Shown here in pieces: positions 1 through 62,200 of a stretch of 62,200 nucleotides of DNA. The notes under the pieces are model-generated. The model was not told the DNA's origin, made no database searches, and saw nothing but the letters and a program-made list of their open reading frames with translations. The position numbers and the translations under genes are program-made. How positions within the stretch are numbered: the stretch's first letter is position 1; each line of letters starts with the position of its first letter. Origin of the DNA: Craspedostauros australis (Eukaryota); the NCBI GenBank assembly GCA_030167865.1, contig JALAGF010000009.1, positions 1 to 62,200 of the forward strand. Reading direction: 5' to 3'.

Positions 1-23
1 ACAATACCACGCTTTTCACTAAC

Positions 24-153
24 CATTGGCATCCAGCACCTTCTCGACTGCATTCTCAAACGCCGTTTGGGCATTGTCAAAGCCGTTGGATTGCAGGAGG
101 GATGGTGGGCACTTGCCCGTTGCCTTGGCTCGATCAATCAAGCTCGTTGACAT
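24..153 (-). CDS. Possible first exon of a gene running off the left edge (MSTSLIDRAKATGKCPPSLLQSNGFDNAQTAFENAVEKVLDAN...)
   Basis: ATG at 153 follows a CA-rich leader. 43 open codons are followed by a GTTAGT donor-like site at 23. It lies divergent to APC1. No family recognised. Confidence 0.35.
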
Positions 154-819
154 GGTGCTCAACTGTTCTGTTGTGCTTCTGGGTATAATGGAGTGGTGTC
201 TCTCTCTCTGGACTGATCTGAACTGATCTGTGTTGCAACAGGAGTATTCGATGCGATTCTACGCTACGCTGCTGCTCTGATGGTCGACAACTTCTGATGC
301 TGTGTTTCCAGTGCACTTCCTTGGCCTTGGTGTTTGGTGGGTGTTACTGTTGTTGTGTGTGTTGCTGCTGTTGTTTGTGTTTGTATTCGATTCCTCTCTC
401 TTCTCCTTTGTCGCTGCTGTTTGCGTTGTTGCTCGTGTTGTTCGTGTTGTTCGTGTTGTTCGCGCAGGTGTCGTTGGATCGAATCGCCTCTTTGCCGTGT
501 CACAACGCCCAAAAAGAAGTCCGCTGGCACGGAACAACACGTAGGAATCCTACTGAAGCCTACGTTCCATAGCTTGTAGTCATACGACAACGTGGCCAGT
601 CAACCAATCTCTTGGCTTCTTGATCTTGTTCTTCTGTTGTTCTGGTGGGGTGAAGGACAGACAGACAGATTCGTTGACCTATTCGACTAATATGACTCTG
701 AGCGTGACTGGTTCTGAAATCGGCCGCCAAGAATTCAAAAACAGGTTGAGATCGTGATCGTGGACAAACAGACACCCAAAGACGCGGCAACACCTCCACA
801 AAATCAAAGAGAGAGAAAA

Positions 820-3800
820 ATGACGGAACCCGTTTCCCCATCACCACTTCAAGTGAAGGCGCTGAGGTATCAATGCAGACGCAACAATGACGAAGCAAGT
901 GGCTGCCGACAGGTGTTGCAAAGGCTCCTGACGGCGGTACCGAACGCGACTGTCGCGAATGCATCAGGAGAGATCGAAACAACTTTGGAGATCCGCTTCG
1001 CAAATGAGGCCAAGAGTGGAGACATCATCTCACGCCAGGTCTTCGTTCGAAATGGACCTTGCTCTCCTCGGAGGGTGGTGCATGCGTCCTACCTCCTCCC
1101 GATCCATGGACCACCGTTTGATGGGATGCGAGTATCGCAGTTCTGCTGGGCGTCATTCTCCAGCCATCGTGATCACAAGGTGCTCTGCGTCCTTGCGTCT
1201 CCCACTATCTTGAACGTTTGGGACGTATACCCGACGAACGATCCCAAGGATCCAAAAATGGATGGTATGGCCGTGTCATTACCCTTTGAGGCAGTCAGCA
1301 TCCACCCGCTGGGAGGATACGGCATCGTCATCCAGCGCAAGGAGAGCATCGAAGATCACCGAGTTTTGCCTCATGGCGGTCATCTTGAGCCTCAAGTGGA
1401 TTCGAAGCGGTCCGGCAAAACTCCACACATGGGCACGGTTCCGGCAATCAACACGTCTTCAAATCATCTGCACATGGCGGGCGGGATCAACCATCTGAGG
1501 ACCGGAATGGGGGCGCCGGCGTTAGACTCGGTCCCAAGCCTCTTCACCCTTTCGAACCCTCTGGATGACGTCCTCCCTCTTGCGTTCATTGACACGGACA
1601 TCACGCAACAAACGAAAGCGATGTCGGATGTCTTCGAAAAGATCATATTCGTTGACAACCTTGAATGGTCGGAGAAATCTGACGCGGAGAACGAATCGAC
1701 GAGGCACAGCTTGCCGGTTTGCGTGACGTACAACACAATCAAGCGAAGGTGAGCTTTGGTTGCGCTTGACGTTGATGTCGGGTGTTTGCTGGCGAAGGTC
1801 TGTTTTGGAGGAGTGAGCGGTGATGTATCTGGCCGTTTCTGATTCTTTGTATTCTGGTTTCCTCATTCTCATATCCTTGTCCACAACCTATTTCTCAGGC
1901 ACGCAATCTGGGAAATCAAGTGCGCACCTGCTGGTCCACCGAAAGTTCCGCTTTGGAAGCAGACCGGTAAATGGCGTGCTGTGGATGGTTGGAATAGTCA
2001 CCTTGGGCTGCTGCAGCAAGGCATTGACGATCTGGAGATTGGCCCATCAGCAAGTGGAGCTCGAGCCATGGATGTCAATTCGAACGCGAACACATACAAC
2101 TCCTCCAGAAACCAGCAGTCTCGGAAGGAGGCCTTAGCTCAGGCTCTTGGAGTCAGTAAGACACCAAGAAAAAGTGTAGAAGAAGCGGCCACGCGCACTG
2201 GTCGCCCATCAACCAGCCGTCGATCTCTGGGACGCCACAACGGACCTATTTCTTTGGCGAACACGTCTCTGATATCACCCACGTCCCGGTCGTTTCATGA
2301 ACCCTCCATGCATAACCAATTGAACGAGTCCATGGATACAGTCGCGGGCACGCAGTTGCTGGCATTGGGCCCCTTTTCCAGCCTCCATCCGAAGTATGGT
2401 TTTCGGTGCATACATCTTGGCGGCAGAGCAACGGCGCTTACACCTGCAACGACTGCCTTCCTGTCCGCCAACACCGCCGGAGATGGTCAGTTGACTCTGT
2501 CGCTTATTGCTGATCCGGCACCTGGATCACTGACGACGACGATGGAGCTCTTCTCATTTCAACACCAGACCGGCACCATGGCGGCGAAACTCTCTGATGA
2601 TTCGCAGCAGTCTCCTGCGATGACGCAGAGAGAACCAACCTTCTATGTTTCGAAACTACCATCAATACCATGCCGCTGTGCATTGCCCATTAAGGCAGCA
2701 CCGATCCCGTTGCGGCTGAAGTCTAGCTCCAGCGCTGCCAATAATTCACGAATCACGATCACGGATATGCTGGTGCTGGAGGAAGACAGTGACCACAAAA
2801 CTACCCTTGCATTCTACCGACAATCAGACCGGCTTTTCGAATGTTCCTTGCCGAACCAAGCGCAGGATGACGACGACGCCGAGCTGAGCACAACGACACA
2901 AGCACCCATCACTGGAATTTCAAACCCTGTTGGGAATCGTTTCACCATTGACCTTGCTGACGATTCCCGACCAAGCGCACGATGCAGTTTATCATTGAGG
3001 ATGGAAGGCAGCCTGGTTTGCGAGCGCGCGATTGGTCACATTGAACATTCATTGGCTCACTCGCAGCATCATGGGACAGACCCTTCTGCGAAAGAGACAC
3101 TCGTGGGGTTACAGTTTCGCGTGGATTGCCTCCGCATGCACCAGCATTTGCAGCAGCATCCTCAAGCATCTGCGAGTGACAACATCCCCTTGTCAGCTGT
3201 GTGCGACACAATCGCTGCACTAGCATGCATGGATTTGTTTGAGGCTTACCACACACCAAACACAGCAACTGAGTCACTCGTGCGAAAAGCGTCATGGGAA
3301 CAGCTCTTATGTTCGGCTCATCATGAATCGAGCATTTCGGACGACGCATTCTCAATCTTCGGAACCCCGTCGGTGGCAGCCACCGGCACATCTGCCACAG
3401 CACTGTCGATAGATATGGGATTGCTTTCGGAAGCCACTCCGGACCTCATTCCCAATCTGACAGCAATGCTATCCAACTGTCTTCATGTTCTGCATGAGGA
3501 GATGAGATTGACAAGGGCGAGCGCAGAAGGAAAGAGTCTTGCATCGATCACATCAATCCTGACTTCCTTGAGCGAGATCCAGCGACTCGCCAAATCCCAA
3601 AACAATGATGGAAGCATTTCCCTTCACGATGCTCGCATGCAACACTACGGAAGGAGTTCCAACACTTGGCACACCGCGAATGAAAGACTGAAAGCGAGGT
3701 ACCTTGGATCAGGTAATAACGAACTGAGATCGAAGACCTCAGCTGCTGGAAAGCCAATGCAAACGGAGGAATTCGCGCCATGCATTGTATCGACTTTGCA

Positions 3801-6800
3801 CGACCAGATGGCGGGCGTTGTGAACAATGCATTCGTGGACTCGATTGGCTCATCATTCCTTCAGGGATCAGTGCCCAAGCTTGGCGCGGTTGTCCAGGCG
3901 TATTCCATCTTGTTTGATACTTCGGAGTCTGATCAGGATTCTGAGCGCGTGCGGCGTGCATTGCTCGTTCTGATACAAGCAGGCTTCAAGGATTCCGACT
4001 CGATACGTGACAACTTGCCTTTGGGTCTCGCCATGCCCATATTGGACGCTCTGGGTCGGTATCGTTTCAACCCTCGCCTGTCGCAGCATGCCGAGACGGA
4101 TGCAATGCTGCTGTCGCTTTGCGGTCGGACAGATTTGCTCGGCAATCTCAGCGTGAAGGTGGGAGACGAATCCAAGCATCAAATTGTAGGTGCATCGCTC
4201 GATCAGCAGGATTCTACAGCAAGACTTCCCGATGCTGACATGGATGGAATCGTGCCGATGGAGATCGCCTCGTCCAAGCTGTTTTCCAATGACAACCGGA
4301 TGCACGAAGCAGGGCGATTGCTGCGTTCTTCTCGGCCCACGTTCTTGCGGGTTGATCGGCCGATCGAGGTGTCGGATCATGACTTCGAGGCACTCAAGCA
4401 GGAAAAGCTGGTGCTACTTTGCCGTCGGGTGTTGGCATTGCCTGTGGGGCGTGGTATGCTGACGATCGGCAACTTGAAGCCATCCTCAGCGGAACAGCTT
4501 CCGCTCCCCGACTTGTGCCTTGTTGGGAGAGTTCCTCCGTCGAATGCCCTGATCGCGCTTGATATGACGGAGGCCCGCGATGAACCGATCATGTGGCCAG
4601 AGTTCCACAATGGTGTGGCTGCGGGACTTCGTCTGGAGATGGGCACAGATGCGTACAAAAAGATCACACGCACGTGGATCGTTTACAATCGCCAGAGACA
4701 CAATGCGAATCAAGAGAATCCACAGAACGATTCCAACTCTCCCAACAAGAACGAAGACTACTCACATGGCGGACTCCTCATGGCGATGGGTCTCCGGGGA
4801 CATTTGGGGGCTCTAGAAACGTCGGACATCTTTGATTATTTGACGTATGGAACGGTGACAACCACGGTCGGCATCCTCCTTGGCATGGCCATCAAGTAAG
4901 TTCGCTCTGCTGTCTTTGGTTGCAAAGCAGTTCCAAATGCTTCAATGTACTCGACTCCACTATATCTTACTTGCGTGCCGGTCTCTCACTATGTCTTCTA
5001 CATCTCATTTTTATTCACTGCTCCGTTGGTGCGCAGCATGAGAGGAACCAGCGACATATCAGGATCGAAAATGATTTGCCTGCACATTCCATCTCTCATC
5101 CCGCAGCACTTCAGTTCGATTGATGTTGCCAGCTCTGTCCAAACGGCAGCAATTGCAAGCGCCGGGCTGCTTTACCAAGGATCGTCGCACAGGATGATGA
5201 CCGAGTTCCTGCTCAACGAAATTGGACGAGCGCCCATCAACGACAGTAGCGCCTTCGACCGCGAGGCCTACAGTCTTTCGTGCGGCATCGCACTGGGGAT
5301 GGTCAATTTGAGTTTGGGCGCAACCTCAGGAGACCAATCTCGCAGCAAGGGACTAACTGATTTGCGAATCGAAGAGCGTTTGTATAAGTACATCTCGGGC
5401 ACCAACGACGCCAACCTCCCAGGCCGCAGCCAAGACTTTGCCGACAGGAATCTCTCCTCGACGCAGGGGGCGAGTGGAAACGATAAATTTTCTTGCATCT
5501 TCGAAGGTGATACAGTCAACATCAACGTGACTGCACCTGGAGCCATCTTGGCCCTTGCTTTCATGTACATGAAATCGGGAAACAGCAGCATCGCGTCCGC
5601 CCTTGAACTCCCCGACACGCATTTCCTGCTGAGCTACGTTCGCCCAGACTTTTTGCTGCTTCGAGTTGTGGCCAGATCACTGATCCTGTGGGATGAAGTG
5701 GAGGGGACTCAGGAATGGATCCAATCGCAGATTCCGTCCGTTGTGTTGAAGTCGTACGAGGAGATGCTGCAGCAAATCCAGGATCGAACTGTAATGTCAC
5801 AGCCAGACGCACAGAGCAAGACTGGCAACAAGACAGATATGCAACTGGTGCGACAGATGTACACCCATATCCTGGCAGGCGCGTGCTTCGCACTTGGTCT
5901 TCGTTTCGCGGGAACAGGGAACAAGGATATCGCCGCCGTGATTCGAGAACGCGTCGAAGAGTTGCTGGTCTTGCGCGACAGCTCGGACCCATACGCGCAG
6001 GCACTCACTCCAGGACGTGCCATCCTGGAGATGTGCCTGTGCTGCGCCGCAACTGCTGCCTCTATGGTGATGGCTGGCTCAGGAGATTTGGAAACGCTGC
6101 GACTCCTGAAGGTGCTTAGATGGCGCTGTGACAAGGAAGTCCTGTACGGCAATCACATGGCGTACGGGTCTGCCATTGGGCTGCTGTTCCTGGGCGGCGG
6201 CACGTGCACATTGGGACGTGAACCAGAAGACATCGCCGCTCTTGTCACCGCATTCTATCCACGGTACCCTTCGTCGCCGAGTGACAACCAGTACCACTTG
6301 CAGGCATTGCGTCATCTGTATGCCATCGCTGTGAAGAAAGCGTTGATAAATGCCGTCGACGTCGACGTGGGCAAGATTGTCTCCGTTCCCATTCGGGTGA
6401 GTCTGTGTGCTGTTGTCATGATGAAGTTCCATACGCAGATCCATGCATGAGCTTGAGTTCTTTCTCACACGGCTGTGCTTTTGCTGATGCTGCTGCTGTT
6501 GCTGTTGCTGCGATTGTCAACTTCGCGTTGTGCCTGCATGTGTGTTTCCCATGCATTGCCAATGGAATTATTGTTGCAACAACAAACAACAAACAGATAA
6601 CATTTGCGGATGGATCGGAGCCTCTGGATTTGAAGACCCCATGTCTTTTCCACAACACAGATAGGACTCCAAAAGAGCTCAAACTCGCCACCAATGATCT
6701 GTATCCTTTACGCATCCCGATCCATTTGAAAGGATCGATCGGAATGAACTTCTTCGTGAAACGAAGAGTGCCCAGCGAACTTCGTGCAGGAACGGCGTCC

Positions 6801-7277
6801 GGCAGCCTATCCCAGCAACTTTCATCGTCCCCGTCGTCTCTTCCCTTCTTTTCGTTTGATGATGATCGGCTGATGAAGACGTTCACAGAATTCTTCGGCG
6901 CGCCAACCCAGAATCAGGGTGCAAGGAATGGTGGCAACGGACATCTGTCGTCGACGGTGGCCCGTCCAGGCATGGGCGGACCGAAGCGTGTGGATCAAAC
7001 ACAAGACCAATTGGAGATGATCCAATCGTGTTGGGATCTGTCGATCATGTCCACAATTGACGCAACGGATACATCACGGCTGAGCAAGACATGGGATTTC
7101 CGCCTTCTTGCGTCATACTATCGGCATTGGCTCGCCAAGCAGAGTCACGCCATGGATACCGAGGCAGGTGGCGATGATGCCATTGCTCGTCACCCACCGC
7201 TGAACCGCGAACTCGTGGCGTATCTGTATGCCATGATGCAAGACATCCAATCGAAGCAGAAGCATTTCGATGGCTGA
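820..7277 (+). CDS. APC1: Anaphase-promoting complex subunit 1; exons approx. 820-1748, 1899-4895, 5037-6396, 6597-7277
   Basis: APC1 motifs LALPVGRGMLT, WPEFHNGVAAGL, HGGLLMAMGLRGHL, CLHIPSLIP, GLLYQGSSHRMMTEFLLNEIGR, APGAILALAFMY, YGNHMAYGSAIGLLFLGGG and YHLQALRHLY. GT..AG introns join the four ORFs in frame. Confidence 0.93.
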
Positions 7278-7798
7278 AACTTTGGATAGAGGAGGAATTG
7301 AAATGGTGCGAGCTGCTATACAAGAGAAGCGAGATCGAGGTCGCGGACACGAATAGAACTATACCCATACCACGTAGTATGCTTGCGAACCACCAGGAAT
7401 ATTCAGGAGGTGCGGTGAAATATATTATACCAGTCCCGGAACTTCGATCTGTTCGCGTGCAAGAAGCAATTGTGAAGTGATTATTTCCCCTCAACTTCTA
7501 ACGATCTTTCCTCCCAAAAGCGAAGAAACATCTCCTCCGAGAATCGTGTGCCGAACCCTGTCCACCCTTCCACGTTGGCAGACGTTCTTCGGCGCGATGG
7601 CTGGAGCGCGATCCCATGCTTGCAAAGCTGCGAGAGCGATGAAAAAGAAGAACGATCATTGAAGATTCGAACAGTGTCCACATGCCTGTGTGGACATAGC
7701 GCGAGCACACCTTGCATTCCAAATCCTCGTAGGTCACGCACGTTCGTGCCGTCACGATCTACAACAGCTTCGCTTATGCTCAGTGCTGCGCGTTCATC

Positions 7799-9385
7799 AT
7801 GACAACTGCGTGTCTCGTGCGTGCTGACATGGCATCCGGTCGATCCTGGCCCGTTGCTGCATGCGTCATCACCTTACGAGTAGCATGCCTGATCGTCTCG
7901 TGCGATGCATTCTCGAGGCATCCCGGAGTGCGGCCCGTGATTTCCACGTCGTGCCTCGCATTCTCGTTGCATACCAACAGCGAACACATCGCGCAGAATC
8001 GCAAGTGGAATGGTGACCACGCGACACAGCAGGAGGAGATCGTCGCAACTCGGGCTGATTGGGATCCGTACACAGACTTCATCCAATGGGTGGACCCGTC
8101 GTTGCCGTTGCAGAATCAGCTGGACAATAGCATCGACGACGACGAATGCGTCCTTCAAGATATGCCGTTGTATCCGCTGGATGCGGTCTACCTGCCGTAC
8201 GGCAATACGGTGGCAGATGGAGCATTGACAGAGTACCACTACTTGAACAACGTGGAACCGCGCAACCTCCACATGGCCATGGATCTGACGAGCTCAGACC
8301 ACCGGGAGAAGGGGATTCCGCCCGTCTTTTGCGCCGTCCTGCGTGCATCGGATACGGGAAGAATCGCAACCGTGGGCACCATTTTGAGAATCGTGGAAGC
8401 CACGGATGAAAGTGGTCGGGATCTATGGGGAGCAGAGCAATCGTCGCCGTCATCCGAAGCGCTACCACAGAGGATTCGCGTCAAATGCGTTGTGGAAGAC
8501 ATTGCCTCGATTTGCGAGGTGCTGAATCCGGATGCGGCCACGAGTCGGGCCAGAATACTGCGGTCCGATGAGTACATCCGTGTCAAGGTGAAGCGTCGTT
8601 CATCCACCAGATCGATCGATGCAAAGGGCGAGGATGATGCATCAGTAGATACTGGGTCCATGTCGACGATGGAGCTGATTTCGGCATACAAGGCAAAGAT
8701 CGCAGAAGATTACAGAATGATCAAGATCATATACGAGATTGGCGTCGGATCACAGTTGCTGCCGCTCAATGGACTTTCCGAGATGGTCTCCGCGATGCCG
8801 CTCGTCGAAGATTTTGATGCCAAGAATGAGGATGGTGAGGATGGTGGTGGTGGCACCGCCACAGCCTCCGAGCAGAGCGCAAGGAGATGGTTGCTGACGG
8901 TTGTGCAAACCTGGCAATCGGTATGCTACACCTGGAGGGCAGGACGGCAAGCATTGCTGGCCGCGGATCGCAATGAGCTGATGATCGATGCAGCATGTCG
9001 CAATGGCGGTCCGTTGAAGTTGCCCGTGCACATGGCAGATTTATCGCCTGAGGATCGACGCAACATCGAAGGGGTGGATCTCGCGGCTCAACATGATTAT
9101 CTGCAACTTCGACTGGATCCCACGCTGGACTTTCAAGTTCTCCTGTCCATGCTCTGGTCGTCCTCGTCCTTGTCGATGTCATCAAGATTGGACTTTGCCA
9201 CAGAACCATGGAGATGGGTTTCACGTCTGCTGGCGCAAGAACGAAAACGCCTCGAAGACCTGGCGGCCCAGCCAACGGCAGCCCCCATATCTTCCTTGGG
9301 AACCGATGGTGGTGACGATGAGTTGGTGGACGAGGACCTCATGCTTCCGAACGGTTGGTTCTTTGATGAGAACGAGGAAGCGTAG
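7799..9385 (+). CDS. Lon N-terminal (substrate-binding) domain-like protein without protease domains, probably plastid-targeted (start 7799 or 7829)
   Basis: 528-aa ORF. MPLYPLDAVYLP...LNNVEPRNLHM...GRIATVGTILRIVE resembles the LON_substr_bdg pattern (LP.FPL...P...IFEPRY...VGT...I). The hydrophobic N-terminus ends SCDA-F. Confidence 0.6.
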   Translation: MTTACLVRADMASGRSWPVAACVITLRVACLIVSCDAFSRHPGVRPVISTSCLAFSLHTNSEHIAQNRKWNGDHATQQEEIVATRADWDPYTDFIQWVDPSLPLQNQLDNSIDDDECVLQDMPLYPLDAVYLPYGNTVADGALTEYHYLNNVEPRNLHMAMDLTSSDHREKGIPPVFCAVLRASDTGRIATVGTILRIVEATDESGRDLWGAEQSSPSSEALPQRIRVKCVVEDIASICEVLNPDAATSRARILRSDEYIRVKVKRRSSTRSIDAKGEDDASVDTGSMSTMELISAYKAKIAEDYRMIKIIYEIGVGSQLLPLNGLSEMVSAMPLVEDFDAKNEDGEDGGGGTATASEQSARRWLLTVVQTWQSVCYTWRAGRQALLAADRNELMIDAACRNGGPLKLPVHMADLSPEDRRNIEGVDLAAQHDYLQLRLDPTLDFQVLLSMLWSSSSLSMSSRLDFATEPWRWVSRLLAQERKRLEDLAAQPTAAPISSLGTDGGDDELVDEDLMLPNGWFFDENEEA

Positions 9386-9889
9386 TGGACTGGATAACTG
9401 CAACTACGAACACTAGTTTGCATAGGCAGAGCATGCACATTGATTTGGATGATGGTTTTCTGGGGAGAGAGGGCGAGTGGTGCTCGTTCACCCTGCTTGC
9501 TCACCAGAGACACCCACACTCCTCATTGCTCCGTGTACGCGAAGGTTGATGAAGTTACGACAAGCAAGCAAGATGTCAAATTTCTGGCTGTGTGTTTTAT
9601 TAGCAGCGTCTGTCCTTGGATACGCGTCGACACGACAGAACCAACAAAAGGAACCAATTGCGTGAAACGGAGAAAGCAGATCAAATGATGAACAACGCGG
9701 CGAGGGAACCACGACAGACATCATGTTCGTTGCAGAGGACGTCGATGTCGATGGCACTCTCACACATTCTCGCTCCTTGACGAAGGGATCAAGACCGACA
9801 CGAAGATCCATCCGAGTACTCCAGAGAGAGCCAAGGAAGCGCAACAACAAGATCGTTGGAATCGGAAAGGCGATAAAGCAGTTGCAAAG

Positions 9890-12800
9890 ATGGCGGACGG
9901 CTTGGATGACCTGTTTGGAGCCATCGACGGCGATGAAAGCGGCGCCGCCGTCGCAGCTGATGAAGCCAACAAGGATGCTGACAAACCAAAGGAGGCCCCA
10001 ACGGCAGCAGCCGACGGTGGAGAAGATGTCAACATGGATGACAAGGAGTCGAAGAATGGCGATGATGTGAAGGAATCCGGCGGTGGCGTCCGAACGGTGG
10101 ACAAGGTGGTGTACCAGAGCGTCATGTCGGATGTTGCCACGACGAGTTCAAGGCAACGCAATGAGGCTGCCGCAGATGCAGCAACGGCCAAAGCGAAACC
10201 CGCCGAAGGAGAAAAGAAAGACGAGAATCGAGAGATCTCCACCGGAACATCGCATGACAAGACAGTGAGATCCTATTCTGCGTATCCCAAGAACCTGCCC
10301 GAAGGTCATCAGCTGCCAGTGGTCACGCCATCGGATCAACCGGCGAAGCAGTACGCGTTCAAGCTAGATCCCTTCCAGCAGCAGGCCGTGGATTACATCG
10401 AGAAGGAGGAGTCTGTGTTGGTGGCAGCGCATACATCGGCAGGAAAAACTGCCGTCGCCGAGTACGCAATTGCGAAGGCATTGAATAACAACCAACGTGT
10501 GATCTACACATCGCCCATCAAGGTAAGCAGACAATCGAATGAACGAATGAACGAATGGATGGATGGATGGATGGATGACTGGGCAAATGAATGAATTGAA
10601 GATTCCATGACACGTTAGTTGTGCAGCTCTCATTCACTGACGATGGGATGCCGGAGCAGGGCTGCCATCAGTCCACATGGTATTCGAGTCTCCTCCATGC
10701 ATTCCTTGCACCTTTCGTTATCATCTTCGATTCGATAAAGTGTCTGACTGTCGTCTCAAAATCTGTGTTCCCGAACCATCTTCACAATTTGCACACGATG
10801 ATGCGCGATGATTGATGATAGGCATTGAGCAACCAAAAGTATCGCGATTTGCAGGAGGAATTCAGCGACGTTGGCTTGATGACAGGTGACATCACCATCA
10901 ACCCGACTGCGACGGCCTTGGTCATGACGACAGAGATTTTGCGCAGCATGCTTTACCGCGGTTCCGAGCTGATGAGAGAAGTTGCGTGGGTCGTGTACGA
11001 TGAAGTTCATTACATGCGTGATTCGGAGCGTGGAGTTGTGTGGGAGGAATCCATCATTCTGCTTCCACACCGTGTGCGATTCGTCTTCCTTTCTGCTACC
11101 ATCCCGAACGCTTCCCAGTTTGCCGACTGGATCTGCGAGATCCACCATCAGCCGTGCCACGTTGTCTACACAAACTACCGTCCAACTCCACTGCAGCACT
11201 ACATCTTCCCACAGGGCGGCGACGGTTTGCACCTGGTCGTCGATGAGCGAGGCAAGTTTCGCGAGGCCAATTTCCAAAAGGCAATCGCTACCCTGCAGTC
11301 ATCCAACATGGACGCCGCAGCTGCCGACGCGATGCTGTCATCTGGCAACGGCAAGAAGCGCAAGCGAGCCACCACCGGTGGTGGCAAGAAGAATGGCCCG
11401 TTTGCGGACCTCCATCGTATCGTGAAGCTCATCATGTCGCGCAATCTCAACCCGGTCATCATCTTTTCTTTCTCCAAGAAGGACTGCGAACGATACGCCT
11501 TGGCGTTGAACCAGGAGGACTACACGGACGACGTGGAGAAGGACCTCATCTCGCAAGTCTACAGCAACGCGATCGACTCCCTCAGCGAGGATGACCAGAA
11601 GCTTCCGCAGGTCGAAGCGCTCCTCCCACTGCTCAAGCGCGGAATCGGAATTCACCACGGAGGGCTGCTCCCCATCCTGAAGGAGATTGTGGAGATTCTG
11701 TTTTCGGAAGGTCTCATCAAGGCCCTCTTCGCAACGGAGACATTCAGTATCGGTATCAACATGCCTGCCAAGACCGTGGTCTTCACCAACACCCGGAAAT
11801 GGGACGGCAAGGATTTCCGTTGGGTCACCTCCGGCGAGTACATCCAGATGTCCGGTCGCGCAGGACGTCGTGGCAAGGATGATCGCGGTATCGTCATCCA
11901 GATGCTGGACGAGAAGATGGAGCCCGATGTCTGTAAGGGCATTCTGTACGGTGAGCCGGATCCGCTCAATTCCAGCTACAAGATCTCCTACAACATGCTC
12001 CTCAACCTCATGCGGGTGGAAGACGTGGAACCAGAGTTCCTGCTGAAGGCGTCCTTCCACCAGTTCCAACGCGAAAAGGACGCTCCCGGACTCTTCATCC
12101 AGGCTGATGAACTGGACACGCAAGCCAACGGTCTTGAGCTGGGATCGCCGGAACAGGCCGAGCTGATCTCGCAGTACTACAAGATGACGCAGCAGGTATC
12201 CATCACGAGACAAAGCATCGCCAAGATCGTGCGCAAGCCAGAGCATGTTGTCAAGTTCCTGCAAAAGAACGGCCGCATGCTGGACATCTCCATCAACGGC
12301 GACAACTACGGATGGGGCATCCTCACGAGCTTCAAGAAGCGCAGCAAGCCAGACGCGAATAAGGCCAACACGATCATCGAGTATGAGCTGGACGTTCTGT
12401 TGCCGTGCGTGGATCGTCACTTTGATAACGTCGATGAGAAGGACAAGGCGGATGACATGCAGGACAGCGCATTGATGTGGAGAGGGTCCTTCCGACATTG
12501 CCGCCCGGCAAAGCCAGGCAAAGATGACCCGAAGGTGATCGCCATGCGCATCTTCTCGGTCGGCTTGGAGTCCATCGACAGAATATCCGCCGCCCGACTC
12601 GTGGTTCCCAAGGCCATTCACACCGCGCAGGCCAGGAAGCGTGCTGGGCTGTCCATGAACGAAGCCATCAAGCGGTTGAAGGGCAGCGTGCCGCTGCTCG
12701 ATCCATTGAAGGATCAGCAGATTACGGATCCCAGCTTCGAGACTCTCATGGAACGCGCCAAGACTCTTTCGGAACGTCTCAAGTCGCACCAATTGGCATC

Positions 12801-13747
12801 GGATGTTGATGCCGAGGAACGCGACAAGCTGCTGTCAACGTACGAAGAAAAGATCGAGCTGCAGCAAAAGGCGCGCGTTATGCGAGATGAAGGACGGGCC
12901 TGCCAAACTATCGCCATGAAGGACGATCTCAAGAAGATGAAGCGGGTGCTGAAGAAACTGGGTCATGTCGATGCAACCGGTGTGATCCAGACCAAGGGAC
13001 GCACGGCATGCGAAATCAACACGGCCAACGAACTTGTGATCGTCGAGCTCATTTTCGGCGGTGTCTTTAAATCCCTGACCGTGGAGCAGTGCGTGTCGTT
13101 GATGTCCGCCATGACATTCGACGAACGTAACAAGGACGAAGGCGATCCGGCCAGCGCCATCAAGGGACCTTTGCTGCCACCCTTCCTCAAGTTGCAAGAG
13201 ACCGCCCGCAAGGTGGCGCAAGTGCAAGCCGCCTGCGGGATTGAAATCAACGAAGATGAATTTGTGGAGAGCATCAATCCTGGAATGTAAGTGGCATGTT
13301 GTGTCCTGTGTCCGGTCGGACTTGCACTGGGCTCATCATATGTCTCTCACTTTTATCATTTTATCCTCTCCAAATGCACGTTTCTCTTGTACTGTTGGGC
13401 TACAACGCCACAACATGAATCATCGTCAACACGAACGGAACATGAAATCAATTTCCAATGCCGACATCGACATCGACATCCAACGACCATACAAATGCAA
13501 CACACGTATGCACAGGATGGATGCCGTGTTCGCCTGGTGCAAGGGAGTCAAGTTCATCGAGGTGCAGAAGATGACAGGCTCTTTCGAAGGCACGACGATC
13601 CGCACGCTACGTCGGCTGGAGGAACTGGTGCGACAGATCACCTGCGCCGCCAAGGCCATCGGGGACCAAGAGTTGCAAATGAAGTTCGAGGAGGGAAGCA
13701 AGCTGCTGAAACGTGACATCGTCTTCTGCTCCTCGTTGTATTTGTAG
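9890..13747 (+). CDS. MTR4: Exosome-associated Ski2-like RNA helicase MTR4; exons approx. 9890-10522, 10822-13286, 13516-13747
   Basis: [21 protein letters not shown] (spanning intron 1), [35 protein letters not shown], and a C-terminal DSHCT domain [15 protein letters not shown]...[12 protein letters not shown]. Confidence 0.95.
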
Positions 13748-14312
13748 GCGCTGTTCCTGTTCAAATCAATGGGCTCAATTCAATACTACAATAGTACGTA
13801 TTATATTATACATAGGATAACAGTACCACACCGCCGGTGATCATCTATTTGAGATTCTTTCGCTTGGTTCGACTGCTCATTGTAATGCTCCACAGCCTGG
13901 TTGCCAAATTGAATTTGCAATTTTGGTCGACTCTGCTCTGTTCTCTAGTTTTCACATCGCATCGTGATGCGGACTCAGGTACTTAAGTAATTCTTAAGAG
14001 ACACTTGACTACATGGACTAGTATTGATTCTTCTTTTCAGATCTTCCGTGATCGGCGCGAAAACAAACCGCCGTGACAGGGAGTCCGAAATCAAAAAATG
14101 ACCGCGACACAACCACACACAAAGAGAGCAACCAGAACCGCAGATCGTCGTGATACTGGCAAGGTCCACAAATCGAAGCAAACAGATAGTCGCCCATCTC
14201 CGACTCTTTCGCAACCATCACAAACACACGCACAGACTTGAGCCAGCAAGCGATCGGAGAAGAGCGAACACAGCAAACCGAAAGCCGCAACTCGACCAGA
14301 AAGCCATCGACC

Positions 14313-16420
14313 ATGACAGACTCCGTGCCATTTAGCGTGAAATGGGGGAAGGAATCCTTCACCCTCAACTGCGTGATCCCTGGCGGTGTGAAGGGATTGA
14401 AGACGGAGTTGGAAGAAAAGACGAGCGTCCCACATGACCGCATGAAGCTCATGCCAAAGAGCAAGGGTGAGTGCATCAGCATCCTGCACTGAGCGACGTG
14501 CTCTGCCGCTTTGAGATGATGTAGAGAAAATAGTGTGACAAGTGCTGTACCAATACTCAGTTGGCAGAGCTCGACTTGCAGCGCTATTTCGCACTTGCGC
14601 CGTTTGCTCCGCTGCGGCTGGTAGTGGCGACAATCCCATGAGACTTTTCGCCATCTCACTCTTCGTATTCTATCATGAAATACGTTACTGCTTCGTTTCG
14701 GTTCCCAATTTGCTTCTCTCTCGTGCTCTTCACGCTCCGCTGCGCTCATCTGCCGCTCTGCCACTCTGCAACATACTATATTCGATTCGTCGACCATTCT
14801 ACATACGTTCTGCATACACCCACAGGTTTGTGGAAGGGCGTGCTCAAGGATGACTTCGATCTGTCCTCGATCGATTGGCAAGCAGCGCTGGCGAAGAACA
14901 AAGGCAACCCCTTGCAGATTCTGCTGATGGGATCGGCAGCGAAGCTCACGGGACCCAAGACGAAGACAGTGTTCCTGGAGGATCTCCCGCCTGAGGAGAT
15001 TGCCAAGGTTCAGGAGCCATCCGGATTGGAGAATCTTGGAAATACGTGCTACCTCAACTCCGTCGTACAGTGCCTCCGTGCCGTGCCGCAGATGCGCAAC
15101 GGATTGAAGAGCCTTCAGCCAGCTCAGTCATCACCGCAGTCCCTCTTCCTCACCTCTCTCCGCGACACACTCCAGCAGCTTGACCGGACCTCCAACCCAG
15201 TTGCACCGTCCACGTTCGTGCGTGCAACCAAGATGTCCTTCCCGCAGTTCGCTCAAACGGCCAGGAACGGCGCACCGATGCAGCAGGATGCAGAAGAATT
15301 CTTCTCCGGACTGTTGACCATTGCGGCAGCAGCGACATCCCGCGATGAGAACATTAAGGCGGCGCTGCCATTTTCGACAGATGAGGAGCTGGGTGGTGCA
15401 CACAACATGATCGATGCCTTGTTCGGTTTGAAGATGGAGGAGACACTCACCTGTGACGAGTTTGATCCCAAACTCAAGAACAAGGGCAGCGCCAAGGATG
15501 CAGCGTCCGCCGAGGCGAAGTCCGATGACGATGATAAGATGGAGGTCGATGGTCCAACGGAGGCACCCGTCAAATCCTCCGATCTGCACCGCAAGCTCGT
15601 GTGCAACATTCAGGGTGGCGCGGATGGGTCTTCCCAAACCAACGTCAATCACATCGCTGAAGGAATCGAGCTGTCGTTGCACGGAAAGATCGAGAAGCGA
15701 TCAGAAATCCTGGGACGCAACGCCATGTGGACGCGCACACAGCGCATCGCCCGTCTTCCACCGATCATCACAGTCCAATTCGGTCGCTTTTACTGGAAGG
15801 CGACGCCAGATTCTGCGGATCATGCTGGTGTGAAGTGCAAGGTGATGAAGCCAATTGCGTTCAACAACATCCTGGACGTGTACGAATTCTGCACCGATGA
15901 AATCAAGGCGGTGCTCAAGAAGTCACGTGACAAGGCACTGAAGGAAGAGGATGATCGCATCAACATGAAGCTGAAGGGTTCAATGGAGGCTGACAAGAAG
16001 CCAGCAGATGGTGCAGACGATGCCAAACCTGCAGCAGCAGCAGCGGGAGAAGGCGAGGAGGCAGATCCAGAACTCCAAGCAGCTTTGGCCATGAGCATGC
16101 AAACCGAAGAGGAGAAACTTGCTTCCATTGGACCGGGGCTTCCGGCTGAGTTCCAGGGCCAATACGAGCTGTTCGCTGTCGTGACGCATAAGGGGCGTGA
16201 TGCAGATGGTGGCCATTACATGGCCTGGGTGAAGGCATCCAACCCCAGCGGAAAGGCGGAGAAGGCCGAAAAGATCGGTGACACCGACGAAGATAACGAA
16301 GATTGGTTCGTGTTCGATGACGACGAGGTCAGCCCGTGCAAGACCGAGGACGTGCTGAAGCTGAAGGGTGGCGGTGACTGGCACATGAGCTATCTGAACT
16401 TCTACAGGGCAAAGAAGTAG
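14313..16420 (+). CDS. UBP6: Proteasome-associated deubiquitinase USP14/UBP6; exons 14313-14466, 14826-16420
   Basis: N-terminal Ubl (VKWGKE...RMKLM...KGVLKDD), Cys box GLENLGNTCYLNS, QQDAEE, His box VVTHKGRDADGGHY, LKGGGDWHM. Confidence 0.93.
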
Positions 16421-16862
16421 AGGAAATCAAGCCGAGTGAATGTGTTCCACCATAACATTAACATTATGAAGTCCAGTGGTACATCAATTCGTCATCTCCT
16501 CTTTACATGTCTATTGCTCGCTATTGATGTGCCACTATTCTCTCCTGACGCACAGACTCTATGTTCTATTGCCATGGCGTTGATTAGAAATAGAGTCGAG
16601 TTGAGTAGAACAGTGCAATGGAGTCTTCCACACTCACAAGTATTCTACGTGCGTAAGTACTGTTTGATCTGTATTTGTATGTGCCCCAATTCCTCACATT
16701 TGGTGTCGTTTTGAAATATCTTCATCCACAATCGTGGTATGGCATGTATACTCTTGATATAATAGTATCGTACGACCAAAAGCTTCCAGCCAAGCTGTGA
16801 TGGGATGACGAGAGCTGCGTCAAGCCAGCATGCTCTGAATGGTAGTGTATCACACTGTACCC

Positions 16863-17555
16863 TCATCTTGGCAAACTCATCTGCCGATCTGACGAGCCAG
16901 TGAGCTTGGTCATCGAGATGGATGACTGCATTGCTGACGATGACGAAGATGAGGTTGCTCCTGCCATTGCTCCCGTCGTGGATGCACCCGAGGTCGCCGA
17001 CTTGCCACCGAAGGACCACAGTTTCTTGAGAATGAAGTAGTTGACGATGCCAGTCCAGAGCAACGTAACGATCCACGCCACGTAATGCTCCACCATGACG
17101 TACTTCGTCATGACGATGTTGAAGACGGTCGAGAGCACGATGATGACGGAGTAGCCGGCGTACATGCGCATCAGCGAGGACCTGTAGCCCCCCACGTAAT
17201 CACCAAACACCAAATAGCGATGCGTCGTGTGTCGGAAGATGATGGACAGGCCAAATCCCATGGCCCAGCACAGACTGGCATCCTCGATTTCGAAGAAGAA
17301 GTGCAGCAGCAGATCCAAGCCGAATTGGATGATGTCGCAGATGGCGCCTGACAGCATGTAGCAGAGATACCGCGGCGGATGCAGGCCGCAGATGGAGACG
17401 ACTTCGCAGGCGGGTTGCGTGCCGAACACCACCTTGTCCAGCCCGGTGACGATGGGGACGCCACCTTCCTTGTTGTCGTCGGACCGCACGATGCTGTCCG
17501 GGATGCGCTGTTGTTGGACGAAGTCAATCGCCGCAGCGAGGAGTGGGCGATGCAT
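16863..17555 (-). CDS. GtrA-like small four-TM membrane protein
   Basis: Four hydrophobic segments. YMLSGAICDIIQFG, HRYLVFG and GIVNYFILKKLWSF resemble GtrA family patterns. Ser-rich tail. Confidence 0.6.
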   Translation of the reverse strand: MHRPLLAAAIDFVQQQRIPDSIVRSDDNKEGGVPIVTGLDKVVFGTQPACEVVSICGLHPPRYLCYMLSGAICDIIQFGLDLLLHFFFEIEDASLCWAMGFGLSIIFRHTTHRYLVFGDYVGGYRSSLMRMYAGYSVIIVLSTVFNIVMTKYVMVEHYVAWIVTLLWTGIVNYFILKKLWSFGGKSATSGASTTGAMAGATSSSSSSAMQSSISMTKLTGSSDRQMSLPR

Positions 17556-18242
17556 CTTGCTATTTCTTCTTCTGCCGTTGTTCGTATCGTGTTATCGTGT
17601 CTGTTGTTTCTTGTCGTCAATCCTCGCTGATTATCGTTGATTGTGTGCAGTGGCAGCGCAGGCGATGCGATTGCAGTTGTCGCCTCCAAGGAAAAGGAGG
17701 GAGAGAGAGAGAGAGGAGAGCGGGAATGGGGAGAACATTGGAGGCAGAGAACGAGGCGAAGAAGGAATCAAGTCGCAACGTTGTCGTATCGCTTTGCTCC
17801 GTTTCGCTTCTTGTTGGTGTTGTCCGAGATCATCGTCGAACAATTCCCTTCGTGTTTTGAATTTCGGAAATCGTGTCATTCGTATGAGTCGTGGAGCGAA
17901 GGCAAAACAGACGGCGGGCGCACGCCAGACTCTGATGGCTCTTCCGACGTCACTTTTTGGAGATTGCTCAGACGCCCACCAACGATCGACGCAGACACAA
18001 GCGTTGGTTGGCATGCGAACGGTGCTGTCCAGAGGAAGTTCAATGTGCGAAGTCCAGAGTCCTCTCACCTCGTTGTCGCTGTTCAAGTTCTCTGCTTGAC
18101 ATCATCTATCGAACGCATTGCCATCCACGCCATCGTTCATCGACAACAAACAACTCCACGAATAGTGTTCGCAATTCAGCTCAGGACGCTCACGACTTCA
18201 CTCACTCATTCATTGACAATCACAAACACTCGCAGAGTCACA

Positions 18243-19734
18243 ATGAAAATGCTCTCATTCGCTGTCGCCTTGCAGGTTGGGATCCGCCATGTGGCAGCCT
18301 TTTCCACCTCCAACGTCGTCGGCATCACCGGCAGCAATGCTGCATCCCGCAGCGCCATGACGCGATGCTTCTCCACGATGCGTCCTATCGACAGCGGAGT
18401 TTCACGTGTGGAAACCCTCCAATTCCTCCTCTCCAAACACGGTGCACCTGGCAGCGCTGGATGCAAGGAGGCCAACGATCTGGAGTCAATCGCCTCGATC
18501 GACGATGCGGAGCTCCTGAATTTGCATCCCCATCTCCATCCCATCGCGCGATCTAAATCGACAGGCAACTACATCTGCGCCTTGCGACGGGCCTTTGCGG
18601 AGGAAGGTGCCAGCAGCACCATGTACGCATCCTCCAACAAGGCACCCTGGCCAATCGTGGAGACCAAGCTGGGAGGCATGGGAATGAAGGTGCTCGCGCT
18701 CAACAGCGAACACCTGATGAGACGGATTGTTTGCGAGTGCGACTTTGCGGGGACGGGCGATGAAATCATCGCTTCCTACAACGAAGGGTTGGGTCAGGAA
18801 CAATTGAACGATGCGGCGTTGGATATTCCGTACCAAAGGGGTTCCGTGGAGAAGCTCGGGTGAGTTGGCTCCTTATCGATGATGCATGTGCGTACCAGTC
18901 ATCGCATGCGTGTGCGTGCATATGCCTCATGGATAGTTGGCTGCATCAATCAATCAATGGATGCATGGATGCATGGGTGCATGAGAGTATTTGAGCATCA
19001 CATTCCAATCCACTGTTTTGAGAGTCGTCTCATGACTCGCAGAGTTATCTCTTTTACTCCCATTCAACATGCCACTTGCACGCCAATGCTCGTACTCACA
19101 CATAGTGAACACTCACCCATGGTACCTGCACATTTGATGCCGTGCTTACAATTAAACATACTCCACGGTCAGATACGGCGTCGACAAATATGTGCTGCTC
19201 AAGGTCGGTCCATTCAGTGACATTTACGAATCCTTGGCACTTGGCCATGCCAAGGGCGGCGACGAGTCCAGCTCCTTGATATCGGCAGAGGCCGCGAACG
19301 GCAAGATGACAGGATTTGGCTCCACCTTCCGATTTTACGCGCGATTGCTACGCTCCTTCCCCAACCGCGAGGAGGAGGCACGTGATGCGGCTCGCATGTG
19401 TCTGCGTTTGCCGTTGCCGAGCATCGGCATGGAGATGGATGATTTCCGAGAAGTCGCCGTGCTGGGCCAGCTCGCGGAGGATGCCGATTCCGATGACGAT
19501 GTTCGAAGCAAATTGCAGAGCATGTACCAAAGCTACGTGGATCACGAGAAGGACGATCCGCATGCCAGCCAGGGCAAGACACCGGAATCGATGGCGATCG
19601 ATGAAGCGAATTACTTGATCGACACGACGGCGCTGAAGGGTGGTGAATGGAAGGAAATCCGATCCGATCTGGCCAAGATTTACAGCTCGGTGGGATACAA
19701 CGAGATGGCCAAGTTCGTCGATCCATCGCTTTGA
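18243..19734 (+). CDS. PAB: PROTEIN IN CHLOROPLAST ATPASE BIOGENESIS (PAB)-like, plastid-targeted; exons 18243-18859, 19173-19734
   Basis: Signal + VAA-F motif; LHPHLHPIA, ICALRR, YVLLKVGPFSDIYESLALGH..GDESSSLI, REEEARDAARMCLRLP. The intron joins the two ORFs in frame (LG/YGVDKY). Confidence 0.8.
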
Positions 19735-20141
19735 GGTGCTGTGGATAGACTATCACAGTCATGCTACAATGGATACGTGGATATCCTGCTATGGATAGAT
19801 CAGGTGGAACTGAACGGACTCCTTTCTCGCTTTGTACATACGAGCTACAATCCAATACAACCGCAGACACAAAAACGCAGCAGAGAATACCAACCTCATC
19901 TTTGAGGAGTTTACGACGCTAATTCAAGCACATTCGTACACTCTCTTGACTCCAATTTCGATACTCCACCTGTAATTTTCACAGAATAATGTGCAATAGT
20001 TGTCTGCACCAATTGCGTGAGTGGGTGCGTCCCATTGAACTTGTGGATGGTATCATGCTCAAACAAATGAAACTGCTTCTCTACTTCATGTAGTGGATGG
20101 ATCAGGGCGGCATGCTTCTTACGTATTTGCCATCGAGTATC

Positions 20142-23100
20142 TTAGCTTTCCTTGCTCATGAGCGACACTACCTCTTCTTCTTGGGCCGTCTCCTCGTCGG
20201 CGGTGGTATCCTCGTTGCTGGGCCGTTGGACGGCATGCGGCGCGCCCTTGATTTCGGGCAGCTTCATCCGCTTGTGCAGCGATGAGAACGCCTCGAAGTA
20301 CAAGGACTTGGGCGTGACGCTGGGAACGAAGATGGCTGCGACGTACGAGAATCCCATGAATCCATCAAAGCCGACCAGACCCACCAACGCGAGGCAAAGG
20401 ATCATGATGCCCAATGTGGGATGCGCCATCTCGCCGGGTTCCTTCGGTGGCTTCAACTTGCTCGGGACGGGCTCCACGAGCCAATCCAGCGCGTTGGCCA
20501 GGATCTGCGCACCGGCGGAATACACCTGCAGGGGATAGTGCACTCCGTCGTAGCTTTCATTCACACGAGACTGTGTGAACACTCTGCCATCCAGCACGAA
20601 GCTCGCCGCGGATTCCACGCCAACCTTGTGGTACAGCTCCCGAAGCTTCACCATCTCCACTTCGGTGATGTTGCCGCGTTTTTCAGGTGTGGCCAAGGCG
20701 ACAGAATTGACAACTGTGGGTATCATCCAGACGACGGGGATTCCCATGCCGCGGATTCGTTTCATTTCGGATGCGAGCACGTCCAGCTTTGTCTCCAATT
20801 TCTCCTTTTCCGCCTGCGTGTTGTACGTCCACAGCCGGTCCCACGCACCGCCACCCATGACCAGCAGATCGGGACGGTCCTGTTGCGGTGTGGATTGCGT
20901 GATCTTGTTGAGGACGTCGACTTGGTCTGCAACGTACGCAGCCCATCGGAAATGGAGAGTGACATCGCCGATGTCACGTTCGATATCCACGTGCTTGTCG
21001 ACCGTGGCGTTGTACATTCCGGCATTGGCAATGCCCATCTGCCGGCTGAAGGAATGGTACAGGAGGCGCGTCATGGAATCACCGACAAACGCGAGATTCC
21101 TGCCCTGGACGCCACCCTTGATGAGCTTATTGGCGCGGTGCGTGAAGCGGCACATGCTGTTGGATGGCACATCATCCCACGCCCAGAGCTGCGCAAGGTC
21201 GGCATTGGTGCACAAAGATTCCGGGTAAATGCTGTTGCTGCGCGTGGCGGCATGTCTCAGACCTTCGTCGCAGCCATTGATCGACACCCATGATCCATTG
21301 TTGACGAAGGCATCGCAGGTGGATGGAAGCTTCTGCAATTTGCCTGCCCCGTTGATGATCATGTGATTCCAGAACACGCCGATGATGAGCACCACCCCCG
21401 CTCCCATCCACATGGGGGTGACGCCGCTGAATCCCTTTGTCACCATGCCGCTCTCAGCGGATGCGCCGATCGGTGCATGCTCCCCGGCATCCACGGTGCA
21501 GCTCAGCACCAAGCGGTAGACCGCGATGCCCATGATGACGGAGAGCGCACCGACGGCCTTGAGCGACAGCATCTCAATGTTCTGCAGGACGAAGACGACC
21601 GCGTAAGCCGCGGCAACGACCGCCGACATTCCCGCGAGGTTGCGGAAGCATGCGGCTTTGTTGTTGGGCAGCATCATGCCGCGCAGGAAGAGCGTGAGCT
21701 TGTAGAGATGACGGCTCATGGCGACGTAGAGGAGGGAGACGAGCAGGAAGTTCATCTTGGGCCATCCCGGGATGAGCGTGAGGAGGCTCTTTGCGTTGGA
21801 GGTGAGCCAGATGTGGTGCTGCATGAGGTAGGTTTCCAACGTCGTCTTTCCGATCTGATGCAAGAGGTCGAACGTGTGACCTCGCAGCCATGGCGTGAGG
21901 TTGCGGAAGTAGATGTAGACGATCAGAGGGATGAAGCCGTAGTAGGCGTTGGTCTGGTTGTAGGATAATTTCGCCTCGAGGAAGGGCCCCGAGGCCCACC
22001 ATCCAAAGACGATGAGGAAGGCGATGCCCATGGCACCCTTGGCGAGGATCTCGATCCATCTCGGTTGGGCCTCGAGCTTGCGGTAGAAGAGGCTGGTGAT
22101 TGGGAAGTTGAGAGCGAAGATCATTCCGAGGAAAGTGGACCAGTGATCGAGCGTGGATCGGAAGTACCACTCCCACATGGCACCGCCCGAGGCACCGAGC
22201 ATGGGGGTGGTGCCAAGGAAGGGGAAGTGGATGAGCTGGAAAAGGCCGCTGTTGAGATCCCACACGCAGAAGATGATCAATCCCAGGATGGCCATCTTGA
22301 GGCGGATGCCCCACTTGGTGTAGTTGACGTCCTTCTCGATGCGCATTGTGACGTAGACCATGAAGAAGAAGTAGGTGTGCAGGAGGCAGATGTAGTAGAG
22401 GATGTAGGTGGTTCCCTGCGTGAGGCAGAGGAAGAGGACCAGGAAGTTCAATCGCCACAGCATCTGCAGGACACGGACGATGCCGTAGTCCGCCTTGAGG
22501 TAGAAGAAGGAGAAGTTTCCGAATCCCGTCATCCAGACGTAGCACGTGATCATGATGCGGATGGAGTTGTAGACCTCCTCCGCGTGGTAGTAATGGTAGA
22601 GCAGGAACATGAACTGCATCCATCCCTTCCACTCCTCCGTCTGGTCTCTGTTGAGCACCTCGATGGCATCGATGGGTTCCGCCACCTTGCCGGCCGCGGA
22701 CTTTTCCAGACTGCTGCTGCTGTTACCGCCGCTGGTGTTGCCATCGCTATGGCCATTCATGATGGCGGTGCCATTCGAACTTCCATTGGAGCCTTCGTTG
22801 CCGTGACCATTGATCTGCAAGGCCTGCGATTTCTGGTCCAGGCTGTCCGAGCTCTGCTTTGGCTTGACCGGTGGCTTGGCCGCCTGATCAGGCTTTGCCT
22901 GCGGCTTTGGCTTGAGATGCGTCTTCATGGTGAAGTAGGAGACGACGAAGAGGAGCGCGGTGAGGAAGAAGAACTGGTCCGCATCGTAGTTCTTGTTCAT
23001 GTGCAGGAAGGGCGGGTGATGCTCGCAGATGTAGGCGTAGAAGAGGATGAAGCCGAAGACTGAGGAGTGGTGCAGCAGGGTGTAGACCGAAGTCATGGAC

Positions 23101-23270
23101 TTGACATCGAGCGCCGAGGATCTGGGGTTGCTCGCCGCCTTGAAAGGCCGGCTGTCACCGACGAGGTAGGATCTGGTGGCCAGGGCGGCAGTGGCGAACG
23201 TGATCGTCCCGAACAGCAATGCCGACGCCATGGTCGACAGCGGCGCACCGCCATCCGCAGTCCCGCTCAT
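20142..23270 (-). CDS. Cas1p/RWA-type O-acetyltransferase fused to a C-terminal SGNH/PC-esterase-like domain
   Basis: Cas1_AcylT motifs LNRDQTEEWKGWMQ, YVWMTGFGNF, YYICLLHT, EWYFRSTLDH and TLETYLMQHHIWL. Downstream FVGDSMTR (GDS) and DGVHY (DxxH), then a C-terminal TM. 1042 aa, no intron. Confidence 0.88.
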   Translation of the reverse strand: MSGTADGGAPLSTMASALLFGTITFATAALATRSYLVGDSRPFKAASNPRSSALDVKSMTSVYTLLHHSSVFGFILFYAYICEHHPPFLHMNKNYDADQFFFLTALLFVVSYFTMKTHLKPKPQAKPDQAAKPPVKPKQSSDSLDQKSQALQINGHGNEGSNGSSNGTAIMNGHSDGNTSGGNSSSSLEKSAAGKVAEPIDAIEVLNRDQTEEWKGWMQFMFLLYHYYHAEEVYNSIRIMITCYVWMTGFGNFSFFYLKADYGIVRVLQMLWRLNFLVLFLCLTQGTTYILYYICLLHTYFFFMVYVTMRIEKDVNYTKWGIRLKMAILGLIIFCVWDLNSGLFQLIHFPFLGTTPMLGASGGAMWEWYFRSTLDHWSTFLGMIFALNFPITSLFYRKLEAQPRWIEILAKGAMGIAFLIVFGWWASGPFLEAKLSYNQTNAYYGFIPLIVYIYFRNLTPWLRGHTFDLLHQIGKTTLETYLMQHHIWLTSNAKSLLTLIPGWPKMNFLLVSLLYVAMSRHLYKLTLFLRGMMLPNNKAACFRNLAGMSAVVAAAYAVVFVLQNIEMLSLKAVGALSVIMGIAVYRLVLSCTVDAGEHAPIGASAESGMVTKGFSGVTPMWMGAGVVLIIGVFWNHMIINGAGKLQKLPSTCDAFVNNGSWVSINGCDEGLRHAATRSNSIYPESLCTNADLAQLWAWDDVPSNSMCRFTHRANKLIKGGVQGRNLAFVGDSMTRLLYHSFSRQMGIANAGMYNATVDKHVDIERDIGDVTLHFRWAAYVADQVDVLNKITQSTPQQDRPDLLVMGGGAWDRLWTYNTQAEKEKLETKLDVLASEMKRIRGMGIPVVWMIPTVVNSVALATPEKRGNITEVEMVKLRELYHKVGVESAASFVLDGRVFTQSRVNESYDGVHYPLQVYSAGAQILANALDWLVEPVPSKLKPPKEPGEMAHPTLGIMILCLALVGLVGFDGFMGFSYVAAIFVPSVTPKSLYFEAFSSLHKRMKLPEIKGAPHAVQRPSNEDTTADEETAQEEEVVSLMSKES

Positions 23271-24280
23271 GTTGCTGCTTCAGACTCAAGTGGAGTTAAG
23301 CAGAGCAGAGCAATCAATGGGGCTCCACAACGTCGACTTCACGGCGTGGATTGTGTCTGCGAAGGTGAGTGATGGTGTGGGTGTGCACAGTGTGGAGAGT
23401 ATGATGCTCTCCGTGATGCGAGTTCGTGGCATGTGACCGTTGGCGTCAGTCACAATGATGCAAAAACGGGCAGCGCTGTTCCATCGTGATTTTTTCCGCG
23501 CGCATCGCTGTCTTGGTCCCTTGTGCACAAGCGGAGGCGACGCGATCAGGGTGCGCGATGTCAGCCCAGTACGACCACGACGACGAGGAAGAAAAGTCAC
23601 TGCCCAATCAATGACCAAAAGGTATCATAAAATCATAGAACCATGTATGAGGTATCTACAATGAAAACAAGGGATACCACAATGGTATCGGATAGTCCAC
23701 GAGCCGAGAGGACTATGACGTGAATGGACAGCAGGCGTGGCTTGTGGTCTTGTTTGGTGTGTCCAAATCAGTGACAGGATTGGAAGTGCCTTTCGCACTT
23801 GAGACTCCACAAGACAGACACGATGTCCCGGATGAGTGTACTAATACTGTACGATCTATGGTTACGTTCACGTGCGAGGGAAAAGTGGATGCGGAGAGTG
23901 GAGTGGAGCACAAGCAACGAGAGGGAGTATAGCATGGAAATACTCTGAGTGCTGCGTTGATGCCTTTTCGCTTCTCGTGAAATGGAGTCGGCGATGGGTT
24001 GATGTTGATGTTGATGTTGCTGCTTGCTGTCGGCGTTGATGTCGGCGTTGTTGTCGGTGTTGTTGTTGGTAGCGTTGGTTTGTGGAGAGGGATTGTTGGG
24101 ATGTGTTGGGTGTGCGAGGTGCGCGGTGGTTTGTCACGCACGCTCTGCCAACAGGACCGTCCGGCGCTTTCTAACGTAGACATATGTTAAGTCACATGCG
24201 TCAGGCTCGCCCATGTATCGCCACTTGCGCGGGGTGTTCATGATTACATAGGGTGTGGGCGAGAAACTTGGCTTTGTTGG

Positions 24281-24535
24281 GCGCGAAATGTCTGAACGAG
24301 CGTGATTTTCTGGAAGAATCGTCGGAGTGAGAAAAGCTTGGCCGGCGTTGGCGAAGGTGACCTTGCAACGCTGCGGCGTCGGCACGAGTTGTTTGGCTTT
24401 TTGGTGTGGATTCCGAGACGAAAACGGAGAACACGAATCACACACAGAGGACTTTTACTCTGGTCCAAGTACCTCCCTCCAGCTCCATCCAGTCCGGGTA
24501 CTGTGTGTGTCTATTGCCGTGTTAATTTTTGGCGC
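24281..24535. promoter_or_regulatory. Two E2F-consensus (TTTSSCGC) sites upstream of CDH1
   Basis: GCGCGAAA at 24281-24288 (TTTCGCGC on the minus strand) and TTTGGCGC at 24528-24535. Short motifs that could occur by chance. Confidence 0.3.
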
Positions 24536-25362
24536 ACGAACATCTGCAGAGAGCACAAACCAGAGTACCACACACACACACACACACACAAAGAGAGGCA
24601 GAAACAGCGGAAAGAGACACGGTGAGGGAGAGACAGAGAGAGCGGTAGGCGGAAACGAGACTTGCCGACAAACAAGGGAAAAACAAACACAAACAGAAAG
24701 AGAGAGAGAGGAGGTTTCAGGACAGCGATCGGGATACCACTCTCTGTGCTTGCAACATACCAATACCAAAACCAACACCAATACACACAAGAGAGAGTCA
24801 GGAGCACGAGCGACGTCGGTGCGGTCCATTCCCCAACGAGTCCAAATTTGTGCCATCGCCATCATCAGCTCATTGAGTGGAGTAGGTGTCGTCGTTGTTG
24901 TTGTAAAACGCATCATCGTGTCCCAAACCGCACAAAGAGAGAAGCGTTGATGCATTTCGATTGAACGATCAATCGATTTCGATCAGAGCTTCGCTGACAA
25001 CCACAATCACTGCCACAATCACAATCACAACCACAAGTAATATACAAGCACAGACGCAAACACAATCGCAGCCCCACTCATTCTCTACTCCATACGAGCA
25101 CTCCACCGAAGCATTCCGCATCGCCCCGCCCACTCCAATTCATATCGCTGCTCCGTCCATCAACTTCGTTCGCTTGCATCCTACCAGCGGTTCACAATAA
25201 TTCACGCAAACGCATCATCCGTTCGGACGCTTCCACTAACGCTGCGATAGCATCCACTTCACACTTGTGGACTTCAGCGTCATAATCCATCCATCGTCCC
25301 AACCATCGTCCCAAACAGAAAGCACAGCACTCCACCACATCGTCCATCGCACATCGCACATC

Positions 25363-27918
25363 ATGACAGCACAGACAACCATGGCAACAGCATCGTCATC
25401 ATCAGCATCAACGACAACAGCGCCTGCGCCAGTCGTCACGTTCGATGCTGCAGCAATCAACCCACAGAAACACTTCGGAAGCACGAAAACCGACGGTCAC
25501 AATGGCGCCAACGGTAACAACGCCAACAATGGCAACAATGAGAATAGCAACGGCAACAGCGATGAAAACCCCACTGGAGACAAGCAGATGCCCGGCACAC
25601 CGGTGACGGTGGATTCCACTGCGGCCGACTCCACAGCCACAATACGAACCAGCCTCACCGTGGACATCCCCACGCCAAGGTCGCACAAGAACCGCCAGTT
25701 CCCGCAGCGCATTATTGGTGGAACCGTTGGCGGCAAGCCGGACACCCTTCGTATCAGCCCCAGATGCGTTCTGCCATCACCGTCCAGAGGCCGCATAGAT
25801 GCGCAGTACGCACGCAGATTGGCAAGGCCTCCGGTCGCACCTATCCCACCATCGTCATCGTCGTCATCATCACCGTCAGTGACGCACAATCAGCATGCGC
25901 ACATGGGCATGATTGACAATCTGAGAACACAAACGCCAGACTCAATGAACACACGCACAGATATGGATGCTGACATGAATATGAACGCAGGCAACGACAT
26001 GCAAATGAATGTTGGTACACGGATGCACCCGCAGATGAATCGACAGGATTCTGCAGAAATCCTCCCGCCTCCCACCGTCAATCGCCATGGGAAGGAGTTC
26101 ATATTCGATGCCAACCAAGCCAGCCAACCCGTCGGGAAGTTTCCGAGGCAACACGCTCCGCTGGTGTACTCGTCGGCACACATTCGATTATCCTCACCCA
26201 CGGCGTACACTCGCAGATCTCGCTTTGGATTCAGCCGTCGCAGCGGAAGAATCACCTCGCCCTCCTCAGTATCTTCATCGTCGCTCGTCGGACTTTACTC
26301 CAGTCAAATGGCAACGATTGATGGCAGCTTTTCGGATCGATTCATCCCATCGCGCGTCACGTCATCGTTGGACGTCGATCTGTGGGGATCGCGATACGAA
26401 CGCCGTTCGCGGTCGTCGAATCTGGCAGATGATTCTGACTCATCGTATGGCAACAACGCCAACGGCGGCAACAGCACTAACGCTACCAACCAGCAATCCA
26501 ATCAGACAACCGGAAGAAACTCCAACGGCGGCAACACCAATGGCGCCGATCCATCCACCAACACCCACGACTCCAGCAGCAACAGCAGCGGCAACAGCAG
26601 CAGCGGCGGCGGGAACAATCAGTATCCCCAGCAGACCATGCACAACGTGCTTCTCCGATCAGAGCTGTTGGGGGAAAATGTCCCAATGTATCCATCGTCG
26701 ATGGCCTCTGCTGAAGGAGGTCGCATGCGTCTCAATGGATCGTCACAGCCGCTGGGCGTCAGCGTCAACCAGTTCAGATACAACAGCGCGCGTCAGATGC
26801 ACCAGCGCGGCATCTTCTCCGCCTCTCGACGTGGTCCCGACTCCGTCCTCAACTCCTTCAACCTCACTCCAGTCGGCAGCGAGACCAGCCAGCGTTTGAT
26901 GTCGGTGCCGCAGAAGAGAAAGCGCCGCATCGCCAAAATACCCTTCAAGGTGCTCGACGCACCAGCGTTGCAGGATGACTTCTACCTCAACCTCGTCGAT
27001 TGGTCGGCACAGAACGTGCTTGCGGTCGGCCTCGGATCCTGCGTCTACCTGTGGAGCGCCTGCACTTCCAAGGTCACCAAGCTCTGCGATCTGTCTCAGA
27101 GCGAGGACATCGTCACGTCCGTCTCATGGGCCAACCGCGGCAACCACCTCGCCGTGGGCACCAACCGCGGAGAAGTGCAAATGTGGGATTGCATCAACTG
27201 CAAGAAGGAGCGCACCCTCACGGGTCACACAAACCGGGTGGGAACTCTCGCATGGAACGGACCCACGCTCGCAAGCGGCAGCCGAGATCGCATGATCTAC
27301 CTGCGTGATGTGCGCATGCAGGCACCCTACACGCACAGACTCAACGCGCACAAGCAGGAGGTCTGCGGACTGCGGTGGTCCTTCGACGAACCCTCCTTCC
27401 TCGCATCCGGCGGCAACGACAACCAGCTCCACGTCATCGACAGCCGCAACCCGACCCACACCCTGCACAACTTCCGGGAGCACACGGCCGCCGTCAAGGC
27501 CATCGCTTGGAGTCCGCACCAGCACGGTCTTCTGGCATCCGGAGGCGGCACAGCCGACCGCTGCATCCGCTTCTGGAACACGCTCAGCGGAACCAGCCTC
27601 AACTGCGTTGACACGGGCAGCCAGGTGTGCAACCTGGCCTGGTCCAAGAACTGCAACGAGATCGTCTCCACCCACGGGTACTCCCTCAATCAAATCGTCC
27701 TTTGGAGATACCCCAACATGAGCAAGGTCGCCACATTGACGGGGCACACATACCGCGTTCTCTACCTTTCCATGTCTCCCGACGGATCGACGATCGTGAC
27801 GGGTGCTGGAGACGAAACCTTGCGATTCTGGCAGGTCTTCCCAGGCCCGCGATCCGATGGTAACGACAGTGATGGTGGCCTCCTGTTCCCATCCACGCTG
27901 GGATCCGTCATCCGCTAG
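25363..27918 (+). CDS. CDH1: APC/C co-activator Cdh1/Fizzy-related (CCS52)
   Basis: C-box DRFIPSR, PFKVLDAPALQDDFYLNLVDWS, WD40 repeats (HKQEVCGLRW, GGGTADRCIRFWN, GAGDETLRFW), RVLYL motif and a C-terminal IR tail. Exact start uncertain. Confidence 0.93.
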   Translation: MTAQTTMATASSSSASTTTAPAPVVTFDAAAINPQKHFGSTKTDGHNGANGNNANNGNNENSNGNSDENPTGDKQMPGTPVTVDSTAADSTATIRTSLTVDIPTPRSHKNRQFPQRIIGGTVGGKPDTLRISPRCVLPSPSRGRIDAQYARRLARPPVAPIPPSSSSSSSPSVTHNQHAHMGMIDNLRTQTPDSMNTRTDMDADMNMNAGNDMQMNVGTRMHPQMNRQDSAEILPPPTVNRHGKEFIFDANQASQPVGKFPRQHAPLVYSSAHIRLSSPTAYTRRSRFGFSRRSGRITSPSSVSSSSLVGLYSSQMATIDGSFSDRFIPSRVTSSLDVDLWGSRYERRSRSSNLADDSDSSYGNNANGGNSTNATNQQSNQTTGRNSNGGNTNGADPSTNTHDSSSNSSGNSSSGGGNNQYPQQTMHNVLLRSELLGENVPMYPSSMASAEGGRMRLNGSSQPLGVSVNQFRYNSARQMHQRGIFSASRRGPDSVLNSFNLTPVGSETSQRLMSVPQKRKRRIAKIPFKVLDAPALQDDFYLNLVDWSAQNVLAVGLGSCVYLWSACTSKVTKLCDLSQSEDIVTSVSWANRGNHLAVGTNRGEVQMWDCINCKKERTLTGHTNRVGTLAWNGPTLASGSRDRMIYLRDVRMQAPYTHRLNAHKQEVCGLRWSFDEPSFLASGGNDNQLHVIDSRNPTHTLHNFREHTAAVKAIAWSPHQHGLLASGGGTADRCIRFWNTLSGTSLNCVDTGSQVCNLAWSKNCNEIVSTHGYSLNQIVLWRYPNMSKVATLTGHTYRVLYLSMSPDGSTIVTGAGDETLRFWQVFPGPRSDGNDSDGGLLFPSTLGSVIR

Positions 27919-28340
27919 AAAAAAGACGACGAGACGAAGGGCTTCGTTGCGTCACGATGCTCGCAATGGTCCAATCTGTCCACTCAACTTCACTCGAGAG
28001 CGCACAGTACTACAACTCCAATCGAATCCAATCCATTCCAAACAGGACGGACCGAAACCCCCATGAACAGAGCATGTGGGAGCAACAGAATTAATCAGAA
28101 TCATAAAAATAAGAACGTACAGGCTGACATTCACGTCGATAGACACTCATTACGATATCTTTGAGAGCGCAGCATGGATCACCATTCAGTCTTCCATTCT
28201 ATAATGCTGTATTCTTCTACTGTCTCTGTGTCTCTCCCTTTCTCCTTCGTTGTCTCTCTCTCTCTCTCTCTTTCCAGAAACAGAGAGGGAGGTATAGACT
28301 GTGTACTCCATGTGTTGTAAGTGTGCTCTACTCTACTGCA

Positions 28341-30697
28341 CTATCCATCCGATTCCATTTCCGACGACGGCCCTTCCGATCGCCGTTGCAATCGCTCCAC
28401 CTGCCGAATCCATTCCAATTCTTTGCGATGGTGATCCAACTTCATTTGCTCCATCGTCGCTTCGGCCTCTCGCAACGATGCCCGTGTCTTGCGCAAGTCC
28501 ACCTCCATCGATTCCGTCACGTTGACGTTGCTGAAGATGATCTGCCGCCGTTGCAGGTGTTGGTCGCGTTCGGTGTGAATGGTCTTCATCATGGTCTGCA
28601 GCCGCATCATGAGTTCTGCGATGACGGAATCGCGCTGCCGGATGCTTTTGTCGGCATGGTCGATGCCACAATCTTCGTACTGTTCCAGCTTGGCTTTGAG
28701 CAGAATGTTGTCCGATTGATGGGTCTCCAGCTGCTGCACGCGGAATTTGAGCTTCTCGTTATCTGTCGCCAACATATCACGTTCGAGCTGCACCTTTTCC
28801 AACTCGTCATGCAATCCGATCACCTCTTCGTTCCTCATCGATGCCTCTTCGTCCAATTCCTTGCACAGCGTGGAGTACTGCTGCAGCTTTGGCTGCATCT
28901 CCTGCTGCCATCGCATCTGCGAGTGCAGTACGTGAAGATATCAGCGTATTGCAAGGGATTGCATATGATTAGATGTTGGCCCCATGATGGAATGAGAAAT
29001 ATGGGTGTGAGGAACGAGCACATGAACAGAAGACATGGAATTTATTGGTGCATGCAGATCCCAAACCAGGAGAACCACGCCGCATCATTGCCTTGCAGAT
29101 ATGCATCCAAAGTGTCGTGATCACGAACTTGCATGAGCATGCATCGCTCCTGATCAGGCTTCACGAACATCCTCACCTTTTCTGCTGTCAATGCTTGGAT
29201 CTCCCGCTTGTGCTCTGCTGCCATTCTTGCCATTTGCAGTGTCATCATTTGGATGTGGTCCTGCTGATCATCGTTACTTTCCACGACCTGCGCACTCTCG
29301 GTTGTTGCGACCACTGGCATCATTGGCATCATTGGCTTTATTGACGACGATGACGGCGGTGCGGCGGCTTCAGATTGTTGTGCGAGTGATAACGAAGCGG
29401 GTGCAGATGTTATCGGCGTGAACGATGTGTTCGTCGAATCCTCGCTCGCAGCTCCGCTCGCAGCAGCATCATGACTGTCCCGTAGCGACGCCTCGTATTG
29501 CAGTGCAAGATTCCGGACAACCTCCAGGTCTTCACGGCTCTGTTCGAGATCATGCTCCAGCTTTTCGCACTTCATGCAGGGAGCCGGGGCATCTACAAAT
29601 GGAAATCGAAGCGACAGACGGCTACCGGATTTTGGCGACAGAAAGGATGACTCCGTCTTCTTGCCGCTCTGCTGGGTTCTCCCATCCGCGCGCGCTTGGC
29701 GAACCCTGGATGGCTCTGAATTGACCCCGCGTGATGCGACGGATGAGGAACTGCCAGCAATCCGCTGATTTTGTGATGCGTGGTTCGGCCTGGCGTTTTT
29801 ATTGGCCTGGCCAAGGCGTGCAGTGGAATGGTGCTGATCGATATTCGCACCGAAAAATCCTGTGACGAAGCTCAGCGACGACTCCTCATTTGGTACAGGT
29901 GGTGCGTTTTGTCGCGATTGCTTTCCTTGTCGTTGTCGTTGCGGTTGTTGCTGGAGTGGTTGCTGTTGCTTCTTCTGCTGTTGTCGATCTTGTGAATGTC
30001 GCTGCTGCCGCTTCGGTTCCTGTGCTTCATATTGCTGGTGCTGCTTTTGCTGTTCTCTCATTTTTTGCTGTTGCGATTCTTGCGGCTGTCGAAATGTTGC
30101 CGCTGCTTCATTCCTTACCACATCTTGGTTCTTGTTGTGACTGTCGTTAATGTGAACGACGTCGTCATTATCGTCATTATCGTCAATATCATGATCATGA
30201 TCATGATCGTCCTCCTCCATCATATCTTGCGAGAGGCTTTGGAGTGCCGATTCTCCCGTGTGGTCGGTCTGATTCCACATCAGGTCGTCTGTACTGCCGA
30301 GGGACAGGCTCTTTTGGTTTCTCGTCCCGGTGGCAGAAATGGAGGCTCTTGATTCCTTTATTCTTCCCTTGCGTCTCGATGCTGCCGTCGAAAACCTCCT
30401 CTGCTGCAGTCGTCTCATCTTCCGACCGCTCAGCCGTCGCGGCGTCGTCACGTGCGCAAGAGAACTGGAGGTGGAATGCGTAGCGCTGCTGCTGGACGGC
30501 GGTGTCGCGGGCGCGTTGAACTGAGACTGCCGCCTGTGACCGCTGTCGCTCTGATCCGCGTTGCTGCTGTTTGCGGTGCCATCCTGAACGTTGCGCTGAT
30601 CGCTGTGAGACGAGACGGATGATTGTGAGGGTGGAAACACCACATGCTTCGAGTTCACCTTCACCCAAGCATTCAGCCAGCCTTGACCCAGGGGCAT
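28341..30697 (-). CDS. Hypothetical low-complexity/coiled-coil protein; exons 30697-29177, 28916-28341
   Basis: A phase-0 GTGAGG...GCAG intron (29176-28917) joins ...ALTAEK to MRWQQ.... Q/S/D-rich N-half, CMKC motif, heptad-rich C-terminus. Confidence 0.7.
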
Positions 30698-32059
30698 GAT
30701 GCATCTGGCAATGTGAAGCGGCGAGGGTCTTCTCCAGCAGTCGTGTGCTCGAGTGTGTGATACAAGTTATTGGCAGGTTACCGCCACTTCAGGAGCAGCA
30801 ATGGTGATGGCAACAAGGCCTGCCTTTGCCGTCCACAACTGCCGCGTCCTTCTCGCTCGGAATAGCCGCTCCAATACAATGCCAGAAGAATTCACGAGTG
30901 TGGTACGAGCTGGAACAAGTAGTCGTACAGTATTGCACGCTCTATGGTGCTCGTATGTTGCATCAACAAGCGTGGTGCTCTGCTCAACTCTATTCAACTC
31001 AACTCAATGGTAAGACTAAATGATGCTGGGTGGCCTCCAGAGTATGCACCAAGGCTAGGGATGTCCATTTGAGGATGACATCCGTCCATCAGCGAAGCCT
31101 CACGCCCACGCTCACGCACTCGAAGACTCATGCACTCACACCACCTCCAACAGCATCCGGTTTCTTCCCAATGACCATGCCAAGACTCCGTGTCATTCCA
31201 CAGAACAACGCCAGAATCGTGGGACAGATTCGGAATTTGTGAAAATTGTGGTTGTGATTTGCCGAGGAGGCCTCGTGACGTCATCAGATGGAACGATCAC
31301 GTCAACAGAGCGTCAACAACAGGCACTCTCCACTTGTCCGCTTTTCGGGAAAGAGTTCTGCATCACTCCGACACGACATGACACAACCATCTTCGGAATT
31401 CCGTGTCCGTTACTTCTTCTTTGTCCGTGTACATGGATGGCAGCGACACGAAATGAGAAACGAGAAACGAAATGGATGTCACGGTAAATTGTGTCACGTG
31501 ACGTTATTGGACAGGTGTGACACGGGTATTCCTTGTCTTTGTTCACATCGGAGAATCGTTCGCTTTTGCCATTTACCTATGGACAGACCTAATATGTGTT
31601 CCACGAGCCATGTGACGCAGATGACGTACAAACTATATATTTGCCATATTAAAACGGTAGACTTCATTCGTTCCAACCATCGTTGTCGAAAACAACTCAC
31701 TCTCTTTTTAGTTGTGCGTGTGTCGTGGCAACAACTCAGATCAGGCGAAAACGCGTTGATTTGGATTTGTGGCCGCCGTGAGTGTGTGGTACGTTGTTGA
31801 AAGTGTTACCTATCGCCATTGTTGATGTTGGCACAATCAGCATCGACGAAGTCGCAGAGGAACATATGTACTCGTAGACTATTATATAGTACATACCAGT
31901 CACATTCGGACCGAGCGCAACCATTCCAACCAAGCAAGCAACCGATGCATCAGCTCCAGAATCAACAAGGAGCCCATTGCCACAGTGCGCTTGCCAGGAA
32001 GTAGGGCAGGAGGGGAGTGGAGTTGAGTGGAACAGCGCAGGCCGCAGCAGGAGGCCATT

Positions 32060-35000
32060 ATGATCAGAGCCAACCGACATGCGCTTTGGAGGGGCAGAGC
32101 ACGTTGCCTTCGGCCGGCTCCGAATGCTCCTTCAAGCGTCTGCCATCTTGACTCGCAGCTTCGGTCAAGCCACTGGGATCTTCGCAGTCGCTCGCCTCGC
32201 TTGATCCCCACGGCAACGCCAACCGCATCATCGATGCTACGGCGGCGTTGGCTGAGCACGTCAAACGAGAATGGTTCGGATTCCTCCGCACGCAACCAGA
32301 AACAGTGGAACGGGCGCGAACGTAGACCTCAGCAGCAATCCAGTCCCAGCGGAGACGCAAGCAAATCGCTGCGGTCCCAACCGCTGACGTTGAACGAGGC
32401 CACGCAAAAGCTCAAGTCGATCTCATCACTGGCATTGTCCAAAGTTCGGCCGTTGCCATCCATCTTTGACCAAGCTTCTGCACCGACAACCGCAGGCACA
32501 GCCATATCATCAGAAGCTTCGTCATCGACATCATCATCATTGCCGCCACTGTCATCTTCTGTATCGGCGGCAAGTGAGTCACTCAGCGACGCCGACCTCA
32601 AGCAACGGTTCCAGCTACTAGTCGACACAAACACCTTATTCGATTCGTTGGTAGGATCTGTCGAATCTGGAAGGCTCAACCCATCCGGAAAGCATGGCAA
32701 GACTCTCTCCAGTTTCTGCGACATCATCTTGTGGATCTATTCGACCTACGTGCCGCCCACCGCCCAACTCCAGGAGCATGGCATCTCCATCCACGCCTTC
32801 TGCAAGCGGGTGCTCAGGACGATGCAAGATGATTGGAATCTCGATCTGAGCCAAACACAGTACAATGCCGCCATCCAAATCGCGCTTCGGGAAGAACGGT
32901 GGGAAGATGCCAGCTCCCTGTTCCTGAAGCAGATCGATCCTGAGGCCGGTCACAATCCTGTCGCTATTGACGTCAACAACCCGATGGGCTTGTACGCCAT
33001 CGCGATGTACCACGGCAACAAGAACATTGACAGCAACCCTAACCCTAATCAGCAACAAGAACAGCAATCACAATACCAACCGCAAGCACAGCATGATGGC
33101 GATGTGGCCGAAGCACCGATCACAGAGGAGAGCACGGCAGAAGCCGTGGTCCCACCATCGACGGAAGCAGCGGAACGGGTATTGGACGGAGTGCGCTGTC
33201 TGCACATGGTGGCGGCACAAGATCGACGGACGTATTTGCTGGCGGCAGGCAGTGCGCTTGCGCATGCGAATGAAGCCCAGGGACTGCTGCAACTTTGGCA
33301 AGACAACGCGAGTGCTCTGGCAGACGAGTTTTCTGATGACATCGTGCCTGCCATGATGCTGGCGTGCATTCAGTCCGGTGACAAGCAGCAGGCCTGGTCC
33401 CTCTTCCAGCTATTGAGCGAGGCCATTTCCCAGCAAGAGGAATGGCAATGGGGCGGTTCCAGCGACCGCATGGACCCCCTGCTACGGGATTTGGGGATGC
33501 GATCGTGCGGTTCCGAATTCGATCAGAGCGCCACGGCGGTGCGATTGTTCCATGACGCGCTTGATTTGGATGTACCCATCAGCATGGACGCTTTTTTGGG
33601 CACACTGGCGGCTTGCGAACAGGACAGGAACTGGCAAGACGCAGTCTTGCTCTTCGTCACGGTTCTTGATCGATTGGACGAGGGCAGATCTGTGTTGGTG
33701 CCGTCCAGGATGGTGCTGGCATCTGCCAGCGACTCGTTTCGTGCCTCACCGCAGGACACGTCGCGATCCACGCAGCGTGACGAGCTGCACGCGCTCACGC
33801 AAGGAATCGCCTGCATCCTTCACACATGCAACGCGGCCTACAAGGGTGGCGTTGGCATGTTCTGCCTCCGGCTTCTGGACATGCAGCTATCGCGGCAACC
33901 GCAGTACAAGAATGTCAGTTCCACCCATGCAACAGGCGGTCTCGAATCGCCACTGGAGGCTTCGCTGTGGAACTCGATGTCGAAGCTATCGGATCCCATG
34001 TCCGTGCTGCTGCCGACGATGGCATCTCTCTGCTTGCTGCGTTGCCACGAACAGGCGTTCTCCATGTACGACCACTTGAAGGAGAAAGGCTTCGTTGTGG
34101 CGACAGAAGCGACGGATGAATACTGCGAAACCCTCAAGCAGCGCATGGCTCGGTACGATCGCAAGCCGGTGGGGAATTCATGGGAAAGCGCCAGTCGGCA
34201 CATGCACCGCTTCACTTCGATGTTAGACGTCATCGAAGCGAATCCAGCGTTGATAAAGTCACCACGAGTCCGTGCAATTCTGTACTCGGCGCTAGCATCT
34301 GCAATGCGAGCCTCCACGGTCTCGCGGCAGCCTGAGAACGCGCTGTTGCTGTATGAATGGGTGGGTCAGGCGCTGACGAAGGATGGCAACAGTTCTACAC
34401 TCGCCGAGTCCATCCAGTCCATTCTGCGGTTTTCGAAAGCATGTAGGCGTTCTAATGCGAACAGCACCGATCCCACCACCGACGTCGGCACCAGCACTGG
34501 TCCCATTGCATTCAGCGATTTGGAGAACGTGGACATTCTGGCCGCGGAAAAGATCAACGCCCAGCGTTGGATGACCAATCGCAGAGACAGCAGCCAGAAA
34601 ATAGACGAGGTGGAGAGCATTTTAGTGGAAGGCACCGAGGCAGTGCCCAGGGCTGTTCTGTCTTCCAGCATCGAGGTGCTGCTTGCCAAGGGGCGGGCGG
34701 ACGACGCGCTGCAGCTGTACATCAGCTTGGATGGCAGCCAGAAGACGCCGGGCATGTATGTGTTCCTCGCGGAGTACTTTGCGACACAGGAAGAATGGAA
34801 TCAGGTGATGAAGCTGTACCAAGATGCTGGTGGCTGGGGATGCGCGTCGGAGAACCTGGCCTCCATCGCGATGAAGGCAGTCACAGGAGCCCAAGGGGTC
34901 GATCAACTCACCAAGCTCCGAGACATCGTGGACGACTCAGCGAAGCTGTGCGGCGTCGCACCCATCGAGTGGATGGAGAGTCGGTACTGGCACCTCAAGA

Positions 35001-35530
35001 AGACCGTCGGCTACCAGCTCGCGCGGAAACTGCTGTTCTGGGGCGACAAGTCGTTCCACCTGGACGAACTGCAGCTCGCCATCGAAGAAATGGCCAAGCG
35101 CAAGAAGCTCGGTCTGCGCGCCAGGAACGAAGGTGTGCGGGCGATCGTGCGGTCCGCAAGGTATTTCCATCCCAGATCGATTCCTCCGCACCACAAAGCG
35201 ATCGCGCTGGTTCCGCGCAGCTCGACGCAATGGATATCGTTGATCTGCTTCGTGCTGGATGACATCGTCGCATCAGCATCGTCACTACGGACCGATCGGT
35301 ACTTCTTGTCGGATTTGTACCAGGCCCTTGGCAGGCTGGGTTATGGTAGCATCGATTTTAGCGCCAATGCCAATACCAACGCCAGTGTCCAGGGTGAAAG
35401 CGATGGCCTCGATGGCAATGCAAGTCCTGACGCCGGCGAGAAGGCAAGACCCAAGATCTCGTTTGAAATATTGAGACAGCACTTCAATGATCTGCATGGT
35501 GCGACGACGCCCGATGGAAGTGATGAATAG
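32060..35530 (+). CDS. Helical-repeat (PPR-like) protein, probably mitochondrial
   Basis: 1150+ aa ORF with an Arg/Ser-rich, acid-poor N-terminus (...RRRWLSTS). Degenerate PPR-like units QYNAAIQIALREERWEDASSLF, FLGTLAACEQDRNWQDAVLLF and SSIEVLLAKGRADDALQLY. Confidence 0.6.
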   Translation: MIRANRHALWRGRARCLRPAPNAPSSVCHLDSQLRSSHWDLRSRSPRLIPTATPTASSMLRRRWLSTSNENGSDSSARNQKQWNGRERRPQQQSSPSGDASKSLRSQPLTLNEATQKLKSISSLALSKVRPLPSIFDQASAPTTAGTAISSEASSSTSSSLPPLSSSVSAASESLSDADLKQRFQLLVDTNTLFDSLVGSVESGRLNPSGKHGKTLSSFCDIILWIYSTYVPPTAQLQEHGISIHAFCKRVLRTMQDDWNLDLSQTQYNAAIQIALREERWEDASSLFLKQIDPEAGHNPVAIDVNNPMGLYAIAMYHGNKNIDSNPNPNQQQEQQSQYQPQAQHDGDVAEAPITEESTAEAVVPPSTEAAERVLDGVRCLHMVAAQDRRTYLLAAGSALAHANEAQGLLQLWQDNASALADEFSDDIVPAMMLACIQSGDKQQAWSLFQLLSEAISQQEEWQWGGSSDRMDPLLRDLGMRSCGSEFDQSATAVRLFHDALDLDVPISMDAFLGTLAACEQDRNWQDAVLLFVTVLDRLDEGRSVLVPSRMVLASASDSFRASPQDTSRSTQRDELHALTQGIACILHTCNAAYKGGVGMFCLRLLDMQLSRQPQYKNVSSTHATGGLESPLEASLWNSMSKLSDPMSVLLPTMASLCLLRCHEQAFSMYDHLKEKGFVVATEATDEYCETLKQRMARYDRKPVGNSWESASRHMHRFTSMLDVIEANPALIKSPRVRAILYSALASAMRASTVSRQPENALLLYEWVGQALTKDGNSSTLAESIQSILRFSKACRRSNANSTDPTTDVGTSTGPIAFSDLENVDILAAEKINAQRWMTNRRDSSQKIDEVESILVEGTEAVPRAVLSSSIEVLLAKGRADDALQLYISLDGSQKTPGMYVFLAEYFATQEEWNQVMKLYQDAGGWGCASENLASIAMKAVTGAQGVDQLTKLRDIVDDSAKLCGVAPIEWMESRYWHLKKTVGYQLARKLLFWGDKSFHLDELQLAIEEMAKRKKLGLRARNEGVRAIVRSARYFHPRSIPPHHKAIALVPRSSTQWISLICFVLDDIVASASSLRTDRYFLSDLYQALGRLGYGSIDFSANANTNASVQGESDGLDGNASPDAGEKARPKISFEILRQHFNDLHGATTPDGSDE

Positions 35531-36195
35531 TGCGCACGTCCGCACGCCGCACGGATAGTTTAGTCCGATAGATATCACGCACGCCTTCTGCGTCCCCCAT
35601 TATTGGATCACATACTACTGTATAATCGCATGGTAGTTGGCGTTGCGGTGCGTCTTTCCGAAGTGGCGAAGATCGTTCTGGGTTGCGGCCCCCTTCGCAA
35701 GTCGGCAACGCTGCTGCGGATGATGACAATGGCGGGATGCTTGATAGGTACATCTGATTGGTACATCTACTTCGTATTTCTTATTTTGATCTGATGTCCT
35801 TCATCTCATCTTCTACCCAATGGATTATAGTAGTCGTACGAGTAAGGACTACTCCACTCTGATCGTGCGGAGGAGTGCTGCCCGAGTACTATTCTGTGCG
35901 TACGTCCGTTCTGCTTGGCCTCCCTCTTTGACATCCCGTTGGATCATGTCAGCGTTGTTCCTTCTTCGCGCCATTTTTGTAGGTATCTCCCAGTCACGAA
36001 CTGAATCTGCCCGTGCGAGTCCATCGGTGGTGTGTTGTCCGAATCACGAATGAAAACTGCGAACGCGGTCGCAAACACGACAAAAAATGTGGGTGAAAAA
36101 GAGGCACGGAGTTGCTGTTGGCGTGTTTGCGATTGGCGAATCCGTTGCCGGATTGCAGTGCGTGACTGCTGGGTGTCAAGGGAGAGAGAGGAAGG

Positions 36196-39100
36196 ATGTT
36201 CCCCCAGCTTCGTGAGCATGGAAGCGAATTGAAGATGCTCGAGTTGCTGGAATACACACGAATGCACACAAATGAATGGAAGGGAGTCTTGCGACCCACA
36301 CACAAAGGGAAGAGCAAGGGCGAAGCGGTAGTCATCCGTTCCCATCTCCCTTCAGGTGTGAAGGGAAACGTCTCCTGTGTCAACAAACGAGAGAGACAAG
36401 GATCGTGGAAACGCAGCGACACGACTCTCCGATCCTTCACTGTTGGTGAAGAGATCCTCAGACTTGAAGACGCAGTTGACAAGGCGAGGGAGGCCATGGA
36501 GGACGTCCATTCCGCTTCTTTGTCAGAGGACGCTGCGGCTCCTTCTCGAAGCGTTGCCGAAGACATGAACGAAGCTGATCCAATGAATAGCAGCGGCGGC
36601 ATCAAGCAAGATGCTGCCATTGTCGATAGCATAGATTCTCCAAGCGATTCACCCGCGTTGATCGACAAACGGCAGGCGCACAACGTTGGACAATCGGAAG
36701 TTCCTGATTCTGGAACCGACCTGGTGACCATGGTGCCAGCGCAGACAGTCGCGTCGACACGACCAACACAGTCAAAAGAGATCGCAAGCAACGATTCCAA
36801 CGGTGCATCGCACTTTGGCGGTGGCGATGCTGGCGGTGGACAAGAAGTGAGCACGGGAGACGCAGCAGACCTCCGCAATGGTGGACCCACCAGAAGCAGC
36901 ACCAGCAGCAGCCGCAGTTCTCGACGATTCAAGAATCCCATGCAGGCTGCAATGTTCGGGAACCGGCTGCGCGGCAAGGTCTCCGACGCGGCAAAGAGGA
37001 CACAGGAACGGGGAAGAATGCTGCGCTCCAACGTCCTCCAAGCGGCTCGGCAGACCGGCGGCCGCGTTCGAGAGACTGTGGAGAAGACAAAGACGTCACT
37101 TCGGGAGCGCATTGGAAGTGGTGATCAAATCGACGTGAATCATCGTGACGGCGTCAACATGCATGTGGATGTGGATGCAAATGTAGATGTGGATGACTCG
37201 AATGGCACAGGTGCAAGTTCAGATGCAGGTGGGGAATCGCATCGCTTGGATATATCCCAAAGCAATGGCCCTCCCTTTGACGATGCCGCAGCCGTTGAGG
37301 ATGGTCCAGAAGGCGCCAATCCCACAACAGTGAAGCATGCGATGCCGGAGGAGCAGCGTGAGGACAGCGCGAATGCGGATATATCTGCCAATGTAGATAC
37401 CAAAGGTCTCGTGGATGTCCATGCCAATGTCGATGCCAATGGCAATAGCGACTCGGAGATTGAATCCGGAATGGCAGCCCAAGAGACCGAATTGGAACTG
37501 CGCGAAGGTCAAAACGAGATGGTTGACTCGTCACGGCGATCACAGGAAGCAGCAGCCACGACAGATGCAGAGAGTGGCATGAACGATGAAGCACTTCCGG
37601 CTTTGCCACCCACTCCTGGCGACACCATCGCTGAAGAACCTATCCCCGCAAATCGAGGGGTTGCGGACATCGAAACAGAAGAAATCCCAGGCGCCACCAT
37701 CCAAGCGTCACTCCCCGACAATCTCCGCACCAAGAGCGATGTCTCAAAGGCCAAGGAGCCTCCTGCACCCGTTCGGCGACCCACCACCACCAGAAATGCT
37801 AAAAGTGGCACCGCCAACACCAAGAAGGCGGCAAAGGGCATGATGGCAGCCGCCCGTGCACTCCGAGCGTCCACCTCGGACGTGGGAAAAACGATGGTCC
37901 GGAAGATGGCAAAGAGGAGGACAGCGTCATCAGATGCATTGGACGACGTGACTGAAGGAGCACAAGACGAAAGGTCTAAAATCAAGCTCAACCGCACCAG
38001 CAGCACATCACAGCGACCATCGGCGCTAGATGCGAATGCTCCAGTTTGTGATTCGCTGCTTCCAGCGACACAAATGGCGACAAGCAGCAACGAACGGAAC
38101 GATGTCAGCGCAGATCTTGACAAGTTGATACTCGAGGCTCCACAGCAGGATGCAACTCGAATCGATCCATCGACAACAACAATTCACAACGACAACGTTG
38201 TTCAGCGGAAGGTATCCGCGGCGGACACGGGGTGTGAAGGCAAGAGCACCGAAATGGTTGGTGGAAATGTCGATAGCAAGACGTTTGGGGTCAACGAGAA
38301 ACAGATGAAAGAAGCAAAGAAGGCAATGGTGGCCGTCTCTTCAGTCGCCAAGGCCATCACGGCGAAATCCAAGCACGTGGGGAAGACCATCGCACGAAGG
38401 ATGAACTCGAAGAGAATGCAATCATCATCTGACGTCGACGATGGCATCCTGGACAGGACCACTGCAAAAGAGGTTGGGAACCTAGCACCTCCATCTCCAT
38501 CTGCATCGTCACCTCTATCTCCGTCCATATCACCCGTGTGCACACAAACCCAAACCCGAACGAAGGACAAAGTCACTGCCAGGGACGCCACAGAGGCGGT
38601 GCCACAAGCATCCCCTTCCGCTTTCACTTCTACTTCCACGCGAACTTCACCCGTGCTGGCTTCGAGAACACACCAGACCAAGTCGGAGAACAGTCTCAGA
38701 AGCATCAGCTCGACATTGCTGGTGCCCACTGACGACATGTCATCCAGACGAATTGCAAGCATCCAAAGTGTTGACACGCATGGCAATCGTAGTCGGAAGC
38801 AGCTGGATGTGACCATCATCTTCATCATCCATTGCTGCTTGTATTCCCTCGATCAGATGATCGTCCATCGTCACGAGATCTTCCACTCCGCCTTTCCATG
38901 GCCCGCCGTCGTGGGCATGCTCCTTGCTGCGTTTGCAATCGGCACGACGGTGGATACTACGACCATCACGGTATGGTTCGATCGCAATGTCCTTGGCATT
39001 GCAGCAGATCCATTCATGCGAGGCAGGCAACTATCTCAAGCGCGGGGTACAGCTGATATCGATGACATAGATGCAACGGCCATCAACCGCCAAGCCATGG

Positions 39101-40371
39101 GTATGCAGCAGAACGGCAATCGCTTCCGACGATTTGCATCCCGCGTGAGACGCGCTCATCAGAGACGGCAAAGATCGTCCCAGCCCATCGATTCAGGCGC
39201 ACCCCGGAGTCCGTCCACGAATCAGTCGGACAGCCCTGCACGGATGGCGCGGAATGCTGGTATCGTCGCCAGGTTGCCTCCTGGCATCCAGATGAGCTTG
39301 CGAAGGTTCAATTCGGGAAGAGCGAAGGCACCACAGAATGGCGACAGACCCAGAACAGATATGGACCATCCCCAAGACGATGATGGCGACTTGATCTCGA
39401 TCGATGCCGACATCTCGTTGGGATCGTACGGCGTGGAGGAGGCCAAGGCCAACCAGCTCTGCCATCAGGAGGATTTGACCCCCTTCTTCGAGTTGCGTGG
39501 AATGGACGTCTTCCTCTCCGACGACGCTGAGGAGGAGGCCGGCACTCATCCCTTCCTGATCCAAAACGGACTGCGCAGTGTACCCACGTTCATCTTCAAC
39601 GTGATGACGCAGTGGGGCAACATCCTCCTGTACTTCAAGATGCCCGACTGGGTGAAGGATTTTGATGAGAGCCTGGTGGAGGCCTCGACAGACGACGACA
39701 GAACAAGGGCCTTGAAGCGCTTCCTCAAGGGAGACGACGAGTATCGCCGAGAACGACTGAAGATCGTACCTCACCTCGTTGCGGCCCCGCTGCCCATCCG
39801 GATGATGGCCCCGAAGGATTCCGTGTTCAAGATGCATCACCACGACCTGGTGACCACCATCTACAACCAACACGGTGCCGACGCCACGACGAACTCATGC
39901 TGCACCGTCGAAGTCACGGTCGACCTGATGAGCAACCACGCCATCCGTGGCATGGCGGGCATAATGAAACGATACATCAAGAACATCGCGCTGGACTTGG
40001 CCATCGTGATCCGCCAGCCCAACAAGACTGCGGACCAAACACCGACGACGGTCGAGACGGAAGGTGGGGGAGTTGGAATTAACGTTGGCGCTAACAGTGG
40101 CGCTGACGTTGCCGTCGGTGCTGGTGCTTGCACAGGCACAGAAGCAGAACCATCCGAGGCCAAATTTGCTGACGCGGCCCATGTCAGCGGTGCTGCAACT
40201 CCAAGGGAACCCGAGGCTGTGCTCGGCCTCTTCTGTTTGAAGAATCTGGACGTCTCATTGTGCGAGCAGAAGCCGGAGCGGTACGAAGGCGTCGATCCAG
40301 CTTCCATCGAACAAACGGAGGCGTTGCTGTTGCAGAAGTACGCCGAGATGGCCAGGGCATCGCCTCAGTAG
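36196..40371 (+). CDS. Membrane-anchored DUF1336 (EDR2 C-terminal-like) domain protein with a long disordered N-terminus; start uncertain
   Basis: C-terminal FELRGMDVF, PTFIFNV, LKRFLKGDDEYRRERLKIVP, VEVTVDL, IALDLAIVI and EPEAVLG. Two hydrophobic segments at approx. 38810-38945. Confidence 0.7.
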   Translation: MFPQLREHGSELKMLELLEYTRMHTNEWKGVLRPTHKGKSKGEAVVIRSHLPSGVKGNVSCVNKRERQGSWKRSDTTLRSFTVGEEILRLEDAVDKAREAMEDVHSASLSEDAAAPSRSVAEDMNEADPMNSSGGIKQDAAIVDSIDSPSDSPALIDKRQAHNVGQSEVPDSGTDLVTMVPAQTVASTRPTQSKEIASNDSNGASHFGGGDAGGGQEVSTGDAADLRNGGPTRSSTSSSRSSRRFKNPMQAAMFGNRLRGKVSDAAKRTQERGRMLRSNVLQAARQTGGRVRETVEKTKTSLRERIGSGDQIDVNHRDGVNMHVDVDANVDVDDSNGTGASSDAGGESHRLDISQSNGPPFDDAAAVEDGPEGANPTTVKHAMPEEQREDSANADISANVDTKGLVDVHANVDANGNSDSEIESGMAAQETELELREGQNEMVDSSRRSQEAAATTDAESGMNDEALPALPPTPGDTIAEEPIPANRGVADIETEEIPGATIQASLPDNLRTKSDVSKAKEPPAPVRRPTTTRNAKSGTANTKKAAKGMMAAARALRASTSDVGKTMVRKMAKRRTASSDALDDVTEGAQDERSKIKLNRTSSTSQRPSALDANAPVCDSLLPATQMATSSNERNDVSADLDKLILEAPQQDATRIDPSTTTIHNDNVVQRKVSAADTGCEGKSTEMVGGNVDSKTFGVNEKQMKEAKKAMVAVSSVAKAITAKSKHVGKTIARRMNSKRMQSSSDVDDGILDRTTAKEVGNLAPPSPSASSPLSPSISPVCTQTQTRTKDKVTARDATEAVPQASPSAFTSTSTRTSPVLASRTHQTKSENSLRSISSTLLVPTDDMSSRRIASIQSVDTHGNRSRKQLDVTIIFIIHCCLYSLDQMIVHRHEIFHSAFPWPAVVGMLLAAFAIGTTVDTTTITVWFDRNVLGIAADPFMRGRQLSQARGTADIDDIDATAINRQAMGMQQNGNRFRRFASRVRRAHQRRQRSSQPIDSGAPRSPSTNQSDSPARMARNAGIVARLPPGIQMSLRRFNSGRAKAPQNGDRPRTDMDHPQDDDGDLISIDADISLGSYGVEEAKANQLCHQEDLTPFFELRGMDVFLSDDAEEEAGTHPFLIQNGLRSVPTFIFNVMTQWGNILLYFKMPDWVKDFDESLVEASTDDDRTRALKRFLKGDDEYRRERLKIVPHLVAAPLPIRMMAPKDSVFKMHHHDLVTTIYNQHGADATTNSCCTVEVTVDLMSNHAIRGMAGIMKRYIKNIALDLAIVIRQPNKTADQTPTTVETEGGGVGINVGANSGADVAVGAGACTGTEAEPSEAKFADAAHVSGAATPREPEAVLGLFCLKNLDVSLCEQKPERYEGVDPASIEQTEALLLQKYAEMARASPQ

Positions 40372-40817
40372 GTAGCGTGCGTACAAGTATGCACGAGTAT
40401 GCACGTATGTGAAGTAACACAGTATCCTCTCTCTCTCCAAGACAGAGTCGACTTGTATGTATTTTATCTTGATTTTCACACGATTGGTTGTTGGACGTAC
40501 ATGTTGGATGCTGTGTTGCTTCCATTTCACCACCTCGGATTCATTCAGGAAATTTTACGAAACTGCATGAGATGCTTCAGATTCGGCTCTCTCGGATGTA
40601 CCGATCCGATGTGAAGCATTTGCTATTGTGGCGTGTTGCAATAATGGTCAATACTATTGTGTTAGGTAATGTTAAGATGTCTTCTTTGATTCTCTCTCTC
40701 GTTACATCCTCGTACAAACAGGCGCGCACGGGAATTACGTATGTGTTTGTGCGCTATCTCTTTCTTTTGGTCATGCCGCGTCTTAAGCGGCGTGACGTGT
40801 CTGCTGCTGGTGGGCGC

Positions 40818-42089
40818 TTAGGCCAAGGCACCTCCCTGGTTGGAAAGTCCGGCGCTTCCTCCCTTGGTGAGCTTGGTGTGGAGGGAGGCGGCGTAGATGG
40901 CGAGGGCGAGGGTTCCGAAGGTGAAGAAAGTGAGGGCGAACTTCTGTCCTCCGGTGGTGGCGGATCCTCCTCCGACGGAGTAGCTGGTGCCCTTGATGGA
41001 GATGTCACCGCTCTCGTCGTATGCGCCTCCTCGGATGGATGTGATGTAGTCGCACACGCGGTCCTCGGTGTCGGCCTGGTTGGCGTAGGCGTCGTAGTCA
41101 TCGATTCCTCCGCTGAATCCTCCGACGGTTTCGCACTTGGCGGACATCTCGTACAGCTGCTGGCACATGTCGACGGTCTCGGCCTCCTTCTCTTCCTCGT
41201 CACCGTTGTTGTTGTTGTTGTTGTCGTCGGCGTTCTCATCTTCCTCTTCGACGACCAGGCAGGACACACAACTGTCCTCGGAGTAGGTGGTCTTGAGCAG
41301 GGCGTGGGAGAGCTTCATTGGGTAGCCGTCGCCGTCCATGAGGTAGTCCTCGACGTCCTTGCTGGAGTCCTGGTTGTAGCAGTTCTCATCGTCGAAGACA
41401 CCGATCTTGATCTTGGTTCCCTGCGAGGAGCAGACTGGTCCAGCCCAGAGGCCGCCGGCATCATCATCCTCGGGATCGTAGATGGCGACGCACTCGAGGA
41501 ACTCGGTGGCATCAAGGTATCCGTTGGCCTCCATGTTCTCGATCTTCTGGCACTCGTCGTAGCACGAGTCGCAGTCGACGTTCTGGAGCTTGCGGCCGTT
41601 GTTGTTGCCGTCGTCGGCCTCGTCCTCGTCGTTCTGGCATTCGTCGCAGGCTTGGCACATCTCCTCCTGGAGCTCTGTCTGGTACTCGACGGTGGCCTCG
41701 AGGTACTCCTCAAGCTCGATCATGTACTCGCCGTATCCGTAGTTGCAGTTGCTGCAGGAGTTGCTGGGGCAGAGGCGGAAGATGACGAAGCGCTTGGTGG
41801 CGAGGACGGTCTCGGAGTCCTCATCCTCGGCGAGCTCCTCGTCGAAGGTGCGCACGAACTGGCATTGCTCGAACTTGACGGCATATCCGGAGATGTCGAC
41901 CTCGACCTCCTCGTCCTGGCCGTTCTGGTCGAGGGCACGGAGCTGGGAGTTGGCGGTTGGGCGGGCACCGCTGACGAGGGTGTTGACGTAGTTGGACTCG
42001 GCCTTGTTGGTTGCCTTGGGGGCGAATGGGTTGGCCGAGACGGCGACGACGGTGGTGAGGAGGGTGGTGAATGCGGTGGCGAACTTCAT
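40818..42089 (-). CDS. SIN1: Silicanin-1-like silica deposition vesicle membrane protein (423 aa)
   Basis: Signal peptide, RXL motifs (RAL, RKL), acidic N-rich luminal domain with many Cys (VKFEQCQFVR, FVIFRLCP, YGEYMIELEEYL), one TM and a short tail LHTKLTKGG...QGGALA. Confidence 0.85.
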   Translation of the reverse strand: MKFATAFTTLLTTVVAVSANPFAPKATNKAESNYVNTLVSGARPTANSQLRALDQNGQDEEVEVDISGYAVKFEQCQFVRTFDEELAEDEDSETVLATKRFVIFRLCPSNSCSNCNYGYGEYMIELEEYLEATVEYQTELQEEMCQACDECQNDEDEADDGNNNGRKLQNVDCDSCYDECQKIENMEANGYLDATEFLECVAIYDPEDDDAGGLWAGPVCSSQGTKIKIGVFDDENCYNQDSSKDVEDYLMDGDGYPMKLSHALLKTTYSEDSCVSCLVVEEEDENADDNNNNNNGDEEEKEAETVDMCQQLYEMSAKCETVGGFSGGIDDYDAYANQADTEDRVCDYITSIRGGAYDESGDISIKGTSYSVGGGSATTGGQKFALTFFTFGTLALAIYAASLHTKLTKGGSAGLSNQGGALA

Positions 42090-43480
42090 CTTGGATTGTC
42101 TTTGGTTGCTGTTTGGCTTTTGTGGAGGCTCGAAGCTAATTTGTGTGATGATGGAGTGAGGGTTTGATTCGTGAGGAAGTTCGCGATCGAACGGAAAGGT
42201 GTGTGGAGCGTGGTGTCACCTCGGTTTGTTGCTTTCACGGATGCGATGGAAGGAAGGAAGGAAGGAAGGATACTGTGCAGTGCTGCACGGTGAGACCAGA
42301 GGAGAGCAGGGGACGTTGTGTTTGAGCGGATGGGCTGTATTCGCACTCCAAGAGGAGAAGAAACGAGTGATGTTGACCGCAACGCCGGAGAATAGCGATT
42401 GGTATTAGCACACCTTGTCCGAGCGGGAGCGCTTACACATGCTCGTCTATCCGCAAGCACAGAGTCGTACGCATACCACGCACAATAGACGAGATATCAC
42501 ATCGAGCTGCGCGCAGCCACGCAGTCCAGCATTCGTTGAGGCGTTGGGCAATTTGGCAGTGGTGATGTTGTTGCTTCCTCAAACCAAAGTTGTGTGGTGA
42601 GAATCGTCTTGTTGATCGCGAATTTCGCTAATGGCCAAATTAACATATTCAATTGTGAATATGTAATATGTAGCCGGAAATGACAATCTACATAGGAGGA
42701 TTGGCGAAATCACATACAACACCTTCCGAGGAGCTTCCACCCCCTAAATATGCATGTTTCCAAGTATCTTGAGCGTGAAGACCAGCGGAATGATGATTTA
42801 AATAACTTGTGTTGAGTATCATGCTGGGGATACCCCTGAATGAGCGACATGAAGGGGTGGCAGGATCCCTTTTGCGATCGTCTGCAATGATAGCAACATC
42901 CAGCTCTGAATGAATCTAATGCTGCAACGTTCCTCACGTGCAGATGCGTTGAATTTAGAGATGTGTCGCTCAATACAACCGTACTTAACGTCTCAACGCC
43001 AATGTCATCGTCAACGGCTCTATTCCATGGTCGCCAAGAGAATTGGAAACGCCCATCGCCACACAAATCCCAGCTTTCGTTCGCGACGTTTGGTGAGTAA
43101 AGAACGAGATTTGGTGTTGTTATCGCCAAGGACGGTATGGTTGTTCCGTTGAGTATGTGCGCACCGAACAACTTGTGGTGCCCAATGTATGTGTGTGTCA
43201 CGAGTATGTGTTCTGCACCCTGTACTTGCAGATACATGCAAGGCAAAATTTGCTTCGTTGTCTGTTGCTTCACGACACCAAACCACACCAGTGTGCTACT
43301 CGTCCTGTTGTGAGCGTTCGCTGATCATCATCAGCAGCATCATCATTACAACACCATCGTCGTCGTCGACATTCCCTCGCTCATCATCATCATCATCATC
43401 TCACATCCTCTCAATCACAAAAACGATCTTCTACCTCACACAAAACCGAAGAACACAAAGACCAAACCAGAACAGCAAAG

Positions 43481-44692
43481 ATGAAGTTCCTCCTTTCCGT
43501 CCTCTCCATGGCCATCACGGCCACCGCCGCTGCCACCGCCCCAATGAAGCCAGTCAAGATCGACTCCCTCAAGGCCGAATCCAAGATCGGACAGTCCCTC
43601 ATGAGCAAGGCCCGTCGTCTCGAGAACGCCGACGACCAGGAGGTCGACTTCACCTGGGTCGCTGACTTCTCCATCAAGTTCCAGGGCTGCTTCCACATCA
43701 ACCAGTGGAACGAGGAGGCCGACGGCGAGGAGGATGTTCGCATCCAGAGCAAGCGCCTCGTCCGCTTCCGCCTGTGCCCAACGGACACCTGCTCCATCGA
43801 GAACGCCGGAGGATGCAACTCCGGATACGGAGACTACATCGTCGACATGGACAGCTTCCTCGAGTCCTACTTCGAGGGCATGGAGGAGTACAACGAGCAG
43901 CTGTGCGAGTACACCGCCAACTACAAGTGCGACTGCGAGGACGATGATGGCAAGGGCGATGACTTCGACCGCGACATCTGCGAGTACGACTGCTTCGTCG
44001 CCAACGGCATCGAGGACGTCTGCGCCGAGAACAACCCATACGAGGACGACGAACAGCAGCAGCAGGAGCAGTTCGAGGTGCGCGAGTACATCGAGTGCAA
44101 GGAGGCCGAGTTCCAAGAAGATGACAACAACAACAACAACCGTAAGCTCGACGAGGAAGAGGAGGTCCAGTACTTCGTCGGACCATACTGCGCAGAGAAC
44201 GGAGGTGCCATCTACCTTGGTATGTTCACCGACGACGAGTGCACCGTCTTCGCCGATGGATACGGAGGAGCCAACGCCTACAGCCAGCTCGCCGGAGACA
44301 ACCTCCCATTCGCCAGCACCAGCCTCATCACCATGGACTGCTTCGACTGCATGGAGCCAGAGGACGTCAACGAGAACGACAACGGAAACGACAACCAGGA
44401 CGAGGACCTTGTCGTCGAGATGTGCGAACGCCTCTACCAGAGTGCCGGAAAGTGCGAGTCTCCACTCGCTGCCACTGGTGTCATCGACCAGGCCAACGAC
44501 AACGCATGCAACTACATCTCCGGAATCTCCACCAACCTCCAGAACGGATTCATCACCCAAGCAAAGGCCAACGCCAACAAGACCGCCTCCATCTTCATCG
44601 GCATCTTCGTCGTCGCCTTCGTCCTCCTCGCCGCCTACGTGTTCTTCCTCCGAACCAAGTTGGATCGTGCCAGCATCAACCTCTCGGAGTAA
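43481..44692 (+). CDS. Second, divergent silicanin-1-family protein (403 aa)
   Basis: Signal peptide, RRL and RKL motifs, SIKFQGC, VRFRLCP, YGDYIVDMDSFL, YFVGPYC, MCERLYQSAGKCE, ACNYI, C-terminal TM and short tail. Confidence 0.82.
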   Translation: MKFLLSVLSMAITATAAATAPMKPVKIDSLKAESKIGQSLMSKARRLENADDQEVDFTWVADFSIKFQGCFHINQWNEEADGEEDVRIQSKRLVRFRLCPTDTCSIENAGGCNSGYGDYIVDMDSFLESYFEGMEEYNEQLCEYTANYKCDCEDDDGKGDDFDRDICEYDCFVANGIEDVCAENNPYEDDEQQQQEQFEVREYIECKEAEFQEDDNNNNNRKLDEEEEVQYFVGPYCAENGGAIYLGMFTDDECTVFADGYGGANAYSQLAGDNLPFASTSLITMDCFDCMEPEDVNENDNGNDNQDEDLVVEMCERLYQSAGKCESPLAATGVIDQANDNACNYISGISTNLQNGFITQAKANANKTASIFIGIFVVAFVLLAAYVFFLRTKLDRASINLSE

Positions 44693-45630
44693 GCCTTTCG
44701 CCGTTGCCAGTCTCCTTGCGAATGGCATCCGCAGGCTTGGGCGACCAACTCAAGACTTCAGCTCATCATTGTTGGATGACGAACATTGCCAGTAGACCTA
44801 CCAGCAACAACAACCGCAAGTGCCTTGCAACAACACATGCAACCGCAAAACCAAGAGGACGGCGGACTTGCAGCTCGCCGCGACCCATGAAACAGACAGG
44901 AGTAGTAACGCCATGCAGCGCAAAACAGCAACAACTCACTGTCCTGTAACCAATTATTCTAAGTAAACGTACCGTAATCTCAAACCAAACAGCGATACTT
45001 GTGCTTCACGCGTTCTCGGTGCAAAACTGACTAACTTGACGATAGACTTTAGGTTCCCCTGCCGAAGGACGTATAACTGGCTGATTTCTTACAATCTACC
45101 GCAGCTTCCATCCACGAACGAAATTCTCGGATCCTTTTGGTTCATCTTTGTTGGTGTTTGGTTGGGGTTTGCGTGTTTGATGACCAAAGTGAGGGAATCG
45201 ATGCAGTTCTGAGCAGAACAAAGCGACACAAAGCAGAACACCACGCCATCTTCAACAGCTCTCTTCGTCGCCTCTCCACGCGCATTCGAAACATCGTTCT
45301 CGTCCTCCGCTCGTACACGGACGCAGAGAGGGAACCGTCTCAAGACGACGCTGTATCATCTTGTGCTCTGCAAGAGAAGGCGAGGCAACGCAGTCTGGCA
45401 CGAACACAGGAGTGCAGGAGTGCAGACACGGATACAAAGGCACACCCACAGGAGTACGAGTATACTTGCAGCGATCCTGCTCGTTCAAGTATTCTATCAC
45501 ATGGTATTATACAATAGCACACAATCCAATATAGAATAATATAATACCTTCCTATTATATAATATCTTGGAACATCATTCGCGACACTGCACGAACACAA
45601 CCAGGAAGACTGCGCAAAGAACGATCGACG

Positions 45631-46994
45631 ATGGCATCGCTCAATGTCGCAGGTTCCACGTTGCGGTACAAGCGCCTGCTGATGGTGATCAAGCAGACGG
45701 CGTTCGAGGAGTACTCGCAGCTGAAGCGTCGCGGACAGGCGCCCAAGGCCCTGCGCTGGAAACGGCTGGAGAATCGGTACCAATCCCACAAGAAGTGCGT
45801 CAACAGCCTCATCACCATCCTCAAGCGCAACGACGTCGATCTCACCTGCGTCAACCGCGTGGAGCTGGATCGGCAGCATCTGGAGGACGTCGATCTCATG
45901 CTGTCGGTCGGTGGCGACGGCACCGTGCTCAGCTCGGCTCATTTTTTGGACCACGGGACGATACCCTTGCTGGGGATCAATTCCGATCCCAACATCACGC
46001 TGGCGGACGTTCAGGTCAAGAAGAAGGTTGTGGATGAACGGAGGTACGTTATCATTGGGAGATTGCACGCTTGGATCCAGAAAGAGGGAGCGAGAGAGAC
46101 AGACAGAACTGCTGTCTGCTGTGTGCAACCTCAAATGTTCGCGGATCGCTTGCTGCTTGACTCACACCTCTGTTCTCGTACGTACGAACAATCAACGTTA
46201 TTGGCGCTGATGGCCATACTGCTGGTGCAAATGATGCAAACAACGCAATCGATGCAAACAATATGTTCATGATGACCAACGGTATGGCAAACGCGATGAA
46301 TCCACAAACTCATACTCGTATGTATAATAGATCCCACGGAGCCTTGTGCTACACGTCACCGATCAGCATGGCGGATGACCTACCAAGGATATTGCACGGC
46401 GATGCGGACGACGCGCTGGGGATGAGGAAGAGGATCAGGTGCAAGGTCAAGTCCACCTTTTCCGAGACCAGATTGGTGCCAGCGCTCAACGACCTCCTCA
46501 TCGCCAACCCCAGCCCCGCGGCCGTGTCTCGTTTCCGCCTCGGTTGGCTGGGAGAGGCAGATCAGCACGGCGCGCAGGTGCCCAAGAGCCATTACGGGAC
46601 GGTCACGCGCTTCGGTGGCACGGCCTATTCGGTGCAGCACAGCCTCAACGTCTGGTCCTCCGGGATGTGGGTCTGCACTTCCACCGGTTCCACAGCAGCC
46701 ATGGCCGCGGCCGGTGGCAAGGTCATGCAACTCGACGACCCCGACCTGCAGTACCTCATCCGCGAGCACATGATGGAGAACTCCAACGAGGACGTCGATT
46801 CCACCGTCGACAACCGCTTCTTCAACCAAGGCAAGATGCACCTGCGATGGAATTCGCACAAAGGCAGGATATTCATCGACGGCTCACATCTCAGCCACAA
46901 CATCGAGCTGGGGGATGAGATCATGATCGACAACGACGCGCCGCCGTTGCAGATATTCTTGCATGACAACAAGACGAGGCCCGCCGTCGCGTAG
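45631..46994 (+). CDS. NAD(H) kinase, NADK3-like; exons 45631-46043, 46331-46994
   Basis: SVGGDGT, LGINSDP, ERR/SHGALC across the intron, ALNDLLIANPSPAAVSRF and SSGMWVCTSTGSTAAMAAAGG. Confidence 0.85.
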
Positions 46995-48186
46995 TGCGGC
47001 ATCGAGCCGTGTTCGTGCTCAACCTCGCGAAATGCTGCTGCTTCGTGGATTGCGACGCGGTGGCAGAGACGGCGAGGAAGCGCTACGGAATGTCACAGCG
47101 TGGTTTCACCATGGGCAAGATCGATGGAAGCAAAGCGGGCGAAATGGTCAGGCAGGTGTGGAGATCCAGAGGCACACTTGGCGCTGACGGAAGCAACAAA
47201 ACGCGATTTCGCAGAATGAGCTTGTTTGGTGCACCAATTCGATGATGACATTTATCACATAGTTTAGTTCTTTGGTTGAACCGATCTGACACAATGGTCA
47301 TACGTACGAGTGCACAGAGCGTTGCTCGATGCTACAGCACAATGCGAGTGCTTTGTTGTGACCTTGCGTGCACTTCTACATACTCGTACATATTATCCGA
47401 TTATCATGCTGCGTGCCAATGGACAACCTGCTCAGGGATGCGCGTACTGGAATGGAAGGAGGTCAACTAGAAGCACCAAACAAATATGCGAACATACGAT
47501 ATCCGCAAGGTGCATCCGTGCTGCCAGTGTTGTTGTTGCTCATGCTCAACACTGTAAAATGATCTCTGCTGCAGTAAAATATATTGCATTATCTTGTATG
47601 ATACTCCTTCTCTTGTCCGCAAGAGAGTGTTGGCACCGACTGCACTCCATCAGTTCCCACACGCAATCGATGCTGCGATTGTCTCTTCAATGCAACTTCG
47701 GGATATTGGCAACATCATCCATCCAGATAATACGAGTATGAGGCAGGCTGTCCGCAATCCTTTGCAATGCATCTGTGCGCCATGATCTCGTTTACCGCAA
47801 GAATCTCCATCCCACTTGCAGAGCACTGCACCGCACTGATCTACCAGTATGTACTCATGCTTCCGTCTTCGCATGGATTGGCTTGACCTCTCTGCTGTCA
47901 CAACCGTTAAACAGAATAAAAGCGGGTGCAATTTGCATTGGGTTGGCGACGGGCCTCTGCAATTCTTGGTGCTGATATGTTCATGCAGAAACATGCGACA
48001 ACGTCTGGTGAGCATCTCCACACTCGCAGACACCCAGTGACAAATCAAATCCAAATCCATCTTCTGCGTGCACCGCCACCCGTATCCGTATCTGCGTCGA
48101 CATCGAGATCGACATCGCAGCATGGTACCATACCCGTACGAAACTTCAGAGACGACGATCCAAAGCAGTTTGCTGCGCGTCGCTCA

Positions 48187-48683
48187 TTACATCGGCTGCT
48201 TCTGCTGCAACGGTGGCAGCGGATCGTGCGGGTCGCTGGTCCACTTGGCATCGTCGTAGTCGCCCACCATGCACACTGTATCGCCGCGGATGACATACAG
48301 TCCAAGATCGACCAATTCCACTTCGGCCTCGTCGCTATATATCCGTTCCTTGGCGTCCTTGAGGATGAGGTTCTGAACCTGGTCGTATCCCTCCAGCACA
48401 CCCAAGATGACACGCCCGTCACTTGTGATGATGCATAATGATTCTGTCGTGGTCGGCGGAGATGATGAGAGGAGTTAATGAGAGGAAGAGCCAGATGGGA
48501 CGTCGGTGAGTTGGTAGTCTTGGAAGGCTATGGACGATGCAAGGAAGGAAACCAAGCGGCATACCCCGCGCCGAAATGAATCAAAGATGGATGCGCATTC
48601 GCAGCTACGCTATTCTAACAGTGTGCATGTGATCTCAGAAGCACGAACTCACCACCTGTCCATTCCTTCAGTGTTGCCGCCAT
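48187..48683 (-). CDS. LSM8: U6 snRNA-associated Sm-like protein LSm8; exons 48683-48653, 48443-48187
   Basis: Spliced product MAATLKEWTGESLCIITSDGRVILGVLEGYDQVQNLILKDAKERIYS...LGLYVIRGDTVCMVG. GTGAGT donor and CAG acceptor. Confidence 0.9.
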
Positions 48684-49346
48684 GATTGCTGTGTGTGAGA
48701 TTCGGTCCAAAGAGCGCTGTCGTTTACGAGTGATTATCGTGATTTATTGGCGACGTGTGTTGAGGTCTGCTGTGGTCTTCTATTCCAACTTGAATTGTAA
48801 ATTGTGAATCGCTGCTATTCCACGGACGTGGTTGGTGTTGGTGTTGGCCTTGGAGTTGGTAGTGCTGGTGGAGGTGTTGCTATGGTATTATTCTATTATA
48901 CCATGCTCATACAATGTCGTCGTCCTCTGCAGAGAATGGCGTCCCACCATGTTGGGTTTGATGCCGCGCACAAGATCTCCAGGCACACCCATCAAGAACA
49001 CCAAAAGCCATCCGCGAGAGATGGTTGGTTGTACAAATCCGATTGAAGCTTGAAATGGGTCACGAATCAATCGTTTTCGTTGATCTCTGTCTCTCTAGAT
49101 TGACTAGCATCAGCGTGTTGTTCTGTGTTGTCAAGATAGACACGATTAACTTTCGAACGACTGAAAACTGCCCAAGCCATTTTAATGTCCGTAATCTGTA
49201 TTTACCGTTTCTCCTCTATCGTGGTTGTTCGAGCAACGACTTGTTTGTTGATTGGTTGTTTGCCCACTTCTGCACACTATTATCACCACATCGCGTGAAG
49301 CCGGGCTCGCACGCCATCCGATCACAATCAGCCACGGACCAAAGAC

Positions 49347-49406
49347 CAACAGCAGTAGCAACAGCAGTAGCAACAGCAGTAGCAACAGCAGTAGCAACAG
49401 CAGTAG
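49347..49406 (+). repeat. Perfect 12-bp tandem repeat (CAACAGCAGTAG)x5 upstream of the SMS-like gene
   Basis: Directly visible. It is separated from the downstream ORF by an in-frame TGA at 49452. Confidence 0.9.
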
Positions 49407-49478
49407 CAACAGCAACAACTGGTAGTCCACGTTTTGAGGGAGACGTTGAACTGAGGTGGATTCAATCGAAGCACGAGC

Positions 49479-51263
49479 ATGATGGCGTTGCACAGGAGAC
49501 AAGGAAAGGCATCCTCATCAACGGCGGCAACGCCACCAACGACATCGGAGGATGGCGACCATGAAATGGCAATGGACCACGCTGGTATCAACAGCACTGG
49601 CAGCAGCGGCAGCAGCCACCTCCACTATTCACAGTCAGCCAGCGTGACACCCACCAAAGGACATGACGAAAAGTTGAAGCCATCAGCTGGTTTCGGCGCG
49701 GTGCCAAGGAGATACATCTGGCTGGTCATCATCGCGTGCCAGTGCGCTCTGGCAGCATTCATGCTGTCCAGATCGTCCAGGAGCATCCGATCCACCAACC
49801 ACGCCGCCTGGATTGTGGCCTCCACGTTGGTGTTCTCTCTGCCGATCTTCATGCTGGCCATGGTGGGTCTTGGGTTGACGACGTCTCGGAACGGCAACAC
49901 GAATGGCAGTGCCAGTTTTAGCGGCACACCAGGAAATCAGACTCTCCTGCATCCGCATCAGCAATACATCCCGCTGGCGATGCTGGCGACCATTCTCAGC
50001 AACAGCCTGCCGACGCTCTTGACGACTGCATGCGCCAGTGTTTCGCTTCTCCTGTTTGGATTGCTTTCGAGGCCAAACGATGAACCAGTCGTCGGTGGAT
50101 CCAACCAACGTCGTCACCGTCACACGTCGGCGGCAGCAGCATCAGCGTCAACAGATCAACAGCAGTCGCAGTCGCAGTCGCAGCCACAAGGACTGGGACA
50201 TGGTCAGCCAGCGTCACCATTCAGCTCCAGGCAAAGTGCCATGGCAACAATGTACGCCATCTTGCTCATGATCGCCGTGCTGCTCGTGGAGAACTTTTGC
50301 GTCTGGGTGGTCTCGGCATCTTACGCTCCCAGTCACAACCGCAGCACGCTGCCGGATCCCTTGCAGGATAATGGACAGCTGGCCATGAAGTTCTTCTTCA
50401 ACAGCGTCATCAGCATCTCCAAGGCCAACGTCGTGAAGATCAGGAACATCATCAACGTCCAGTGGGCGCTTGTCACCGGACTCGGCCTCTCCTTCGTCAC
50501 CATCGTGGTCTACGGACCCACCCTGCACCGCAACATCCTCAAACTTGGACGTCGCACAGTGCTGGCCTTGGCGTTGTCGCGGTTTTTGCGCACCATCAGC
50601 TTCCTCATCACGGTACTGCCATCTCAGAACAAGTACTGCTACTTTTCTAGATTCCCTGACCCGCCACCGACCGAATGGAAGCCATGGATCCAGCAGGGCA
50701 TGGTTCCCTACAGCCATGGCGGTTGCAACGACCTCATTATCAGCGGACATGCCACTGCCACGGCGACGCTGGCGTGTCTCATCGTCTCCACCGTCAACAA
50801 GCCGACCTTCACCGTCGCGCTTTGGTCCTTGGTGGCGATGGATTACATGGTGGAGGTGTACGAAGGCTTCCATTACTCCGTCGATATGTGGTTGGGATGC
50901 GTCCTCGCCAACTTCACCTGGAACATGTTTGCCTTCGTCGAGGATGAGTACATGGCGCATAATGCTGCCATTGCTGCAGGCTTGTCATTGTCCAGCAACA
51001 GCAGTGGCAGCAGCAACGGCAAGAGCCGGGCATCCTTCAAGCCCATCCACCAAGTGACCACGATGGAATTGATCTGGTACGCAATGCCTGCCGCGGGATG
51101 CTTTCTGCAGGTCGGCAAGATCTTTCCACGTGAGATGGGGAATTACACCATCATTGCGTATGTGATTGCTACAATCGGTTTGGTGGCCCGATCTGGATTT
51201 GATCAGTATGCCCTGCACACAATGTTCTGCGTCCTGTACATAACGCTGGGCGTGTACTTGTGA
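49479..51263 (+). CDS. Sphingomyelin synthase / IPC synthase-like (PAP2_C) multi-pass membrane protein
   Basis: LRTISFLITVLPS, GGCNDLIISGH (D3) and HYSVD (D4) catalytic motifs, PDPLQDNG, many TM segments. Confidence 0.8.
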   Translation: MMALHRRQGKASSSTAATPPTTSEDGDHEMAMDHAGINSTGSSGSSHLHYSQSASVTPTKGHDEKLKPSAGFGAVPRRYIWLVIIACQCALAAFMLSRSSRSIRSTNHAAWIVASTLVFSLPIFMLAMVGLGLTTSRNGNTNGSASFSGTPGNQTLLHPHQQYIPLAMLATILSNSLPTLLTTACASVSLLLFGLLSRPNDEPVVGGSNQRRHRHTSAAAASASTDQQQSQSQSQPQGLGHGQPASPFSSRQSAMATMYAILLMIAVLLVENFCVWVVSASYAPSHNRSTLPDPLQDNGQLAMKFFFNSVISISKANVVKIRNIINVQWALVTGLGLSFVTIVVYGPTLHRNILKLGRRTVLALALSRFLRTISFLITVLPSQNKYCYFSRFPDPPPTEWKPWIQQGMVPYSHGGCNDLIISGHATATATLACLIVSTVNKPTFTVALWSLVAMDYMVEVYEGFHYSVDMWLGCVLANFTWNMFAFVEDEYMAHNAAIAAGLSLSSNSSGSSNGKSRASFKPIHQVTTMELIWYAMPAAGCFLQVGKIFPREMGNYTIIAYVIATIGLVARSGFDQYALHTMFCVLYITLGVYL

Positions 51264-51567
51264 AGAAGCCATGACATTCTGCTCTGCTCTCCAGAGTACC
51301 GATACTCCCTCTCAAACACCGCCTCGCACGGTACGAGACGAGATACAATCGCTGCTGTTGCAATAGACAATACTGATACACACAGTAGAGCGAGTATCAA
51401 AAGAAGATTACTCGCATTGCGCTTAAAGAACGAATTTATGATAGAATGTCAAAAATACAACAACAATAACATGACAATGCGCTGGTGCTTGTTGTTCTGC
51501 TTGCCTGCGTGTGGGTCGGCCGGTCGGTCTGTATCAATCTCTCACTCTCTCTTTGCTTGCTCCCTCT

Positions 51568-53824
51568 CTAAATAATATCCCCGTCATCATCAGACGCCAT
51601 CATCGCCCTGGAGATACCGCCACTACCATTGCCACTGCCGCCCGAAGGCCCGTCACGTGGCGTCGTCAGATTCAAGAAGGAGAATCGCTCGTAGGTGGAC
51701 TTGGTGCTGGCGGTGGATTGGGATTGGATGGGGTTTCCCACGCCGCGTGGCAGATGCTTCTCGTACCAGTGGTTGGCGATCTCCTCGCGGGTGCAAATCC
51801 ACACCTCGCGACCGTAGCTCTTGGCATATTCCACGAACTCTGCCAAGGCAGCAACGCGTGCTGGGCGCGCCAGTCTGCAATGCAAACCGACGCTCATCAT
51901 CTTGGGACTGCCGGCACGTCCTTCCTCGACGAGGAATCTGTATGATGCATCATGGAATGAATGCACGCGTTTGAGTTGTAGTATTTGAGAAGAATGGGAA
52001 GTAGTATCCAACGTGGAATAGCAGAATTGTTGAGAGCCGCAACATAGATATGTGCAAACAATTATGAGGCAAGAGAAGGCGCAGAAGACGAATAAAGCGA
52101 GAGAGAGAGAGAGAGAGAGACAGGAATGACGGCACCGTCATTTTGACGCCGTTTTCATTTCAACAACACGCAAAAAGCAATGCGCTTTTGGATGCCTCTC
52201 TTCGCCTGCAAATGTGGCTGGCGCCACATGGATGTATGTATGGGAAGGATGCTTTCACTCACCTCAACGTCTCCTTCAAATGTCTGCTGAAATCCGCGGC
52301 ATCCGAATATCCGCCGCTGGTGGAAACAAATCGCATGTCATTCTCAGTGAGCGTGTACGGAATCACGAGATGTGGACGCCCCGATGCGTACTCCATGTTC
52401 CAGTATGGCAGATCATCACTGTAGGAATCGGAATCGTAGAGGAAACCACCTTCCTCCACGACGAGGCGGCGGGTGTTTTCATTCGGCTTGCCTTGGTAGA
52501 TGCCGACGGGGCGCTTGCCGAGCAGGTTCTCATGGATCTCGATGGTGCGTTCGATGTGTTCACGTTCAGTCTCTGTGTCGATGCCCTTGGAATAATCCAA
52601 CCAACGGTATCCGTGCGACGCGACCTCCCATTCTGCTTCCTTCATGGCACCGACTGCTTCGATGTTGCGTTGCTTCAATTGTGATAAAGATGATGACAAT
52701 GGCGATGACAATGACGATTGCATTGGCATCGACATGGAATCGTGCATGGACGGATGAGCACGTTGAATGAGTGAGTGAGCAAGTGAGCACATGCCTGAGC
52801 GAAAGGACAAATGAATGACCAATTCCAACACTGAGATGCCATGTCGCCCGACTTAGACTCTCTGCAAATGCGACAACTCCAGCCGCTACAGGCAGGGATG
52901 AACAGGTGCGAAATCGAATTGCGTGGTTGGTTTTGGTCGCGAGACATCAAGCAAAGACACTGCTGCGCCCCCTTGATGTCTCCACCAACCCAAGCAATTT
53001 GTGGCGAACTCGAAAAACACATCATGTCCACCCATGTCATGAAGATGATAGAAATCCTCATGAATGGTCCTGTGTGCTGAAGTGGATCAGACTTTGCAAC
53101 GCAATAAAATGGTGGAGCATGGTATGGGATCATGGCGAAAACATGACGAACAGCAATTCTGCACATACCAAGGCCATGCCCACTCCAAAGACGGTGACGG
53201 GCACCTTTTTGGACGTGAAGAGCCGATGGAGCCTCCAAAATCCACATCTTGACCCGTACTCGTACATGCTCTCCATGTTCATGTTGCGTCCACCCTCTGT
53301 GGCCGTTGCAATTCAGGGACGAGGATTTCGGTCGTTGCAATGCATGATGCAACAAGTGCGTGTATGATGGATGTACAGCAGGGATGCATGGCAGAGATTG
53401 AGAGTGAGATTCGTGTGAAGAAGGGAGCGCAAACTATAACATGACAATAACATTCGAGTACAACATACTCCCATGATATGTGCACTTTGACACTTGTATC
53501 TGTTCGTCCTTGCTTGACATGCATGGGTGCCATCGCTGCTGATGGTAGAGAACAGATCATGACCCGCTGTCCAAACTATTATGGCATACACATACCTTCG
53601 GGCACGGCTCCAGGGATATCCGAGAGGAGATGCTCGCTTTGTCCATCGCCGTGCAAGGTGCAGCTCTCTCCACCCTCCTCGTAGTTGATCACGAAGTTCA
53701 GCGCCAGCTTGGCGTTGCGCGGCCAATGGGGCTGCGGTGGATTGCGGCCGTACCCCGACACGTCCCGTCCACCATAAATCCGCTTGCCGTCGTTTTCATG
53801 CTCGCTCTTCCAAACGCCGCTCAT
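51568..53824 (-). CDS. puuE: PuuE-type allantoinase (polysaccharide deacetylase family); exons 53824-53596, 53296-53169, 52672-52263, 51937-51568
   Basis: YGRNPPQPHWP, LNFVINYEEGGE, MESMYEYGSRCGFWRL, EVASHGYRW, YDSDSYSDDLPYW, PYTLTENDMRF and MMSVGLHCRL. All three introns keep the frame. Confidence 0.87.
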
Positions 53825-54589
53825 GGTTCTATCTTCTTTGCACGGGTTGTGTATGGTAGGTGCTCTCGCGCGTGCCTGGCTTTTTGTTGTTGCCGTTGCT
53901 GTTGTTGCTGCTGTCTCTGCGCGGACGACTGATCTGGGCGGATTGTATTCGGTCGATGAATCAATCAATGGATGCTTTCTTCTTTTGTTTGCTTTGGTTT
54001 GCTTCTAATGCTCTTGTTGGGGGAGGAGCGATTGTCGTCGTCGACTGCTTTGTGCGCTCTCTGTGCTGTTTTGTTGCCCTTCTCGTGTGATGTCTGCACC
54101 CATCCGCGCTCTTCTGTGTACCTCCACCACATGCCACACCACACGAACTGGACAAAGCGAGGATCCAGAACGCATCTTGTCGTTGCAAAGTTTCGGTGCG
54201 AACGGATCGGAATGTGGAGGATCTCGAAACGTTTGTGACGACAAGTGACATAATTTCGGTCATTCTCAGACAAGAGACACGAAGGATGTCTCCGACTCGT
54301 CCGAGTCATCCAAACCAACCAATCTTTGGCGCCAAGAAAACGGCAAACATGATGCTTGAAACAAAATCAAGGAAACAGGTTCTGCATCATCTCCAGTGCT
54401 CCTTCCATCCTCCTTCTGCCTGCGTCGCATCCGTACTGCCTGTGCTGATAATAGTCGTACGTGCACTTCCATGAATTCCCCCTTCTTTGGATCACTGCTT
54501 GCTCCGCATCCAATTACGACTGTAGTACAACCACACTTCTGCTCGTACCGACGCCCACAGGTCCCTCCATTCCATCCCACCCAGAATCA

Positions 54590-54790
54590 ATGCCGAAGCG
54601 AAAAACAGTGGTGCACCAGCCAGGCGTCAAGGCGCCTCGGCAAAAGATCATCTCCATGCTCTCCAAGGAACAGCAGCAGCAGCAGAAGCAACACAGCACC
54701 CAGTCCAAGAACTTGAGCGTGGATGAGATGGTGCAATGCGTTGCACTGCGAGACTTCCGCAAGGAGATCGAAATCATATTAGCCGAGTAG
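54590..54790 (+). CDS. Candidate 66-aa small protein (MPKRKTVVHQPG...DFRKEIEIILAE)
   Basis: ATG follows a CA-rich leader. Poly-Q linker and amphipathic C-terminal helix, followed by an AT-rich 3' region. No family recognised. Confidence 0.35.
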   Translation: MPKRKTVVHQPGVKAPRQKIISMLSKEQQQQQKQHSTQSKNLSVDEMVQCVALRDFRKEIEIILAE

Positions 54791-54976
54791 ACCAACGCAG
54801 AGTAATTGTACGAGCGTCCACACAACACAAACAATACGAGGATCGAAAGCAAGACAAACAGAAGAATGCTCGAGTTCTCCACTCTGGATGTACAGTAATG
54901 TGCTAGAGAAATTATATGACCATTTAATAGAATATCATATTGTATAATAATGAAGTAATGACACAGTGCCATTATT

Positions 54977-57900
54977 TCATGACAGGCCAAGATCCAACTT
55001 GAGGTGTTTGCTGGCTACGGGAATGTCCACCACTGTGTTGTTACGGAACTTGACTCGGACCATCGTTCCGGCGGAAGGCGAAGCCGATGGCGGCGGTGGC
55101 TTTAGCACGATGCCTTTCCCCCTCTTTGTGTGAACGACGTCGGATCCAACGGGAAAGAGCCATGAGAAATCTCTCGTTGGGGGTAGATTAGATGAACCAC
55201 CAGGACTGGACCTTGGATGTGCAGAAGCGGACGACGCGGATGCAGGGTACTGATTCGATCCATATGAATACGTGTAGTCCTCGTCTGGTCCTTTCGTCGT
55301 GCTCTTGTGTTGCGCCCTTCTCTTCGGCGGAGGTGGTGACGACGTAGAAGACTCTGGCTGCTGTGGATGCTGTTGTTGCGCAGAGGAAGCGCTCATAGTC
55401 CGCCGCCTCGATGGATCGGAGAGTGAATGTGATTCCGACCTACTCTGGCTGCTGAAATCCTGAGTTTGGCTTCGGTGAGTTGTTGGTGAGGCATCTCGCT
55501 GTCGTGGGCCATCGTTGTGTGAGCCATTGTATGCACCATTGTACCCGCCATCAGGATGACCCTTCCTTGCGCCACCGTAGTCCGAATGAGTTCCATTCGC
55601 ATGCGGTCGATCCTGCCTATCTATACCCAGCTTCGACGACGATACGTCGGCACGACGCAGGAAGTTCCCGATGGCCTCCTGGCCACAATCTGGCGATGCC
55701 GATTTGGAGTTTTGCGATGATTCGGACACCGGTGTTGATTTCTTCTTCTTTTTCTTCTTCTTCTTCTTGACCACAGGCTGGTCTGTTGATGATGATGTCC
55801 ACCGTCGAATGTGACCGTCCTGCGTGCCTCCACCTCGTTGAGCGTCGCGTTTCATTCCGGTTGCACCTCGCGGGCCTGCTGACGCCGACGTGGAGCGACG
55901 AGACTTTCCCTTCGCGGATGGTGCTGTCGACATGATTGAATCCAAGAATCGACTCCTCTTCATCGTCTTGTGCGTAAACTTCATGGGGCCGTTGGAGAGG
56001 AATATCATCACCTCCTTCCTCCATGTCATGATCAGCTCCGTCTTCGCGCGCGTCATGGCGACGTAGCACAAGCGCTTCTCTTCCTCCAACGGCGTCGAAT
56101 CGTCAGCCCCCAGGATGGCCATCTGGTTTGGCAGAGTCCCATCTTCGACACCTGCAAGGAAGACGACATCAAACTCCATGCCCTTGCTGGCGTGGATGGT
56201 CATCAAGTTGACGACAACGCGATCCTCGTGGTTTTCGTTATCCGCATTCTCGCCGGCAATGTCAGACACCAAGGCGATATCATCCATGAATGAGATAAGG
56301 CCTGATTCCATATCGATTTCGTCGTCGTCATCTTCATCAGCGTCATCATTGCCACCATCTCCACCTTGGCTAACATTCGTTGTATCATCTCCACGATCGC
56401 TATCGCTATCGCTATCACGATCACCCCCATTTAAGGCTGTCCCATTGGTGCCATACCGCTGTGCGGCCTTCAACAACTCTTCCACATTTGACATGCGATC
56501 CTGGAATTCGACTTTTGATTTGGAGATGTCATTGAAGTGCTTTTGCAAATCCATTTCTTCGATGATGAAGGAAAGCAGTTCATCAACAGTCACTGTGTGG
56601 GACTTATCCTGGATGAGCCGCATCTGGCGAGAAAACGAGAGGAAGTTGGTCCATGCGCGTTTTGCGAGTTTTGTGGTTGGGGACGGTGCGCCATCCAGTA
56701 AGCTGTTGATGTGGGATTGCAATCCTTCCTCAAATTGATCGGCAGTGAACCAAAGCAGCACATCGAGGGGCGATGGGCGAGGTTCGGTGGGATAGGTCTG
56801 TGCGAAGTATTGTTCGACGTCCTCGCAATAGTCTTCGAACTGTTGCACGGACACACCGCCAAGTCCTTTCGGTGGTGTCTTAAATGCACGCAGCATGGAT
56901 CCTTGATCACGGCCGTTGACGAGCCAGCGCAGGAAGCACAGGCAGTCCTTGATCTCAGCGCGTTTGTAGAATCCGCCCGAGGCACCGCGCATCACGTATG
57001 GGAGGCTGTTCGCCACGCAAGCTTCCTCGAAAAATCGGGATTGGGCGTTCGTGCGGTAAATAACCGCCACCGTCTGATCGCTCTGGATGGTGCCATCCTC
57101 GATCTTGTCAAGGATGCTATTCACGACGAATTTGGCCTCCGCGGGGCCATCTGCGCAGGCCACCACGCGTGGGCTTGGTCCCTTGCCTCGCTGCGGCTTC
57201 ATTGCTTGCCGCAAGGCGCTGTTCTGCTTGTTGTTATCGCTTTCATCGCCGCAGCCCGAATTGATGACCTTCTGTGCGGCTTTGACGATGTTGGCTGTGG
57301 AGCGGTAGTTTTCCATGAGGTGAAAGGTTTGAACCTCACCGAGAACGTGCTTGAAGGTCTCGGCGAAGTCTGCCAAGCTTCCGACGTGCGCACCTCTCCA
57401 GGAGTAGATGGACTGATCGGCATCACCAACGACAAAGAGACTCGATGAAGTGATCATCTTGACAATGTCAAGCTGCACCAGGGAGGTGTCCTGAAATTCA
57501 TCCACCAGGATGTGGGTATACCGACGGCGCAACCGTTCTCGAACCTCATCATTTAACATGAGCATTTCCCTGGTAAGGAAGAGCAGGTCGTCAAAGTCCA
57601 TAGCATTGTTACCGAAGAGTTTCTGGCGGTATTCTGCGTACACAGTGTCCGCGATCCTCCACTTGGGCCTGTTTTTCTGCTTGGAACGCTTGCCCAAAAA
57701 GGGGTGTTTCCCGTTCAGGGCGTAGCCTTCGCGTATTTCGCCCACGGCATTGAGGACATCCATGATCTTGATGTCTTTGTAGCTGCTCAACTCGATCCCC
57801 TTTTCCACCAGGCATTCCTTCAGAATCCGCATCTGCTCTGCCTGGTCGGCGATGGAGAATTGGTTATCAACTGGGAAGGCAACATTGCCGTTGTTGTCAT

Positions 57901-58831
57901 CGCTACTGCCATCAGACGGGCTCCTCAAGCCCACAACGAGTTCTCTTACTGTCGGCAAGGTGTGCAGGTAATCCCCATTGGATCTCATGATCTTGGCACA
58001 CACGGAATGGAATGTGCCCAACGTGACTCTGTCCAAGCCCGGTGGTCGAATATCACTGATGGCATCGTTCTCGACAGTGACGCCATCGACTTCGACGTTG
58101 GATGAATATCGCTGGTCCTGTTGTCGATGTTGTTGTCGTCTCAGAGCGTCTCTAGTTGAGCCGCTGTCCACTGACACGACGTCGTTCCCATGCGCTTCCC
58201 TCAGCAGCTTCTCCAAGCGCTGCTGCATCTCCCCCGCTGCCTTGCGCGTGAATGTGACGGCCAGAACTCGCGAACGGGCATTTTCCTGCAGCAGGTACGC
58301 AATGCGGCAGGTCAAGACCCTTGTTTTACCCGATCCCGGACCAGCCACGACTCTTGTGATCGCTGAGTCCTGCTGCATGACGGCCTGCTTCTGAGAGTCA
58401 TTGAGGCCCTCCATGATTTTGGAGTACGTCGTGTGGCGCGGTGTGGATGTCGCGGCTGGTGCTATTCCATCGGTTGCCGCAGCTCGTGATGACGAGAGGG
58501 ACGTTAAATCAGAATACAGCCGCGTGCTGAGCGGGCGTAGATGAATCGCGCCGAGATTCCTGCTCGGCGATGCAATTGAGGCAAGTGGTGATTGGGAGAA
58601 TGCGGGTAACGGAGGAGCAAAGAGTTTTCTCCTTGTTGCCATCCTCGCATCTTCATATTGACCGACCATGGCACCGAGATTGGCAATGGGATTGGCGGGG
58701 GCACAGTGCCGCGTCCCTCTGCGAGCAACGAATGCATGTGCTGGTCTTCCGAGGAAAACCGTCCTCGCCATGAACACCGACAGTGTTGTCAGGAGCGCCA
58801 TTTGCCACCACAACATTGGGATCAACCTCAT
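54977..58831 (-). CDS. UvrD/PcrA/Rep superfamily-1 DNA helicase, probably plastid-targeted (ORF open to 58936)
   Basis: LNDSQKQAV, AGPGSGKT, TFTRKAA, TFHS, DFDDLL, VDEFQD, VGDADQSIYSWRGA, ENYRST, YRTNAQ, MTIHASKGMEF and EEKRLCYVAMTRAK. Signal + AHA-F at the N-terminus. Confidence 0.9.
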   Translation of the reverse strand: MRLIPMLWWQMALLTTLSVFMARTVFLGRPAHAFVARRGTRHCAPANPIANLGAMVGQYEDARMATRRKLFAPPLPAFSQSPLASIASPSRNLGAIHLRPLSTRLYSDLTSLSSSRAAATDGIAPAATSTPRHTTYSKIMEGLNDSQKQAVMQQDSAITRVVAGPGSGKTRVLTCRIAYLLQENARSRVLAVTFTRKAAGEMQQRLEKLLREAHGNDVVSVDSGSTRDALRRQQHRQQDQRYSSNVEVDGVTVENDAISDIRPPGLDRVTLGTFHSVCAKIMRSNGDYLHTLPTVRELVVGLRSPSDGSSDDNNGNVAFPVDNQFSIADQAEQMRILKECLVEKGIELSSYKDIKIMDVLNAVGEIREGYALNGKHPFLGKRSKQKNRPKWRIADTVYAEYRQKLFGNNAMDFDDLLFLTREMLMLNDEVRERLRRRYTHILVDEFQDTSLVQLDIVKMITSSSLFVVGDADQSIYSWRGAHVGSLADFAETFKHVLGEVQTFHLMENYRSTANIVKAAQKVINSGCGDESDNNKQNSALRQAMKPQRGKGPSPRVVACADGPAEAKFVVNSILDKIEDGTIQSDQTVAVIYRTNAQSRFFEEACVANSLPYVMRGASGGFYKRAEIKDCLCFLRWLVNGRDQGSMLRAFKTPPKGLGGVSVQQFEDYCEDVEQYFAQTYPTEPRPSPLDVLLWFTADQFEEGLQSHINSLLDGAPSPTTKLAKRAWTNFLSFSRQMRLIQDKSHTVTVDELLSFIIEEMDLQKHFNDISKSKVEFQDRMSNVEELLKAAQRYGTNGTALNGGDRDSDSDSDRGDDTTNVSQGGDGGNDDADEDDDDEIDMESGLISFMDDIALVSDIAGENADNENHEDRVVVNLMTIHASKGMEFDVVFLAGVEDGTLPNQMAILGADDSTPLEEEKRLCYVAMTRAKTELIMTWRKEVMIFLSNGPMKFTHKTMKRSRFLDSIMSTAPSAKGKSRRSTSASAGPRGATGMKRDAQRGGGTQDGHIRRWTSSSTDQPVVKKKKKKKKKKSTPVSESSQNSKSASPDCGQEAIGNFLRRADVSSSKLGIDRQDRPHANGTHSDYGGARKGHPDGGYNGAYNGSHNDGPRQRDASPTTHRSQTQDFSSQSRSESHSLSDPSRRRTMSASSAQQQHPQQPESSTSSPPPPKRRAQHKSTTKGPDEDYTYSYGSNQYPASASSASAHPRSSPGGSSNLPPTRDFSWLFPVGSDVVHTKRGKGIVLKPPPPSASPSAGTMVRVKFRNNTVVDIPVASKHLKLDLGLS

Positions 58832-59731
58832 GCCTCCGCTCCTGCTGACCCTCGTTGCTTTCCTTCGCGCTTTCAATTCAAGTGTTTGTTCATTCGCTGC
58901 TTCCTCTCTCTCTCTGGCTTCACCGATGCAGACCACTTCTTTGTATTATACTGTTATAATGCTGTTATAATAAATGATGCTGCACTTTTCTTTTCGCCCT
59001 TGTTGGTGCTCCAAGCACTTGCAGTGGTATGGTACGAGTATCCGCAGAGAAATGGATTCGTCCGGATCTTTGCTCCGCAGAGTTCGTGCGATCTATCAGT
59101 ACGGGCTATTGGTGTGCAGGTACCCTGCGGCGACGAACTGCTCGGTTCCAATCCTTTGTGATGCGTTGCTTGAGGGGGTTCTGCGAGGGAGCGCGATGGT
59201 TGATGGCCTTGTCTTGTGGAGCCTTTTCGTTCTGTTGTGGAGGTGCCACGCCGCTTCCTCCTTCGTGATGATCTTTTGTGTCGGCAGAGTTTGGTGGTTG
59301 GATTTTGGTGGTTGGTTCGCGAAAAACTCGAGAAGGATGCATTGAGTCGATCTAGTCTGTAACAGTGGACTCCATGGACCAAATGAAGTCTTCGACGAAG
59401 ATCTTCGATTTTGTGGCTTCGAAACGAGAACCACAAACACATCAACACCAACAAACACCGCGAAAACCATAGAGAACGCAAATTGGCGGCGGACGAAACG
59501 ATCATGACTGACACACAGGCACAGAGACAGACGAAGAAGGCTGCCACTGAGCGGCGAGTTTCACATGCCTCCCTTTCCACACCAATACCTGCCGATACAC
59601 CAACGGCATCCATCAAACAACACACCATCCACGCCAAGGCATCCACCCAGCGAAGTCGACGAGAGCAGAGCATAGTACGACCTGCAGTACTTACACATTC
59701 ACGACAACACGCAAGAGAGAGAGAGATAACC

Positions 59732-62095
59732 ATGTCCGAGGCAGAGTACGTGGACGTCTCCAAGGCGCAAGATGGCGGCGTCATGAAGAAGATTACCCAG
59801 GCGGCGCCTGAGGATGCATCAGGCCCACCGCCAGATGGCAACGAGGTGACGGCGCACTACACCGGTGAGTGCAACCCGATCTTGCCTTGAGTAGAGGACT
59901 CCAGAGCACATCTTTCCTCTGCATGTTCGGAGGTTCTTGCTGTTGCAGTGAGTGCCTGCGTCGTCTGCATAAGAAGTGCCAAGTGCCGGACGTGGATGAG
60001 AGGGCGAGCCAAGACATGGCCTGCCAGCAATCCGCCTTCTTGTCATGTCACATACTCTCATGCCAGGAGTGTGGGAGCATGCTGTAACACAACCACCAAA
60101 CAAAATCCAACATTATGTGATAGTGTTATACATAATATTGCACAGAGTCAAGTTTGCGCGCACATTCAGAGGCCCTTCATCTCACAGCATGTACGCGCTC
60201 CACTCGAACGGCGTTTGATTTCTTTGGTTTCTCCTATTCGCCCAATGTTCATTTCACGCTCGTTCCCTTCCCTTCCACACGTCATGCATCACCCTGCGCC
60301 GCATGCCGTATGTCGTCCCGCATGTGGTTTGGACCGTCATTCCCACCACCATTCCCGACTCTGATGGCTTGCCAATCTGATGCGACGCAACAATGCCCTT
60401 GCCATCACCACTGCCGGTGTTTATGTTTCGACTCATACTCTGGCGAGAATCCCATCGATGAACCACCCCGCTACACAAAAAATGAACGCGAAATCCAACT
60501 GATGCCACTATCTCTCCATTCGCAGGAACGCTGGCAAGCGACGGTTCCAAATTCGATAGCTCCCGTGATCGCGGAAAGCCATTCAAGTTCACAATCGGCC
60601 AGGGCATGGTCATTAAGGGATGGGATGAGGTGCGTGCATGCTCTTGTGCGCCTGTGCACATTTACTGGCAGCTCCATAGTCCGACCGTTCAGTTGGACCA
60701 TTGTGTCACGCGGCTCTGCTTCATGGCGACCGTGCGTACACGTACGCTACCGTGCCGACTCGATCTCGATTTCCATCCATTGCTCCACAGATCAGCCCAT
60801 TGATGTGCGTGGTTCATATGTTCTCATCTAGGTTCTTGTCTTGCTTCCATTCTTTCCTTGTATCTCGCTTTTCCATCAATCCACCTACTCCGCTCTACTC
60901 CACTCCGTTTCATCGCATCACCAAAACAAACGCAACGACAACTTTGACAGGGTTTTGCATCCATGAAGGTGGGCGAGAAGGCCATTCTCAAGATCCGCAG
61001 CGATTACGGTTACGGGGACAGCGGCAGTCCACCAAAGATTCCCGCAAAGGCCGAGCTCCTCTTCGATGTGGAACTGCTGGGATTTGCCGAAAAGCAAAAG
61101 GAGCGCTGGCAGATGAGTACGGAGGAGCGATTGAAGGTTGCAGACGACATGAAAGCTCTTGGCACCGAGAACTTCAAAAAGAAGCTCTTCCTCGAGGCCA
61201 CCGCCAAGTACGAGGAGGCCGCAGAGTACGCCGTGGAGGAAGGAATTTCTGGAAATGACGTCCCCGACGGTGAAAAGCAGCTGTACGTCAGCTGCTGGTC
61301 CAACGCCGCGATGTGCTACATCAAACTGAACGAATGGACGGATGCCACCCGCGCCTGCAACAAGGTGCTGGAGATTGATTCCGAGCAAAACAACATCAAG
61401 GTTCTGTACCGACGAGGATTGGCACGAACTCACTTGGGAATGTACAAGGAGGCGAAGGCTGATCTCATGGACGCCTACAAGATCGACAACGCCAACAAGG
61501 ATGTCCGCAAAGCACTCGCTCAGCTGAAGCAAGAAGTGGCCAACGCAAAGAAGAAGGAGAAGGCCGCATTCGGAGGATTCTTCAACAAGGTCGACATGTA
61601 CAAGGAGAAGAAGAGCCTGCTGCAGCCCAACCAAAACGGAGACAATCCGCACGTCTTCTTCACCATCTCGCAGGGCGACGAGGTGCTCGGCAAGGTCATA
61701 ATGCAAATCTACAGCGACGTCACGCCCAAGACTGCTGAGAACTTCCGAGCGCTTTGCACAGGGGAGAAGGGTGACGGAACATTGGGTAAACCGCTTCATT
61801 ACAAGGGATGCACATTCCACCGTGTCATCAAGGTGAGTCCTTGCAGCTGCGGCACAGAAAGTTGGACTGAACCGCGCTGCAGTGCAGCGCATTCAGGCTC
61901 GCCATTGAAATGTTTGTGGCATGTTTGTTGTACTCCGTCCACTGTTTTTCGTTTGATATCTCACACCATACTCCTGCTCTGTTCTGCTTTCTCTTGGACT
62001 ATCTACACTATGCTCTATTGACTTGCACACCCTCGCAGAATTTCATGATCCAAGGCGGAGACTTCACAAACGGCGATGGAACTGGCGGAGAATCG
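59732..62095 (+). CDS. Dual-family immunophilin FKBP-TPR-cyclophilin (FCBP-like), 3'-truncated by the window; exons 59732-59864, 60526-60629, 60951-61832, 62039-62095...
   Basis: FKBP motifs [35 protein letters not shown] and LLFDVEL. TPRs with KVLYRRG. Cyclophilin motifs [37 protein letters not shown]. Confidence 0.92.
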
Positions 62096-62200
62096 GTAAG
62101 TCGCCTCTTGTTGTTGTTGTCGTTGTCCTTTGATTCTGTCCCAGTCTCTCTCTCTCTCTCTCTTGCTTGTTCATCATCATCCCTGCGGTTTTGGGGGGGG

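Follow-up and report, generated by a model that had tools for sequence, protein, structure and literature searches.

A head-to-head pair of ancient silicanin-superfamily paralogs in the diatom Craspedostauros australis

Two genes transcribed away from each other in the analysed window (the whole stretch of 62,200 nt from Craspedostauros australis) are, judged by their sequences, anciently diverged paralogs within the SiMat7-like/silicanin superfamily of diatoms. The left one, gene A, is identified as the silicanin-1 (Sin1) ortholog, and the right one, gene B, as an ortholog of a separate clade, conserved like that of gene A across pennate and centric diatoms (clades B and A, respectively). Both genes are of known kinds; what is new is the idea of a partnership between them, which is testable. 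We consider it likely that the two proteins cooperate at wall formation as an A:B pair.

The locus and its spacer

According to the open reading frame listing, genes A and B are divergent and lie head-to-head, with an ATG-to-ATG gap of 1391 bp. Both reading frames are uninterrupted, with one exon each, so that coordinates and frames agree with the preliminary description of an intronless divergent pair of 423 and 403 aa. Introns are unnecessary in either gene, since homologs, some of them transcript-derived (MMETSP), cover up to 100% of each query. The numbers of homologs at E ≤ 1e-3, 680 for gene A (top identity 64%) and 1014 for gene B (the closest with 70% identity, from a Staurosira transcriptome), indicate that the genes are real and exclude chance reading frames. 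The features of the locus are as follows.

40818..42089, minus strand: gene A, a Sin1 ortholog of 423 aa, assigned to the strictly defined silicanins, stop codon at 40818-40820
42033..42089, minus strand: signal-peptide-like N-terminus of gene A, approximately aa 1-19, MKFATAFTTLLTTVVAVSA, by eye
41931..41939, minus strand: RXL propeptide site of gene A, R51-A-L53 (RAL), by motif scan
40953..41930, minus strand: luminal domain of gene A, aa 54-379, Cys-rich, acidic and N-rich, 18 Cys
40932..40952, minus strand: GGQKFAL juxtamembrane motif of gene A, aa 380-386, exact heptapeptide
40881..40940, minus strand: predicted transmembrane helix of gene A, aa 384-403, hydropathy peak at 384-385 and modelled helix
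40821..40880, minus strand: predicted cytosolic tail of gene A, aa 404-423, HTKLTKGGSAGLSNQGGALA, 20 aa, ending ...NQGGALA
42090..43480, no strand: spacer between both start codons, with putative promoter(s) and 5' leaders
43481..44692, plus strand: gene B, clade-B SiMat7-like/silicanin-like, 403 aa, stop codon at 44690-44692
43481..43540, plus strand: signal-peptide-like N-terminus of gene B, approximately aa 1-20, by eye, hydropathy window at residues 3-4
43613..43621, plus strand: RXL site of gene B, R45-R-L47 (RRL), by motif scan
43622..44587, plus strand: luminal Cys-rich acidic domain of gene B, aa 48-369, 18 Cys
44588..44650, plus strand: predicted transmembrane helix of gene B, aa 370-390, hydropathy up to 2.93 and modelled helix
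44651..44689, plus strand: predicted cytosolic tail of gene B, aa 391-403, RTKLDRASINLSE, 13 aa, ending ...RASINLSE

Repeats within the spacer are weak, and a search of 42090-43480 for repeats and motifs found no strong element common to both sides. The best leader-to-leader similarity is an 18-nt inverted match (78%); CACACAAA, a motif picked post hoc, has three copies in the spacer out of ten in the window. A 175-aa open reading frame inside the spacer has no Pfam match. Start sites of bidirectional promoters are classically less than approximately 1 kb apart, with shared regulatory elements, and with correlated expression that depends on the common region. The bidirectional promoter of the preliminary description is putative: the 1391 bp can accommodate two separate promoters, and the spacer is possibly a source of A/B co-regulation.

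The two genes and their clades

The signal peptides of both proteins were judged by eye from their hydrophobic MKF... N-termini, MKF with a hydrophobic stretch being part of the clade A consensus. In an alignment of 114 clade-A sequences (A1), R51 is invariant and L53 at least 90% conserved; of the 18 cysteines, 13 are invariant, another four have a conservation of at least 90%, and C151 one of 89%. Exactly 18 cysteines are present in 97 of the 121 clade-A sequences. The gene A protein contains an N6 run, and its AlphaFold2 model (pLDDT 73.3, pTM 0.65) has a helix at 380-409; Foldseek gives no match of this fold in PDB at E ≤ 1e-3. GGQKFAL occurs in all but seven of the 121 clade-A sequences (114) and in none of the 153 of clade B, and the commonest clade-A C-terminus is QGGAMA (57 sequences, with QGGALA in seven). 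Gene A has the features of a silicanin in the strict sense, namely type-I topology, the RXL site, an N/Q-rich lumen with 18 cysteines, GGQKFAL and, by eye, a signal peptide; the earlier assignment of the left gene to the Sin1 type, with a tail ending in GGALA, is thus borne out. The median protein size is 424 aa in clade A and 396 aa in clade B, and the pennate Sin1 homologs in Table S2 of PMC5525289 (415-434 aa) fit the former and not the latter; Table S1 of the same paper gives E 1e-107 for the Staurosira homolog, indirect support for gene A under the BLAST criterion given below.

Gene B also has type-I topology with an RXL site. In the clade-B alignment (A2), R45 is invariant, all 18 cysteines are at least 90% conserved, and so is the stretch from T392 to L401; the C-termini of the clade are SINLSE (36 sequences), SINLSD (33), SINLAE (14) and similar. 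The structure model (pLDDT 72.1, pTM 0.68) has a helix at 367-397, again with no Foldseek match in PDB at E ≤ 1e-3, and the membrane anchor is far more hydrophobic than that of gene A. GGQKFAL is absent from gene B, and GQKF from all 153 clade-B sequences. No Pfam family matches gene B, the closest atlas clusters are all annotated as "hypothetical protein", and clade B is nowhere treated by name in the literature searched; the taxa among the listed clade-B matches are diatoms. We rejected gene B as a silicanin in the strict sense, given the lack of GGQKFAL throughout clade B and a similarity to gene A of only E 2e-29. Judged from the latter value, gene B would probably also miss the cut-off used for silicanins in PMC5525289, BLAST E < 1e-50 to T. 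pseudonana Sin1. Hence, of the initial designation of both genes as silicanin-1-family, membership in the Sin1/SiMat7-like superfamily holds for both, and the narrower sense for gene A only.

Aligned end-to-end, the two proteins have 27% identity, and the profiles of clades A and B match with probability 100% (E 5.7e-50, 361 columns). Common to both are the motifs KF..C, FRLCP, YG.Y, GP.C, MC..LY..(S/A)(A/G)KCE and C.YI, exactly 18 cysteines, approximately 20% D+E, N runs and a single C-terminal hydrophobic segment; the core motifs, RXL sites, Cys-rich acidic/Asn-rich lumen and single transmembrane segment reported initially are all found in both translations, the signal peptides by eye. The clades have 16 cysteine columns in common, with C148 and C173 specific to A, and C152 and C181 to B; these non-matching positions are in a variable stretch, and shifts of the alignment there are possible. 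In the tree, clades A and B are split with support 100 by the deepest branch of the sampled family (length 1.46), and clade B takes in the centrics Eucampia, Attheya and Dactyliosolen, which agrees with the proposal that the duplication is old. The claim of different tails stands in part: the distal ends are clade-specific and conserved, but the juxtamembrane parts are alike ([S/T]KL plus a basic residue).

Linkage, expression and pairing

Linkage of A and B, which the preliminary description had suggested testing across diatom genomes, appears to be kept in other diatoms, the orientation being read in this window alone. It was inferred indirectly from equal contig sizes, with the longest contig taken for clade-A matches. 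Eight of the 21 clade-A matches on contigs of at least 4.5 kb have a clade-B match on a contig of identical size (4928, 6429, 7434, 9300, 17053, 17797, 52373 and 95953 nt), and the other 13 have no equal-sized partner among the clade-B matches listed. Over the eight pairs, A-distances and B-distances correlate with r 0.90 (equally high in three of 5000 permutations), as expected if each pair is drawn from one genome. The listed A and B copies of Nitzschia inconspicua are on separate contigs of 4,610,928 and 3,510,965 nt. Moreover, in the published T. pseudonana family list, Tp24710 (Sin1, B8CBQ8) adjoins Tp24711 (B8CBQ9) in numbering, with Tp24708 near, and in that of P. tricornutum Pt44662 and Pt44663 are consecutive, with Pt44667 listed with them. 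Tp24711 and Pt44662/Pt44663 may be candidate clade-B orthologs at most. Other consecutive or neighbouring members are 20670/20671 and 6330/23191 in T. pseudonana and 33857/33858 in P. tricornutum.

Expression of Tp24710 and Tp24711 correlates with r 0.84 over 13 time points, a value reached by 31% of all T. pseudonana family pairs, and the consecutive pair 20670/20671 has r –0.09. As regards the co-regulation initially proposed, co-expression in T. pseudonana is a trait of the whole family and not of neighbours in particular. The valve-SDV proteins tabulated in PMC9894196 include all three of Tp24708, Tp24710 and Tp24711.

A complex prediction for residues 55-380 of A and 48-362 of B gives a score of 0.73, with 0.00 for the best of three controls. 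This mark, set on microbes and with alignments unused, is attained by 51 of 78 solved complexes and two of 108 mismatched pairs, and a pass is silent on which family member binds. Contact agreement between runs is at least 89%, with partner pLDDT of at least 76; as neither fold has a Foldseek match (E ≤ 1e-3), the pass is not an echo of some solved complex. Homologous segments of both chains form the predicted interface, which is pseudo-symmetric and may represent a family-wide homodimer mode. Conservation of interface residues is 0.82 vs. 0.74 in gene A (p 0.055) and 0.79 vs. 0.65 in gene B (p 0.0018), disordered loops confounding both comparisons. Three mutually divergent proteins (P0352, P0391 and P0394) combine an A-type luminal domain and then a B-side domain in a single chain. 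Their N-domains join clade A (support 100), and the C-domains fall in the group holding clade B (97), outside core clade B itself. By the gene-fusion ("Rosetta stone") principle, fused domains point to cooperating partners, and so would these natural fusions. All three are gene predictions, and the P0352 sequence looks corrupted beyond approximately residue 590. Taken as predictions, the controlled model and the fusions support luminal binding of A to B, and the hetero-oligomer idea of the preliminary description gains from both, but the interface, possibly a homodimer mode of the whole family, tempers it.

In the reading that we regard as likely, A and B would be produced together during wall formation and meet in the SDV membrane, forming an A:B heterodimer via their luminal domains. 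The gene A protein would supply the portion shed into silica; the gene B protein would remain held in the membrane and offer a second cytosolic tail to adaptors, e.g., the dAnk pore-pattern proteins, whose membrane receptors are still unknown according to PMC9894196. Close divergent linkage, kept in several lineages, would ensure co-inheritance and possibly allow for co-regulation from the common spacer. A stronger version seems doubtful to us, namely that Sin1 acts only as part of an obligate SDV membrane receptor, a heterodimer with the clade-B protein that has been its head-to-head neighbour since early diatoms, B remaining anchored and recruiting a different adaptor, e.g., a dAnk protein, via ...SINLSE, and the locus serving as a conserved stoichiometry-keeping module of biomineralisation; the A lumen would then be shed at GGQKFAL, and the A+B fusions would be single-chain versions of the complex.

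It is also possible, if short of probable, that A and B are independent paralogs, that is, an old inverted duplication that was never separated, with own promoters and each protein functioning in the SDV by itself or in homo-oligomers. Such a history would fit the frequent consecutive identifiers in T. pseudonana and P. tricornutum, given which clustering seems a habit of the family, the separate N. inconspicua contigs, and the family-wide co-expression, seen both in the T. pseudonana correlations and in PMC5501833, where all ten P. tricornutum SiMat7-like members peak with cell division. It would also fit the pseudo-symmetry of the predicted interface and the self-assembly of the recombinant Sin1 luminal domain unaided (PMC5525289). 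A special partnership is, however, favoured by linkage that seems to be kept in at least eight diverged lineages, on contigs down to 4928 nt, despite the deepest split in the family, as well as by the existence of the fusions and by a heterodimer model that beat three of three controls. Quite improbable, in our view, is that gene B encodes a general secretory-pathway or cell-surface diatom protein that merely retains the old Sin1 fold, its adjacency to gene A being functionally meaningless. The lack of GGQKFAL, of the Sin1 tail, of a Pfam family, of annotated atlas neighbours and of a name in the literature searched would be in line with this, but gene B still has an RXL site, a typical feature of biosilica proteins, along with 16 of the 18 Sin1 cysteine positions and acidic N-rich loops, and the clade-B taxa listed are diatoms. 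Moreover, nine SiMat7-like proteins are present in the T. pseudonana valve-SDV proteome (PMC9894196), and the cell-division peak of all ten P. tricornutum members also speaks against a role outside silica.

Knockouts with a phenotype exist for few silica proteins of diatoms, Sin1 being one of them. If it does have a partner with a different conserved tail, a concrete candidate for the dAnk receptor is named; a fixed partner could account for residual function in sin1 knockouts, and would make the neighbour of Sin1 a target for a simple experiment. From a conserved divergent arrangement, the engineering of diatoms would gain a small natural promoter serving two genes. Without the partnership, A and B would be no more than two ordinary members of their family side by side.

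Comparison with known systems

Silicanin-1 is a type-I SDV membrane protein, whose disulfide-rich acidic lumen clusters at low pH and forms silica together with long-chain polyamines; it is thought to be cut near GGQKFAL and then incorporated in the wall (PMC5525289; PMC6599040), this motif having been proposed as the silicanin protease site (PMC5525289). Gene A resembles T. pseudonana Sin1 (formerly SiMat7, THAPSDRAFT_24710) in type-I topology, signal peptide, RXL site, lumen with 18 cysteines, N-rich acidic clusters, exact GGQKFAL, a 20-aa tail with the GGAxA end, and size (423 vs. 426 aa). It comes from another diatom, its closest named relatives being araphid pennates, and is known from sequence alone, whereas the SDV/silica role is known for the T. 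pseudonana protein.

Sin2 of T. pseudonana (THAPSDRAFT_6586) is likewise a second silicanin in a genome, with the domain structure unchanged. Gene B was rejected as a recent duplicate of this type, since 27% identity to A and the missing GGQKFAL point to a far older lineage. SAP1 and SAP3 span the SDV membrane once, carry an ER signal and have a luminal part trapped in silica, and are distinct in sequence from Sin1 (PMC5647440); the searches made found no link of genes A and B to SAPs. Gene B is similar in size to Tp24711 (44.4 kDa) and Tp24708 (44.2 kDa), both having one transmembrane segment, a signal peptide and a place in the valve-SDV list.

The SiMat7-like family of PMC5501833 comprises 15 T. 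pseudonana and ten P. tricornutum members in four subfamilies; the passages searched make no mention of gene arrangement, e.g., head-to-head pairs. The family is defined there by an ER signal, an RXL cleavage site, eight conserved cysteines and a C-terminal transmembrane segment, and genes A and B both display all four features.

Two divergent genes of one family

The ORFs of the preliminary description were recovered as a divergent pair, with the coordinates listed here together with those of neighboring and overlapping features.

40818..42089, minus strand: gene A (P0001), 423 aa
43481..44692, plus strand: gene B (P0002), 403 aa
42090-43480: spacer between the two start codons, 1391 bp from ATG to ATG
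41586-41594: second RXL of gene A, aa 166-168
44141-44149: second RXL of gene B, aa 221-223
42245-42268: short (GGAA)n microsatellite, ~160 bp upstream of the gene A start codon
42552-42639, plus strand: sub-threshold C/D snoRNA-like match (SNORD103)
40572-42167, plus strand: antisense ORF, 531 aa, covering gene A and exceeding it in length
43436-44728, minus strand: antisense ORF, 430 aa, covering gene B
36196-40371, plus strand: 1391-aa ORF convergent on the 3' end of gene A, encoding an EDR2_C domain (E 1e-16)
45631-46272, plus strand: ORF downstream of gene B, encoding an NAD kinase N-terminal domain (E 4.4e-10)

Both translations indeed contain all core motifs listed for the pair in the preliminary description. 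Exactly 18 cysteines are present in each protein, together with an RXL site near the N-terminus (RAL 51-53 in gene A, RRL 45-47 in gene B), a single C-terminal hydrophobic segment and approximately 20% of D+E. The proteins are 27% identical over the full length (BLASTP, E 2e-29), and comparison of their profiles yields a probability of 100% with E 5.7e-50 over 361 columns. Pfam has no significant family for either gene. Genes A and B are the only family members identified in the 62-kb window, as neither tblastn nor scanning of 738 stop-to-stop segments with three profile HMMs revealed a third one, and the flanking EDR2_C and NAD kinase ORFs are not related to silica proteins.

A second conserved RXL in each clade may be a further processing site: R166 of gene A (consensus RRL) and both R221 and L223 of gene B are conserved in at least 90% of sequences. 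These sites reside in low-confidence acidic luminal loops at non-homologous positions. The antisense ORFs, whose translations are G/V/L-rich and of low complexity, seem to be a side effect of the acidic, GAN-rich coding strand and could lead ORF callers astray. A protein identical to that of gene B is present in a large protein collection, on a 1629-nt contig; for gene A the best match in the same collection is 64% identical.

Clades A and B and the identity of the genes

At E<=1e-3 gene A has 680 homologs with top identity 64%, and gene B has 1014, with top identity 70% (a Staurosira transcriptome). A FastTree phylogeny of 241 sequences, the window proteins counted in, separates the two hit lists by a single branch (support 100), with 121 sequences in the part around gene A and 120 in the part around gene B; we refer to these parts as clades A and B. 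The named members of clade A among the matches listed are pennates (Grammatophora, Synedropsis, Pseudo-nitzschia, Nitzschia), and clade B comprises, among the matches listed, pennates plus the centrics Eucampia, Attheya, and Dactyliosolen. Since centrics occur alongside pennates in clade B, the A/B split is older than the pennate/centric divergence, and the suggestion of an old duplication holds. Moreover, in domain trees of the sampled family the deepest split separates A from all others, and therefore A and B are no recent sister pair. The nearest protein-atlas clusters are unnamed diatom proteins, and no relatives turned up in bacterial and archaeal genome contigs scanned with the profiles of A and B. 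In some lineage, a single contig may carry two clade-B copies, as 80254 nt is the size of the longest contig of both P0155 and P0259, which belong to different clade-B clusters; a pair of clade-B proteins, P0186 and P0227, is likewise seen in MMETSP1360.

The formal alignments contain 114 clade-A and 146 clade-B sequences, seven over-long or incomplete rows having been dropped from each (P0012, P0030, P0067, P0085, P0095, P0103, and P0121 from clade A; P0144, P0157, P0167, P0190, P0205, P0243, and P0249 from clade B). Of the cysteine columns, 16 are common to both clades, and two are specific to each.

Table. Features of clades A and B.
Feature	Clade A	Clade B
GGQKFAL present	114/121	0/153
Sequences with 18 cysteines	97/121	126/153
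Median length	424 aa	396 aa
Commonest C-terminal ends	QGGAMA (57), QGGALA (7)	SINLSE (36), SINLSD (33), SINLAE (14)

Under the published definition (PMC5525289), a silicanin is a type-I protein that carries a signal peptide and an RXL domain, has 18 conserved cysteines in an N/Q-rich domain, contains GGQKFAL where the lumen passes into the TM helix, ends in that single helix plus a tail of approximately 20 aa, and matches silicanin-1 of T. pseudonana (TpSin1, Tp24710) at E below 1e-50. The pennate Sin1 homologs in Table S2 of that paper measure 415-434 aa. This length range fits clade A and not clade B. In gene A, GGQKFAL occupies aa 380-386 and is followed by a 20-aa tail with the GGALA end; judging by this motif, the tail and the clade-A length, gene A is the Sin1 ortholog. 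Gene B lacks GGQKFAL, one of the strict silicanin features, yet its sequence fits the wider SiMat7-like family, whose hallmarks are an ER signal, an RXL site, a set of eight conserved cysteines, and a TM at the C-terminus; this family comprises four subfamilies and counts 15 proteins in T. pseudonana and 10 in P. tricornutum (PMC5501833). Silicanin homologs are reported at 4-13 per diatom and 0-2 in Parmales (PMC10328945). Hence, the attribution of both genes to the silicanin-1 family stands for gene A, and gene B is retained as SiMat7-like only. The tails, described as different, are clade-specific at their distal ends (GGALA-type and SINLSE-type), but the juxtamembrane [S/T]KL-basic stretch is common to both clades, so the difference is confined to the distal parts.

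Two other assignments of gene B were rejected. SAP and Sin1 sequences are distinct (PMC5647440), which rules out membership in the SAP family; Sin2 (Tp6586) is ruled out by divergence, Sin1 and Sin2 being 55% identical compared to 27% for A and B.

Apparent linkage in other diatoms, the spacer and expression

For each protein cluster the longest contig is given, and we used equal nucleotide size in A and B clusters as a proxy for linkage, which makes this line of evidence indirect. Out of 21 clade-A matches whose contig reaches 4.5 kb or more, eight have a clade-B match on a contig of exactly equal size (4928, 6429, 7434, 9300, 17053, 17797, 52373, and 95953 nt), and on the four shortest of these the two genes, both complete, must be no more than a few kb apart. 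Distances among the eight A members correlate with those among their B partners (r 0.90, 3 of 5000 permutations as high); when the pairs from the window and from N. inconspicua are included, r is 0.87, attained in none of 5000 permutations. The A members of these pairs differ from each other by 14-41%, so the matched pairs stand for several lineages. The remaining 13 long clade-A contigs have no equal-size partner among the clade-B matches listed, and the N. inconspicua A and B copies among the matches listed are on separate contigs.

In T. pseudonana, the identifiers 24708, 24710 (Sin1), and 24711 (UniProt B8CBQ3, B8CBQ8, and B8CBQ9) are near-consecutive in the family list; in P. tricornutum, 44662 and 44663 are consecutive, with 44667 close in numbering. 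We infer gene adjacency from such consecutive identifiers in both species. In each, one consecutive-pair member has an XM number outside the block of the other two, which might indicate the opposite strand. Tp24711, numbered next to Sin1, is a candidate clade-B ortholog; no T. pseudonana entry is present among the best 120 matches to the clade-B protein of the centric Eucampia used as a query. Paired or clustered arrangement may also be a general habit of the SiMat7-like family, as consecutive identifiers are seen for Tp20670/20671, for Tp6330/23191 (by XM numbers) and for Pt33857/33858.

The spacer has room for two promoters and contains no convincing gene: its 175-aa ORF has no Pfam match, and the sole Rfam match, the snoRNA-like one, scores 27 bits compared to the gathering score of 45 (E 0.023). 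Repeats in the spacer are weak, the best being an 18-nt, 78% inverted match between the A/C-rich leaders of the two genes. The short motif CACACAAA has 10 copies in the window compared to 3.2 expected, and each of the three spacer copies is oriented toward the nearer gene; as the motif was picked after the repeats had been seen, its enrichment is only a lead.

The valve-SDV (silica deposition vesicle) proteome of T. pseudonana includes nine SiMat7-like proteins, and Tp24708, Tp24710, and Tp24711 are listed in its protein table as SiMat7-like, with a signal peptide and one TM (PMC9894196). We calculated correlations from log2 fold changes over 13 time points (Dataset S1 of PMC5501833): r is 0.84 for Tp24710 and Tp24711, 0.77 for Tp24710 and Tp24708, and –0.09 for the consecutive Tp20670 and Tp20671. 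The value of 0.84 is attained by 31% of all T. pseudonana family pairs; co-expression is a family trait and no proof of a shared promoter.

Candidate partnership of the two proteins

A clade-B profile search in 1.84 billion representatives yielded 1389 family members at E<=1e-3. Among the best 150 of these, 147 score higher with the B model than with the A model, and the three exceptions, P0352 (735 aa), P0391 (1070 aa), and P0394 (715 aa), all gene predictions, have an A-type luminal domain (313-349 bits with the A model) followed by a B-like domain, with neither a TM nor GGQKFAL in between. The domain order in P0391 is A-B-A, the junction Y[V/I]DAPL is common to P0391 and P0394, and the tail of P0352 looks corrupted beyond residue ~590. 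The fusion N-domains group with clade A at 100 both in FastTree (145 rows) and in IQ-TREE LG+C20 (51 rows); the second domains form one group (96) within a 27-row group also containing clade B (97), outside core clade B. According to the gene-fusion principle, fused domains point to cooperating partners, and, taken at face value, these fusions of A with the B side point to cooperating domains. One SiMat7-like gene of T. pseudonana is split into the halves bd856 and bd1852 (PMC5501833); it might be a long form related to these fusions.

AlphaFold2 models of the luminal domains based on clade alignments (pLDDT 73.3 and pTM 0.65 for gene A, 72.1 and 0.68 for gene B) have folded cores, agree in the succession of their secondary-structure elements and include acidic loops that are disordered, and Foldseek found no PDB relatives of either model at E<=1e-3. 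The complex predicted for A 55-380 and B 48-362 scores 0.73 compared to 0.00 for the best of three controls; among solved complexes 51 of 78 attain this mark, among mismatched pairs 2 of 108. The marks were calibrated on microbes, the alignments did not enter the test, and a pass is indifferent to which family member binds. At least 89% of contacts agree between the runs, with partner pLDDT of at least 76. The predicted interface (79-101, 123-125, 314-318, and 332-365 in A; 73-93, 120-125, 320-324, and 339-357 in B) is built from homologous segments of both chains, and a family-wide homodimer mode would give the same picture. Conservation at the interface is 0.82 compared to 0.74 elsewhere in gene A (p 0.055), and 0.79 compared to 0.65 in gene B (p 0.0018), both comparisons being confounded by the disordered loops.

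What the two genes are and how they are built, the age of their split, the clade-specific tails and the absence of the proposed cleavage motif, GGQKFAL, from B are established. As a candidate mechanism for the A-B partnership, A and B would be produced together and pair in the SDV membrane; A would then be shed, and B would remain anchored with a second adaptor-binding tail, the A-B linkage keeping both genes together. TpSin1 has been reported to reside in the SDV, to cluster in response to pH, to act in synergy with polyamines and to shed its luminal domain (PMC5525289), and a knockout phenotype has been described for it. The dAnk receptors have been described as still unknown, and Sin1 has been suggested for the dAnk2 complex (PMC9894196).

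In open-access PMC and bioRxiv full text, neither clade B by name nor the arrangement of Sin1 with its neighbor nor a Sin1 heteromer was found to be treated, and there was no mention of Tp24711, B8CBQ9 or Phatr3_J44662/3; “Sin1 promoter” occurs there only in PMC5525289. Judging by title or abstract, none of the seven papers there that mention bidirectional promoters along with diatoms and silica concerns silicanins. Genes A and B are both members of already described families, and the hypothesis of their partnership is new and cheap to test.
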